Source of the DNA: Oikopleura dioica | Lineage: Eukaryota > Animalia > Chordata | Assembly: GCA_907165135.1 (NCBI GenBank) | Contig: OU015567.1 | Coordinates: 10,788,001 to 10,852,000 of the forward strand | Reading direction: 5' to 3' | Length of the DNA stretch: 64,000 nucleotides | Made by a program: the position numbers and the translations under genes | Shown here: piece after piece, positions 1 through 64,000 of the stretch | Layout: each line of letters opens with the position of its first letter | How positions within the stretch are numbered: position 1 is the first letter of the stretch | Notes under the pieces: model-generated | Seen by the model: only the letters and a program-made list of their open reading frames with translations | What the model was told of the DNA's origin: nothing | The model's database searches: none

Positions 1-562
1 TGGCCGGGCTTTTGCTGCTGCTGTGGGCGACCGTATCGTGGTGGAGGGGTTCGGATCTTTCGGGCCTCTCGCGATCGGTTTCGCACGTGTCGGTGATGGA
101 TGGCGGCAGAAACGCAGTAGTACTGCTTCAAGTACAGCTAGAAATAAAAAATTTAAAAGTTGAAAAGCTTTCTAATTCAAGATAATTAATCTTGGATTAA
201 TAGAGAATTTATAAAAAAGTGAAGGATTTCCGATTAAATCTGAATGAAATTTCAATTTTCTCCTTCTTTGTTGTCGACAGTTTTCAGAAAAATTGTCGAT
301 TTATTTGTCGAAAGAATTTACCTTGGGGAGAGCGTACTGCTCGTAGACCGAAGCTTCAGCCAAATCTCTCATGGAAGCGGCATCGACCATGTTTCGGACG
401 ACGTACTTCTTGATGGCCTACGGAAAATCTACATTTCTGAATCAATTTGTGGAAAAATACCTTGTCCTTAGGGACACGAGCGGCAGAGTTTTCACATCGG
501 ACGAATCGGACGTGTCCTCGGCCTTTCTTGTTTCGTCCGTTATTTCTGCGCTTCTTGGTCAT
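1..562 (-). CDS. RPS26: 40S ribosomal protein S26 (eS26); 3 exons (562-461, 417-322, 137-<1), 3' end runs off the window
   Basis: Spliced translation [34 protein letters not shown]|[32 protein letters not shown]|[34 protein letters not shown] matches the eS26 family; GT-AG introns 460-418 and 321-138. Confidence 0.97.
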
Positions 563-939
563 TTTGGTGTCCGAAACGTCTGAAACGCGTTTCATTTAAA
601 TTTATTTTTAAGAAAAATGAAAGTGTCACAATATTTTTTAGGAAAAAGAAGAAAGTTCTGAGCAAATGTGGACTAATTTTTAAATCGAAGCAATAAAATA
701 GCATTAAAAATTTGAACGGTTCTGAAGAAAAACTAGAATAGTCGACTAGAAAGGGATTTTCCAAAAGAAGAAAATTTCAACGAAGCCTAAAATGGCCTAA
801 AATCCGTCAATTTTCGAGTTTCAAAAGCCGATTATCTTCTTGAAGGTATGATTAACTCTCTGACACGCCCTAGTGGCCTTCTGGAAGCACGGAAGGGCCA
901 GAAAAAGCGTTCAAGATTTCTCTCGTATTTGTAATGCCT

Positions 940-1071
940 CCAATCAGCTCGGCGGCCCAACCAAACTACACGTGAACGCCTACGTCTGATTGGTGCGCTC
1001 AAGTCCGCGCCGCCAATGGAGATTGCGCGTTCTCGCATCTAACGCGCTAAATGAAGAAACAACGCGCTAAA
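940..1071. promoter_or_regulatory. Probable bidirectional promoter between RPS26 (-) and LSM1 (+)
   Basis: GC-rich island with CCAAT at 940-944 and 1013-1017, ATTGG at 989-993, and an 11-bp direct repeat AACGCGCTAAA at 1041-1051 and 1061-1071; lies between divergent genes. Confidence 0.5.
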
Positions 1072-1432
1072 CTCATTCATTTCATTCCTCACTCTTTCTA
1101 TGACTCATGCTCTCGAGAAGTCCTCGCCAAATTCCATTTTCTATTCGTCCAAAATAATTTTTTATGAAAAATAATATTTTGTTTCTCATCTTTTTGATCA
1201 CCGTAACGGAAACAGTTTATCAAGAATTTTTTTATTTTCTAATAAAATTATTTTTAAAAATTTTAGTTTTCTAAAATTATTTAATAACTCTTATTCATTC
1301 ATAAACAACATTTCGTTGATGTCTCCTCGAATTTTCCGCTCCGAAAAATCTACGGCTTGATTTCTGATCTCAGATCAGTGATCTGAAACTGCATGCTATT
1401 GTCTGTAAAGGCCAGCTTCAGACTGTAATGAT

Positions 1433-2067
1433 ATGACCGACTATTTACCGGGCACCGCTGGACTCATCGAGGACATTGACAAGAAGCATTTAGTCGTCTT
1501 GCGCGACGGTCGAACTCTGATCGGCATCCTCCGCGCGATCGACCAATTCGCTAATCTCGTTCTTCACCAGACAGTCGAACGCATCCACGTCGACGGGTTC
1601 TTTGGCGACATTCCCAGAGGAATTTTTGTTGTCAGAGGTACATCAAATTCTTCATTCATGCTACTATACCTAATCACTTAAAAAGGGATCTCTTATTGTA
1701 GAAGTAAAGATTTTTTTATACTACTTACTCTTGATTTGATAAAACATGATTTCCAGTTGTGATTTTCCGGGCATGTTGTGCCTTCTAATTTCCGGCATTT
1801 ATAAAATGAGACTCGGGTCCAGTATCTCACATATAAAATGAAATTCTGAAACTTTTTGTTTCAGGTGAAAACGTAGCCCTATTCGGCGAGGTAGATTTGG
1901 AAAATGAAAACCGTGGTAATCTGCAGGAAGTTTCCGTGGAAGAAATCCTCGAGTTGCACCAACAAGTGACTGCGAGAAAAGACGAACTCGAGCGTCGAAA
2001 ATCGAGAGCGATGCGCGAACGCGGCCTCATCCCTCACCAAGATGTCCCCGACGATCTTTATTTCTAA
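1433..2067 (+). CDS. LSM1: U6 snRNA-associated Sm-like protein LSm1; exons 1433-1637, 1865-2067
   Basis: MTDYLPGTAGLIEDIDKKHLVVLRDGRTLIGILRAIDQFANLVLHQTVERIHV...RGIFVVRG|ENVALFGEVD is the LSm1 Sm1/Sm2 signature; GT-AG intron. Confidence 0.95.
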
Positions 2068-2383
2068 CACTTCCCCACGAAAGCGTTTCAGAAGAATCTT
2101 CTTTTTTCTTCTTCGAAAAAACAGGGAGCATCGAAGAAATATTTATTAAAAAACAATCGAGCTCACCGAAAACACTCTCCATTAAAAAAAAACTCTCCTT
2201 CTACCATTATTGCTACTGTTATTATTTCCTCTCTTCTTCTGCTCAATTCAAGATTCGTCTAATAATCTTTTGGGTTTCCAGTGTGTGACAAATTCACTAG
2301 CCAAGCAATGCTCAGATAGCAAACGGTTTTTCACTGAAATTCACTTTTTCAGAAGAGGAAGCTCTCGAAGAAAGAAAAGGAAG

Positions 2384-2792
2384 ATGAGTGCGATGCTGGA
2401 TGCTCTTGTTGGAAACAAGGTCGAAATTGTTACGAATGATGGAAGGAACGGAGATTTACTTTATTCAGACAAACTTTGTTAATTTTGATTTATTTTGTCA
2501 TCATAAATCTCCACTGTCAGAGTTGTAGTTGGCATCCTAAAAGGACTTGATCAGGTGGTCAACGTGGTTCTAGCAAATACTGAAGAAAGAGTGTTCACGC
2601 CCGAGGGAGTCGATCGCCAGGCCCTCGGACTTTACCTGATTAGAGGAGACAATGTCGCCGTTATTGGTAATCCCATTAATTCCCTTTCTTCAATCATCTA
2701 TCTTGTTAGGCGCCGTTGATGAAAACACAGAACTTGGGATGGACTTTTCTACAATCAAAGCCCAGCAACTACCGCCAATCGTCCACGACTAA
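2384..2792 (+). CDS. LSM8: Sm-like protein LSm8; exons 2384-2445, 2521-2666, 2710-2792
   Basis: MSAMLDALVGNKVEIVTNDGR|VVVGILKGLDQVVNVVLANTEERVF...LGLYLIRGDNVAVIG|AVDENTELGMDFSTIKAQQLPPIVHD is collinear with LSm8; the first intron requires a GA donor. Confidence 0.92.
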
Positions 2793-2996
2793 TTCCATCC
2801 CTAGCCCAAAAGTAATCACTTTTCTTCTGCCTTTCCTAATTAATTCTTTAGACTGCCCGAGACTCATGCAAGAAAAAAAAAGAAAAGCGAGAGAACTTTA
2901 CGCGCGTGATGTATATTTGAATCCTTCTATCCGTTCTAGTCCGTTCTACAATTTGAAAAGCCTATTTTCAATTCCTTAGATTTTTTTTATTTCAGA

Positions 2997-5900
2997 ATGT
3001 CCTATTTGGAAAATCTGACAATCACAATAATCGGACAGCCGGGGGACGGGCTTTCGAAGAAGATCGCCGACTCGGTCACAGCCGGCGGTGGAATTTTCGA
3101 CAAAAATGGAGTCTCCAAGGACACAACCCATGCGATTCTCGTCGGCTCGGAGAAAGACTACCTCAAGGAAATTGAAAAAGCAGTTGAAAATGGCGCTGCT
3201 GTGGTTCAACCCCGCTGGTTAGATGTCTGTTCTGTTCATCGACAAAAGATTCCGGTCCAGCCGTTCAAAATGATGCCTGGCCCAAGCCCGCTGTTTTCGG
3301 ACATGGTCTTCACCGCTTCCGGATTGAGTAAGGGCGACAAGATTAAGTTAGCTGCGTTGGTAACCTTCCACGGGGGAAAGTATACTCGTGCGCTAAATCA
3401 GAATACTACTCATCTAGTGACGCACAAGCCGATCGGAGAAAAGTACGATAAAGCACTGAATATTGGTAAGTTCTAAATACAGAGAGCCTTTGTTTGAACC
3501 GTTTTAAGATTTCATTCGTAAGGTTACTCCTGGTTGGGTCCTTACTTCGGCCAAAAGTAGAGCCTTGAAAAATACAGCTGATTATGATCCTGCAAACGTA
3601 ATTCCTGGTGCAGAGCACTTGCCTGATGCAGCACAGAAGAATGCACCAACAAATTCTTCATCAATCCAGACAGCATTGAAAACACCAGCCTCAGGCAGTC
3701 AAAAAGCTCCTAGCAAGGCTAAAAGTCGACGAAAACGAAGCCCCAACTCAGAACCTAAGAAAGCATCAACGAGAAAGACGAACAATAAGAAAAATTCGAA
3801 TTCTGTCGCGGCACAGAATAATTCTGGTAGTTCTGGACAGAAAGTAGTGAAAGTAGCCACGCCGGTTTCGACGATGGCGCCGCCAAATCAAGTCATTGCC
3901 GGTAATTCCTTGATTTAATCTTCAAGTAGAGTGTCGTGTCTTTTCAGGGCCGGTCTACTCAACTGCGCCCGCGTCACCATCAATTTCGACAGCTAGTCCC
4001 AGTTTCGTCCACCAGATTGTAACGCCACCGTCATCTCAAAGTCATAAAGGACAGGTGATTGCCGGGCCGACGAGAGGCCCTTCAAACCCATCTACTCCTA
4101 ATAATCAACCTCAATACATTGTCGTGTCAAGTTCTGCTCCTCAAATCTCTGGACAGATAATCGCTTCTTCGGGACCGGTTCAATCTGGCAATCAAGACGG
4201 ACAGACGCAAATTATCCAGAGTGTCTCTCCAATGATGGGAAATACGTCAAGCCCCCATGCACAGGTAAGCAGGTCAATTGGTTTCAACTTATCTATATGA
4301 AATATATAGATCATCAATAGCAGTCACCAAAGAGTGCTTAATGTTCCAGTTCAAATGACTGCCTCACAGTCAACGGGAGCTCATCCTCAGTCTCCAATGT
4401 TTATTCGACCGGTACAAGCATTCCCAGGAAACACGATTCAAATGGTCACGCAAAATGGAACTCAAGTTATTCATAGCCCAATCCAGCATCAACCACCACA
4501 ATCGCCACAGGTTCCTATCGATGAAATTGAAAGTGTTTTTATTGAAATTTAAGACGACACAAGCTCCACAAATGATGCAAGGGCAAATGATCGTGAATCA
4601 AGGAATCATCAGTCAACAAAATAACATCATCCATCAAGGACAGGTACCATCTTCCACAGCAAATCTCCTCTACCTTTCCTCTAGCCAAATATGATTCCAC
4701 AGCAAGTACAAGCTCTCCCATCTGTGCAAGGGCAACATATTGTCGTTCAACATCATCCGGGTCCTGGTCAATCGCCGAACACGCCGGTCCCCGTTCCTGT
4801 TCAAGAAGCCGTTCAAATGATTCCCAATCAGCAAATTGCTTCGCCAGGAGTAAAGATGGCTCACCAAGGAGCTCCGATGATGGTGAATCAAGCATATGCC
4901 CGGGAACATATACAACCTCAATATCAAAGACAAAACGCAATTCATCCAAATTATCAAAATGCAGGGATGCATCAGCCCGGTCTGCAGGAACGGGCTTTAT
5001 CTCATTAACTTTCTTGTTCTGATTTTATTTCGCTAGTAAGCTAATTATCGAGATTCCAATTATCGCCGATGAAGCTCCATTAAGTCGCCGCGTTCTCCAC
5101 TAGTTCCAGGTCATGCTCGGCGCATGCAAAAGCCGCAAATGCTCGTTCCAATAACATGTCCAGAAGAAGAGCTTCACTCCACTATCAAACACGAGCACGA
5201 ATACTTTACCGTCGAAAATGAATCTGATATTTCACCGAAATTCTTGTGCTTTATTGGGTGCGTTTTCTACTTTGCCCCTGATGTGAAAAAAGTTTGCAAA
5301 AAATGACGACTTCGCGAGACGCTTCTTGGATTGGAAAGGAAAGATTCAGCTTCACGGAGGACTTGTCGAAGACACCTATAATAAAGGAAGAGTTCTATCT
5401 GAAAGCCAATCATAGTAATCAATTAATTTTGATGAGCAGAAAAAGTGCGTCATCGTTTTAGCATAATAAATTTGAACTCGGATAATAGTCACTTGTACCC
5501 ACTTAGTGTCAGAGGATTGCGACACTGACGAAGTAAAAGCGGCACTGGCAGATCAAAAGCGATGCGTTTCCATTGCTTGGCTTGAATGGTGCGTCGAAAA
5601 GCGAAAAGTCAATCCTCCTCGCTGCCTGCTCCATGTTCCTACCCCTGGCTCTGCCAAACTCAACTTGAAAGACAAGTTTCGCGTTTCAACAAGCAATTTT
5701 CAACCCAAAACGAAGGAATACGTTCATTCAGGACTTCTACGACTTGGAATTACTGTTACAAAAATGCTGTATAAAGAAACTGACATGTTGATTGTTCCCA
5801 AAACTGTGGGGCAAAAGTATACAACGGCAATTTATCATGAAACCCCGTGTGTTTCTCTTCATTGGTTGAGAGAAGCTTTGCTCGGAATGCCAAGAGCTTT

Positions 5901-7010
5901 CAACGGGTAAGTAAAACGAACGAAAAACTTTTCCTAATCAAATCTAAGTGGCTGGCGGGAAGATTCCTACAAAGTCAACGACGGTTCAAAAGGCTTTCTA
6001 GCCCTCTGTCTAAGCGACAAAAACGAGTTTGATGCTAAAATGCTCAATGCTTGGAAGAAGCCGATTAAAATCGAAGCTGACTTCGAACTTCGAGCAAAAT
6101 TAAAGCGTGATTATCAAAACGCCAATCAAAATGAGATCAGCTCTCCGAACGGTCCACCAGACCAGAAGAAGCAGAAGATAACTTACAGAATGACGCCGCG
6201 TGTAATGCTTACTGGCTTTAATGCTCAAGAAACTAAAGATCTGTCTGAAAAGATAAAGGTATATCGTCTCATGATCGCTAGTAACGTCTTTAAGACTTTT
6301 TTCAAATTCTGAATATTTATGATTTCGGTTAATTAACCATTAATTAGGCCATTGGCGGAGAAATCGCGTCAGATACCGATATGACGCACCTAGTCGCAAA
6401 AGAATTCCGAAGAACAGTCAAATGGTACTGCGCCATGCACATCGTTAAATACGTTGTTACTCCCGAATGGGTCAACGAGTCATTCAGCTCGAAATGGTTC
6501 CTCGACGAAGATAAGTTTTGGCTGAGCGATCCTCGCAAAGAACAACTCTTCAATTTTCACATTAGACAGAGTGTAGAGCGCGCGAGGGAGCACCGTGTTT
6601 TCAATGGATATCGCTTTGCTTTGCTTTCTGACAAGATTGTTCCAGCTCCTGATGTACTGGAGAAAATAATTAGGTCCGGCGGCGGGCGGTTTTTGACAGC
6701 GATGCCGAGTATCAAGTCCCTGCTTTCAGTAAAGAAGCAGAGAGACGAAGATCCTCGTTCTTGCTGGCCCGGTAATTAAATCTTTTACTGTTTGATTCTA
6801 TTCTGATATTCTAGTGATAATCATCGCCAACAACGATAAAGCGTCCATGGAACAAGTGCGACTATTGCGCGACTCTCAGGAGAATGTTCGAACGCTTTCT
6901 AGGCGACATCGGCTTTTAGCCGGTGCTTTGTTATTATGTTATTCTGTCGCGAGGCCTGAATGTTATTAGAATCAAAATGCAGACAGCTATCGATATATCA
7001 TTGACAGAAA
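2997..7010 (+). CDS. PAXIP1: PAX-interacting protein 1 (PTIP), multi-BRCT protein with central Gln-rich region; multi-exon, 3' end approximate
   Basis: Two N-terminal BRCT-like repeats (THAILV..., FHGGKYTRALNQNTTHLVT), a Q/P-rich middle, and further BRCT pairs (CTHLVSE, RCVSIAWL, THLVAKEFRRTVKWYCAMHIVKYVVTPEWV, IIRSGGG). One apparent +1 slip in an A-run near 5303. Confidence 0.85.
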
Positions 7011-7949
7011 TCGCCTTGCAGTCGCAATTAATATTCGTTTGGATTTATTCATTTGCGGTTCCCAAAAGTTCATTTCAGTTAAATTCTACAGATTGAAACA
7101 TATCCTAAAGTAGTGCCATAGTGGTCGCCTTTTGACCTCAATTTTAATAAGAATTAATCCTTATGGACTTCCATATCGTTTATCGAACATTTGGTAGATT
7201 CAATGTTTCGCGTCAGAACTTATTTTAAACGCGTCAGTCAAACAACGCCTCGAGTTCCACAACTTCACGATCAACCCTCCTCAGCATCCACGCTAGTATT
7301 TTTAGCTTTAATTCCAGACCAGCCGAATTCCTGCCCATTCTACTTTTTCATATTTTTGACAGTTCATTTTCTTCATCTTTTTACTGATATTTTATGATTC
7401 TAAAACAGGGAAACATCTTTCATCGACAAAAGGATTAGTGCTTTTGAACTAAGCGTTTATTCTTATTTTATTGATTTATACTCTAATTCCCAGCTGAGAG
7501 GATAATATTTTGTGAATCCTATTATAATCTACTAGTGATAGATATATGCATGGCATTTTATTAGATTATTGCAGTATTCGAATTTCATACAGAGTGGTGA
7601 GGGGGAGATATCCTCCTCTTTTTAAATGTCAGTAGAGCAGTATCATCCTTGTCACGTGTCTAAAAGGAATTGGATATTAGTTAGGGGTTACCAAGTTAGA
7701 ACAGACCTTTGGTGCTTCTATCAGTCGTTTTCGTTCCATTTCAGTCATGTGCAGCGGATTTCGTCGATATTGCAGGCTTTCAAAAATCATGCTTGAGGTA
7801 CCTTCATTATTCGTGCCTTCATCTGGGTGCTCTTCTTTTATACATGGTTTTATAATTTAAGAACAGTCAGTAAAAACGTCATAATGCGAGTACGCTTTGA
7901 TGGAAGCGCATTCATGTATTTATAGATGACCGCACATGCTTCTCGTTCG

Positions 7950-9135
7950 TTACATAACGATTGCAAAATCAAGGCCTATTGAATCCAGCGTAGTAGAATG
8001 TTGATGGAGGTCAAGAAGTTCTGTTCGCTGTTCTTCTGATGATCGTTTGCCGTGCATAACCCGGCGATTTCCCTCCAAAAGTTTTCGATTAAATTTATTC
8101 GGATGGTTTATATAGATCAACTCATTCCTTTTGAACATAAGTGTTTTGCATCGCCTGCGCTTCAATCACCGTTGATCTCGTTGTACCATAAAGTGCACCC
8201 GCTACAACCGCGATTCCAGCGATGACGCCGCAGATGACATAAAAGAATGTCTGTTGTATAAGTCCGAATAGCTAGAATTGATAAAGAAGGGCTACTTTTT
8301 GATAGCAAGTACCTTTACATTTTGATAATTTCTATCGGCGAAAGGAATTTCTAGTTCGTTGTAAATTGTAATCGTTATCGGTGCTGGTATCGAAACAAGC
8401 TACGAAAGTTATTTATTCGTAACTATATGACCCATTGTCATACCTGACATATGCTAATGTTAAAGTAAAGTTGATAAAAATCTCTGTATCCATAAGTACG
8501 CGCCGTTGACAGGCTCAGAACCTCTTTCGCGGCAATACTTTTAGGCGTCTAATAAAATTGATGAATTTTGCCCGATATTCAAAGAAGAATAGAAACTAAC
8601 CTTTGACTCAGGAGTACAAAGAAAGACCTGCGTGCAGTTGATATTGTAATTACTGTATTTATTTTCGGCGGTATAGTGGAGCTTTCGCTTGACACCTGAC
8701 TTACTGGGGATTTTAATTGAACTTGAACCTTTCTTTCTCTATGAAAATGAGCCGTACTCGATTGCACGCATCCTCATAGACATTCTGTCAATTAAAAACC
8801 TTTCGCATAATGAAATCAGCCTTTTTCGGAATCATATTGCAAAAAAATTTCAGTGGATAAAATTTATCTTACACTCCGGACTCTCATTGACTACTAAATT
8901 TGATCCGAGACTGAACAACAGGACAATCTGTCAGCAACGCTTCTTCCCATAACACTTTCTCTCCCGTGATATTAAACTCTTGCTTCCACCGCTTTCCAAT
9001 CGGGAAGACTGTACGTTCTGCGAAACTCTTCGTGCAATTCTTGCTCTTGAATTCTGTGTTTATCTCGTCGCAATTCTTCCTTGCTGCCTCGATCTCAGCC
9101 GCATTTGATCGAAGGAAAAACAGTAAGAAAAACAT
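7950..9135 (-). CDS. Putative orphan single-pass (type I) membrane protein, multi-exon; extent approximate
   Basis: Hydrophobic N-terminus MFFLLFFLRSNA at 9135, Cys-containing exons (ARKNCDEINTEFKSKNCTKSF; NYNINCTQVFLCTPESK) and an exon with a TM segment (FFYVICGVIAGIAVVAGALYG, ~8250-8190), each bounded by GT/AG. Not all exon phases were resolved and no family was recognised. Confidence 0.4.
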
Positions 9136-9525
9136 AATTTCTAGCCGTTGGAGAAAAACTTGGAGATCATGCGCATATCCTCGGAATACCGTCGATCTGC
9201 GGAGCAAAACTCTGATGCCTTTTTCTACCATTGACGTGGAGCGCCCTCTTCAGATAAATTCTGAGCGCCGGACAAAAAATGACATGGTATTTTTTAATAA
9301 GTTTAACTTGCGATAATAGCATTTCTCTGATAGAGTCTATTTAATTTAGACAAGCTTAGCATTTATTTCTTGAGCTCAGTCTATTTTTGAAAATCACAAG
9401 TGACCATTTTGGTTATAAAAATGAAAAATTCTCTAGAACGTTACTTGCCTTCCAGTGTGTTTGTTAAATAATCTTCAGTTTTCAAGTAGCCGCGTTTTGG
9501 GAAAGAACTGCGCTCGAAGAATAAG

Positions 9526-10862
9526 ATGACGATTAAAAAGCAGCGGCTGGGCGAGTACCGCAAGTCAATGGCAACTAACCCTCTTTTGCTCTTCGTAAGT
9601 TTATTTCGTGTTGATTTCATTTTATAAAATACAGTAGTGTAGTGACACAAAAAGTTCATTTGGGAAAGATTTACTGCGTTCGAAATTGTCCTTTTTTGAT
9701 AAACTAATTAGCCAACGTCACATCTTGCCAAAGTGCACAATGTTCTAAAACAACATGAACTACATCATATCATGAATAAAATTATATGATGGAGCATGAT
9801 TTTAAGTCAGCACGTATCCAGTCTTCGGGGAACTGTAATCTTGGGATTAGTGGGTATCGTTCGCACTATAAGCGCCTTGAATAAATATAGATTGAGCTTG
9901 ACCAATAATTTGGAACGCTTTTTATACGGAAGAAATCACGATTTTTGTGATTTCTACCTCAGTTTAAATAATTTTATTTAGCCTCCTGTCGGTCGGCCAC
10001 TGGTCCGCGGATACACCTTGCCCGGCCCGGACTTTGTGTATGGCATGAAAAATATTGATGATCCAGCAGGAGCCGCCGGAGCCATGAGACAAGATCACGA
10101 TGTAAGTTTTAGAAAAACAAATAAGGCTCTAGAACTAATAATTCTTAGATTTGTAAAAAGGCGAGCCACCACACCCTTGCGAAGGATTTCATCGCGCTCA
10201 ACCGCGAGTCGATCAAGAACGGGCTTGTTACCGAGAAGGAGCAGAAGCAGTTCCGCAAGACGCATGATATCAGACGCAAAAACAGCCAGAACCAGGGCAA
10301 GATCAGTGACACTTCTCCACCTGACATATACTTTGGCGTCCCGACCAGGCCCTCGACCCCTATTTTTGACCTTCTTGGTGAGTCCTCCTTGATTCCGATC
10401 TCTTCTAGTCCAGATTTTTACCCCATTCCTTTTAAGACAAATACTTTAGAACACAAATACCAAACAATTTGGACTGAGCAGCAGCTTCAGCGCGAAGATC
10501 GCTCCAAAGAAGCCTCAACCGTCAAACATCGCATTGGCAAGAACAAGAACGGTGACATCGTCGTCTTCGAGACCAAGGTAAAAAGGACAATTGACAGTGA
10601 TTCTAATCAACTCAAGGCTTCGCAAATGAGAAAAGCTCAACACATCGTAGAAGACAAGGGTCTCTGGCAAATGTCAAAATTCAAAAGGTCGGACCTCATC
10701 TCAAGACCTTCCGATCTGATTCTGATCGAGATGCTGCTTTTGAGGTAAGTCAACTCGAGTAAATCAAACTCGTTCAAATTTAAACTTCAGGCTCACATGC
10801 ACGATCGAAGCGGCCGACAAGGCATTCAAGGTCACGGCGTCTATCAACCTTCTAAGTCCTAA
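9526..10862 (+). CDS. CFAP77: Cilia- and flagella-associated protein 77 (C9orf171 family)
   Basis: Exons give QRLGEYRKSMATNPLLLF|PPVGRPLVRGYTLPGPDFVYGM...KDFIALNRESIKNGLVTEKEQKQFRKTHDIRR...FGVPTRPSTPIFDLL|EHKYQTIWTEQQ...GLWQMSKFK, matching conserved CFAP77 motifs. Confidence 0.85.
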
Positions 10863-11999
10863 TCATCTGCTTATTTACAGTCACTGATCTAAATAAATAT
10901 AATCATATTTCAAGTTTAACAGGTATGAAACCTGAGGTACTTGAGTCTCGAAGGAGAAATGACCCGACTAAGTGGGTGAGAAATTACATTCTCTGACGAT
11001 GTTTCGATGAAATAACGCTATAAAATTTAAGTGTGCTCATAAGTATACTGCGTGGTCGCTGTATAGTACAGTACAGAAGATTAAGTGCAAAAGAAAACTG
11101 AACCGTACTGTACATTTATCTAAACTTGAGCAGTATATTTGCCGACTCCAATCTGTGGGTAGTCAGAAATTTGCTACAATCGTCTCTTTCCTAGAAATTA
11201 TTAACTAAAAATAAAAACTCTGAAGCGAACAGTTGCAGAATCTTTTACGAGGCTCTTATGCAAATGATGACCGCATATTCTAGTCAAATGGTTCCCCGAT
11301 AGGTTGGATAATCGGTTTTTGGGTACTTTTGGTGGTAACGCTTATGTCTCTATTTTTAATTCTAAAATGCGTATTAAGACTTCTTGGCTAAGTCTTTTCC
11401 GTTTAGAAACGAATAAGGTTAATGCAAAGTACCGTCAATACTTGTCTAGACTTGATGTACCGTTTTTCAAACAAAAAATAACTTTTTCAAATGAGGTAAA
11501 GAAATGGAAAAAATACCAAATAAATGAAAGTAACTCGTGTTCTCAATGTTAGCGGTGGTTAATCCGCACCATCCGAGTTTCAATGATCAAAAGCGAGAAT
11601 ATTTTGCTATTGATATCATATTGCAAGTTAGAAGTAACTGCTCAGTTCATCTTCTTTAACACGTTTGCATATTATGAATAAAATATTTCTTTTAAAAGGT
11701 ACTTTGTATAGTATTTGTTTCTAAAATATTTTTGACAAATAAATTTTAGAGATTGTTGAATCTGAAACGAAGGACGTAGATGTTGGTCAAATTAAAATTC
11801 CTCAATAAAGAACCTTATAAAGAAGAAGAATGATAATAATCTGATGAACAAAATTAAGCGAATTCTGCAAGAATTTTTGTCGGAAATCGTCCTCCATTTG
11901 CGATATATATTGATATTCGGGCGGTAGACACTTCGAACGGACGTACCTCGCGCGACTCTAATCCTTGGCGCTCGTGCGTGCTCTTCTGTTTCCGCTTAG

Positions 12000-12006
12000 T
12001 ATAAAA
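12000..12006 (+). promoter_or_regulatory. TATA box upstream of the homeobox gene
   Basis: TATAAAA immediately upstream of the ORF, preceded by a GC-rich segment (11915-11995). Confidence 0.5.
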
Positions 12007-12019
12007 GTCAATGTTTTAA

Positions 12020-12562
12020 ATGCATCTCTCAGAAGAGAACTCTTCTTTCAGAGACATGACTTCGATGACTGATCCTTCGTCACGTACTCTTTCATCTCTC
12101 GCGCATTTTCCAAGCAAGAAAACATTTGGCTTTTCAGTAGAAGAGATTCTAGCGCCAAGCAAGCCGAGAACACTCCTAGAGACTTACTATCAACAACTGC
12201 ACCACAATCTCCTCCTACAAGTACCGTTTGTTTTCCCTGTCGACTCGAGAAGATTCCCGACGGGTGAAAATTTGAGCACGAAGCCAAAAAGAATGCGAAC
12301 AATCTTTACAAAAGCGCAGATCGAACGGCTGGAGCAAGAATTCACACAGAACAAATATATTGTCGGTGCAGCGAGATTACAGCTTGCTGCCGAGCTTTCT
12401 TTGTCCGAAACACAGGCAAGAATTTGTTTTATTTTTGATTTTCGATGAATGAAACTTTAGGTGAAAGTTTGGTTCCAGAATCGACGAATAAAGTTCCGAA
12501 AAAGCACAGCTCAAGACAATTCAGCAGAAGAAAGATCCGATACGGATTCTGATTCCCTATGA
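12020..12562 (+). CDS. NOTO: Not/Noto-class homeobox protein; exons 12020 (or 12057)-12415 and 12461-12562
   Basis: eh1-like FSVEEIL motif; homeodomain KPKRMRTIFTKAQIERLEQEFTQNKYIVGAARLQLAAELSLSETQ|VKVWFQNRRIKFRK. RTIFT, YxVG and RRIK favour Not over Emx/Vax. The intron is GC-AG. Confidence 0.75.
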
Positions 12563-13192
12563 AAAACCTCTGCTCAGACTGACTTTCTTTTGTAAATAAC
12601 ATGTATAAATAAACTTAACGCACATCATAGAAGCAATAAGCGGCGGGAAGATCTAACAGATAGACTCTAGCCGTTCTTGTGCCCAAGAAAATTGCGTTTA
12701 AAACTTCAAAGTAGACATTTGATAGCCTAATTAGTAAAGTCTAGCATAAATCATCAAGTCTACTTTTTAATATTGAGTTCAGGTTTGTTTTGGTAGTAAC
12801 TAGGTGCCGGAAGTATGGTTGCGTAATTACCGCTTTTGTTAAAATCCTCCTGGTTATCATCCTCCATCAAGAAGAATGGATGCACTCTTCGCTTGCTTGT
12901 TTTTTTTTTATCAAAGCAAAAATTCAAGTGAATTTCAGTTGAAAAATAATTCGAAGAATCTAACGATCAAGACAATGAAAATACTTTATTAAAATCTCTT
13001 TTTTTTGCATATTTTCACGAGATATTTATTATAAACATTTATGATAAAATCCATGCATTTTTAGGCTCGATTGATGAGATTGAAGAGAGAATGGCTAGTT
13101 TTTTGTCGACAGGCAGGATAAGATCTTGCGCATGAGTTATACAACGAAGAAAATCTAAATTATTTTTAATAATAATTTAAGAGTTTTGATTT

Positions 13193-16179
13193 TTAGCTAG
13201 TGAAACTAATGTTTTCATTTACAAATCTACAGACGAATATAAAAGCACTTACAGAATATATTGGTCCAACGTCTTCATAATCCCAACACACAGAATCATC
13301 AAAAACTCGAATGACACCAAAGCCGCCCATTTGTTCTGGTGCTCCGAAAAGAGGTGGTCCTCCCTGAAATTTCGCAGGCTTATTTCTTAACATTTTCCAA
13401 AGGGCTTTGGATGGATCAGGAACTCTATCTTCACAGTTTTTCAAGCTAAGAACCATCTCAAGGTAGTTTTCAAATGATATTTCTTTGTAAGTACTGCTTG
13501 GTCCTTTTCCGCAATTGGTTATTATAAGAACTCTTGAAATATCAAATATGATCGAGGCAGAGTGGCTGACAACCCCATTATCTTCTGTTGACGGTTTCAT
13601 TTTTTTCGATATATTATTTTGGTACTAATAATTTCTTTTTTAATTGAAAGTGAAAATATTTTACCAATGTCGTATTATATTCTGCGAGAACTTCAATGTT
13701 AGCATGAGCATTCTTCTTGTCAAAGCAACCGAAGCGAAATGTTTCCAATTCGCGACTGATATCAGCCTCCTGGAAGTACAATCGACCATTGTAAGAAATA
13801 TAACTCCTTTGAAATATTCTATTGCGAGTTTCATCGATGTTGACGTATTCGATCATTTTACTGGTTCTTTTGTCGATGTAGACGACATTGATGGTACGAC
13901 AGGTGTTATTTTCTTCAAGAAGAACCGGATGATGCTCGAATTCGACCGCCCAGGTGGATCTTCCTAGGGTGAATGATTTATAGGTCTTTATCACGTAATG
14001 TTTTGGAACGTCAAGTCTCAATCGTTTGACCAAACCCAGTCTGTCGGCGCTAAGTTCGTGAAGTTCGACTACCCAGTATCCTTCGTCGTCTTTGCGTATC
14101 ACAGGAAAGCTAGGTTCAACAAATCGAAATCCGATGCCCGGAAAACCCGATATCGGATCGGATATTTATCGGGTTTTGTCGGGTTTCACCCTACAAAACC
14201 CGATCCTGAAAATTTCAAAAACCCGACGTAGGATCGGGTTTTTGTCGGATTTTGTCGGAATTTCGTCGGGTTTTTCTTGCCTTTTCAGCCAATCACAGTC
14301 GGTCTAAATAGCCTCTCTTGCCCTTTTTTACTCAAAAAGCACTCGAAATAGATGAGAATTGCCTCCAAAACCGGGAAAGGCAGAGAACGAGCTCTAGAGG
14401 ACATTTACATTAATCTTACCAAAGATAATCTTCTGGCGATTGACAGAATGAAATTCAGCGAGGTCCCTGGCAATTAGCGATCCATTTCGAGGGCAGAATT
14501 TCAGAGAACGCCTGAGCTTGAAGGCCTTAGCAGAACAGTCTTTTAGGTTAACTCCCACTATTTTCAACCCCATGGGTTATTTAAAGTCATGTGACCTCGG
14601 CAAGGCCTAACCCCCTAAACTGCAACTCAGCAAGGTCCAAGCTTTCTAAACATATAAAGAGGATATTTGGATTATTTATTCTATATTCTACCGTATTACT
14701 AATAATACGGTTTGAGACGAGGCGTTTTTATTGTATAAGGAGATGCACAATGGGAAAATGCACATTCTAAATAATATTATTAATGATCCTCGAAAATTGT
14801 TGAAAAAATCTGCTCAAGATAAGTTATTGACCTTCTTTTGACTTGCTTTTTTTAATTTTTGCTTGTAGGAAACCCGACAAAAATCCGACAAAAAACCCGA
14901 TAAAAACCCGATTTCGGACCCGACAAAAACCCGATAAAATCCAACGAAACCCGATCCAACAAAACCCGACCTCCTAAAAAACCCGATAAAACCCGATCTT
15001 GGTTTCGGGCGATTTTGTTGAACCTAGCAGGAAAGCAGAAATCCGAGGATAAAGGTCGATTTCCAAGTAAATTTTCGGTCTCCGGAAGGCAATAATACAG
15101 ATTCTTCCACCCTGAGAGAATAGTTGATTGAAAGTACCAACAAAGTCTCACACGTTCGAGCATGAGAGTCAGAAAAACTTACATCCTTCAACGCGGTCAT
15201 AGACGGCGAACGGAATAGTATCAACGCTATGAACGAGATCGGGAAGATCAAGACGCGTTTTCTCCAGATCATAGTAATCGTAGTGATGAAATTCTCCCGA
15301 AGATTTTTGTCGATTGAAAACCATTAGTTTGGAACCGACTAGATCGAATAATCTGTAATGTGTAAATGGAGATTCCATGATCATATCAAGATTTCCATTG
15401 AGGATATGCTCCTGAAGCTCTTCATATGGGCCGACTTCTATAGTTTTTATAAGGACGGGTTGGACAATATCTTCTTCTTCTCGGTCAAGATAATAAACAA
15501 ACAACACAACATCAGAAGCTTCGTTAAATTCTTCGAGATCATCTCCAAAGAATGTGTGTAATTGACCGGGTTCTTCCAAAGAATCCCTTTCATAATAATC
15601 TTTCCTCAAATCGCATAGTTGTTTGTTTGATACGAACTACAAGATACAAGTCAGTGACTTTCGATTAAAATATCAATTTACGTAATCAATTGATCCTTTG
15701 TAGTCAAGATCGAAGCTGTGATCGTCTCGTGAATAAACTATTCCTTTGTGTAATGCTCCCTTTTTCTCCCATTCACAAAGATACGACCCGTAGATCTTAT
15801 GGGTGTCCTTTTTCAAGTGATTGAGTCGCTTCATTATCTGTGGAATGCCGGAAAGAGGAGGTCGAGTCTCGGTATTTCTCTCGTATTCGGCGCGGACGAG
15901 CTTCAAAAGAGGTTCTTCGCGTTCAAATCTATTTAGAAACAGCTGGCAATCGTTGAAGCTGAGAAGCCCGTCAAAGTCGTTCTTCGTTTCGTCACTTGAT
16001 GCCAGAACATTTTTGGCATCTCTGAATCCTTGCATAGGCATTCTCTCGAAGACAAGGTTCGCAATCAATCGATTCTTCGGATGAAGTGTTATCATGTTCA
16101 GCACTCCCCGCTGAAACTGTTCTGTCGTCATTTCATTCTCTTCTTTTGGATCCATTTTTCTGCGCTTTCGACAAGACAT
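13193..16179 (-). CDS. Multi-exon protein with weak F-box-like N-terminus and beta-rich C-terminal region; one exon is interrupted by a TIR element at 14110-15027
   Basis: ORFs 16179-15673, 15609-15169, ~15100-15028, 14102-13614 and 13600-13193 join via GT-AG introns. Removing the element plus one TSD restores ...SSDFCFP-VIRKDDEGYW... in frame. Trans-splice-like TTTTAG acceptor just upstream of the ATG. The F-box call is only a loose motif match. Confidence 0.6.
14110..15027. mobile_element. Non-autonomous hAT-type DNA transposon (918 bp) inserted in a coding exon
   Basis: 14-bp perfect TIR CTAGGTTCAACAAA (14110-14123 / 15014-15027), 8-bp TSD CAGGAAAG (14102-14109 / 15028-15035), and clusters of subterminal AAAACCCGA/TCGGGTTTT repeats at both ends; no transposase ORF. 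Confidence 0.92.
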
Positions 16180-17392
16180 TTTTCGATCAACAATCTAAAA
16201 GAACCGATTTCAACCTAGTTTAAATACAAAAAAAAAATAAAATATAGCTCGACTTGGATGAGCGCCGAGTAACAGGAGCATCGGGTTCTTGCTTTCATCA
16301 CTTCTAAGGCCGCGCCTTACAATGAATAATACAGAATAAAAAATGTCACAGGTCGGAAATTGTTTACGGCTGACGAACTTTTCCTTTGAAATAGTCTTAA
16401 TAGTCGAGTTTTGGACGTTTATGCACAGAATTTCCCTCCGAAATTCCTGAGCCATTTCTAGCATCATTAAAAATCGATCAAAAATGCCTCTTCAACCCTG
16501 TTTTCCGCTGAGTCATCAATAATTTCCCATCGAATTTCAAACAACGCCGCTGCGAAACCTTCCAATTCCTTTGTCTCGCGCTGCGGGCGTCCTGTTTCGC
16601 CAAAAAAGCAACTTGGCTCACAGTAGTAAAGGGAAGTTGATAGCTCAGAAGAGGAAAATCAGGGTCAGGGCGGGCCAGTGACCCCGAAACGGCGTATTTT
16701 TTGGCGCGCTGTGCGAATAAAGACTATTGGCGCGTTTTGGCCGTTGGTCGTTGGCCGCGCGGAACGCTCCAGTTTTTCTTCTCTCGCGAAAAAATAAACC
16801 GAAAAAAAAACTCACGCGAAACAGAAAAATCATCGAAAAAGAGAGACCTTGCGAAACAAAACTAGAGTTATTGCTCATCGTGAAAAAATTGAACCGTTCC
16901 ATTTTTTCCTCTATCGAAAAATCGAAAAAACTTAAAATAGAGATTGGCTGAAAAAGAAAACTGACGAAAAAGAAGAAAATTTTAGCCGCGAAAATTGAAA
17001 AAGTGTGCAATGCGAAGCTTGACATGGAAAATTTAAAGGAAATGGCTTGTTTCGATTTTTTTCTTTTGCGGAATTGTTCTAGAACTTCTCTTGATTAGGC
17101 TCTGCTTACATTGGCCGAGAGTTATTCGTCTTTTTTTCATAAAAATACACGGTCAAAGGTAACGATTTTTGATATTTATTGTAATTGAATTTTAATTTTC
17201 TTTTGAGAGATTAGCTTTTCGAGATTATTCTCTCTAGCGATTCGAATTTTTTAATTTTTTGGCTCGATTTTTCACGTCGCTGGCCATATTGATTTTTTAT
17301 TTACGAGAAATAAAACCTTCTCAGGTTCTGAAAAGTACGAATTTTTCACTTTATTTTTGATAATTTATTTTCGCCTTCTAGTGTGTTTGGAA

Positions 17393-20300
17393 ATGAGACT
17401 TTTCCGTTCCAAGAGCGGTGAGAAAAAGGCCGAAGTTCGCAATTCTCAAGATCCATCGTCGCAGAGTTCTAGCGATTCGATGTCTTCTCTTCCAAAGCCC
17501 GAGGACGTTCCCGGGCCCTCGGGTCTTGGATCACCGGGAAATCTTCCAGCGCCGGAATTCGCGTTCAAGATTCCAAGCCCTTTTTTCATCGACGACTCGG
17601 AGATCATATGGGTTTATGATTTCTTTTCATAACTCTTAAGCCTTTTTACAAGCCAGAATAAGTTCGAGTTACCGTTATCATTCACCCCTAAGTCAGGAGA
17701 TCGTCGGAGCAAAAATGGGAAGGACCAAACCCCAGTGCCGAGACCAGTTTTTCATGTCCAGGTAAGCCCACTTCTCAAAAGATTTTTTTATGCCAAGCTG
17801 TCGAGCGCAGGTTAATTTGTTTACCCCGCTCGCGAGTTAAATTTGACGCTAAGTCCCTCCGTTGTCTAATAAAATTGGAACACCTGCGCTAGAAATTTAT
17901 TGACCCTGCGAAACCTTACTTTAGAAAACGCCCAAGAGCTTGTCGATCAAGCGATCCAAGCGGTCCAGAATGGAGCAAAATGGAGAGGATTTCGAGGACG
18001 GAGGATCTGCTTCTAAAAAGTCCCTCTCATCTAAGCGTCTCTTGCTCAGGTAGGACAAATGTTGCAATCAACAAGGACAACGTATTTAAACTGCCTTCAG
18101 TAACCAGCTTGCCCGAAGACGACTTGACTTGGGAACACCGAACTCGCTCCATGGAGATGGAACAGCCAAGGCTATCTCTTTCGAAACCCCTAACACACCC
18201 CTACTCTACCAAAGCAGCTACGTCCCGCGAAAGGACAAGGACTACTTTGATCAATTCTTCAGGAAGATCAGAGAGCTTGGAGAGGGCGACTTCGGCCAGG
18301 TAGCTTTGGTGTAAAAATACTCCTGGTCAGTAAGTTCCTAGGTCTTCGAAGCCGAGAAGAAAACTGATGGCAAACGAGTAGCGATAAAGAAAAGCCACCA
18401 AGTGTACCTATCTGTCTACCAGCGGTAAGTCTGGTATGGGATCTCTATTTTGAATTAATTTCAACTTTTTTCAACGGCAAATCCGTTCAGCTGCATCCGC
18501 TGCGGATCGCTAACGGACATATTGCCGGTAGAAATTGAATAACTCTAAACTGGGCTCTTAATTGATTTTCACGGCGCTTTCTAGCAAGCAGATGTTGCAG
18601 GAAGTCCAGGCTCACGAAGCGATTCCACCGCACGTAAATTTGTTAAAATTCGAACAAGCTTGGGAGGAGAAAGGCTTCCTTTACATCCAGGTAAGAGCGG
18701 ATTCAGAAGCACAGGAATATAATTGACTTTAGACCGAGCTATGCCAATGCTCTCTTCAGCACTACATGGATGAAAAGCCTGTTGATGATGTGATGGCGTG
18801 GAACTTAATGTGTGACATTCTGACTGGTCTTGCTCACATCCACGACCACCAGTACATCCATCTCGATATAAAGGTAAGGAAAAAATAATGACTTCCAAAC
18901 TCGCTTTGAAAGATTTCGCGCCTTTCATCAAAATCGCCTTATCTCCAAAGGCAAATTTTCGCGGAGCAGGCGTGAATCCCTTTTATTTAACGTTATTTCG
19001 GATCCGTGACGTAATTCGCAGATTGCGATTGAAATCCGCCAGAGGTAGCCCATTATTGAGCCCGCGCGCCTATACCGCCAAACCGAACTGCGAGCGGAAA
19101 ATTTTCACCATCTGATTGGCAGTGCGCCGCTGCGGCCTGGGGCGCTAACGCAGAGCTAAATTGTTGGCACATTGCCTCTGTCTCTTCTCCGAATCCTGAG
19201 TTTCGAAACAAAAAGCCATTTTTTACAACCATGAATAGAGATTTACGAATGAATTCTAGGCTGATAACATCCTCATTGGACAAGATGGTCGATATAAAAT
19301 CGGCGACTTTGGGCTTCTCACAAAACTCGACGGCAAGAACAGAGATCTTACCGAGGGTGACAACAGGTACAAATAAAGTGAAAGATAATTAGGCTAATTT
19401 CCACTAGAACGCTTGCTCCTGAGCTACTCAATAACGAGTACACCACGAAAGCTGATGTATTCAGCCTTGGGATAACTGTTCTTGGCGCGATTTGCGACAT
19501 TGAGCTTCCCAAAAATGGCGATCTCTGGCAAAAGGTACTTTCATCCATTCATCCTTCAATGATTTTAACTCCTCATTTAGTTCCGCAGCGGCGATCCCTT
19601 CTCAGACTGGGGAGAGACGCCCAAGCCCTTCATAAATGTCGACATGACAGACATGATTCTAAAGATGCTCGAGCCCGATCATCTGAAGCGACCCTCCTGC
19701 AGAGAACTTCTGCAGAGTAATATCATGAGGAGAATGGTAAGTCAAAGATTTCCCAATTTCTTAGTGCATGCGTTTTTCTTTCTTCTAAATTATCAAAGTT
19801 AGGCATTTTCGCATTTGCATTTGCATAAACATTTTTCTTTTCGCAGCTCGATTGGCAGAAAGATTTTCTCAAGAACAAGTCTCCCTTGAGGGTGCCGAGC
19901 ACTCCTCGCAAAAAGTAAAGACCGAGACGGTGATTCACGAACAGATTCGCAAGGCATTGACTCCGAAGCGCAAGGTCGATGATTCCGTGACTAAAGACCC
20001 TTCGGCAGCAAAGACTCCGGGCAAACGCAAGGGATCACCGATTCCCTTCGGTACCTCGGGCACACTTTCCAAGTCAAGCACGCAAGAATCGTTGGACGAT
20101 ACAGATCTTCCTCCGTCTCCTAAAAGAACGAGGAAGTCTAAGAGTCCATCTTATTTGGGAAGGAACATCTTTGAAAAGATCAAGGAACCTTTCGTGAGCA
20201 TAATGAGCATGTGGAGAGGCAAACCCAAGGTTCATCAGGATGAGGTTTGGTTGAAATTTTCGTATTTATTAATCAATATATTTCATAACTTATTTTTAGA

Positions 20301-20887
20301 CTCTTACTCTCCTCCTTACACGCAGGGCTACCAACAATAACCCTGAAGATGCCAACAACATGAGTCCTGGCATCTACAGGCAAAGGTAACATTGCTCTTC
20401 CGTTGCACTGTAACAAATCGTCAAATAGATCGCCTGCAATAACGCCTTCTTCGAATCGCCGTCCAGCCTCACTCACCGGCAATCGAACCCCACTCTGCGG
20501 CAGTCCGATGAAAAGTCCGGCTGTCAGGTAACACCACACCCATTTTTTAGTTACAGAACGAGGTGTAAATCAAGATTATTGATCCTTATAAATGGCGCCT
20601 GGGAAAGAAATACTGTTGCGCTGCGATAGGGATCTTCTTGGTTGACCTCTTGACCCTGTTTTATTTAAATGAGCGCGTGAATGTTTTTTCGTATTTAATT
20701 TTCTTTTAGTCCACTTTCATCTCGCCAAGAGAAACCCGAAAAAGAGGAGGAAGAAAGCGTCGCAGCGGATATGTCGTTCACCGAGTGCACGCCCGAAGCC
20801 GAGTCAAAGTCAAGCTTGAAATGCTCCGTCTCAAAGAACCTATTCGGCGCCTTCGACGACTTGTCTAGCGACGAAGAGCTCTTCTGA
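17393..20887 (+). CDS. PKMYT1: Membrane-associated Tyr/Thr Cdc2-inhibitory kinase Myt1; multi-exon
   Basis: Kinase exons: YFDQFFRKIRELGEGDFGQ|VFEA...VAIKKS, LQEVQAHEAIPPHVNLLKFEQAWEEKGFLYIQ|TELC, IHLDIK, KIGDFGLL, TEGDNR, APELL, KADVFSLG, ELPKNGDLWQ. The FEQAWEE, TELC and EGD motifs are characteristic of Myt1. Confidence 0.9.
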
Positions 20888-21281
20888 GTAGCTTGAACTT
20901 TTACTATTTATCTTTTTGTTCAAAAACAACCGCTAAGATTGTGCCTTTAGGATGTAAAAGAAAAGCTACCTTTTATCGCCCAAATAAGGCAGTATATCAA
21001 ATATTTTTTTTTTCAATTAACTCCAGTTACTGCCACAACGCTTAGAACATCCCAAAGCAATAAACCCGTTTATCAATTTGATAAAAGGTTTCTCTCGGAA
21101 AAACGACCTCTCGGGTAGAACATCGATGAGTTTTCAAAGTGTGCCCGACTTTCTACCCGATCGCAAACTGAAATATTTTTCGAGAAAAACTCTGAAAATT
21201 TTCTGTCAATATAACAGATTCCTGTCCAGAACATAATCAAATTAGCTCGACAAATAACGAGAGAAAACTTCAGATTGATAA

Positions 21282-22222
21282 ATGGCGCTGTCATTGGACG
21301 ACCGGCTGTTAGGCGAGAAAGTACAATGTTACATTTCCGACGATGAAGACGAGGAAACCAAAAAGGCACCGGAAGAAAACGGACCTCTAAAAAATGTCGC
21401 ATCACAGCGACACAATCCTCAGGCCCCTCAAACAGGGTAAGTTCAGCTGCGTAAATTTTCCCTCAAACAATCGAACATCCTTTTCGCGACTTCGCCAGAC
21501 GAGGATGACCTAAATCATCTATCCTTCTTTTGTCTCCGATGATTCACTTTTTCATTCACTAACGCGGACAATTCAGGCCTAAGGGTGTCATCAACGACTA
21601 CAAAGAATTTCAAAAGACTGGCTCAGTGCCTGGCCAAATAACCCCTACTGACGTGGAAACCGACGAGAACTCTGATCTGAGCGATCTGGACGATGACGAA
21701 GAGTTTGAAAAATATCGTGAACAAAGACTTCAACAGATGCTCCTAACGCAAGCAGTAATAACGACGACTGAGACGAGGTCGAAAGCAATTTTCGATCTGG
21801 ACGCGGAAAATTATGTTGAAGAGCAGGAATCATCTGGCAACGGTAATATTTGTATTTATTGAATCGAGAGTCATCAAATTATAGTTGTGACTCTTCTGTA
21901 CGACTCCAGCGATGAAAACTCAAAAGTCATGCATCGCGCGATAACGCATTTAGCTAGACAGTTGCCTCACGTCAAATTCTGTAGAGCAGAGCGAAGGATT
22001 CTCTCTGCACAAGCGAGCATGGATCTTCTGGTAATTTACCCTCTATATTTTCTATTTCAATTGATTTTTTTCTAGTCACAACGAGGCTTACCTTGTTTGA
22101 TCGGTAATTACGACGGAAATCAAGTGGGCGCAATCGTCTGGCCCGAGATCGTCAATGAGCTTGGCGAAGAGTTTCTTCCAGAGCATCTGTTTTCACTCCT
22201 CAGAGAACGAAACTTTATTTAA
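21282..22222 (+). CDS. PDCL: Phosducin-like protein 1 (PhLP1)
   Basis: MALSLDDRLLGEKVQCYISDDEDE...QTG|PKGVINDYKEF...DDEEFEKYREQRLQQM and a C-terminal thioredoxin-like half (HVKFCRA, GLPCL). Confidence 0.9.
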
Positions 22223-22428
22223 GTTTCTGCCGCTTTTGCGCGAGTCACGCAAGTTCCACTTTAATGCCACGTGAAAACTGTCCTTCAAAATTGAACCCAG
22301 CAAATCCAACCCGATTGTTCTTTCTCCTCCTACTTCCCCACACAAAACAACCATGGTACTACTTTCTTCAACAAACTAAACGTCAACTGAACCAGCAGAT
22401 TCTCATCGAATTTTTTTTTAGAACTGGC

Positions 22429-25171
22429 ATGACTCGTGTCTTGAAGCAAGGCGAATACACCTCAACTGTGTACAAGTTGATTGCTGATGGCGACTACAAA
22501 GAGGCGGCTAACATTCTCGAGACAGAAATGAAGCGATCTGGACAAGAATCTCGAGCTGCTCTTTCATTGATTGGTGAGTCGCTGTTAATCTCAAAAATTT
22601 ATGACTCTCGATGGGTTCATATTATTTGCACAAACAGTGCGTAATTTATCTTGTAGCCACATGCAAATATCATATGGCAGCAGTACCCGAGCAGTTTGAG
22701 TCCGCCGCGGGCGTGTACTACAGACTTATCCAGCTGTGTCCCGATAATGATGACTACAAGTTTGACCTTGCCATGTGTCTCTACAAAGCGTGCAAGTATG
22801 ACGAAGCCATGAAAGCTTCGTTCGCTGTCCAGTCCCCTAAGTTCTCAGGACGAGTCCAGCAGCTTCAAGCGGCGATAAAGTACATGGAAGATGATCTACC
22901 CGCCGCCCAGGGGTGTGCATTCGGCTCTCGGGCATTCGGCTGCCCGACAAATTTTTCGGGCAAATCAGGTTCGGCTCGGCTCTCGGTCGGCCGGTGACCT
23001 GAAATTCTCTCGGGCAGGTTCGGGCAGGCTCGGGCATTCGGGCAATTCGGCCCAATCTTCGGGCAACCGGGCACCCGGCCAAAGTTAGAGAGTAAGAAAG
23101 AATTTTACAGAGATCTGTGCTTGATTCTTCGACTGATATCTACCAATAACCATATAAATTGATAACCCAAAATTTTGCCATCAGAAATTTGGCCGATTTT
23201 CCTCAAAATCGGTTGTTTTTTGAGCTCAGATTTATATTAATTTTCCGAAAATCATTGCCCGAAATGCCCGAAAATTAGCCCAAATTGCCCGAGCCGAAAG
23301 TTGAGCCGAAGCCGATTCGGGCACTTCGGGCACCTCGGCTCGGCTCGGCTTTCGGCCGGCCCAACACTGATTTTTTCGTTTCGGCTCGGCCCTCGGTCGG
23401 CCCGACACCCGATTTCAGGCCGAATGCACACCCCTGCCGCCGCCAAGAGTTTGATCGAGAAGCAGGGCGAAGATAGCTGCGAAGCCGTCGTGAATCAAGG
23501 TTGTATTTTATATAAAGAAGGCTACTACTCGGAAGCGATCGAAAAATTCCAACAAGCGATTCAATTAGAAGGCGTCAAGGCCCACCTGAGCTACAACATC
23601 GCGCTCTGCTATTTCAACATGAAGCAATACTCTCACGCTCTCAAGAATATCGCTGAAATCATCGAACGCGGCATAAAAGACCACCCTGAACTCTCTGTTG
23701 GTCTTGCTACGGAAGGAATCGACGTCAGGAGTGTGGGAAACACGGCGATCTTGCACGAGACCTCACTAGTTGAAGCGTTTAATCTGAAGGCGGCGGTAGA
23801 GTACAACATGGGCCCAGCGAACATCGACGCCGCAGCTGAAGCACTTACAGATATGCCTCCGAGAGCAGAGGAAGAACTTGATCCAGTTACGCTTCATAAT
23901 TCTGGTATGCTCATTCAATTCGTTTGCGCTCCATATTTATTCTTCAGCTCTCATCAACATGGAAGAAGAACCATCTGAAGGCTTTGAAAAGCTGCAGCAC
24001 TTACTTGCTTCTGGCGTTGCCCCTCCAATGACCTTCCCAAATCTGATCATTCTCTATCTCAAGTTTGGCTACTATAGTCTTGCCGCAGATACCCTCGCGG
24101 AGAATCCGGACTTAGTGACAAAATTTATGGATCGCTTTCAACAAGAGTTTGTTCATGCCGTCATTATGGTTGAGCAGAGCCCCGATGAAGCATACAAGCG
24201 TCTTGAACAAATGGCATCAAGGTAATTTTCAAGTCAGTTGTACCCGAATTTAATTCTCTCTTTGTAGACAAACTGACAATCTTCGAAAATACCTGAAGAC
24301 AATTCAGGAAGCTCAAAAATCTGACGATAAGCATGCATTGAAGAAAGCTGTCCACGCATACGATGACGAGCTAGACCGATTTATTCCAGTGCTTATGCAG
24401 CAAGCGAAGATCTATTGGGACAAAGAAAACTACGACCAAGTGGAGAAGATCTTCCGAAAGTCCGTCGAGTTCGGAAATGAAAACGACACATGGAAACTCA
24501 ACGTGGCGCATGTTCTGTTTATGCAAGAAAACGGTCAAAACTCAAGTCCTCATAAATACAAAGAAGCTGCTGGTTTTTACGAGCCAATCGTCAAAAAGGA
24601 GAATCAGAGCATCCTCAACGTAGAAGCGGTTGTTTTGGCCAACTTGTGCGTCTCGTACATCATGACATCGCAAAATGAAGAAGCAGAAGAGCTCATGCGA
24701 CAAATCGAAAAAGAAGAAGAACAGCTTGCTTACGAATTTCCAGAGAAGAAGGTGTACCACTTATGCATCGTCAACCTCGTAATTGGCACACTCTACTGCT
24801 CTAAAGGAAACTACGAATTCGGCATATCGCGAGTCATCAAAAGTCTTGAGCCTTTCCAGAAGAAACTGGGCACAGATACCTGGTTTTATGTGAAACGATG
24901 CTTCTTGAGCTTGCTGGAGGCAATGTCCAAGCAACTGGCGCTTCTTCCAGACAACATTCTCTTCGAGAGCTTGGACTTTTGGAAATCTGTGAACAGTTCG
25001 GTCGAGGTAATTTTCTAGACGGTCGTTTCAGTTTTCTAAACTCCATTCTCAGAGATCAAAGCACGTGATGTGGACCCATTGAGCACCGAGGCTAGAGATG
25101 CGCGGAACACCGTCGCCTTCGAATCGCGAATGCTCAAATGCCAGCTTCTTCGACTCATGGGATGGCCTTGA
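22429..25171 (+). CDS. TTC30: Intraflagellar transport protein 70 / TTC30 (TPR protein); exon interrupted by a TIR element at 22908-23436
   Basis: GEYTSTVYKLI, AMCLYKACKYDEAMK, LQAAIKYMEDDL, LSYNIALCY, ALKNIAEIIERGIKDHPELSVG, LVEAFNLKAAVEY, DMPPRAEEELDPVTLHN, ENDTWKLNVAHVLFMQE, HLCIVNLVIGTLYCSKGNYEFGISRVIKSLEP, LGTDTWFYVKRC. One apparent -1 slip in a T-run at ~24980. Confidence 0.95.
22908..23436. mobile_element. Non-autonomous hAT-type MITE (529 bp) inserted in a TTC30 coding exon
   Basis: 18-bp perfect TIR CAGGGGTGTGCATTCGGC (22908-22925 / 23419-23436), 8-bp TSD CCGCCGCC (22900-22907 / 23437-23444), subterminal TCGGGC/GCCCGA/CGGCTC repeats and an AT-rich core. Confidence 0.93.
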
Positions 25172-25489
25172 AGTTGCACGTTTTTGTTATTTCTTTTGTG
25201 TGTTATGAGCGATACCATTTTCTTCACGACTGTTGATTCTATTTTTATACTTTTGAATATTTATTTAGTTTTATATCGTAATCCATCTCTAACTCTCAAT
25301 TCTCTTTATAGAACATTGAAGCGGACATAGCTCAAATCTAGTCTCGTCATACGAATCGCGCCCCAGTTAAACTCATTTATCGCGCATTTATTCGATTCGT
25401 GGGATCAGTGACCAACTTTCAAAATCTTCAACATCTATCAGCTCTATCACTCAAACAACTAACTCAGACGACAAACCAACACAGCAATC

Positions 25490-27284
25490 ATGTCACAGAT
25501 GGAAGTATCAGTCGTAACTAGGGAACCTAGTTCGTCTCAGGTGTCTGAGCCAATGGATACTACAGGTAAGCGTTTTTGATTGCAATGAGAATCATTTATC
25601 CATCTCCATTTAACCTTCACTTACCGCCAGTTATTTAATTCTTATTGAAATTACTCATTTTTCATCAAGCATTACAAAGGCTTTTCGAAAGCAAGATGTC
25701 TTTGACTGATTCTACGCATTCTCACTCCAATCAAGTTAAAATGAACAAACATTCTGAAGGCTCACATTCAGCTCCTCTTCAAGCTAAAGTATTTGGCCAG
25801 ACATCGACCAATGCGCCAAGGGCGGCGCTGGGCAATATCACTAATAATGTGAAAACCACGACGAGAGAAGCTTTGAAGCCTCTCAAAGCAGTTCAACCGA
25901 CGAATAGAGTGCAGGTCTACAAGGTTAGACATCAGTCGAAAGAACAGTCGCATAAATATTTTTCAGGATGTCGATTCAAAGCCAACTGTTGGCCCAAAAG
26001 AGACAGCTCCTTCTGTTCCTGCTCCGAAAGAAACTGTAAGCGAACTCTCTCTTTTTGCCCCTCGAACAAGTATTTTAGGTTCATGAGTCGCCCATGGTCC
26101 CCTCTGAGATCTCTTCAATCCACTCGAGCCCGAGAACATCGAGGAGGTGTCAGATCGTCATCCCGAACTTAGGTGAGAAATCCTGATAAATTTTGAGCGA
26201 AATAACATTGTTTCCTTTTTCCAGATGACAAATCAACGAGCCCATCCATGTGCGCCGAGTACGCACAAGAGATCGACGCTCATCTCCGAGAAGCAGAATT
26301 GCGAACGCGCCCCAAGCCTCATTATATGCGAAAGCAGAATGACTTGGATGCCCGAATGCGATCGATTCTCGTTGACTGGATGATGGAGGTAATATCATTC
26401 AATTTTATACATCAAGTCTACTTTTTAATTAGGTTGCTCAAGAATATCGCATGGTTGATGAGACCATCTACCTGGCCGTCAACTACATGGACCGATTCTT
26501 GAGCCAAATGTCAGTTCTTCGCGGAAAGCTCCAACTCGTTGGAACTGCCGCCATGCTGATTTCTAGGTTCGTCTATTCTTGAATCAATAAGCTAATTTTT
26601 CTCTAGTAAATTTGAAGAGATTTACGCCCCGGAAGTCAGTGAATTCGTCTATATTACGGACGATACTTACACGAGGCAACAAGTTCTAAAAATGGAGAAC
26701 CTCATGATCAAGGTAATGATTTATTTGTATTTTAACTTCAAGTATTCATTAGACTCTTGGTTTCGATCTTTGCGCGGTTACTCCACTCGACTACCTCAAC
26801 CGATTCATTCGGGCTCTCCAGACTACCGACCCGCAAGTCAGCAAACTCGCCCGATTCCTTTCGTAAGTTCTTGGACTCTCGACGCAGTCAAATTATTCAT
26901 CTGTTAGTGACGTAGCTCTGATCGACTACAAAATGGTGCAGTACACACCTAGCTTGATCGCTACAGCGGCCTGCGTGTACTCCAACTACATTCTCCACGG
27001 AAAAGGATGGGACGACTCAATCGAGCACTACTCTGGCTACACTTGGGCTCAGGTTCTTCCATGCCTGAGAGACCTCCAGAAGGCCCACGAAGACCAGATC
27101 CTACACCCAAGCGCGACATGCCTCGAGAAACACAACGGTAAGATCGCCTTTTTTGTTCCATCATTGATGATTATTTTTAGGTGTCTCAAACATTGCCCCA
27201 AAGTCTGGAGAGCCTCCAAATACCGCTACAGTTGACTGTGGCTCTACCTCCTCCAGTTTAAATATTACGACCGACAGCTTATAA
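25490..27284 (+). CDS. CCNA: Cyclin A; multi-exon
   Basis: D-box RAALGNITN; cyclin box [11 protein letters not shown]|[44 protein letters not shown]|[31 protein letters not shown]; second cyclin fold [10 protein letters not shown]. Confidence 0.95.
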
Positions 27285-29082
27285 AAGCAGTTTCCAATTA
27301 ACGAGCCAAGGTTATATACTCATTCTTTATATTTCCGTGATTTATGTATATACTCTGAAAACTCACACAAAAATGTTCCGAGAACTCAAGCTTGACCTAC
27401 TGTTATCCACCTGTGTTTTAGAGAAATAATGTACCCCAAAAAGTTTTCACCTCAAAATACCCCAAAAACCAGACCAATCTAAGACTTCAGTCATTCCACA
27501 TATTCCGTAATATTTTTTCTTTAGATCATTCTCAATTTGATGCTAAATTATTCCCCCATTTTTCGCCTTTAAAATTCGATTTACTTTTTCCATTCCACTT
27601 GATGAGCGCTTCAGATCTTCACAAGATTGTCTGCAGCTCACAATAGACCAGCAAGGATTAGGCGTTGTCGTAAGCCGTTTTTATTCGCGCTAATTAGAGT
27701 AAAGACTCCTTACGACTGCCTGTGCGACTTCACAAAACTCTAGAATTCCAGGAGCGGCGCTTGTCCTGCCTCCAAATTATCTGCAACTGCTCTTGTACAA
27801 AATTTTACAATTTCTTTTTCAATCCTCTTTTTGTGACAGTTACTGCCTTCCAACTTTCTAATTCTCCCCTAACTTTAAATCTTTCCCAGATTGGGATTTA
27901 ATACCCTCCCCTCTTACCCCTGTTCCTCATTTTTCCGTATTTCTTTGTACCTTGATCAGAAAACCAATAAATGCAAAGAGATTTTCTCGAAATAAAAAAT
28001 ACAAAAATGAGTACTCATTGTTGTTGTCAAAGTTGAGCGTCAACTTTATTTTTGGACGCAGTTTGAAGGTTTTATTATCATAGCGAACTTGACCGTTTAT
28101 GACTCGTTAGGCGACCTTTTATGACGTCTCTTTGCCTCTCTGTGTCTATCAATATTCAGCTAAAATTAGCGAAACAATAGCTCCTTCGATATTCCATTCT
28201 TTTCAATTTTTTCCGTGTTGGAAAGTGAGAGAAAACGAAAATTTAACAGTCGCTTAACTTTAGACGAAAAGAATAACTGTAGATAATGGTCGCGTGATGA
28301 CCTTAATTAAAGGCGTATCAACCTCACATTTTTGTGAGTAGCGGGCGTCCAGGCTCGAGGGTTCTCTATTCTCCCTAGAAGCGACCTGCAGCGAGCTAGA
28401 TTTCACGCCCAATTACCTCCACAATCATCGAAAATATAACAAAACCCACCTCAAATCTACCACTTTGAATTAAACATTAGCAGTGAGTAAAGAAAACTCA
28501 AATGATGAGTTGAGAAATTCAATACTCAGCGTATTATTCACCTGGGCCGGATCAATCAGTCCCAAGAAGAATAGAGCCCAAATTTCAAGAGCAAATAGAG
28601 AATTTTCTCAGTATTGTGTTACAAAATCCAACTTCTTTGGAAGAGAGACTGATCTTTTATCACTAGAGAAACCAGGAAAAAAGACGTTTTTGGAAAGCAA
28701 CAAAGCAGTAAAAGTCCGTCTCAAAGTCCGATTACTTTTCCTTTTATTCGTTCCCAGACTATTCCAATTTTACACGAGTAATTGAAATGATGAGAATACT
28801 TAATTCAGGCCTTTCGCTTTATATTATGCATAGAGATAACTGTCATAAGGCCTTCATCCTTACTGAATTATTGATCTAATGATAGTCCGAAAAGACAGAA
28901 GAAGCCGTCGGCGTCAAGTATCAATTTAAGAGATATTTTTGACCAGATAGAATCAATGCTGTTCGTGTCATAAATAGTTGCGGCAGGCATCGTTTAAATA
29001 AATCAAAGTATCTAACTCCTTTAATTTCGGCACCTGTGGCATAATTAGAGCTTTGAAATTAGCCTGTCGGTCCTATTCCAAA

Positions 29083-29089
29083 TATAAAA
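29083..29089 (+). promoter_or_regulatory. Possible TATA box upstream of the epsin-like gene
   Basis: TATAAAA about 285 nt upstream of the proposed ATG at 29369. Confidence 0.3.
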
Positions 29090-29368
29090 GGACTCTTCCT
29101 CTCTTTAAAAATGACACCTATTTGAAAACGAGCCTTTCATTTTCTCCTCTTGCCGCGAAACAACTGCCAACTCGGATATAAATAACTTACTCGATTTTCT
29201 CAGTTCAGATAAATCGGAAAAATTGCTCACGTGAACTTGATCCTTTTCACCTTTGAGCGTGTTGAGTCGAATCAGTGACGTAAAGCTCGATATATTGGGA
29301 ACAAAGAGCTGCTGTATATATATTTTGGGACTGAGTAAAGCAACAGCAGATAACAAGAGAACATCTCA

Positions 29369-32300
29369 ATGGAAAAGCTTCAAGGTTGGTTTAAAATTCT
29401 TTCACCCGATAAAGTCAATAATTAAATTAGCTCTTGGCCGGGAAATCCGCTATGTCGAGTACAAATTACGACGACAGAAGCAAGAGAAAAAGAAGATGAA
29501 ACAAGCGCAAAAAGATTTCACATATGGAACCAACTCGATGTATGAGCCTAATAATGGTGGCGGAAGAACAACTACGGTATCAATATCAGTAGGGTTCGCG
29601 CCCAAAAATCAAGTGCCCGAAATACTTATTCTATCTTTCTGAATTTTAGATATATGATAGATAAGGGCAAATAAAGTATAAATTGTTTTAAAATTTATCA
29701 AAATTTAAGAGGGTTGAAGAGAAAATAAGCCCCAAAAATGCCAAAAATGGGTTGACCATGTTAGTCAGCCCAAAATTAAAAATTTCAAAAAATGGTATGA
29801 TCAGTAGAGGTTTCTGATCATTTTTTGATAAAAAAATTTTGGGAAGCATCTACGGTTTCCCTAGAATTTACAAAAAACTGCCTTTTTTTGGCAATGTTTT
29901 TCTGTTACGTGATCATGCGCGCGCACGCGTAACCGCGCGTGATGGGGGTGGCCACGTAAAATTCCAATCAATTTTGCCGGAAAATTTTAATTCTTCTTTT
30001 TAACATAATTAATAAATAATTAATAATTTAAATAATAAAACTATAATAAATATGAGCTCATAATACTTTTATTAATCATAAATAATTATAAATTGAAAAA
30101 TTTTCTCTTTTTATCTTTGAGAAACCTAAAAGATCCTCTAGATTTTTAAAAGATCACCTTACGTAGGTCCACCGCTTAAAAATCGCTCTATTTTTTTTAA
30201 AAGCCCTCTTTTTTTTTAAAAAAATGAGAATTACTGTTACGAAGGAGACATTTTGGGGACGGCATGGAAAGAAGATCGCCAATATTCTTGGCATGCTAGC
30301 TTTTATGTTTGGCTACGCATCAGGTAACTTTTTGAGATCAAGGGATCCCCCCTGTTTTTTCAACTCTTTATCACGGGTAATACATTAAAATCACTTCTTC
30401 GGACCAAAATCCTGACCCCAATGTTTTTCGTTCTTATCTTGTAGCGCAGTTTCTGGGGAGTCGAATAATATAATTTTTATGGGTCGGTAATACTATATTA
30501 TATCGGGTTCTAGAGCTATAAGTACGTGAAAATAACAAGTACTGAAGCCTCAGAACTCTGAAACTTTCTTTTTAAAGTATAGTGAATTTGGGCTCTTTCG
30601 AAAGCCCAGCTCAAACTGTGGTTGGGCAGACTATGCATGACGTAAAATTTTGTGAAAAAAATTTTGAGTGGAAAGTTTTTTGGCTCAAAAAATTTTTCTG
30701 TTGAGAATTATCGGCTGCCCACCAACTGCCCAACCACAGTTTGAGCCGGGCTTTCCAATGATACCCATTTGTCCATACTTTCTTTAAAAATTTTCGGAGA
30801 TACAGGGCTTCACTAGAATTTTTCAATAGGGGCGCCTATGACGTCATTAATGATGACTCAGACCCTGAAAGGTATATGAATCGACTCCTCAGGAGCTGCC
30901 CTTTCGAATGAGAATAAGAAAGATGGAGGATAGAATTTTTTCCGAAGAAGTGATTTTCATGTATCGGGTCTCTTTATGGCATATTTAGATTCTTGCCCTC
31001 AAAAGTCGTAAAAATGCATATTAATTGAACTTTGCGTAAAAATCGCATTTTTTCCACTTTTCAATATCAACGACAAAAGACAAAAAAGGGGGTCTATCGA
31101 TAGCTTAGAATGCAACGAGAAAGAATATGACGACCGCACTAGAATTTCTGGCCATATATTGGCGGTAGAGAGCAAATTAAAGCCAGAAAAGGGCCAAAAA
31201 AGCATCAAAAATTTTTCTCAGGCAAAATAATTTATCCCAAATGGGCTGAATTTCCAGTCAAAATTGGAAAAAACGGAAAGGGGGTGATCCCTCAAAGAAT
31301 CGCCTGTTATAAGACATAAAACAACTATGATCATATCGACCGGGGGATCCTTAACTCGTAATTATGGTGAAGATTTAAATTATATTTGTAGGATTTCTCC
31401 ATGCATTCTTCATGAAGAAGAAAGAAGAAATCGAATTTCAGAAGATAATAGATAATCTGGTAAGTTCGAGATTAACGAAGTGATACCCTTAAAATTTTAT
31501 CTTTATTAACAGTAGCTTATGCCAGCAAAACACAAAAGCTCGTCTCTCGGACATTCTTGAATAAGTAAACATGGGAATTTTTTGTCCAACAAAATCTGTC
31601 TCTCATACTTTGCAACGAAATCAAAAATTTGAGAAAGAGTCTTTGAGACGGAAAAAACAAATGAATTATTACGATCATTATGTAATATTATCTTGTTTAA
31701 TGATAGAAGCTCAATACAAGAGCTTCATTCCATGAGTTATTTTTCGAGAAAATGATACACAATTTAATTTTATTTTTTTCTACGCTTGTCACAGGAAAAT
31801 GGACAAGAGAATCTTTTGATTAGGTCACGAGATAATACTGCTTTACAGAGGTTTAATTATTATTATCTTTCAAAAGATTTGACTGCGCGGTCGCCAAATT
31901 ATGAGAACGAAAGTCTTGAAAGTTCGCTTCGACATATACAGCGTTTTAATCGTAAATTAACGACGAGTAAAACATATTGTCACAGTGCTGTTTTTATGAC
32001 TATTCGGCTCCCAAACCCTTATGTTCGAGATGAATGGACTTACCTGCGGAATGTTATTGGAAGTAAAGTTGTTCTCAGTCGCTTAGCCTATAATTATTGA
32101 CACTCCCACTGATTACAAAAAAGAGCTAAAATTGAAATTCTTGCGCCGCAATGCCATGATAAAATTTCAAATGTCGGAAATTATGACTTGGACAATGATG
32201 CCGGAGTTGTTTTTAATTATATTTTAAGGGAAACAGGGGTTAACTTAAAATTTGAAGTTTTCTTAAGCTAACCCTCAAAGGGATCAAGAGATACCAGATT

Positions 32301-35300
32301 TTATTGAAGCTTGGTCGCCAAAACTCGCTGAAATTCTTCTTGGTGATACTGACACAGTTTTTACTGTCAGTACAATATTGTAATAGGAAGTAAACGCGAT
32401 CTAACAAATGAATATTATTCAGTATTCGTTTTGAAAAGCAGAAGAAACGTAAGCCTTTTATATTTGACTTGCTTTACAAAATGTCGGAGGCTTCTCATGA
32501 TGAGAGTAAAACAGGTAAAGCTCTATTAAAAATCAATTCTAAAAATGAATTTCAAAGTGCTCCAGGGAATTATGACACAATCTAACTATGTCGTCGAATA
32601 TATTGAATCAGCTTTCGAAAAAGGATTCAAAAAATTATGGAGAATAATATATTGTATTATCTTGCATCCCTTTTAGTTATTTTTGATGGCGACCAAACAG
32701 AAAGGGAAAATAATATAAGAGAAATTCTCCAAACAATCGAATCTATTACTCAAAACTATTTAACTCATCTTGATGAAACCGAGAGTGGAGGCGATCATGG
32801 ATGGTTTCTCGTTTTGGCTAGAAAAAGATAATTTACCATTTTATTTGCTCAAGAAGCTAACAGTGATGTTTGCAAGTGCCTTCCTTTTTTACCTGAGCTC
32901 GGGTCAAGCGTATTTGACAAGACGAACTGATTTTTGTTTTGGCTTTTCATCGCGCTTGTAATAGAAAGTTGTTAACTTGCCATAAGAGAAATTCGATCGA
33001 AGGCACTGCAATTTGCGCTGTTAAAATTTTGAATTCAGAAAATATTATTTTCTCTATTTCTAGCCATATAAGATGGATTGCAGCATATAGTAGAATTAGA
33101 AATGAGCGACCGGCTTGGAGAAGACGTAACGCAGACTTTTATTGAGATTTTCAAAGAATATGCACTTGAACAAATTTTTCACAGCGAATAAAACTCATGA
33201 TGAATTTTCCAAAATTGCAAGAGCTTTCATTCGTTCAGCTTCAATGTCTTCCTCTCGTTCATTTTCACGTTGTCTCATTCCCTTATAAATATAAATTGAA
33301 TGCACAGTTAGAATCGAAGTTGGTCACCTCCCAAATCAACGCTTCTGCCTTTTCTTCATCATCAAGGAGTTTCAGATGCTCAAATGCTTTGTTTTGTTTT
33401 GCGATCGTAAGTCGCCACAGACGTATATCAAGCGTTCGAGTATCCGAAGTTTCAAGGCCCTTCAGAATTCAGAAAGGAAGGTTTCAGAAGCACTTTTTAA
33501 TAACAGTCAGGGACAGGGCGAAGCCGACCCGAAGGGGAGGCCACGCTCGTTTTTAATTACCGTCAGGCACAGAGCGTGGCCTCCCCTTCGGGTCGGCTTC
33601 GCTCTTTTTTCATTACTGTAAGGGACAGGGCGAAGCCGACCCGAAGGGGAGGCCACGCTCGTTTTTAATTACCGTCAGGCACAGAGCGTGGCCTCCCCTT
33701 CGGGTCGGCTTCGCTCTTTTTTTCATTACAGTAAGGGACAGGGCGAAGCCGACCCGAAGGGGAGGCCACGCCCGTTTTTTAATTACAGTCAGGGAGAGCG
33801 TGGCCTCCCTTCGGGTCGGCTTCGCTCTTTTTCATTACAGTAAGGGACAGGGCGAAGCCGACCCGAAGGGGAGGCCACGCCCGTTTTTTAATTACAGTCA
33901 GGAAGAGAGCGTGGCCTCCCCTTCGGGTCGGCTTCGCTCTTTTTTCATTACTGTAAGGGACAGGGCGAAGCCGACCCGAAGGGGAGGCCACGCCCGTTTT
34001 TTAATTACAGTCAGGGAGAGAGCGTGGCCTCCCCTTCGGGTCGGCTTCGCTCTTTTTCATTACTGTAAGGGACAGGGCGAAGCCGACCCGAAGGGGAGGC
34101 CACGCTCGTTTTTAATTACCGTCAGGCACAGAGCGTGGCCTCCCCTTCGGGTCGGCTTCGCTCTTTTTCATTACAGTAAGGGACAGGGCGAAGCCGACCC
34201 GAAGGGGAGGCCACGCCCGTTTTTAATTACAGTCAGGAGAGAGCGTGGCCTCCCCTTCGGGTCGGCTTCGCTCTTTTTTCATTACTGTAAGGGACAGGGC
34301 GAAGCCGACCCGAAGGGGAGGCCACGCCCGTTTTTTAATTACAGTCAGGAAGAGAGCGTGGCCTCCCCTTCGGGTCGGCTTCGCTCTTTTTTCATTACAG
34401 TAAGGGACAGGGCGAAGCCGACCCGAAGGGGAGGCCACGCCCGTTTTTAATTACAGTCAGGGAGAGAACTAAGCCTCTCTTTACAATTTATGAAACCTTG
34501 ACCAAACGTTCGCTCTAAAATTCAAATGAGAAAAATTCAGAAGAAATTCCGCTTACCAACAGGGCGATTGTCAGAAACGGCGACAATATTGTGCGGAATT
34601 CTATTTTTGTAAGCAGAAATCTCTGTATATTCTTTCGTCCACTTTTTATTAATACTCTCCCAAGCGACTGAAACTAGCTCGTTCAGTTTTCGGATCCAAG
34701 TCAATTTTCGTCGATGTTGATGGAGAATTACGTTCATTTTGTCAATCAAAAGAAGAATATCAGCCCCGGTTTGTTGATTCTGTCGCTCGGAATGAAGGAA
34801 TTTTCCTCTTTCCTCAAACATCACCATAAGATTATGAAACGCCGTATCGAAATTTTTTCCCAAAACAATTGGGTGTAAATTAGTTAAAGTTCAAATAAAA
34901 TTTAAACCCAGCCCATAATATGAAGTGAATAGACCCCTGCTTAACACGCTCCATTCTTTTCTCCATATCTGTGTACGCTTTCAAAAGTGAGCCGTAAGTT
35001 CTAAAATTTTTATTTTGTTATCAGAACAGGCCTTTCCTACCGTGAATGTCCTCCAGATGATTTAAGAAAAGGCTCGCTTACCGCCCACCAAAACATTGGT
35101 ATTATAGAAGATTTCAGTTTTGTCAAGTCGTAATCAGATTTTTCCGAAATGGTAAGAATCTATAAATTTTTGACGCTTAAAGCAAGAGTATATTTTTAAT
35201 ACCATGTTAGCGAATTTTCTGTCCCGATAATCCCGACAAGTTTTTAAAACAAGTTCTTCGTGTTTAAAAAAATTAAGCACGTTCGCTTGATGGACTGCGT

Positions 35301-38300
35301 AACTAATCTATGTTTGGAATAATTGTTTAAAATACGCATATTACCGGGATCCAATGTCCGAGAGAAAGGGGCGTGTCGAAAACGTTTCAGCTTCGAGAAA
35401 CGAAGCTTCGAGCCCAAAACGAATATCAGATCTACTATGACTGCATGTTGTTCGACTTCCGAAACTCATTTTTAGACTGTGTAGAAGATTCCAAGTGTCT
35501 TAGTTATTGGCTGAATTAAATATCTTATTGATTTGATGTATGTAGGAAAAAGCCGCTTCGCGGCTAGGTTTTTGTTAATAATTCTGATCTGTTATTTTAA
35601 CCATTTCCTGCGGGTCGGCCTTTCGGATTTTCAGCAAGTGCATCTCTTGATTTATCTTCGAACATAAAGTGTTCATAACTTCGAAGATCAAAGTTTGCCG
35701 CTTTGCAGTGATCGACATTGCAATCATAAAAATTTAAAAAATGCTTAGATCAAAAACTGACCCCTTTCCCACATGCATAACACAATGTAAAGGAATCGCT
35801 CCGGAGAAGCCATTTTCTTTAAGCTTATCAGAAAATAAAATGTTCGCCTTGAGCTGGGCATGAGCTATGAGATTGGATAAATACTTTAAACCCTTTTTAT
35901 CATACCTGTATCGCTCACTACGAACTTAAGCTTTTGAAATAACATCCGATAGAATGGCAATTTTATCAATTCTGCGAAGGCGGATTCTGCAATGTTTTCT
36001 GCAGAATGCTTTAACCGGCTTCAGATGTTTTTTTAAGGCAATATAAAAAAACAAGATTTAAGAATCTCAATTGTTTCAAAAAGAATTTTTGAAAAATGCC
36101 AATTTGACAATCCAAGTGTGAAATTTTAAACTTATTTACCACTTTTTAGTTTTCCCTCTACCGTTCCTTAATTTGCTGAAACAGGGACAAAAGCATAAAC
36201 CCACCACGTTCATTTGAAACTCCTAGTGCAGCGACCGCGCGATTACGCCTACTAGTGCTCCCGTCCATGTGAATGGTCAGGTAACGTGATGAGCGAACAA
36301 AACTCTCCATTTGATCATGAAGGATTGGGGTAAAGGCCCCAGTTAAGGAGGTGATAAAATTTTGGGAGGGCATAGCAACTGATTTGTCTGGATCGTCAAG
36401 AGCATTCTTCAAATCAGGAAAAAGATCAGTGAATTCTTCCAACGTCGATTGTATAGTCAATGTTGGAATACCCTTCATCTTAGATATAAGCAGAAATTTG
36501 ATCAAAGGAGTGTCGTAAGTTGGCTCAAATTCAATCTTACTAAAAGAAAATAAATTTCAGAGTTACCGTCATTTGACCGCGAATATCGCGGTTTCGATTA
36601 ACGGAGGTTGCAGGCGGATTCTTTTTTTGGAAGATAGATACAACTGGGCAGGTTTTCACTTCCAAAAATTCCGGAACAGGAATCGGAGACGGTGTTGGCT
36701 CTTGCCTAGGCCTTTTTGACGTTCTGGTAGCAGGAATTGTGCAAAAGTGATACTCAAAAGTCCCCATGTTTTCAAGCATTTCTTTTATTTTCTTTGAAAT
36801 ACGCGCAGAGTTCTGCCAAACAGCTTGTTCCATATCAACTTCATCCCAAATTTGAGCTCGAATATCAGTGTCAAGTATCCAGGACAAAAGGACCCTGTGC
36901 GCACCCTTCGTTGGGCGTATAAAATTCAACCAAGCATTATTTCCGTCTCGAGTACCTTCTCTCTTAAGTGTCTCTTTTTCTTCCCAATCTCTGAGAGTAA
37001 TCACGTCACTGTATGTCGTAACCAAGTATTTTGCAGTTTCGTAACTCATAGGACATGCCGGAGTTAGACTGGAAACAAACCCACAAAATATAAGATAAAT
37101 TTTCATATTTTAGGATTTTGGAAGAGAAATCCTCGTAGATCCATTTTTAAATACAGTATTATCAAAAATTATGTCATTCTCAGTTGTAGCCCAAACGACT
37201 TCTTTTCAATCTTTTTCATGACGCTGCAAAGTCTGAGAGACCAGCGCGGCTGTTCAAGTCGAGTTTCTTCATGTTTCAGAAAATCTTAGCTTAGCTAACG
37301 CTAAAATTCCGCCTGTGGTAGATAGATATGACCAATATCTAGTGCCGTTTTTCGGAGTTTCAATTGCAGTAGAGAGCCAAGAGTCAAACCTGTTTTTGAA
37401 AAGTAGCGATTTCCGCCTCTCGCAGGATTAAAATTTTCTTAAGAAAAATAAGTCTGATCATGGAATTCTCAGTAGATGAAGGTAGATCATCCCCTTATCT
37501 TATGCCGTTTTGAGAAAATTTTGTGTGCCCAAAACATACTTAACAAATTTTTTTTTTGAAGAAGTGGTTCAAAAATGAAGATTTTCATGAAATCAATGGT
37601 TAGTAAAAATCGCCTCTAAAATCCCGAAAATTAGCCCGTTTTATAATAGATCGACCAATTTTTAGTAATTAAATATGTAATTACTTAGTTTTCGTCCAAA
37701 AAACATTAACAAAAACTCCTTGGAACATTTATAGAATGATTTTAATACTGCTGAATACAAATTCAAAATTTAATTTTTTCATTGAAAATCGTGAAAAACA
37801 GGTAATCGATTTTTTTCTTACAAAATTTTTGAAATTTTAAATTCTGGTCTCCATAGGATCTAGACAAGGGTCTTATCTAACTTCTCAGAAGAAAATAAAT
37901 TCCGCCCTATATAAGGGTTTCGAGAAAAGTCTGCCAGGAAAATGGTCATTTTTAGCGATTTCCGAGTTTTCAACGCCATTTTTTACGATTATTTTCTGGA
38001 GATATAGAAATCGGCCTTCCATAGGCACGAGATAAGGGCCTCAACTCTCTATTAAAACAAAAAAAATCATTGGTCACTATGTTAGGATTGGGAGAAAAGT
38101 CTACCAGAAACTCCCGATTCTTGATATCTACCTCCTTAAGAGAAAATGACTTTATTTTCAGGATCCTGAAATCAAGGAAGAGAATGGATTCGTGGCGACT
38201 CGGCTTGGCCTTCGTGAGTGGAAGATCGGAATGGCTTTTTAATTAAATTTAGTATATATTTATTATTGTTAATTGGAAAATATTAAAAAAGCCTTAAATA

Positions 38301-40262
38301 GAAGAATAGAAAATTGTTTTTTTTTTGAAAAATAAAAAAATGACAATTATTTATGTTGTATCTTCTATTTTTATTAATATCATTTTAAATCATTTTATAA
38401 ATCTTTTTAAAAGAAAGAATTTCTTTAAAAAGAAAGAAATACCCATTACGCGCCGACCACCCTAGCCGCGCAAGGAAATGCCTGAGGGCGAACGCGGCGC
38501 CGTGCGCTCCGCGCCGCGCAAAGATCGACAAAAATAGACCTTCAATGGTCAATTACAGTATGTTAGTCATCTGCTTCCCATTATTTTTCAATCGAATATT
38601 GTTCTCCTCAATCAAAATTATATATATATCCAAAAAATTTCTGGGAAGCTTTTGACTAACATGGTTTTTGAACATAAATTTCCCTATATCTCTTCAACCC
38701 TTTAATTTTTTTTTCGGTGAAATAGATTTTTTTAACCTTTAAACAGATAAAAAACACCTATAAAAATTTGAAAACAATTGGATTTGTCTATCAAAAGATA
38801 GTTTTTTTGGGCGCGAACCCTAAATATCAGGCAATTACAGTCAGTGAGAGCGCATTAATTTAGGCGGAGGAGTTGAATTTCGAGGATCAGCCGGGATCCG
38901 GTAGCACTGAAAGAAATCAGACTAACAGTGAATACGATAGAGCACGGCCAGCAAACGCCGAAGAAGAAAAACTACAACTAGAGGTGACTAAATACTGCTT
39001 TTATCTTGCTATCACGTTTTTAGCTCGCATTGGCAATGTCTCGCGAAAGTGCTCCTCCAACCCAGCCAACTACAGGAAACCTAATTCAACCAGCAGCTAC
39101 AGTTACCCCTGCCCCGCCAGCTTCAACCCAACCACAGGCATCTTTTGATCCATGGGCTTCATCAAGTTCGACTCCCGTTGTTACTGCTCCTCCCGCAGCT
39201 CAAAAAGCGGCTCCTGCCACTAGTTGGGAGTCGTTTTCGAATGCTCCACAACAAGCAGCAACTCCTTCATCGTCAGATCCTTGGGGTACCCCAGCTCCTG
39301 CTGCGCCAAAGGCTTCAGCGGCTCCGGGTGCTAGTTGGACAGGTTTATAGCTATTTGATTGCGTTGTTTAATTTGTCTGATAGCATTTGATGACTCTTTT
39401 GGTACTGCATCCGCCTCTGCCACGACATCCGCCGCTAGTTACCCTCCACAAGCAGACTCTGTTCCTGCTGCGAAACCAGACTCATTCTTCGACTTGCCGA
39501 TCTCTGATCCAACCCCAGCGCCCGTTTCTCAGCCCGCTGTAGCTCCAGTTATGACGCCGATGACGCCGCAAGTCGCCCCTGAGAATGATCTTCTGGGCGG
39601 AGAAGTCGGAACATTGACCAGTCAAAATACTACGAGCGCTGCCCAGAAAAATGAAAAGATGCGTAAAACACCCACTGATTTCCTTGGAAAGGGAGCGAAT
39701 CTTGTTAACTTCGACAATCTTGTCTCGAGACCATCTGGTGCCGGAGCGATCAATCCATTCATGTCGTCGGGATTGCAGAAGACTAATCCATTCCACGCAA
39801 AAGGGCCAGGTAAATGCAATTCATGCCTTTGTACTCTTAGAGTTCTCTGAGTCAGAATTTAACAATTTTCAGAAGTTATTCATTCTACTAATCCCTTCGA
39901 CAACCTCTCTGACCCTTGTGGTACAGTATTCTAATTATTAGTAAAACATGGTTGTCGGTAATCTTTTTCTCGGTGTTCCTTTTATTGTCGGTGCATTTTC
40001 TTCTCACGCTAACACTTTTCAAGGTCTGTCGATGAACGCCATGGCCTCACAGCAAAACAAAGGTGGCTTCGCCGCCCTCGACGGAACTGGCATGGCTCCT
40101 CTCCAGCCGATGAACAACAATTCGGTCATGCAACCAATTCAGCCCACGAGCAGCCACGCGCCTGTCTTCTCATCCACCGCTCAGAACACAATGTTCGGCG
40201 CGAAGCCAATGTCCAGCCAACATTTCAATCAGCAAGCGTTTCGAAATAAATTATTTTTCTAG
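29369..40262 (+). CDS. EPN: Epsin-like protein (UIM, DPW and NPF motifs; no recognisable ENTH domain). Exons 29369-29384, 29431-29576, 38864 onward; intron 2 contains the 9.2-kb hAT element
   Basis: RARPANAEEEKLQLE|LALAMSRE (UIM), DPWASS, DPWGTP, KTPTDFLGKGANLVNFDNLV, AINPF and KTNPF. Removing the TE and one TSD leaves a typical 46-nt GT-AG intron that joins ...GGGRTTT to AEELNF... in phase 0. Confidence 0.8.
30224..33145 (+). CDS. Putative multi-exon passenger gene inside the hAT element; unknown product, possibly partly decayed
   Basis: First exon MRITVTKETFWGRHGKKIANILGMLAFMFGYAS with a GT donor; further AG/GT-bounded coding-like blocks at ~31105-31160, 31391-31458, 31796-32100, 32637-32961 and 32939-33145; AATAAA at 33187-33192 just downstream. 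A full reading frame could not be assembled. Confidence 0.4.
33195..37106 (-). CDS. hAT-family DDE transposase, intron-containing; 5' end approximate
   Basis: RYLTIHMDGST (first D, 36263-36265); HSAENIAE...KLKFVVSDT|AHAQLKAN (second D, 35910-35912); HCVMH CxxH motif (35773-35784); FLSDIGSR; NRPV-E-RTFG (catalytic E motif, compare Hermes ERTFS; codon split across a 42-nt intron 34556-34515); downstream exons KGLETSDTRTLDIRLW... and GMRQRENERE...ILENSS* ending at 33195. Confidence 0.8.
33494..34466. repeat. Array of 17 ~35-nt GC-rich cores in strictly alternating orientation (9 forward, 8 reverse), separated and flanked by 18 same-orientation ~21-24-nt linkers; period ~112 bp
   Basis: Forward core AGGGCGAAGCCGACCCGAAGGGGAGGCCACGC(T/C)C; reverse core AGAGCGTGGCCTCCCCTTCGGGTCGGCTTCGCTCT; linkers T5-7AATTAC(A/C)GTCAGG(G/C/A)A(G/C) and T4-7CATTAC(A/T)GTAAGGGAC. 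Confidence 0.97.
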
Positions 40263-41377
40263 TTCGTTATTTTTGTCACTCCTGCCTTTAGAAAAAAAAA
40301 ACTGTTTCGATTGATGATGCGCATGCTCAAGTAGTAGACATTTGTCATTATCTCTTGATTATATTAGGTATTAGATTCTCAGGGACACTCGGAAGACTTT
40401 ATCAGTCTCAGTACTAGTTGAAGTAAATTATGATATTGTAATCGTCCTCGTTAAAAAGCATGAATAGCATCTTTACTAACAAATAATTTTCGAACCGCTC
40501 CGCAGTCTAACAAAAGCCAAAGTAACCCGTTCAATTTCTGAAAGACTAAAAAAAGCAACACATTTCAATTCACGAAGACCGAAATAAATCCAGCGATTCT
40601 GCGCGCCAACTCCATTCAAAGTCCTGCATTTTCTTTCTTTTAAATTATATAAGTTTTCTTTACCATCTGCGACGAAAAACAACGAATATTTGAAATCCCC
40701 TGCTGCTAACTCTTATATTGATATTGACAGTTTGCATTTATACAGTTCAAGAATCAGTATCCTTTTCTGAATGTTGGATTCTTTCCTTTCTTTCCCATTT
40801 TTTTTCTCTGCTTTCGTTTTCTGACTCGTTCGTAGTTACTTTTCAGTTTCGATTATCAGTTTAACAAGCGCATGATTCAAATACGATTATTATTACCACC
40901 ACAGGAGGGCGGATATTAACAATTTTATTTGAACCGATGCTTTTTAAATGACCAATTAATCCGAATCCAGCTGAATTTCACTCTATCGGCTTTTTAATTT
41001 TTCAATTTCTCAGTAAAAAAGCACCTTATTCTTTACTTTTTAAGAATAGTCGAATGCATAGTATAATTAAATAAAAATGACGTATTAATATTATTTACCT
41101 TCACGCCAAATCTATTCATTTACCCACAAAGTTCTCGACTCCTTGACTGTAACTTACACCTTCTTAAGCCTGAAATTTTCCCCTAATTTTTTACTGGTAT
41201 TTTGTTTGATTACTGCGCTCATCAGTAATTGCTTGCGACAAATATTCTGTTAACCATCCTGGTGTCAAATTACTTTTTCCTTAAAATTCATTAAAAATTT
41301 TGATAATCTCAAATAAATGACTTTTTTATTTGAAAATACTTTGTTCCGAGCTCAAGAAACGTTGATCTCGAGCATCT

Positions 41378-42223
41378 CTATTTATTTGCAACAGAAATAA
41401 AGGCAGGTAGAATAAACCAGATCGACCAGATGCCGATCAGAAACTCGATAAAGTGGCTTTGAATATAATTTACGGCGATGACAAATTTCTGGAAACACGG
41501 GTGATCTTTGTATTCCTCTGATATCGAATTGACCACGTACACGAATACTAGGGCGACGAAAATAAGCATGATCGCGCGTATCTCTTTGATAAAGAAATTC
41601 GAACTAGTCGAAATTCTGATTATAATGCCGGATGTCGGCTTTTCGTAAAGAGCAAGTGCAGTTGGACTTATTTCGCATTCTTTCCGCAGTATTTTATAGC
41701 GTCGCTGCAAATCTAACAAAATATGACGGTGATTCTTTAGGAAAATTTTTCGTACCTTTGAACTTGAGCAGCTTTTTGGTCACCGCGGAGCTAAAGGAAA
41801 ACCAGCAGATTGTCAAGATCCAGTACAGCGGGTTCGAGCGGTTTCTATTTGCTGTTCGAAGAATCAACCCAGATAGTAAAATCCAAGAGAACCAAACGTC
41901 TTTTGTAAACACTTGCTCCATTGTCTCTCAGATGCTCAACTTTTGTGCGTCTTTTTTTTCTCTATATTTAGGACTTCGAGAATAGGATGCCTTTTGAATG
42001 GCCAATTTTAAAATTCTCGCCAACTGACGTGGTGCAAATCCAGTGAAGATCATGGTCAGCGAAACTCTGATTGATGTTCTTATTCAAGAATTTCTATGTC
42101 GGACTTGGCAGACGAAGTAATATCGAAAAATAATAGTCTTTTAGCGGACGCATTAAAGCAGCAGCTGTATCCGTTACCTTCAATCAAAATCGGCGCGTAC
42201 GTTGAACCTATTGTGAGCTTCAT
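41378..42223 (-). CDS. Putative multi-pass membrane protein, orphan; structure unresolved
   Basis: Adjacent minus-strand ORFs with several hydrophobic segments (WFSWILLSGLIL, LYWILTICWFSF, IMLIFVALVFVYVV, FIEFLIGIWSIWFILPAFI). No family recognised; joining needs introns or frameshifts. Confidence 0.35.
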
Positions 42224-42339
42224 AAAGTGTCATAAAAGTCGTGAGATTTTTATGAGGAAGTAGGGATTTACTTTTTTCGACGCAGGATATTTCAAAAGAT
42301 GTTTGTGATTGAAAGAGATTAAACTTTTTTGAGTTGACC

Positions 42340-45300
42340 ATGATTTTGACTCTTTGGTTTATTCAAGCGCTTATTGCAAGTGCGCAGAGATACAGAGATG
42401 ACGACTCTTACAGTAGAGAGTCGGAATCTTCCAGCTTTGACAGGGCTTCAACCCCTGGAATAACATTTAGACAATTCATGAATATACTCGACCATCGCCT
42501 CAGAAAGTTCGAAGAAAGCATAAACGGTCAGTCACTATGTTTTTCAAGGGCACCACGTAAGAATTTTAAAGATCGAGGGCGTTGATGTTCTATTCTCACT
42601 CTCTATGACGAATTTTTGGCTTAAATTTGGGGCTTAAATTTTTCATGTGCGGGCAAGCTTGCCGTTGTTGATAACCTCTGTAGAGGAAAAAAGAGAATGC
42701 CTGAAGAATATGAAAAATAACAATTTTAATTTTACCCGATTTCTGTACAGTCAATGCGGTGGAAAGATTTTCTTACTTATCAACTTACCATTCAACTGAT
42801 GCCTTACTTAGATAAAACCGACAAGAAAATTGCAGACCTGCGAGAAGAGTTCAGTCGTCAACTTGATGAAATCAAGAGCAATGGAATGGTTCATGATGTT
42901 ACAAACACAAGGGATTACGAAGATAGACTTGAAGAGACCAACCTGTGGCTGCAGAAACTCGACAATGATTTTGAATCGTTTCAGACGAAGACTGACGAAT
43001 CAATCGGTGAATTAGGGCGATTGACTGAAAGCCTCGTTACTCGAACATCTCAGTTAGAGAATAAAAGCGAAAATTCGGATATCAAAAATACGAATTCTAT
43101 GGATGGATCGCTTTTAAGTAGTGTCAATGACAATAAACGGAAGATTTCCGAATTGGAAGATCAAATTGTGACAACGAGAGTAATTCAAATAAATGATGAA
43201 CGAGCTCTGGAAAATCTTAATCGAACAGTCGAATCTCTCCGACAACATTCGATGACTCCTTCGAGTTCTGGAACGAGTCCCGAAATCACCCAGCGAATCG
43301 AAAAACTCGAAGAAGACGTTCATAAAATAAGGACAAGCGAGAACGATGAGCTCGACGAGCTTTACGAAACTGTCCTGGAGAATAAAAACGAACAAAATGC
43401 TAGAATAACAAAACTCGAAAAGGATTTACTTCAGAAATCAGTCGATTTCAAAAATTATCATGAGCACGAGAAGACTGCAGATCTTGCGTTGGCAAAGAAG
43501 ATTCAAGCGATTGAAAACGAACTAGAAAATGAAAAGAAAGATTTGGAAAATTTTATAAGCGAGGTTGGCCATGGAGATTTCGGATTTATAACCAAGAAGA
43601 TTGTCGATTTGGGCAATGATCTCGAGCAATTGTTCACAAAATTTGAAAATTTTAAAAATGAAGAGTTCGCGCAAGAAGAAAGGCTTGATTCCGTCCTTCG
43701 AAGGGCAGAATTAATGAAAGAGTCGATCTTGAATCTCCAGAAGACCGACGAAGACTTCTTATTCCGACTTGTTGATGTCGAAACAAGAATTCAAAACGGA
43801 TACTCTCCCGGCAGTGGTGGGCCTTCATCGACTAGCATTGAGCAGATAAGCTATCAATTGAACAAGTTCAAAAGTTTTCTACGCGAAATGAAGTCGCAAA
43901 CAAACGAGATGAAGGATCAAATCAAGAGTCTTGAGGATAAAACATCATTAGAGTACTCTTCGTTATCAAGAAATCAAACTCGATACGAGACCGCACTTTC
44001 AAAAATACAGGAAAACTCCGAGAAAAAATGTATCGAACTTGAAGCCTCTTTATCAAAATTAGAAAAGCAACAAAAAGAAGCCGAGATGGCTTGTGAATCT
44101 AAAGTTGGGGCCCTTCAAGATAAAGTTGCAGCTGATCTACTGAGCATCGAGGAAAATACTGTCTCAAGTAGAGATTACTGCGAGGATAAAATCAAGAAAG
44201 AGTTCGAAGCACGAATTCATTCTCGAAAATTATAGATATTTTTGAACTCTATGAAAGGCGCTTTCATCAACGATCATCGACACACAAGAAGATATTGAAA
44301 ATAAACTGGCATCAGTTGAGAACGATATCGCCAGAAAAATAGCTCAATCATCTCAAAACTCTGAGATTCCGGCTTCAATTAAAAATGACCTTGAAAAGGT
44401 GAAAAAACAAAATGAATACGAAAGTCGTCAGATCGAAGAACTCAAGAAATCATTCCAGTCTTGTACCAGAGAAGATGATTTGTTACCCCTTCAAAGGTCT
44501 GTAAAAGCCCTGGAAGTGTCAACAACCGCCATATCAGAAAAACTAGTTGAGGACACAAATAGCATGGATACTCTTATTAATAAACTCTCTGTTGAGTTCC
44601 ACGAGCTTGAGCTCAACTTTGATAAGCTCATGGACTCGATGAATTCACAATCATCAGACACAGGCGTTAGTTCTACTGTTGTTGCCGCGCTGGAAGTGAA
44701 AATAGACAAAGTCAAGACTAATTTCTTCGATGCTCAAAAGGACTTCCAAGATTTCAAGAATCAACTGTATTTGCTTGACGCAAAGTTGGATAATCAAAAC
44801 GAGAATATTAAAAACATGTCGAGGCACACTCATTCTTTACCACAAGAGCTCGTTGCCCTGGAGAACAAAATGAAGGAGTTACAAGACGAACTTGATAGAG
44901 CTAAAAAAGAAGGCATAAGCATTAATAATGTTCAAACAACACCAGCGCCAACTTCAAATACACGATATCCAGCTGCCGATAACTGGGGATCGTGGCAATC
45001 CTGTTCTGTAACATGTGGAAGAGGGACAAAACGAAGATACAATAATAATTTAAGCTCCAGTAACAGGGTTCAGAACGTTCCCTGTGAGGAAAAACCTTGT
45101 GTTAGCTGGTCGAGTTGGTCTTCTTGTTCAAAAACATGCGGAACAGGAGAACGACGAAGAGAAAACCTTACGAGTATGGACATGTTCAATAGCGAATCAC
45201 AGAAGGAAGCCTGTAATACACAGCCCTGTCCAGCGGAGATTCCATGGTCACAGGTTCGTTGCAGGAAAGAAATTTTAATTATGCAGATTTTAAGTGGTCT

Positions 45301-46871
45301 GTTTGTACAAAAACCTGTGGTGGAGGAAGACGCACCAGGCATAGTGGGTCAGAAGTGGAGAATGACCGATGTAATACAGTGGTAAGTTATTGTTAATCTT
45401 AGGATTGAAATATTAAATTGATTTTCAGAACTGTCCGGGGTGGACTGAATGGTCTGAGTGCTCCGCAACATGCGATGGTGGCACTAAAACTCGAAATTAC
45501 ATACAATATAATAGCTTTAATCAGCCGAGATCTGTCGATGAAGAAGAACGTGTTTGCAATAGAGTTACTTGTCCATGGACAGAATGGTCAGACTGCAGCG
45601 TTACGTGCGGTGAAGGATTTAAGTCGAGAAGAAGAGGAGACCGAGAATATAAAAGAAGATGCATAATGTCGGCATGTACCGAGACAACGCCGTTCTTTAA
45701 TACAACACCACCACCGAATGGTGACGGGATGATGGGAGAAATCGTAATTATCGGTGGAAGAAGAGGCAGAAGTGATAAAATTGGCCCGAAAACAGTTAAG
45801 GAAAGGGATAATTTTATCTAAAATTTAATAAAATTTCGATTATGTCATCCTCAAAAAGAGTATACAACTTTCTGATGGATCAGAGGAAATTTGGAGCACC
45901 GACTTTGAGTTGGGGTGGCATCGATCATGTTCAGTTAGCTTCGGTAACTGCTGATAAATGCTCATTATTAATTTATTATAAAATTGAGGCGGTAGAATTT
46001 ATGTCATCGGCGGAAGCTTTACTGGTCAGAACATTTACGAAGTCTCTCACTCGAACACACGGAAGCTCAATACAGAACTGACCTCGAAGTTTTACTATCA
46101 TTCTTGTGCAATAATGAACAATAGAGTCTGGATTGTTGCCGGTTCAGGAGGTCAAGGAAAGAATGCGGTTTCATTTGATATCGGTTTCCGCCAAGAGAGG
46201 TAGAGTAAAAGAACAATCTTGAGTTACATCTTTTATTAGATTCGAACCGATTCTACGCGACTCACATTACGGTGGTGCATTAGTGGCGTTGCATGATGAA
46301 TACTTGCTAATCTCTGGTATTTATTAATATTAAAATATATCAATGAATGTATCAAGGTGGTAACTCTCCTCGAGCGAACTCAATGGAAGCTTTAATTGAT
46401 GGCCGTACTTCGTGGTCATTTTCATCTTCACTGCCAGAGAGAATTTCTGGACATCAAATGATAGCCGATCCTGAGAGCAATAAGATGTTTGCCCTCGGTG
46501 GTTATGATGGACACAAAGAAAGAAACGAAATTTACATGGTACTCGATTATAGATCATTTCATTGCTTTGAATGATTAATTTCAGATCGACATGAGCTGTG
46601 TAGTCGCCAAGCAATGCCGCCTCAACTCTCCAGCGTGGAGCAAGGCCGGAACGTTGCACAGTCCGCGAGACAGCCATGTTTCCGTTCTCTACCGCAATAA
46701 AATCTATTCCTTTGGAGGTAGGATTCTCGAAGACAATATGCAAGAAAAGGTTACTTTTTAGGCTTCACGAGAACATCATTGCCAGACGAGTTCTTTTCGT
46801 TGGAGAGTATGAACTCAGAAATCATGAGCACCTCGCATTCCCTCAATTCGCATACCGCGGTTTTACTGTAA
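42340..46871 (+). CDS. Large secreted protein: signal peptide, ~750-aa coiled coil, about five TSP1 repeats, C-terminal Kelch-like propeller
   Basis: MILTLWFIQALIASA signal; heptad-rich ORFs 42754-44235 and 44399-44990; WGSWQSCSVTCGRG, WSSWSSCSKTCGTG, WSVCTKTCGGG, WTEWSECSATCDGG, WTEWSDCSVTCGEG; Kelch-like GG motifs (IVIIGG, VWIVAG, MFALGGYDG, KIYSFGG). Confidence 0.8.
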
Positions 46872-47171
46872 ATAAAGCGCCATTGAATATTTAATTGATT
46901 CGAGTTGAATTCTACGCGGGGAGTAAAGTTTGTCTAAGCGTTCTACTACGATTCTCCAAACAAAGCGCCCTCGGGGTGAGTTAGCTCCTGCGCTTGTCCC
47001 CAATAACAAAATCTCGCGCCACATAAGTGTGTTCTATCGACTGCCGAATTTTGATTTGACTGTTACAGTTAGTTAATAACATCTACGCGCAGCCAGCCAT
47101 GCGAGGCCTTTTTCAATTCTATCTGATAATGGGCTGAGAATAAAAGAGAGAGAGAGAAGGGAATAAGAAGA

Positions 47172-47711
47172 ATGGACTTCCGAGAACATGTTCTTGCGAC
47201 TTTTGAAAGAGAGATATCTGAAATAAGAAGATATTGGGTCTGGATTCTGATTCTGAGCATTGTGCTCTTTGGGTTCTTTGTTATCACCATTCAAATTGCC
47301 TTTACCTTCTATCTCAGTTGGCTAGCAGTGGCAATATGTAAGTTTTATATTATTTTTTTATCGATAAAAAGATGAATGGCAAATATTGAATATTTGCTAA
47401 ACCACTAACCTTTTGTGCAACGGGTTTTGTTCAGGGGCACTGCTTGGCTTTATAAATATTGGCATAGCCTGCGTTATTTTCGAAAACCTCTTTTGGCCTT
47501 GGTATCTGACAAATGTTGATCCAAATGATCCAAGAATCAACTGTACCTATGAAGAATACTGTGGACAACATGCTGAAGAGCATACAACGGAATCTCAGGA
47601 AAAGGTTCGAAATTTATTTTAATGCACAAACTTAAATAGCTTCGGTTGGGATTTCCTCTAGCTTTTTTCTTCTTCTCTTTTCATAGTCGCATAACAGCTT
47701 CAATCCGATAA
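47172..47711 (+). CDS. Small multi-pass membrane protein, orphan
   Basis: Exons 47172-47336 (YWVWILILSIVLFGFFVITIQIAFTFYLSWLAVAI) and ~47435-47604 (WALLGFINIGIACVIFENLFWPW) join in phase across a GT-AG intron. Confidence 0.5.
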
Positions 47712-48000
47712 AGTAGCAAAAGTATGAAAATATCGTCAAACCCAAGAAAACATCGCACCAAGCGTGAAAAAGAACAAGTCCGCTTCGTATCGGTCTCTTG
47801 GCCATTTTATATTTCTCCTTTCAAAATTAACTTCAAAAACCGATTGCAGTTTAATATGCAGGACGAAGTGGCCGATTATCCCAGAAACTAATTAAAGTGC
47901 ATGAGTGTTTATTTCGGGAGTTTTCTTAGCATTCACCTGAGATTCAGGGTCGAAAAAGATATACAAAAAGGAGACTTGATTAAAAATTTTTTCGAACTTC

Positions 48001-49208
48001 AATGACCAGGAACTCTGCCCAATTTGCAATGGTGCTGATGAAGACTGCATCGTTCGTCCCTCGACTCCGAAAGCTGACCTAAGTCGCCCTTCACCGATCA
48101 AAGAAGATCTCGACGAAGAAGAGGATATTCTTGTCTTACCGAAACCTGATATCGATGTTGGCTTAGCTTCCACGCCAATTAGAAGTAACCTTGTTGTCAA
48201 GACTCCAAAGAGCACGCGGCCGGAACCTGATGAAAGACTTCTCCTTGAGACTCCGGTCTTTCATTCAAGATCAACCACACGCGCTACAACGCCTAGCCGT
48301 GAATTAGACACTACTCCCGTAGCCACGCCTTCCCGAAAGATCCACACCAGAAGGTCACACATGGACAACAGAACTCCGCAAAATGTAAAGTTCAGCGAGG
48401 AGACAGTGCGGTCGGTTTCATGCACGCTTAGTTTGAAGGTAATTAACGCATCAGTGCGGCTTGTTTTTCACAAAAATAAACGATGAAGTTATTCAAGCGT
48501 AACTTGTTGATTTTAAGTCTGAGACTCAAAGCCTCCAAGAAGAAAAACTTCTGCGCTCTCTTGCCACTCCAACGCGAGTTGAGATCCCAAGAAGGACACC
48601 CCGCCGTTCGAGAGACTCATCGAAGGGACGCGATACGCCCGCCCGCAGAGAGTCCTCTCGACGTGAATCTCGTGGGAGAGATCGAAGACCTCGCAGGAAC
48701 GATCCTTGAAATCGTCAGCTAATCATATAACTCCTATAAATACATTTACAGATTTTCAAGATCCAAAAACAGAAGTAACAGCCGCAAAAGCCGAGATAGC
48801 AAAAGTAGAGAGGGCTCGAAAAATCGCCGAAAATCCAAGAGCCCTCGAACATCCCAAAGTCAATCTCGCGACACTTCGAAAAGCAGAGCCTCAAGAGATA
48901 GCTCGAAATCCCGTTCAAGGGACCATTCAAAATCTCGTTCCCGCGATCGTTCCAAATCACGTTCTAGGGATCATTCGAGGGATTCTGCAGTTGATGAAAA
49001 AAGGTCGAAGAGATCGTCAACAGCTTTGAGCAATAATCGATCGAGTCTTTACGGTAGCTTCAAGAACAAAGACGAGCCTTATATTTTAACTGATGCGCCG
49101 CTGGAGCTCAGCTTCGATGAAAGAAAATCAAAGACACCCTTGAATCCTCGACAACGCAAAGAAAGATCCAGGCAGCGGCGACGACGACGTCGAACTTTGG
49201 ATTTTTAG
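48001..49208 (+). CDS. Low-complexity, largely disordered protein with TP/SP-rich and Arg/Ser-rich (SRSRD) regions; 5' end not defined
   Basis: Open frames 48001-48439 (CPICNG..., many TP/SP), ~48519-48700 and ~48753-49208 (KSRSRDHSKSRSRDRSKSRSRDHSRD) bounded by AG/GT; one apparent frameshift near 48680. Confidence 0.5.
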
Positions 49209-49387
49209 TATTTATCCGAATTAATCTTACTAGCTCAATTCTCCAAGAGTTCACAAGCAGCAATGTGATCTTCTATATCTCCATATCTAAAACGTTCCAG
49301 ACATTTTGTACATTTTGAAACACTTTTCTGTAAGCTTTTTCTGTATTAGGATATTACACAAACGAGTAAATCTAAAAACAAAGATAC

Positions 49388-50102
49388 TTATTTATTTGCT
49401 TGAATATTGAAGTCAGCTCGTATTTGATCCATCCGTCGTTGTTTTCTTCTTTGCTCGTGGTCTGTGACAATTTCGCTTTTCAGAGACTATCGACACTGTG
49501 TCGATTTAGAAGAAAAAAATAATAATAGCTCTTCCTGGTATAATACAGGGATCTGACAGCTCTCTCTTTCTGTTCAGAGGGGGGACTTCGGGAACATTTC
49601 AGTTAAAGTTTCGAGACGGGTAATTACCTAAGGCTGATTTTGTTTTCAAGACCGAGAAGATAAGCCGAAGATTTGACAACTAATGGTATATCCTTGCGTT
49701 TCAGATATTCTTTCCGCGCTTTTGCAGACAGTGCACCCTAAGGATTAAGCGTCAGTAACTTTGGTGCGACTTCAGTCGCTTACTGGAACATCTTCTGTAG
49801 TGGACGTATTATCGTTTTTGAGAATGTCATGAATTGTCACTTGCTTTTGACGTTTCGAAATTTTGAGGGAGAGATTGTGGATCTCCTTTTGAAAATCGGT
49901 TGAACCTGGCATCTGACAGCTATATTTCTCACCTGAGCATTTCGATGCCGAACATTGGATTTGAACGTCTCGACGCACTTTCTATACACGTAAACGAGCA
50001 GAAGCATGCCTGCTATGAAAAGACTCGCGTATGCCCACTCTGAAATTGGCTCCTTCTACGAAAAATATTAGTGTCTACCTTTGTAGATTTCAAGCGTTTC
50101 AT
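49388..50102 (-). CDS. Putative single-pass membrane protein, orphan, multi-exon
   Basis: Phase-consistent exons MKRLKSTK|KEPISEWAYASLFIAGMLLLVYVYRKC...AQ|EIHNLSLK...DVP|GALSAKARKEYLKRK... ending ...MDQIRADFNIQANK*. Confidence 0.45.
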
Positions 50103-51105
50103 TATCAAGGTCTCCTTCCCAGACTCCACTACCTCTTACGTATTTCTCTTGGATAAACTTTACGCTGTTTTCAATGGAAAGAATCTCTATTTTTGCAACG
50201 TTCTTATAATGAAAAACAAGCCTGCTTATGATCATACGATGTCGTCGTTGTTAGCTGGGTAGTCGACATTTCTCTTCCTCTATCTCTGATTCTCCGTCCT
50301 CTCTCTCCTCATGCAGCTTATTAATTTTTACCGCAACCGTACATTAGCGGTCTCCCACCAATTCGGTTTTGATCCTCTGAACTGACCCTAATCTTGAGTT
50401 CGGAAGGTGCTACAGTAGCACTGCTACTCATAAACTGCAAGTTGAACTGATTTTATGCACTCTCCGACATTTTTCATCTTTATATATCCAATCAATAAGG
50501 ATTAAGTCCTTTCTTATTGCAGACTTCATACTGCAGTATTACTAATACTGTATTAGATAATTTATCTTAAAATACTTCTAGACTTTCTAAAGATATTTAT
50601 TCATAAAAAATCTTGTTTTCCCCTCTACAGCGGTAGTAGAATACCAGATAAAATCGCCGGAATTTTCATAAATATCATCGGTGATGGAATACACTTGTTT
50701 CGACCTTGATCTTCATCATAAGGGTTTAATAATAAAACCAAAGAAAAAGACGCTAATGAAGTGCGCGAGCCAATAGGAGCAATTTTCAAGAACAGACTGA
50801 GACTCGTCGTCTTCCCGACTTATTCTCCTGCACTCTGTGCAGTGCACAGTGGTGGTTCATTTTTCGACGGGCATCTATCAGAGAAAATTCTGACCTGTTA
50901 CTTTCCAGTTGTTTCCTTGTAAATATCATATTGAAAATATGCACTACAATTGTGATTGCTATTATCTCAACTTGAGATTCTCAAGGCTTCAATCTCAAGT
51001 ATTAGTAATGCTGCGTTACCGATATTTTTCTTTACGATGCCATCAACTGATTCAGTCTTTCAGAAAGACAAACGTACTTTTTCTCTGGATAAAAATTCTG
51101 TTTAG

Positions 51106-54100
51106 ATGTCAATTGAGATCGTGACAACATGTCAGCTCAACGATGGGACGGTGGAAAAATGGCAAATCGGAAAGCTAAGAAAAATTCTTTACGTCCGTGG
51201 GAGCTCTGTTCCTTTTCTGGCGCTCAATAGTGCGAAGCAACTCTACAGTTTCTCTGAAGAATCTTCGTGGACGCTCCTGGATGTCGAAAATGTCCTTGCG
51301 ATTTCTTATGGAAGGAATGAAGTGTCCTACGCAGGTTTTTCATCTATTTTAAATAGATTAACAATTCTGTTTAGTAATTATTTCGACGGAAAATGGCTGC
51401 TTCACTGCTGATTCTTCTCTAAATATCGCTGAATTCTCTCCCCTTGTCTTCTCATCCCTATCCTCTAGTTCTGAAGCTTCATTTGGAGTTACGCGGGATG
51501 GGTTTCTCTACGGCTGGGGCAAGAATTTCTTCCTTGGACTGATCGAAGAAGGCTTTACAGAAAAACCCCGCAAACTTGAGCCCTTCAAAAACGTCATTTC
51601 AATCGAGTGCGGATCAGAACACAATCTTCTTCTTGTAGAACGCGATGTACAGGACAATGAATCGAGCGCAGACGAGGACGACGCTTTCAATTTCGATCAC
51701 GATGAGCATTTCGGAATTAATATCCTCGAGGACGCACTTGTTATGGCAGGAAATCTGGACGTTGAAAGAGAGAAAGATGAAGATAAGAAAGAAGAAAAGG
51801 GGAAATCTCTTGCGATTTCTTTGACCAATTCTGTTGAGTGGTTGAGCCAGAGCACGATGAATGTAACTTCCGTGATTCTTCCAACTCCAGTGACCAATAT
51901 CATTGCATCAACAATAGCGACTACTTCTTCCACGATTTCCTCGACGTATTCGTATGGCGAGTCTCTTATTAAAGGCTTCTTGAGCAGCCAAGAGAAGAGC
52001 CGCCAAAAAGTCAGGACAGATTGCGTTTCACAAATCTCTGCAGCTCCAAGGGCACTCACAGATCTTTACGTTTGGGGTCGAAATGGACACGGACAGCTCG
52101 GCACAGGCGATACAGCTGATGTCATCGAACCAGTAAAGCTTCAGGCTGTTTCTTCAAAAGGTATCATCGCGATTCTAGCTCAGGAAAATCTCAGCTTTGC
52201 CGTAACGTCTACGTGGGAAGTGTGGGCTTGGGGTGAAGATTTTCAAAAAGAAACGAAGCTCAAGCAGTCGTCAGTTCTGCACACTCTCACAGCCCGCTAT
52301 TTGAGCATGCCCAATACTCAAGGTGGATATGAAATCGTTCCAACTTCTGAAAACCGTGGTGTATTCGCGGAAGTTCCGCCAGGGAGCATTCTTTTGTCCT
52401 CATTTGATCATCACTACCAGCTTCTTTCTTGTCAAAGAATGAAATGCATTGAAGAAATAACTCTCTTGACGAAACAATTCTCTCGTAACCTAGGAACTCT
52501 TCGTAAAACGATTGTTCGTCCGTTATTAAACGAATGTCAAGCGACAGGGACATTTGCCGGATTTGGTGGCGATCTTTCATCGGTTTTTGGACTTTTATGA
52601 AAACGGATTCAACCGATTTGTTCATTCTAAATTTAACTAAGAAACAATGATTTTAATCCAAGAAAAAGCACCTCCTTCAATCAGTTAACGATAGCTACAA
52701 CCCAGACAGCTGCTGGCGGCGATGCTTGGCTCAACTCTCGACCCGCTCTGTTCATTATTCTCTCAAGTTCAGCATCGGAATTGAACGAACGATTCACGAG
52801 TTACTTTCGTTTTCTCGGAAAAGCCGTCGCTGGTGGATTCTTCGATTCTCTTTCGAAAGAATTCATCTCTAAACTGGAACCAAAGCTTAAAAATTCGCCT
52901 GGAATCATTACTCAACAGGATTCTGTTGCGGATACTTTGATAGAAGCTCTCAGTCTGCCCGCAAAGGAGCTCAAACATCACGTTAAATCGCTAGAAACTC
53001 TTCTCGACCTAACTGTTCGAATTGAAGGCCCTGAAAATCCATCGTCTTTGGAAGAGGTGTCAGTTTCTCTTGTTCACAAAATAATTGAATGGCTGAAATT
53101 GGCAATTGTCAATATCCAGTGCATAATTGAAGATTTCAATCGGACACGCGCGTTTTGGAACGATCCAGCAAACTTGAGGTACCGCAAGGCTCTTGTCACG
53201 GCGGACAGATTTTTGGTGCTAACAAATCGAACAATTCCTGTATGGCCATCTGGTGCAGTTACTCAACCGGCAGTTCTTCTATTTTCCGATGTTTTGGTCA
53301 TCTGGACTCAATTGAGCATTCAGCAGCTTCCTTTGAATCTGCTCTGGATCCGAGAATATCCCGACGAGAAAAAAGTGATCGTAGAAACGCCCGAAGAAAA
53401 TCTAACTCTTGTTTTCAAAAATCCCGAAGACCGTGATTTCTGGTGCTCGACTCTTATTCAAAGTGTTTGCCGTCTGTTGGAGCAGGAGGACATCACTCGT
53501 TTGCCATTAACTCGAAAAGGCCTTTTTCAATTTAAAAATGGCAGGTTGCGAGGCTGTACATACATGGGTGACTGGGAGAACGGTAAAATGCATGGAAAGG
53601 GCTTCTTAACTTCTCCTGATAATCACAAGAAATACATTGGCGGCTTCGTAGACGGAGAACGGTCCGGTTGGGGCGTTTTTACCAACGAAATGGCTAAAGA
53701 TTGTGCGATTAAGACCTACACTGGGTTTTATGAAAATGAGCAGCAGAATGGAATCGGAGAGGCGGTTTATGGCGATGGCAGCGTTTATAAAGGGTGTTGG
53801 AAAGATGGGCTAAGGGCTGGACATGGTGTTCAATTTTACGGCTCCTCTCATGCATCAGTTTACCTAGGCGACTGGTCAAATGATAAACGGAATGGTTACG
53901 GAGTGCTGCGAAGCCGTCTTCAAGGATGGCGATTTCTCTGTCTATGGAAAGATGACAAAAAGCACGGCCGCGGCGTGTTCGTCTCATCTTCTAATGTCTT
54001 CACCCAAAGCATGTTCTCGTTCGATCAAATTATCGACAAAGAGGGCCTCGTTTATGCAAATTTGACAAATATAAGCGGCATTGAAGAGGACAGGTTCTTC

Positions 54101-55417
54101 ATTGGCGCCGTCACGAGTTCATTGCCGGTCACAGTTGTCGACGACTCTATTCAGCCAGAAGATGTTACACTTGTCAAAGGAAAGCTTTCTGTTTTACACG
54201 ACTCAAAGGATTGTGACAAACTGGCAACTTCTGTTGAGGGCAGTTTTGCTGGAGATATTTTACAGCCAAAGATCACCGCTGGCGTCGATTTCAAAACCAT
54301 CATCGTCGATTCTAATTTGACTGGATTCTTTAACTTGGTCGGCTCAGTTCCGAGTGCTGCTAAATGGCGTGGATTGTTCAAGCTTTTTGTTACCGATCTT
54401 GGAACTCCTCTCAGCGGCCCTGGAGATGGATGGAATGAGAGCTTGACTGACAAGTGTTGGGAAAACTTGAGCGAGGTGGTGAATAACCGAAAGACAACCA
54501 TGTTTCCGGACACACCAGTTTCTGAGCAAGTCAAGCTTACGTCCCGCCCTACACCAGACAAAGATGATGAAATCAAAGAGTATGTAAAGCGAGCGCTTAG
54601 CTCGAAACTTCACCCTCTCGGTCATGTGATGAGCATGATTGTCAAAGCTTTTGAAAGCTCTTACACCCCCACGCATACAGCGCTGATATTCGCCTCTCTG
54701 GCTGAAATAAAGTCGATTATCAAGGTGTTTCATAATGTTACTCGATGCTTTTTCCCCGAAATAGACCCTGCAGACGCTAAAATGTGTGCTGGAAGCCTGA
54801 TCTTACCAAGTTTATTTCCACAAGTCTATCCTATACTTCAATCAATGTATGTCGAGTCACACACAAGAGTTGAAGAAAGAATAAACCTGAATCTGAGAAG
54901 ATACAGAGCAATGAAAGATCTATCTTTGGCACAGCTGCTGGGGTCTGATATTTTGGAGCAAATGGTAATCGATGCTGAAGAAAAACCGATCTTGATCTCT
55001 TGTGTCAAAAAGATGCGACAATTCCCTCTCTGTATTCTGGTAAGATGATTAAAATTAATCTAAATGAACCCTTTTCTCAAGCCGGATCAAAAACTCGACC
55101 TTATATGCGAGCTTTTTAAATTGCTAAAAGAAGAACTCGCCAAGTACAATGGTATAGATACCCTCACAATCTCTTTCTAAACCGTTTCTAGCAAGCTACA
55201 GCGCTGATGACCTGCTTCCCGCCATGGAATTTGTAATGGTGAGAGGAATGGTGACCAACCTTGGAGTCGAAATCAGAATTATCAAGGATTTCATCCATCC
55301 AGGTATATTTTCTTTTGGCATTTGAGGTTCTACACTTTGAATTTAGACATTCAAGGTGGCGAGCGAGGTCTCTGGTATTGCCATTTCTACACAGCTTATA
55401 AATCCCTTTCAAGATGA
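51106..55417 (+). CDS. ALS2: Alsin (RCC1-like repeats, DH/PH-like region, MORN repeats, VPS9 domain)
   Basis: LYGWG and LYVWGRNGHGQLGTGD (RCC1); YMGDWENGKMHGKG, YIGGFVDGERSGWG, YKGCWKDGLRAGHG (MORN); SADDLLPAMEF...NLGVEIRIIKDF...GGERG (VPS9). Possible frame slip near 52580. Confidence 0.9.
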
Positions 55418-55636
55418 TCTTACCTACTGCTTATTTCTCCGAATTTTTGAGTGGTATTCTACTTCTATATTTCATAGTTGCTCATTTCGTTCCATTGTGA
55501 TGCAAAGTATCTCTACACGTAACCTTGTTCAATTGCCATTTTACACGTTCAATAAAAAATAACAATCAAAATACGATCACACAAGAAAGATTTTCTCTCA
55601 TTCATCAGAAAGAATCTTTGAATTTGTCTGAAAATT

Positions 55637-56732
55637 TTATTGAAATTTTTTAACTTGAATTTTCGAAAACGCAGAATTATCATTATCAACAACGATTGGG
55701 TTATCATGAACGTCTAAAACTTTGAAAGTCTTAAAGCGAATCGGTGGCAGTTGCTCGGTTTTCTTTTGAAGAAGCGTTTCGTATTCTGAAATTTCCCGTT
55801 CGAGTTCTTCGATTCTGCTTTTCGCCGTTTGCCGAGGCTTTTCTGTGTTGAGCATTTCTTCTCGCTCGTTTATAAATTCGTCGTTTTCGTTGAAGTAGAC
55901 ATCGTACGTTCCATTCTAAAGGAAATGGATTAGTTGTTGGAAAACTTGTTGATGGACTTTCTTACTTCTTTGGCATGCTTTCTTATGAATTGAATCGTGT
56001 CGGGATGAAAGTTTCGCTGGTCCCACACGCGCCCTGTGTAGTAAAGTTTCTGGCCTCTTTTGACAGATTCGAGAATATATTCTGCGTTTTCATATGGAAC
56101 TTGGGCTTCGCGGAAGAGTTCTCGTTTGCGGACATATTCAGCTCTAAAAGGTTTGAAAAGGGAAACAGGAAACGGGAATTACTTGGCTTCGAAATACAGG
56201 TCATCATCGTAAAGACATTTTAAGGAGCACTCGTGCATTGCGTCTCTCTCCTTGGTGATAGAATGTAAAGATGGATATTTTTTTGACAAAACTAACTTTT
56301 TGGCAGCCTTTTCCTTCAGTGAACTCCAAAAATTTCTTTAGCCAGCCCTCTTCTTTGTTGTTGAATCGATTGGGATCGCCATGATCATTGACGCATTCGT
56401 CAAAAGCTTGATACTGTTTCTTACAAATTCGTTCTCTGGCGATTGTGTCCATCATCTTCGGAATCAAAATCTGCTGCACTTCTGTACTCAAACTCGGATC
56501 CGGATATCGCTTCGCAAAGTGAGCTTCTTCTTGATTTTCTTCGACATATTTGAAGGTGAAGTAGCCGAATGCACTCAGTCCACAAAATGCGCCAAGGTGG
56601 TAGAATTTCCCATATTTCTTCGCATGACGAATTTCTTGAGCAAATTAATCGCATAACTTTATAACTGTTCTTACCTTCAGTCGTAAAGTGCTGATAGACT
56701 CTTCTGTCTCTGAAAATTCTGCTTTTCAACAT
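55637..56732 (-). CDS. CMC1: CMC1-like twin CX9C mitochondrial protein with N-terminal TM segment and long C-terminal extension
   Basis: EVQQILIPKMMDTIARERICKKQYQAFDEC ... GCQK|ERDAMHECSLK ... YFEAK|RAEYVRKRELFR aligns with CMC1 (VLIPKIMRE...CX9C...CX9C...EYLKERE). Both motifs are exact CX9C. Confidence 0.75.
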
Positions 56733-56833
56733 TTCTTTCGGGAAATTCTTGTTCTTCAGGCACAGCCAATCAAAAGCTCCGAAAACTTGCGCTTTCCAGA
56801 AAGAGCTTTTGGGTGAATTTTAGGCTTTTTCTG

Positions 56834-58824
56834 ATGCTTTTTGTCGAGAAAGACTCAGCCGAGAAGGAGATCCTGCGATTTGTGGCGAAATTTTGTGGGG
56901 CGGAATATGAAATTTGCGAAAATGAAGAGGAGACGATTTGGTGCGAGAAACCCGTGATGAAAGTTGGAAAAAATGATTTTGTGGCAAGCTTGCCTTCCAT
57001 TTTGCGCTATATTGCGAAGTCGAATGGATTCAAGAACCTTCTCGGATGCAAAGGTACCTCAGTTCTTTCTGATAACAGCAGCCGTTTTTAGTCGATTGTT
57101 TAAATGAAATGGAAATCCGCTAAAATATCCTTAATAAGGCTCTACTCCCTTACTTAGGATATTTTAATCAGACTTAGATCTCATTCAAAATAAGCACTCT
57201 TGATAGATAATTTTCTCCATTAGTGTTAAAATGTCTCCATTTTTAATAATCAGAAAAACATGCTCTAGAGACCATTTGACTCCTGATGAATTTGAAGCCA
57301 GGCCGACAAAAATTCATTAAAATTGTTCAGGTGCTTGTCTGAAAACTCCCGCTGAATTCAGTTCACGAACACGATTGATACAAGAGTCCCTAACTCAGTA
57401 CAAGACTGACTTGTCGAAGGTTCTTCTTGGAGTGTCAGATCTCGAACAGATCCTTTCTGGGCCAATAGTTCAACATAACATTGACAAGTATCAAAGACAA
57501 CTATTGAAACATGAACGCGAACTGGAGAGAAAGCGTGACTGGAATGGTGAACTCAAAGGCAAGGTAAAACGTGTGAGTTTAAATTTGGATTTTCATGATT
57601 CTTTTCAGCAAGAAATACCGCTAAAGAAAATCCCTACAAAAGACTTGCCTGAATTAGAGCATGCATTCTTAGAGGGAATTCAACTGTCTATATCGGACCT
57701 GGCAGCCTTTTTACCAGTTGAAAAAGTGAAGGAGAAGATTGGAGAAAGAGATTTTAACGAAAAATTTCCAACAGTAAGGAAATGGTTCTACAGATGCACA
57801 AGAATAATTCAATCGAAGACCATCAATACGGATAATTCTATTTCTGGTTACGATCCTGTTCTACTCAACGAACCTATTGCAACTCAGGACTTTGTAGTTA
57901 TCGCTCGCCGACAAACTCCTCTGAAGAAGATTTCTCCTGCACTAGAAAAAGATGATATCAAAAGCGACATACATTCCAAGTCGAGCAAATCAATGATTCA
58001 AAAACTTGAACTCTCCGCCAAAGTCGACCTTGAAACTGTCAGGAACAAGCTTCCTTCTCCTGACCCTTACTCACACGTGGCAATTCCAGATCGCGATAAA
58101 ATCATCCTTGATGGATTTGCAGATCCTGCAAAAGGCGGTTTAGGGAAAGCAAGAACAGAAAGAAAATTACTACAGCTTCAGAATATGGTGGCTCGTTTGA
58201 AAAAAATGGATACAAAGGGGAAAATCATCGTTGATTTCTGCGCTGGAGGTGGTCACCTCGGACTCGCTGCTGCGAAGGTCTGTCCAGAAGCGACTATTGT
58301 TCTTGTCGAAACCAAAGAAGAGTCGTTAAATCGAGCAAGAAGCCGTATCCAAGAATGGAAGGTGACAAATGTGGCCATTTGTCAGTCGAATTTGACCCAA
58401 CTGAACTGCAAATTTGACATCGGTCTTGCCGTTCACGCCTGCGGATCGGCAACTGATCAGGTCATTCAAATGTGTCTCAAGTGGCGAGCTGCATTTATTG
58501 TCAGTCCTTGCTGTTATGGAAGAGTTTCTGATTTGGTTTTGCCTCGGTCGAAAGAATATCAGAAACGCATTTCATCCCAGGAAAGTCTCTTGTTAGCTCA
58601 TGCAGCGGACATCACTCCAGTTGATGAGTCCCTGACCAAGACAGGAAAAGGTAAACATTTATTTTCAATGGAATCTAATTGTATCTTCAGAATGCATGAA
58701 TCTGACGGATACAGATAGAAAGCTTATGTGCGAAGAAAAAGGCTATGTAGCGACCGTTTATGAAATGATACCGCTTTCTTGTTCTCCGAAAAACAATTTT
58801 ATCGTTGCAGAACCTGCTAATTAA
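56834..58824 (+). CDS. GSTCD: GST C-terminal domain-containing protein with class I methyltransferase-like domain
   Basis: VASLPSILRYI; IVDFCAGGGHLGLAAA...IVLVETKEESL; SNL...FDIGLAVHACGSATD...FIVSPCCYG; C-terminal SCSPKNNFIV. Confidence 0.9.
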
Positions 58825-59136
58825 TAAATATATTTACATGCGATAGTATCGCGATACTTAAAAAAGGTGTGTCAGCAAGATCATATTTGATTTCACACGC
58901 GTTTTTATCCTTTACTTTGGACTCAAAAGTCGTCGCATGATTGCAATTATTCGCATTGAGAGCAAATTTGAACTCGTCTTGCATCGCGGTCTAAGAACTC
59001 AAGCGGCATTTGGTCCTGCATAGAATTGATTTTGTACTTCTAAATAGTTGCCATTGAATTCGCCGTATGCAATGACATTTGTCAGCGACGTTGAAAAGAA
59101 ACCTTGATCCTTGAGTCTAGTCTCAGAGCTCAGATA

Positions 59137-62100
59137 ATGAAGCTTTGGTGGTCGTTAGGGCTTGCCATCGCTGAAGCGGGCGTTAGGTTCGCTGACGACG
59201 CAGGAAACGGTTTTATAAAGAGACTAGAGATAAATTTCAGTGCATTAAAAATCCGTGCAAAGAATTTGTGGCAATAGACAAGGGTGACTGCGGCTTCAAA
59301 TGTAACAACTTCTCAGGATTCTGCAGCGCTTGTGCACTTGCTAATGATTCGCCTGGCTTTTGTTGTCATCCATCCATCAGAGGAACATGCTCCAAGTCGA
59401 TGAGAGCAGCCCTCGATCCCAACGCTGGGTTCCAGTGCGTCATCCCGACTGAGTTCGAAACCCAACTTCTCCTGCAAGTCCGAGAGATTCCTGGAAAGGG
59501 CGACTGCTGGGCCGAGTGTGGTAGTAAGCGGGGATTCGCTGGTAAATGCGACTACTGTGGAAACAAGGGCTATTGCTGCCATCCAGATGGCCGTGGAACC
59601 TGTCCACAATGGATCTCTGAGTCGGTAGAAGGTTTCAGCAATAAGTGCATGGTTCCAGCAGCGACTTCAAATGATAATCATCTCGAGTCTGGCTACAAGT
59701 CTGACTGCTTTGATCGTCGAATAACTGTCTGCAAGGATCTCTCTGACCTTGAAAATGCCCCTAGAGACGAGTGTCTCCGATTCTTCCCAGAGGAGATGTG
59801 TGATGGTAAAACGCCAGACGACAAGATCCCTCGATGCACAACCGTCGTCAAGAACTACTGCAAAGATTTCGTTAGAGATGCTATCGAGGAAAAACGTAAA
59901 TCTTCCGGTTTCAATATGGATCTCCTCGGTCCGTACGAAAAGGAACTGTATAAATTTGTCAACGCTGTTTGGCCTAAAAAGGAGCACTTTTTCTTCAAAG
60001 AAATCGCCGATGAGAACTTTGGATTCGACAACGGTGATCTCAGTGCTATGGCTGAAAAAATTCTGACATCTTCGCAAAATAATTACTTTTCAAATAAAAT
60101 GAGCGCAACCCAAAAAGAGCGAGTTGTCTTGGGATTCGCCGTTTTGAACGCTCTTCAGCGAGTCTGGGGCAGTGGAAATGAAAGATCTTTTGGGCAGATA
60201 ACCATCAACTGGGGATCCAATTTCGGTGTTGCTGACTTTAGTAAAGACGCTTTCGAGAAACTCCTTGTTGCAAATGGTGCAAGCTGGAGAACAACTGATC
60301 GAGCTCTTCAGGGATATGATGCCATCATCGAAAGTCTTGTCAACTGGACTCCTGCCCAGGTGATGATCAATGACCTCCTTGATGAACTTCCCCTAACCGA
60401 CAATATCCGTGCTGCTGGGAAATTGGCCAATACCGAGAATGATGCTGAAGGCGAATTTAATGTCTTTGCTCAAAGTCTAACCAATATGCTTGATCACCTT
60501 GTGGAGCATCACGAGAGCTTGTCTGATGAAGAGTTTGATTTTTTCCTTGGCCAATTGCGAGAGGAAGATAATATTAACCTCATTCGAAATCTCGCTGGTT
60601 TCGTCGAGCTCGAGCGAATCATGTCCGACAGTGTAATGTGGAGTGTTGATGTTGACGAGCTCGCAATGACTCGCGGATATGCAAGCACATTCCCACGTGA
60701 GCGAAAGTGGATGAGCCAAGATAACTGGACAAAGGAGAATGTGGTCAATATCATGAGCTTCGCGGCACATTTCGCCGGTGCAGCGGAAAACATCAATGTT
60801 GAGGAAATGGCCGACACCGCTGGCTTCGTCTTCTTTGACGACATCGTTTCTTCTCAGCAAAAAGCTGAAAACGCCGTTAGAAGTGTCAAGAGCTCCCGAA
60901 AGGTTTACAAAGAGCTTGTCAAAAACGCACTCAATTTCATGAATGTCAACGATCGTGTTCGTCAAGCATACAAGTTGACCATTGAAGATTCGCGACGAGG
61001 TGAAATCTCAACAATCAAAGATTTGAAGACAAAACTAATTGCTACTGGTCTTGGACAATTCAGCGCCGCCGTTGTCGTTCAGATTCGCGAATCGTTTGAA
61101 ACAGCCGTTTTCAAGAATCTTGAGTTCGTTTACGATGCACTAGCGCTTGTTGAAGAGAAAACCGATGTCAATGATGCTTTTGGTTGCGATCGTGGGTGCG
61201 ATTTCACTGCAATCAACTGGCGAGATGGTTTCGTTACGACCAGTGATTTCAACAACATTCTTGATGCTACAGGACTCCACGATGGAAAGAATGTGCCATT
61301 CGAAACTTCTGATTTATCGTCAACTCGATCAGCCGCTGTCGTGACATTCCGTGGACAGCAGCCTATTTACGCCGCCGTTGTCTTAGATTACCTGAGCACC
61401 GTAGTCCCTGAAGTCGAAGGACCTTATGGACCGCTTGTTTTCGATCAAGGTACCCTCAACTGCGCCACTCAAGCCCTTGCTAACCTTGGCGAGCTCTCTC
61501 AAGAAAATGCTCGATACGAAGTCTACCAGTCAGTGATGGCCGAGCTATATTTGAAAGGCGACCAGAATGCACTTGACGCGATTGATGCAGCCTTGAAACA
61601 AGACCAATGGGTTTACGGTGGAATCTTTGTTCTCGAAACAATGATTGCTGCGGAAAATCACCAGGGAAATACAACATTTGATAGCGCAGTATTTAACAGC
61701 TGGGACCTCAGCATGCTCGACTGGACTATTACTGGAAACACTCAAGACGATCTATCAAGTGGATACTACGAGCAGATTCTTAACGGAGGCGGATTTACTG
61801 ACGATACAGTCGCTGTTCTCACCGAACAAGATACTTATGAAGAAATATGGAGATATGGTTCCGGTAATACAGTTTGCAGCGAACCAGCCATTATTCAAGA
61901 AACAAACTGGCAATGTGACTCCGATCCTTCGGCTATCTGTCCTGGAGGATGTGCTGCTGCTGGTTGTCAAGCAGAAGTTACTCAGACTGAAGTCTGTCTA
62001 GCATGGAGTGGTGCATCGTTTTCTTGGGGTATAAATCCTCTTCTTGGATCGTGGGGAATGGAGTGGTGGGAAGATCAACTTCATCTGTACGGGCCTCCGA

Positions 62101-64000
62101 AAGGAAATGCGCTAGTCGAAAACAGTGATCAGTGGAATGCGCTTATGGAAGGTGCCTCCCAGGCTATCGCAGAAATGGGTGATTTGAGTGGTGGTTACTC
62201 CGGCGAACAATTCGCAAACAACATTCAGAACTGGTTCAATGCTAATGATGCAAACAACTCAGCGATTGTTTCACAGATTCTGAACTCAGGAGAATATGAA
62301 GGTCTCGATTGGCTTCTCACCGCTGGAGACTCTATGTACTCAGCTTTCGGAGGAAACAACAGAAATGGCACTGGAGGAGCTAACTATGCCACTGAAGCTA
62401 ATGGATACTGGAATATCTACGACATGATCGATCTTGTATCCAATGGCGGACAATGGAACATGTTCGGTAGCGAATTCAACGATGGAGTTGCTAATTATGA
62501 CAACTTCACCTACGATGTCTGGGGAGCGTGGATTAATGGTTCTGCTGGAGACTGGGGAGAAGATGCTCAACAGCTTATGCAACAGTTCGGATCGGAACAG
62601 TTCTTCGGGACAATCCGAAATGGCACCAACAACATCTATCCTAACTCCGGTGGCGGCGGAGGAGGTGGCGGCGGCGGCGGTGGCGGCGGTGGTGGTAAGT
62701 CGAAATAGTGAATGATATTTTTTTCTGTTAGATCTTGCGGCATTTATGAAAAGAGTCGATTACTACTTGAAATTGATCTCTTATTTAGGTCCAACCATCA
62801 TTGAAATTGAGTCCGTCGTTTGGCCCGTTCCTTCTGATTGCATTAAAAAAACAACTGGGGAAACTGTCACAGCATACCTGGATTCAGAAGGCAAAACTGA
62901 TGCAACAGTCACACAAAATATTGCAAACTGGCAAGCAGCCATGGATGCAGAAGCCGGTGGTACATTTACGATTCCGCCAGGACAAGCGCATAATATTATG
63001 GCAACTGAGACTCATGCTGCTTCACTCCACACATATTTGGATACACAGGATGCTACTGGAGCTAGCTGGGATGCAATCTCACCATGCATGTCTTACGACA
63101 ACGATCCAGGATACGCTGCTTTCATTGCCCGATTGGAAACTCAGCTTGCTCTTGCTGAACTTTGGGGACAGCATCCTGAGATCGTTCAGAACTCCGATTC
63201 TGTTGCTGCTGGACTTGCATATGAGGCAATTGATTGGACCAGATTCGAATTCACGGACACATGTTGTCAGGTTACTCCAGAAGCTACTAATGCTACCATT
63301 CTTTCTCTGGCTGGACTTGAGTGGATGAATCAGGCTCAAGTCGATGTTGTAGTCAACAATCTCTTCAGCCGCCTTGATACTTCCTGCTGCTCCGTAAATA
63401 ATTCTACTAATATTACACTTGGTTTCTTCAACGTCACAACTACAGCGGGCGTGGCTTCCTCAACAGCTGCTACAACGACAACAGCATACAATGCAGGAGG
63501 TTATGAAACAATGGCTCCATCAAACGGATCAAATGGATACGGTTCTATGTACGGTGATCCCCACGTCATCGTTCAATCTGATAACCAAGAAGCCGTTTGC
63601 TTCAAAGTTGACGACCAAGACGGAGCGATCATCAGCTTGATTCAAGATCTTGAAGAAGGTCTAGAAGTCAATGGAGGACTTAAACAAGGAATTGTTTTTT
63701 ATATAATGATGATAATTATCAGATTTTTATTTATTTTGAACTAAAATTGTATAAAACTTGTTGAAGCTGGTCGAAATTCGATTCGATTGGAAAGCGTTTA
63801 TGTCAAAACCCCTGCCGGTCTTGAAATTGAAATCGACTGCAATTGGATAATTCTTAGCCGAGACGGAATTCAGGTAATATAATTTTAAAAAATCTTGAAT
63901 TATCGAAAAATTAAGCTTGAAAGCTTCACATTCGAAGATTCCCTCTCAGTTGGCATGGACGATGTCCATCTTGATATCGAATCTCTCCGCGATGCCAAAA
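59137..64000 (+). CDS. Very large secreted glycoprotein: signal peptide, two Cys-rich repeats, long acidic Trp/Gly/Asn-rich region, poly-Gly linker, Thr-rich stretch, GDPH-initiated ITIH-C-terminal-like domain; runs off the window
   Basis: MKLWWSLGLAIAEAG signal; repeats GDC..KC....C..C.....GFCCHPS.RGTC and GDCWAEC...CDYCGNKGYCCHPDGRGTC; single ORF 59268-62708; YGDPHVIVQSDNQEAVCFKVDDQDGAIISLIQD...VNG resembles the ITI heavy chain C-terminus (DGDPHF...VCFNI...GDILRL...VNG). Confidence 0.75.
62649..62694 (+). repeat. GGN trinucleotide tract encoding about 15 consecutive glycines
   Basis: GGTGGCGGCGGAGGAGGTGGCGGCGGCGGCGGTGGCGGCGGTGGTG, in frame, immediately before an intron donor. Confidence 0.9.

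Follow-up and report, generated by a model that had tools for sequence, protein, structure and literature searches.

The interrupted gene and its element

By the window we mean the whole stretch of DNA analysed, 64 kb in length. It carries animal genes at a GC content of ~41% with introns of ~45 nt; larvacean tunicates have GC contents of 39.8-41.3% and median introns of 48-51 nt (PMC8008620). On its minus strand, a gene of three exons is interrupted by a 918-nt element, and the features of the locus are as follows.

13614..14109, minus strand: downstream part of exon 3, ending with the stop codon at 13614-13616
14102..14109: TSD copy 1, CAGGAAAG on the plus strand and CTTTCCTG on the gene strand; found just once in each of the element-free contigs L001 and L002
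14110..15027: putative non-autonomous hAT-like element, 918 nt, without a long ORF
14110..14123, plus strand: TIR, 14 nt, CTAGGTTCAACAAA; gene-strand 3' end, its final two bases (14111-14110) being the proposed acceptor AG
14124..14290: subterminal repeat zone at one end, with AAACCCGA and TCGGGTTT motifs
14865..15013: subterminal repeat zone at the other end, pairing with 14124-14290 in the RNA fold
15014..15027, minus strand: TIR, 14 nt, reverse complement of CTAGGTTCAACAAA; gene-strand 5' end, with the proposed donor GT at 15023-15022 after CTAG
15028..15035: TSD copy 2, CAGGAAAG on the plus strand
15028..15111, minus strand: exon 3, part upstream of the insertion
15112-15182, minus strand: intron 2, 71 nt, GTAAGT..CAG
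15183..15636, minus strand: exon 2, conserved in L001 and L002, dN/dS 0.21
15637-15681, minus strand: intron 1, 45 nt, GTAAAT..TAG
15682..16179, minus strand: exon 1, with the ATG at 16179

With the element and one TSD copy removed, the host gene is a single open frame of 507 codons in three exons, reading ...LSSDFCFPVIRKDDEGYW... across the site. Of the changes that separate exons 2 and 3 from the DNA of relatives, 37 are synonymous and 33 non-synonymous, against an expected synonymous share of 21% (p = 4e-9), and dN/dS over these two exons is ~0.21. Judged by this substitution pattern, the host is a real coding gene under purifying selection. Its protein matched no Pfam family, and a single relative, P0001, was found among 1.84 billion representative proteins. 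P0001 returned only itself from 5.8 billion clusters, with no transcript or allele of the same species, and the best score of an Atlas search with exon 1 was 0.68, which is not meaningful. An AlphaFold model of the empty-site homologue, consulted as to whether the insertion site is a loop, had a pLDDT of 35 and was unusable. By the measure of these searches and of its reading frame, the gene is small and lineage-restricted, and its last coding exon is interrupted by the element.

The gene strand reads ...tttctgCTTTCCTG/CTAGGTTCAACAAAatcgcc ... gatTTTGTTGAACCTAG/CTTTCCTGtgatac... across the insertion, and the element starts with ctag/gttcaa at 15027 and finishes with ...ttgaacctag at 14110. A repeat finder reported a 15-nt perfect inverted repeat and a 9-nt direct repeat, which resolve to a 14-nt TIR and an 8-bp TSD; the TIR pair is matched at 14 of 14 nt and the TSD at 8 of 8. 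The motif AAACCCGA occurs 11 times and its complement four times, and all 15 motifs are confined to two end zones of ~170 nt. Apart from the two ends of the element, the TIR CTAGGTTCAACAAA has no further match in the window at up to two mismatches. A scan of the whole window for perfect TIRs of at least 10 nt flanked by a perfect 8-bp TSD returned exactly three elements:

14110-15027: the 918-nt element in host exon 3
22908-23436: a 529-nt element in the IFT70/TTC30 exon
29590-38822: a 9.2-kb element

Since only 0.04 such matches would be expected by chance, the 918-nt element is real.

Non-autonomous hAT elements are typically recognised by an 8-bp TSD, short TIRs and subterminal repeats, as in the anatomy of Ac/Ds (PMC3260210). 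All three are found in the 918-nt element, which has an 8-bp TSD, a TIR within the short range of ~10-25 nt and subterminal repeats at both ends. The usual tip of a hAT TIR is of the CAG/TAG type. The tip here is CTAGG instead, and TAGG is obtained only by a 1-base shift that breaks the TSD. The 9.2-kb element shares only the tip TAGG(G)TTC with the 918-nt element, and six of its ORFs, considered as a possible hAT transposase partner within the window, are without a Pfam match. From its anatomy, the 918-nt element looks hAT-like. The original prediction, a hAT element inside a coding exon, is borne out as to the exon by the TIR and TSD, by the open flanking frame and by the element-free contigs described below. 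As to the hAT assignment, the 8-bp TSD, short TIR and subterminal repeats agree with it, whereas the CTAGG tip is atypical and the window holds no matching transposase.

Element-free contigs and the age of the insertion

P0001 and its cluster mate P0002 derive from two separate ENA metagenome assemblies. The corresponding contigs, L001 and L002, match the sequence on either side of the element but lack the element itself, and the two flank alignments share 9 nt of the contig, made up of the 8-bp target and one additional matching base. In both contigs CTTTCCTG occurs once and the sequence across the site is ...LLSDLCFPVIRKDDE... (...CFPVIRK...), so that the element-free allele or orthologue reading DFCFPVIRK, for which a search had been proposed as a check on the original prediction, has been found. 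Because these contigs are element-free and hold the target only once, the element is a true insertion. As the TIR and TSD are both perfect and the nearest haplotypes or relatives lack the element, the insertion is young.

Identity between these contigs and the window is 85-92% around and upstream of the site and 100% over 13673-13274, and the L001 and L002 assemblies are 99.6% identical to each other. Such a mosaic of identity has the look of a single, highly polymorphic gene pool whose haplotypes recombine, not of separate species. If the haplotypes do belong to one gene pool, we infer that the insertion is probably polymorphic.

When the element and its flanks were used as the query, the word share was 0.39-0.46 in six DNA runs and 0.60 in one, the flanks making up 0.395 of the query. 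Most samples may therefore carry the empty allele, and thinning of the words by SNPs fits these shares equally well. The runs that contain part of the query words include ones labelled marine metagenome, and many DNA runs under the same species label share 0.00 of the window 31-mers. An exact look-up of two neighbouring ORFs of the window for other assemblies of the locus returned no record.

The word shares also bear on whether the interruption is an artefact, either because misassembly placed the element there or because the host ORF was already dead as a pseudogene. It would suit such a reading that the words sampled from the element plus flanks reach a share of at most 60% in any of the DNA runs. 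However, a perfect 8-bp TSD around perfect TIRs is the signature of true transposition, and all three exons are open in a gene under purifying selection, which makes an artefact very improbable.

Candidate splice sites at the element ends

On the gene strand, the GT at 15023-15022 and the AG at 14111-14110 bound a candidate intron of 914 nt. Its removal would keep CTAG together with the second TSD copy, an addition of 12 nt (ASFP) that stays in frame (...DFCFPASFPVIRK...), and the candidate 15024/14109 junction would read ...CCTGCTAG/CTTTCC.... The position, length, footprint and translation of this GT-AG intron agree with those originally predicted. The presence of splice dinucleotides in either orientation was likewise correctly foreseen, as the palindromic tip CTAG/GT...CTAG/ gives the same GT and AG both ways. 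It had also been claimed that any exonic insertion of such an element would keep the frame. The frame is indeed kept (4 + 8 = 12 nt), but the retained CTAG gives an in-frame TAG in one of the three insertion phases, and hence not every exonic insertion would be harmless.

Spliceosomal removal in the manner of an introner would use the GT at TIR positions 5-6 and the terminal AG of the other TIR, take out 914 nt and add ASFP to the protein. We consider this a real possibility, though a doubtful one. In its favour, the candidate pair is present in the sequence and preserves an open frame, and no other in-frame, stop-free GT-AG lies within 40 nt of both ends (for GN-AG, within 12 nt). Against this, when random elements with random 14-nt TIRs were placed at the site in simulation, one or more such pairs lay no further than 12 nt from the ends in 17% of them, and in 12% both splice sites were inside the element. 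An in-frame GT-AG by itself is not beyond chance, and the in-frame TAG in a third of phases further detracts from an introner design.

The candidate donor, tag/GTTCAA, is without a purine at +3 and without a G at +5, unlike the donors GTAAAT and GTAAGT of the gene itself. The short introns that bridge ORFs elsewhere in the window are 37-71 nt long, with GTAAGT, GTAAT or GTGAGT as donors; they were picked by eye, and the donor comparison rests on them, an EM model having converged on coding-sequence noise and hexamer enrichment being too noisy. The candidate intron is also out of scale, since 914 nt is ~20 times the usual intron of 42-71 nt seen in the window. Both donor and length thus speak against introner-like removal.

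In the predicted RNA fold of the element (-304.7 kcal/mol, z = -5.6 against shuffles), the two ends are paired in a long imperfect helix composed of the TIR and ~150 nt of subterminal repeats, and this helix would bury both candidate splice sites. Such base-pairing counts against splicing at these sites, and the same helix is what would be expected to trigger SOS-type excision. In the latter, which is independent of the spliceosome, the paired ends would be recognised, cuts made at various positions within the TIRs or close to them and the RNA rejoined by RTCB ligation, with some products in frame. Exonic DNA transposons are removed in this way in C. elegans and in human cells, where pairing of this kind is the trigger (PMC12779559). 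However, SOS excision has been shown for other elements and organisms, the term hAT is absent from that paper, and the perfect TIR here is just 14 nt long. We regard SOS-type removal as quite unlikely at the present locus.

Reads from three bulk oligo-dT runs and one single-cell run, sampled at 1.3-1.8 billion letters per run, were mapped to positions 13000-16600; none fell on any exon, and no joint was found. The matches consisted only of four or five partial reads per bulk run, 90-95% matched, on the subterminal repeat at 14869-14911, and the share of the locus words was 0.00 in all indexed RNA runs. Since the neighbouring coding region at 13600-13193 is equally without RNA reads, and since so many DNA runs of the same label share no 31-mers with the window, the likeliest cause of the blank is lineage divergence under the same species label, not silence of the gene. 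With zero reads on every exon, the mapping says nothing on splicing; the spliced reads that would speak for an introner number zero on that footing, and the SOS reading likewise has zero RNA reads at the locus in the runs sampled.

At the level of the family, the window holds no second copy of the 918-nt element, and the translated element end, used as a protein query, had no homologue in the protein collection. A scan of metagenome contigs with a TIR 17-mer returned 76 loci, none of which shares anything else with the element, which indicates that they are chance matches. With one copy known across the window, the protein collection and the metagenome contigs, there is no family-level pattern to support an introner, and the original inference of a family that generates introns by itself is so far unsupported. 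Precedents elsewhere do support an introner, as an identical layout occurs in the introners of Aureococcus (PMC9860276) and a tunicate and a sea urchin have validated introners as well (PMC12130899). Insertions into exons also seem frequent here, accounting for two of the three young elements of the window.

Fate of the interrupted allele and comparison with known systems

The explanation that we favour, with a confidence slightly short of even, is a plain disruptive allele created by a recent insertion, for which the GT-AG pair would offer a leaky rescue at most. A non-autonomous hAT-like cut-and-paste transposon with AAACCCGA subterminal repeats would have entered the last coding exon of the 507-codon gene, and disruption would be the default outcome. 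Unspliced RNA would read through the element end and stop after 58 element-encoded residues, giving a predicted product of 403 aa against 507. On the gene strand the element also contains two AATAAA signals, which could cut the transcript short, truncated RNA then being expected to finish near 14732 or 14680. The in-frame GT-AG would be a by-product of the palindromic tip, and its use, if any, would not go beyond such leaky rescue.

Several of the observations above count for disruption, namely the candidate donor GTTCAA, which resembles neither those of the gene nor those of the window, the position of both candidate sites in the predicted end helix and the 12-17% chance rate of an in-frame GT-AG. 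A density of three young elements in 64 kb, two of them exonic, also fits insertions too recent for removal by selection. Counting against disruption are the second exonic element, in the conserved IFT70 of the same window, the fact that the flagged GT-AG pair has no in-frame, stop-free competitor within 40 nt of both ends, and the match of the 4 + 8 layout to a proven introner architecture (PMC9860276). Intron-like behaviour of the insertion is plausible in view of its ends, and the 918-nt element is, as read from its sequence, not an established intron. Outcomes outside the readings set out here are, in our estimate, improbable.

Introners of the alga Aureococcus, reportedly also treated by Huff et al. 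in 2016, are the nearest parallel. In these, 4 nt of the element and the 8-bp TSD stay in the mRNA, making 12 nt, or four residues more than in an isolate that is free of the element (Gozashti et al. 2022, PMC9860276, Fig. 2F-G); the 4 + 8 = 12 architecture is therefore already published and not new. In common with them, the present insertion is a non-autonomous DNA element, has an 8-bp TSD and supplies both splice sites, here candidate ones, and an element-free relative has been found here too. The Aureococcus introners are short (~77 nt in the example), present in many genic copies and seen to be spliced, whereas here a single 918-nt copy is known, with a predicted intron and a weak candidate donor. 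That hAT-like elements with a palindromic CTAG/GT tip are ready-made, orientation-independent GT-AG introns with a fixed 12-nt footprint, and that the Aureococcus design has re-arisen in a metazoan with a ~1-kb element at the stage of insertion polymorphism, is an extension that we think unlikely.

Maize Ac/Ds elements offer a second parallel. Donor and acceptor sites are supplied by the ends of Ds1 (PMC5432752, PMC5395267), and Ac/Ds resembles the present case in comprising hAT-type non-autonomous elements with an 8-bp TSD, ~11-nt TIRs, subterminal repeats and ends that give splice sites in genes (PMC3260210). Unlike the candidate intron here, Ds elements are as a rule spliced out imprecisely through several cryptic sites, with no symmetric tip and no fixed 3n footprint.

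SOS splicing has been described for Tc1, Tc3, Tc4 and HSMAR2, with AKAP17A, CAAP1 and RTCB as factors (Zhao et al., Nature 2025, PMC12779559), and its authors raise the speculation that splice sites evolve within transposon ends. The present locus shares with it an exonic DNA transposon and inverted ends able to pair in RNA, as predicted here. It differs in that SOS junctions are heterogeneous and mostly non-GU-AG, and in that the elements concerned are of the Tc1/mariner type, not hAT. RNA-level removal, if true, would explain the tolerance of exonic insertions.

In Fritillaria borealis, non-canonical introns derived from MITEs have been described (Henriet et al. 2019, summarised in PMC11282704; PMC13326754). 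As far as these summaries go, that marine animal is comparable in having introns with TIRs and TSDs that are thought to derive from MITE insertions. By the same accounts, its introns end in AG/AC or AG/AT, with canonical GT-AG making up just 5%, in contrast to the recognisable introns of the window, which are canonical GT-AG of ~45 nt.

If the element is spliced as proposed, it would represent the birth of an intron in an animal nearly as it happens, with the pre-insertion allele still in nature, and a transposon-driven intron gain that is directly testable in a culturable metazoan, the design having already been proven in an alga. The novelty, if this is true, would be a ~1-kb hAT-like example in an animal, caught while polymorphic; the idea itself is already known. 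If it is not spliced, the locus holds an ordinary loss-of-function insertion allele.

The wider window indicates that exonic insertion is not confined to the host gene. The conserved exon of IFT70/TTC30 is split by the 529-nt element at 22908-23436, which has the TIR CAGGGGTGTGCATTCGGC and the TSD CCGCCGCC. As two of the three young elements in the 64 kb lie in coding exons, one of them in IFT70, the genome seems either to have very active hAT-like elements or to tolerate them in exons. A JGI metagenome relative is uninterrupted at the site and reads ...DDLPAAKSLIEKQ....

An element within the IFT70/TTC30 exon

A conserved coding exon of the IFT70/TTC30 gene is split by a 529-nt element.

22908-23436: 529-nt element; TIR CAGGGGTGTGCATTCGGC; 8-bp duplication CCGCCGCC

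Removal of the element from the exon restores ...DDLPAAKSLIEKQ..., and the site is uninterrupted in a JGI metagenome relative (protein P0003, contig L079; 80-84% nucleotide identity). A candidate splice pair is formed by a GT within the TIR (CAGGG|GT) and a host AG lying 13 nt beyond the element. If this pair were used, the segment taken out would equal exactly the length of the element plus 8 nt.

A 9.2-kb element and RNA reads on a subterminal repeat

A much longer element is also present in the window.

29590-38822: 9.2-kb element; 19-nt TIR TAGGGTTCGCGCCCAAAAA; perfect 8-bp duplication AATATCAG

Six of its ORFs, each at least about 100 aa long, gave no Pfam match and so did not confirm a transposase. 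The tip of this element is similar to that of the 918-nt element in the host gene.

Three RNA runs contain a small number of reads whose match to the 918-nt element, at 90-95% identity, is confined to a subterminal repeat of about 40 nt at 14869-14911. The sequence to either side of the match is unrelated, which suggests that elements elsewhere sharing this repeat motif are transcribed.

Sequence variation and neighbours of the host gene

Comparison of 13188-15499 with two independent metagenome contigs carrying the empty site (L001 and L002) revealed a mosaic of identity, at 100% over 13673-13274 and 85-92% upstream of about 13870, which suggests deep, recombining haplotypes at the host gene. 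A T run at about 13656 has four T in the window against five in L001/L002, and this one-base difference may be an assembly error. It shifts the last ~15 codons of the host gene, so that the protein ends ...KYFHFQLKKKLLVPK* as opposed to ...KYFSLSIKKEIISTKIIYRKK*.

A further ORF begins 14 nt past the stop of the host gene, a spacing that is operon-like.

13193-13600, minus strand: ORF with its own ATG

At about 13251 this ORF, which is 100% identical in L001, continues into a GTAAGT intron. A plus-strand ORF (12020-12448), which converges on the region of the host gene, has a homeobox-like stretch, ...KRMRTIFTKAQIERLEQEF....
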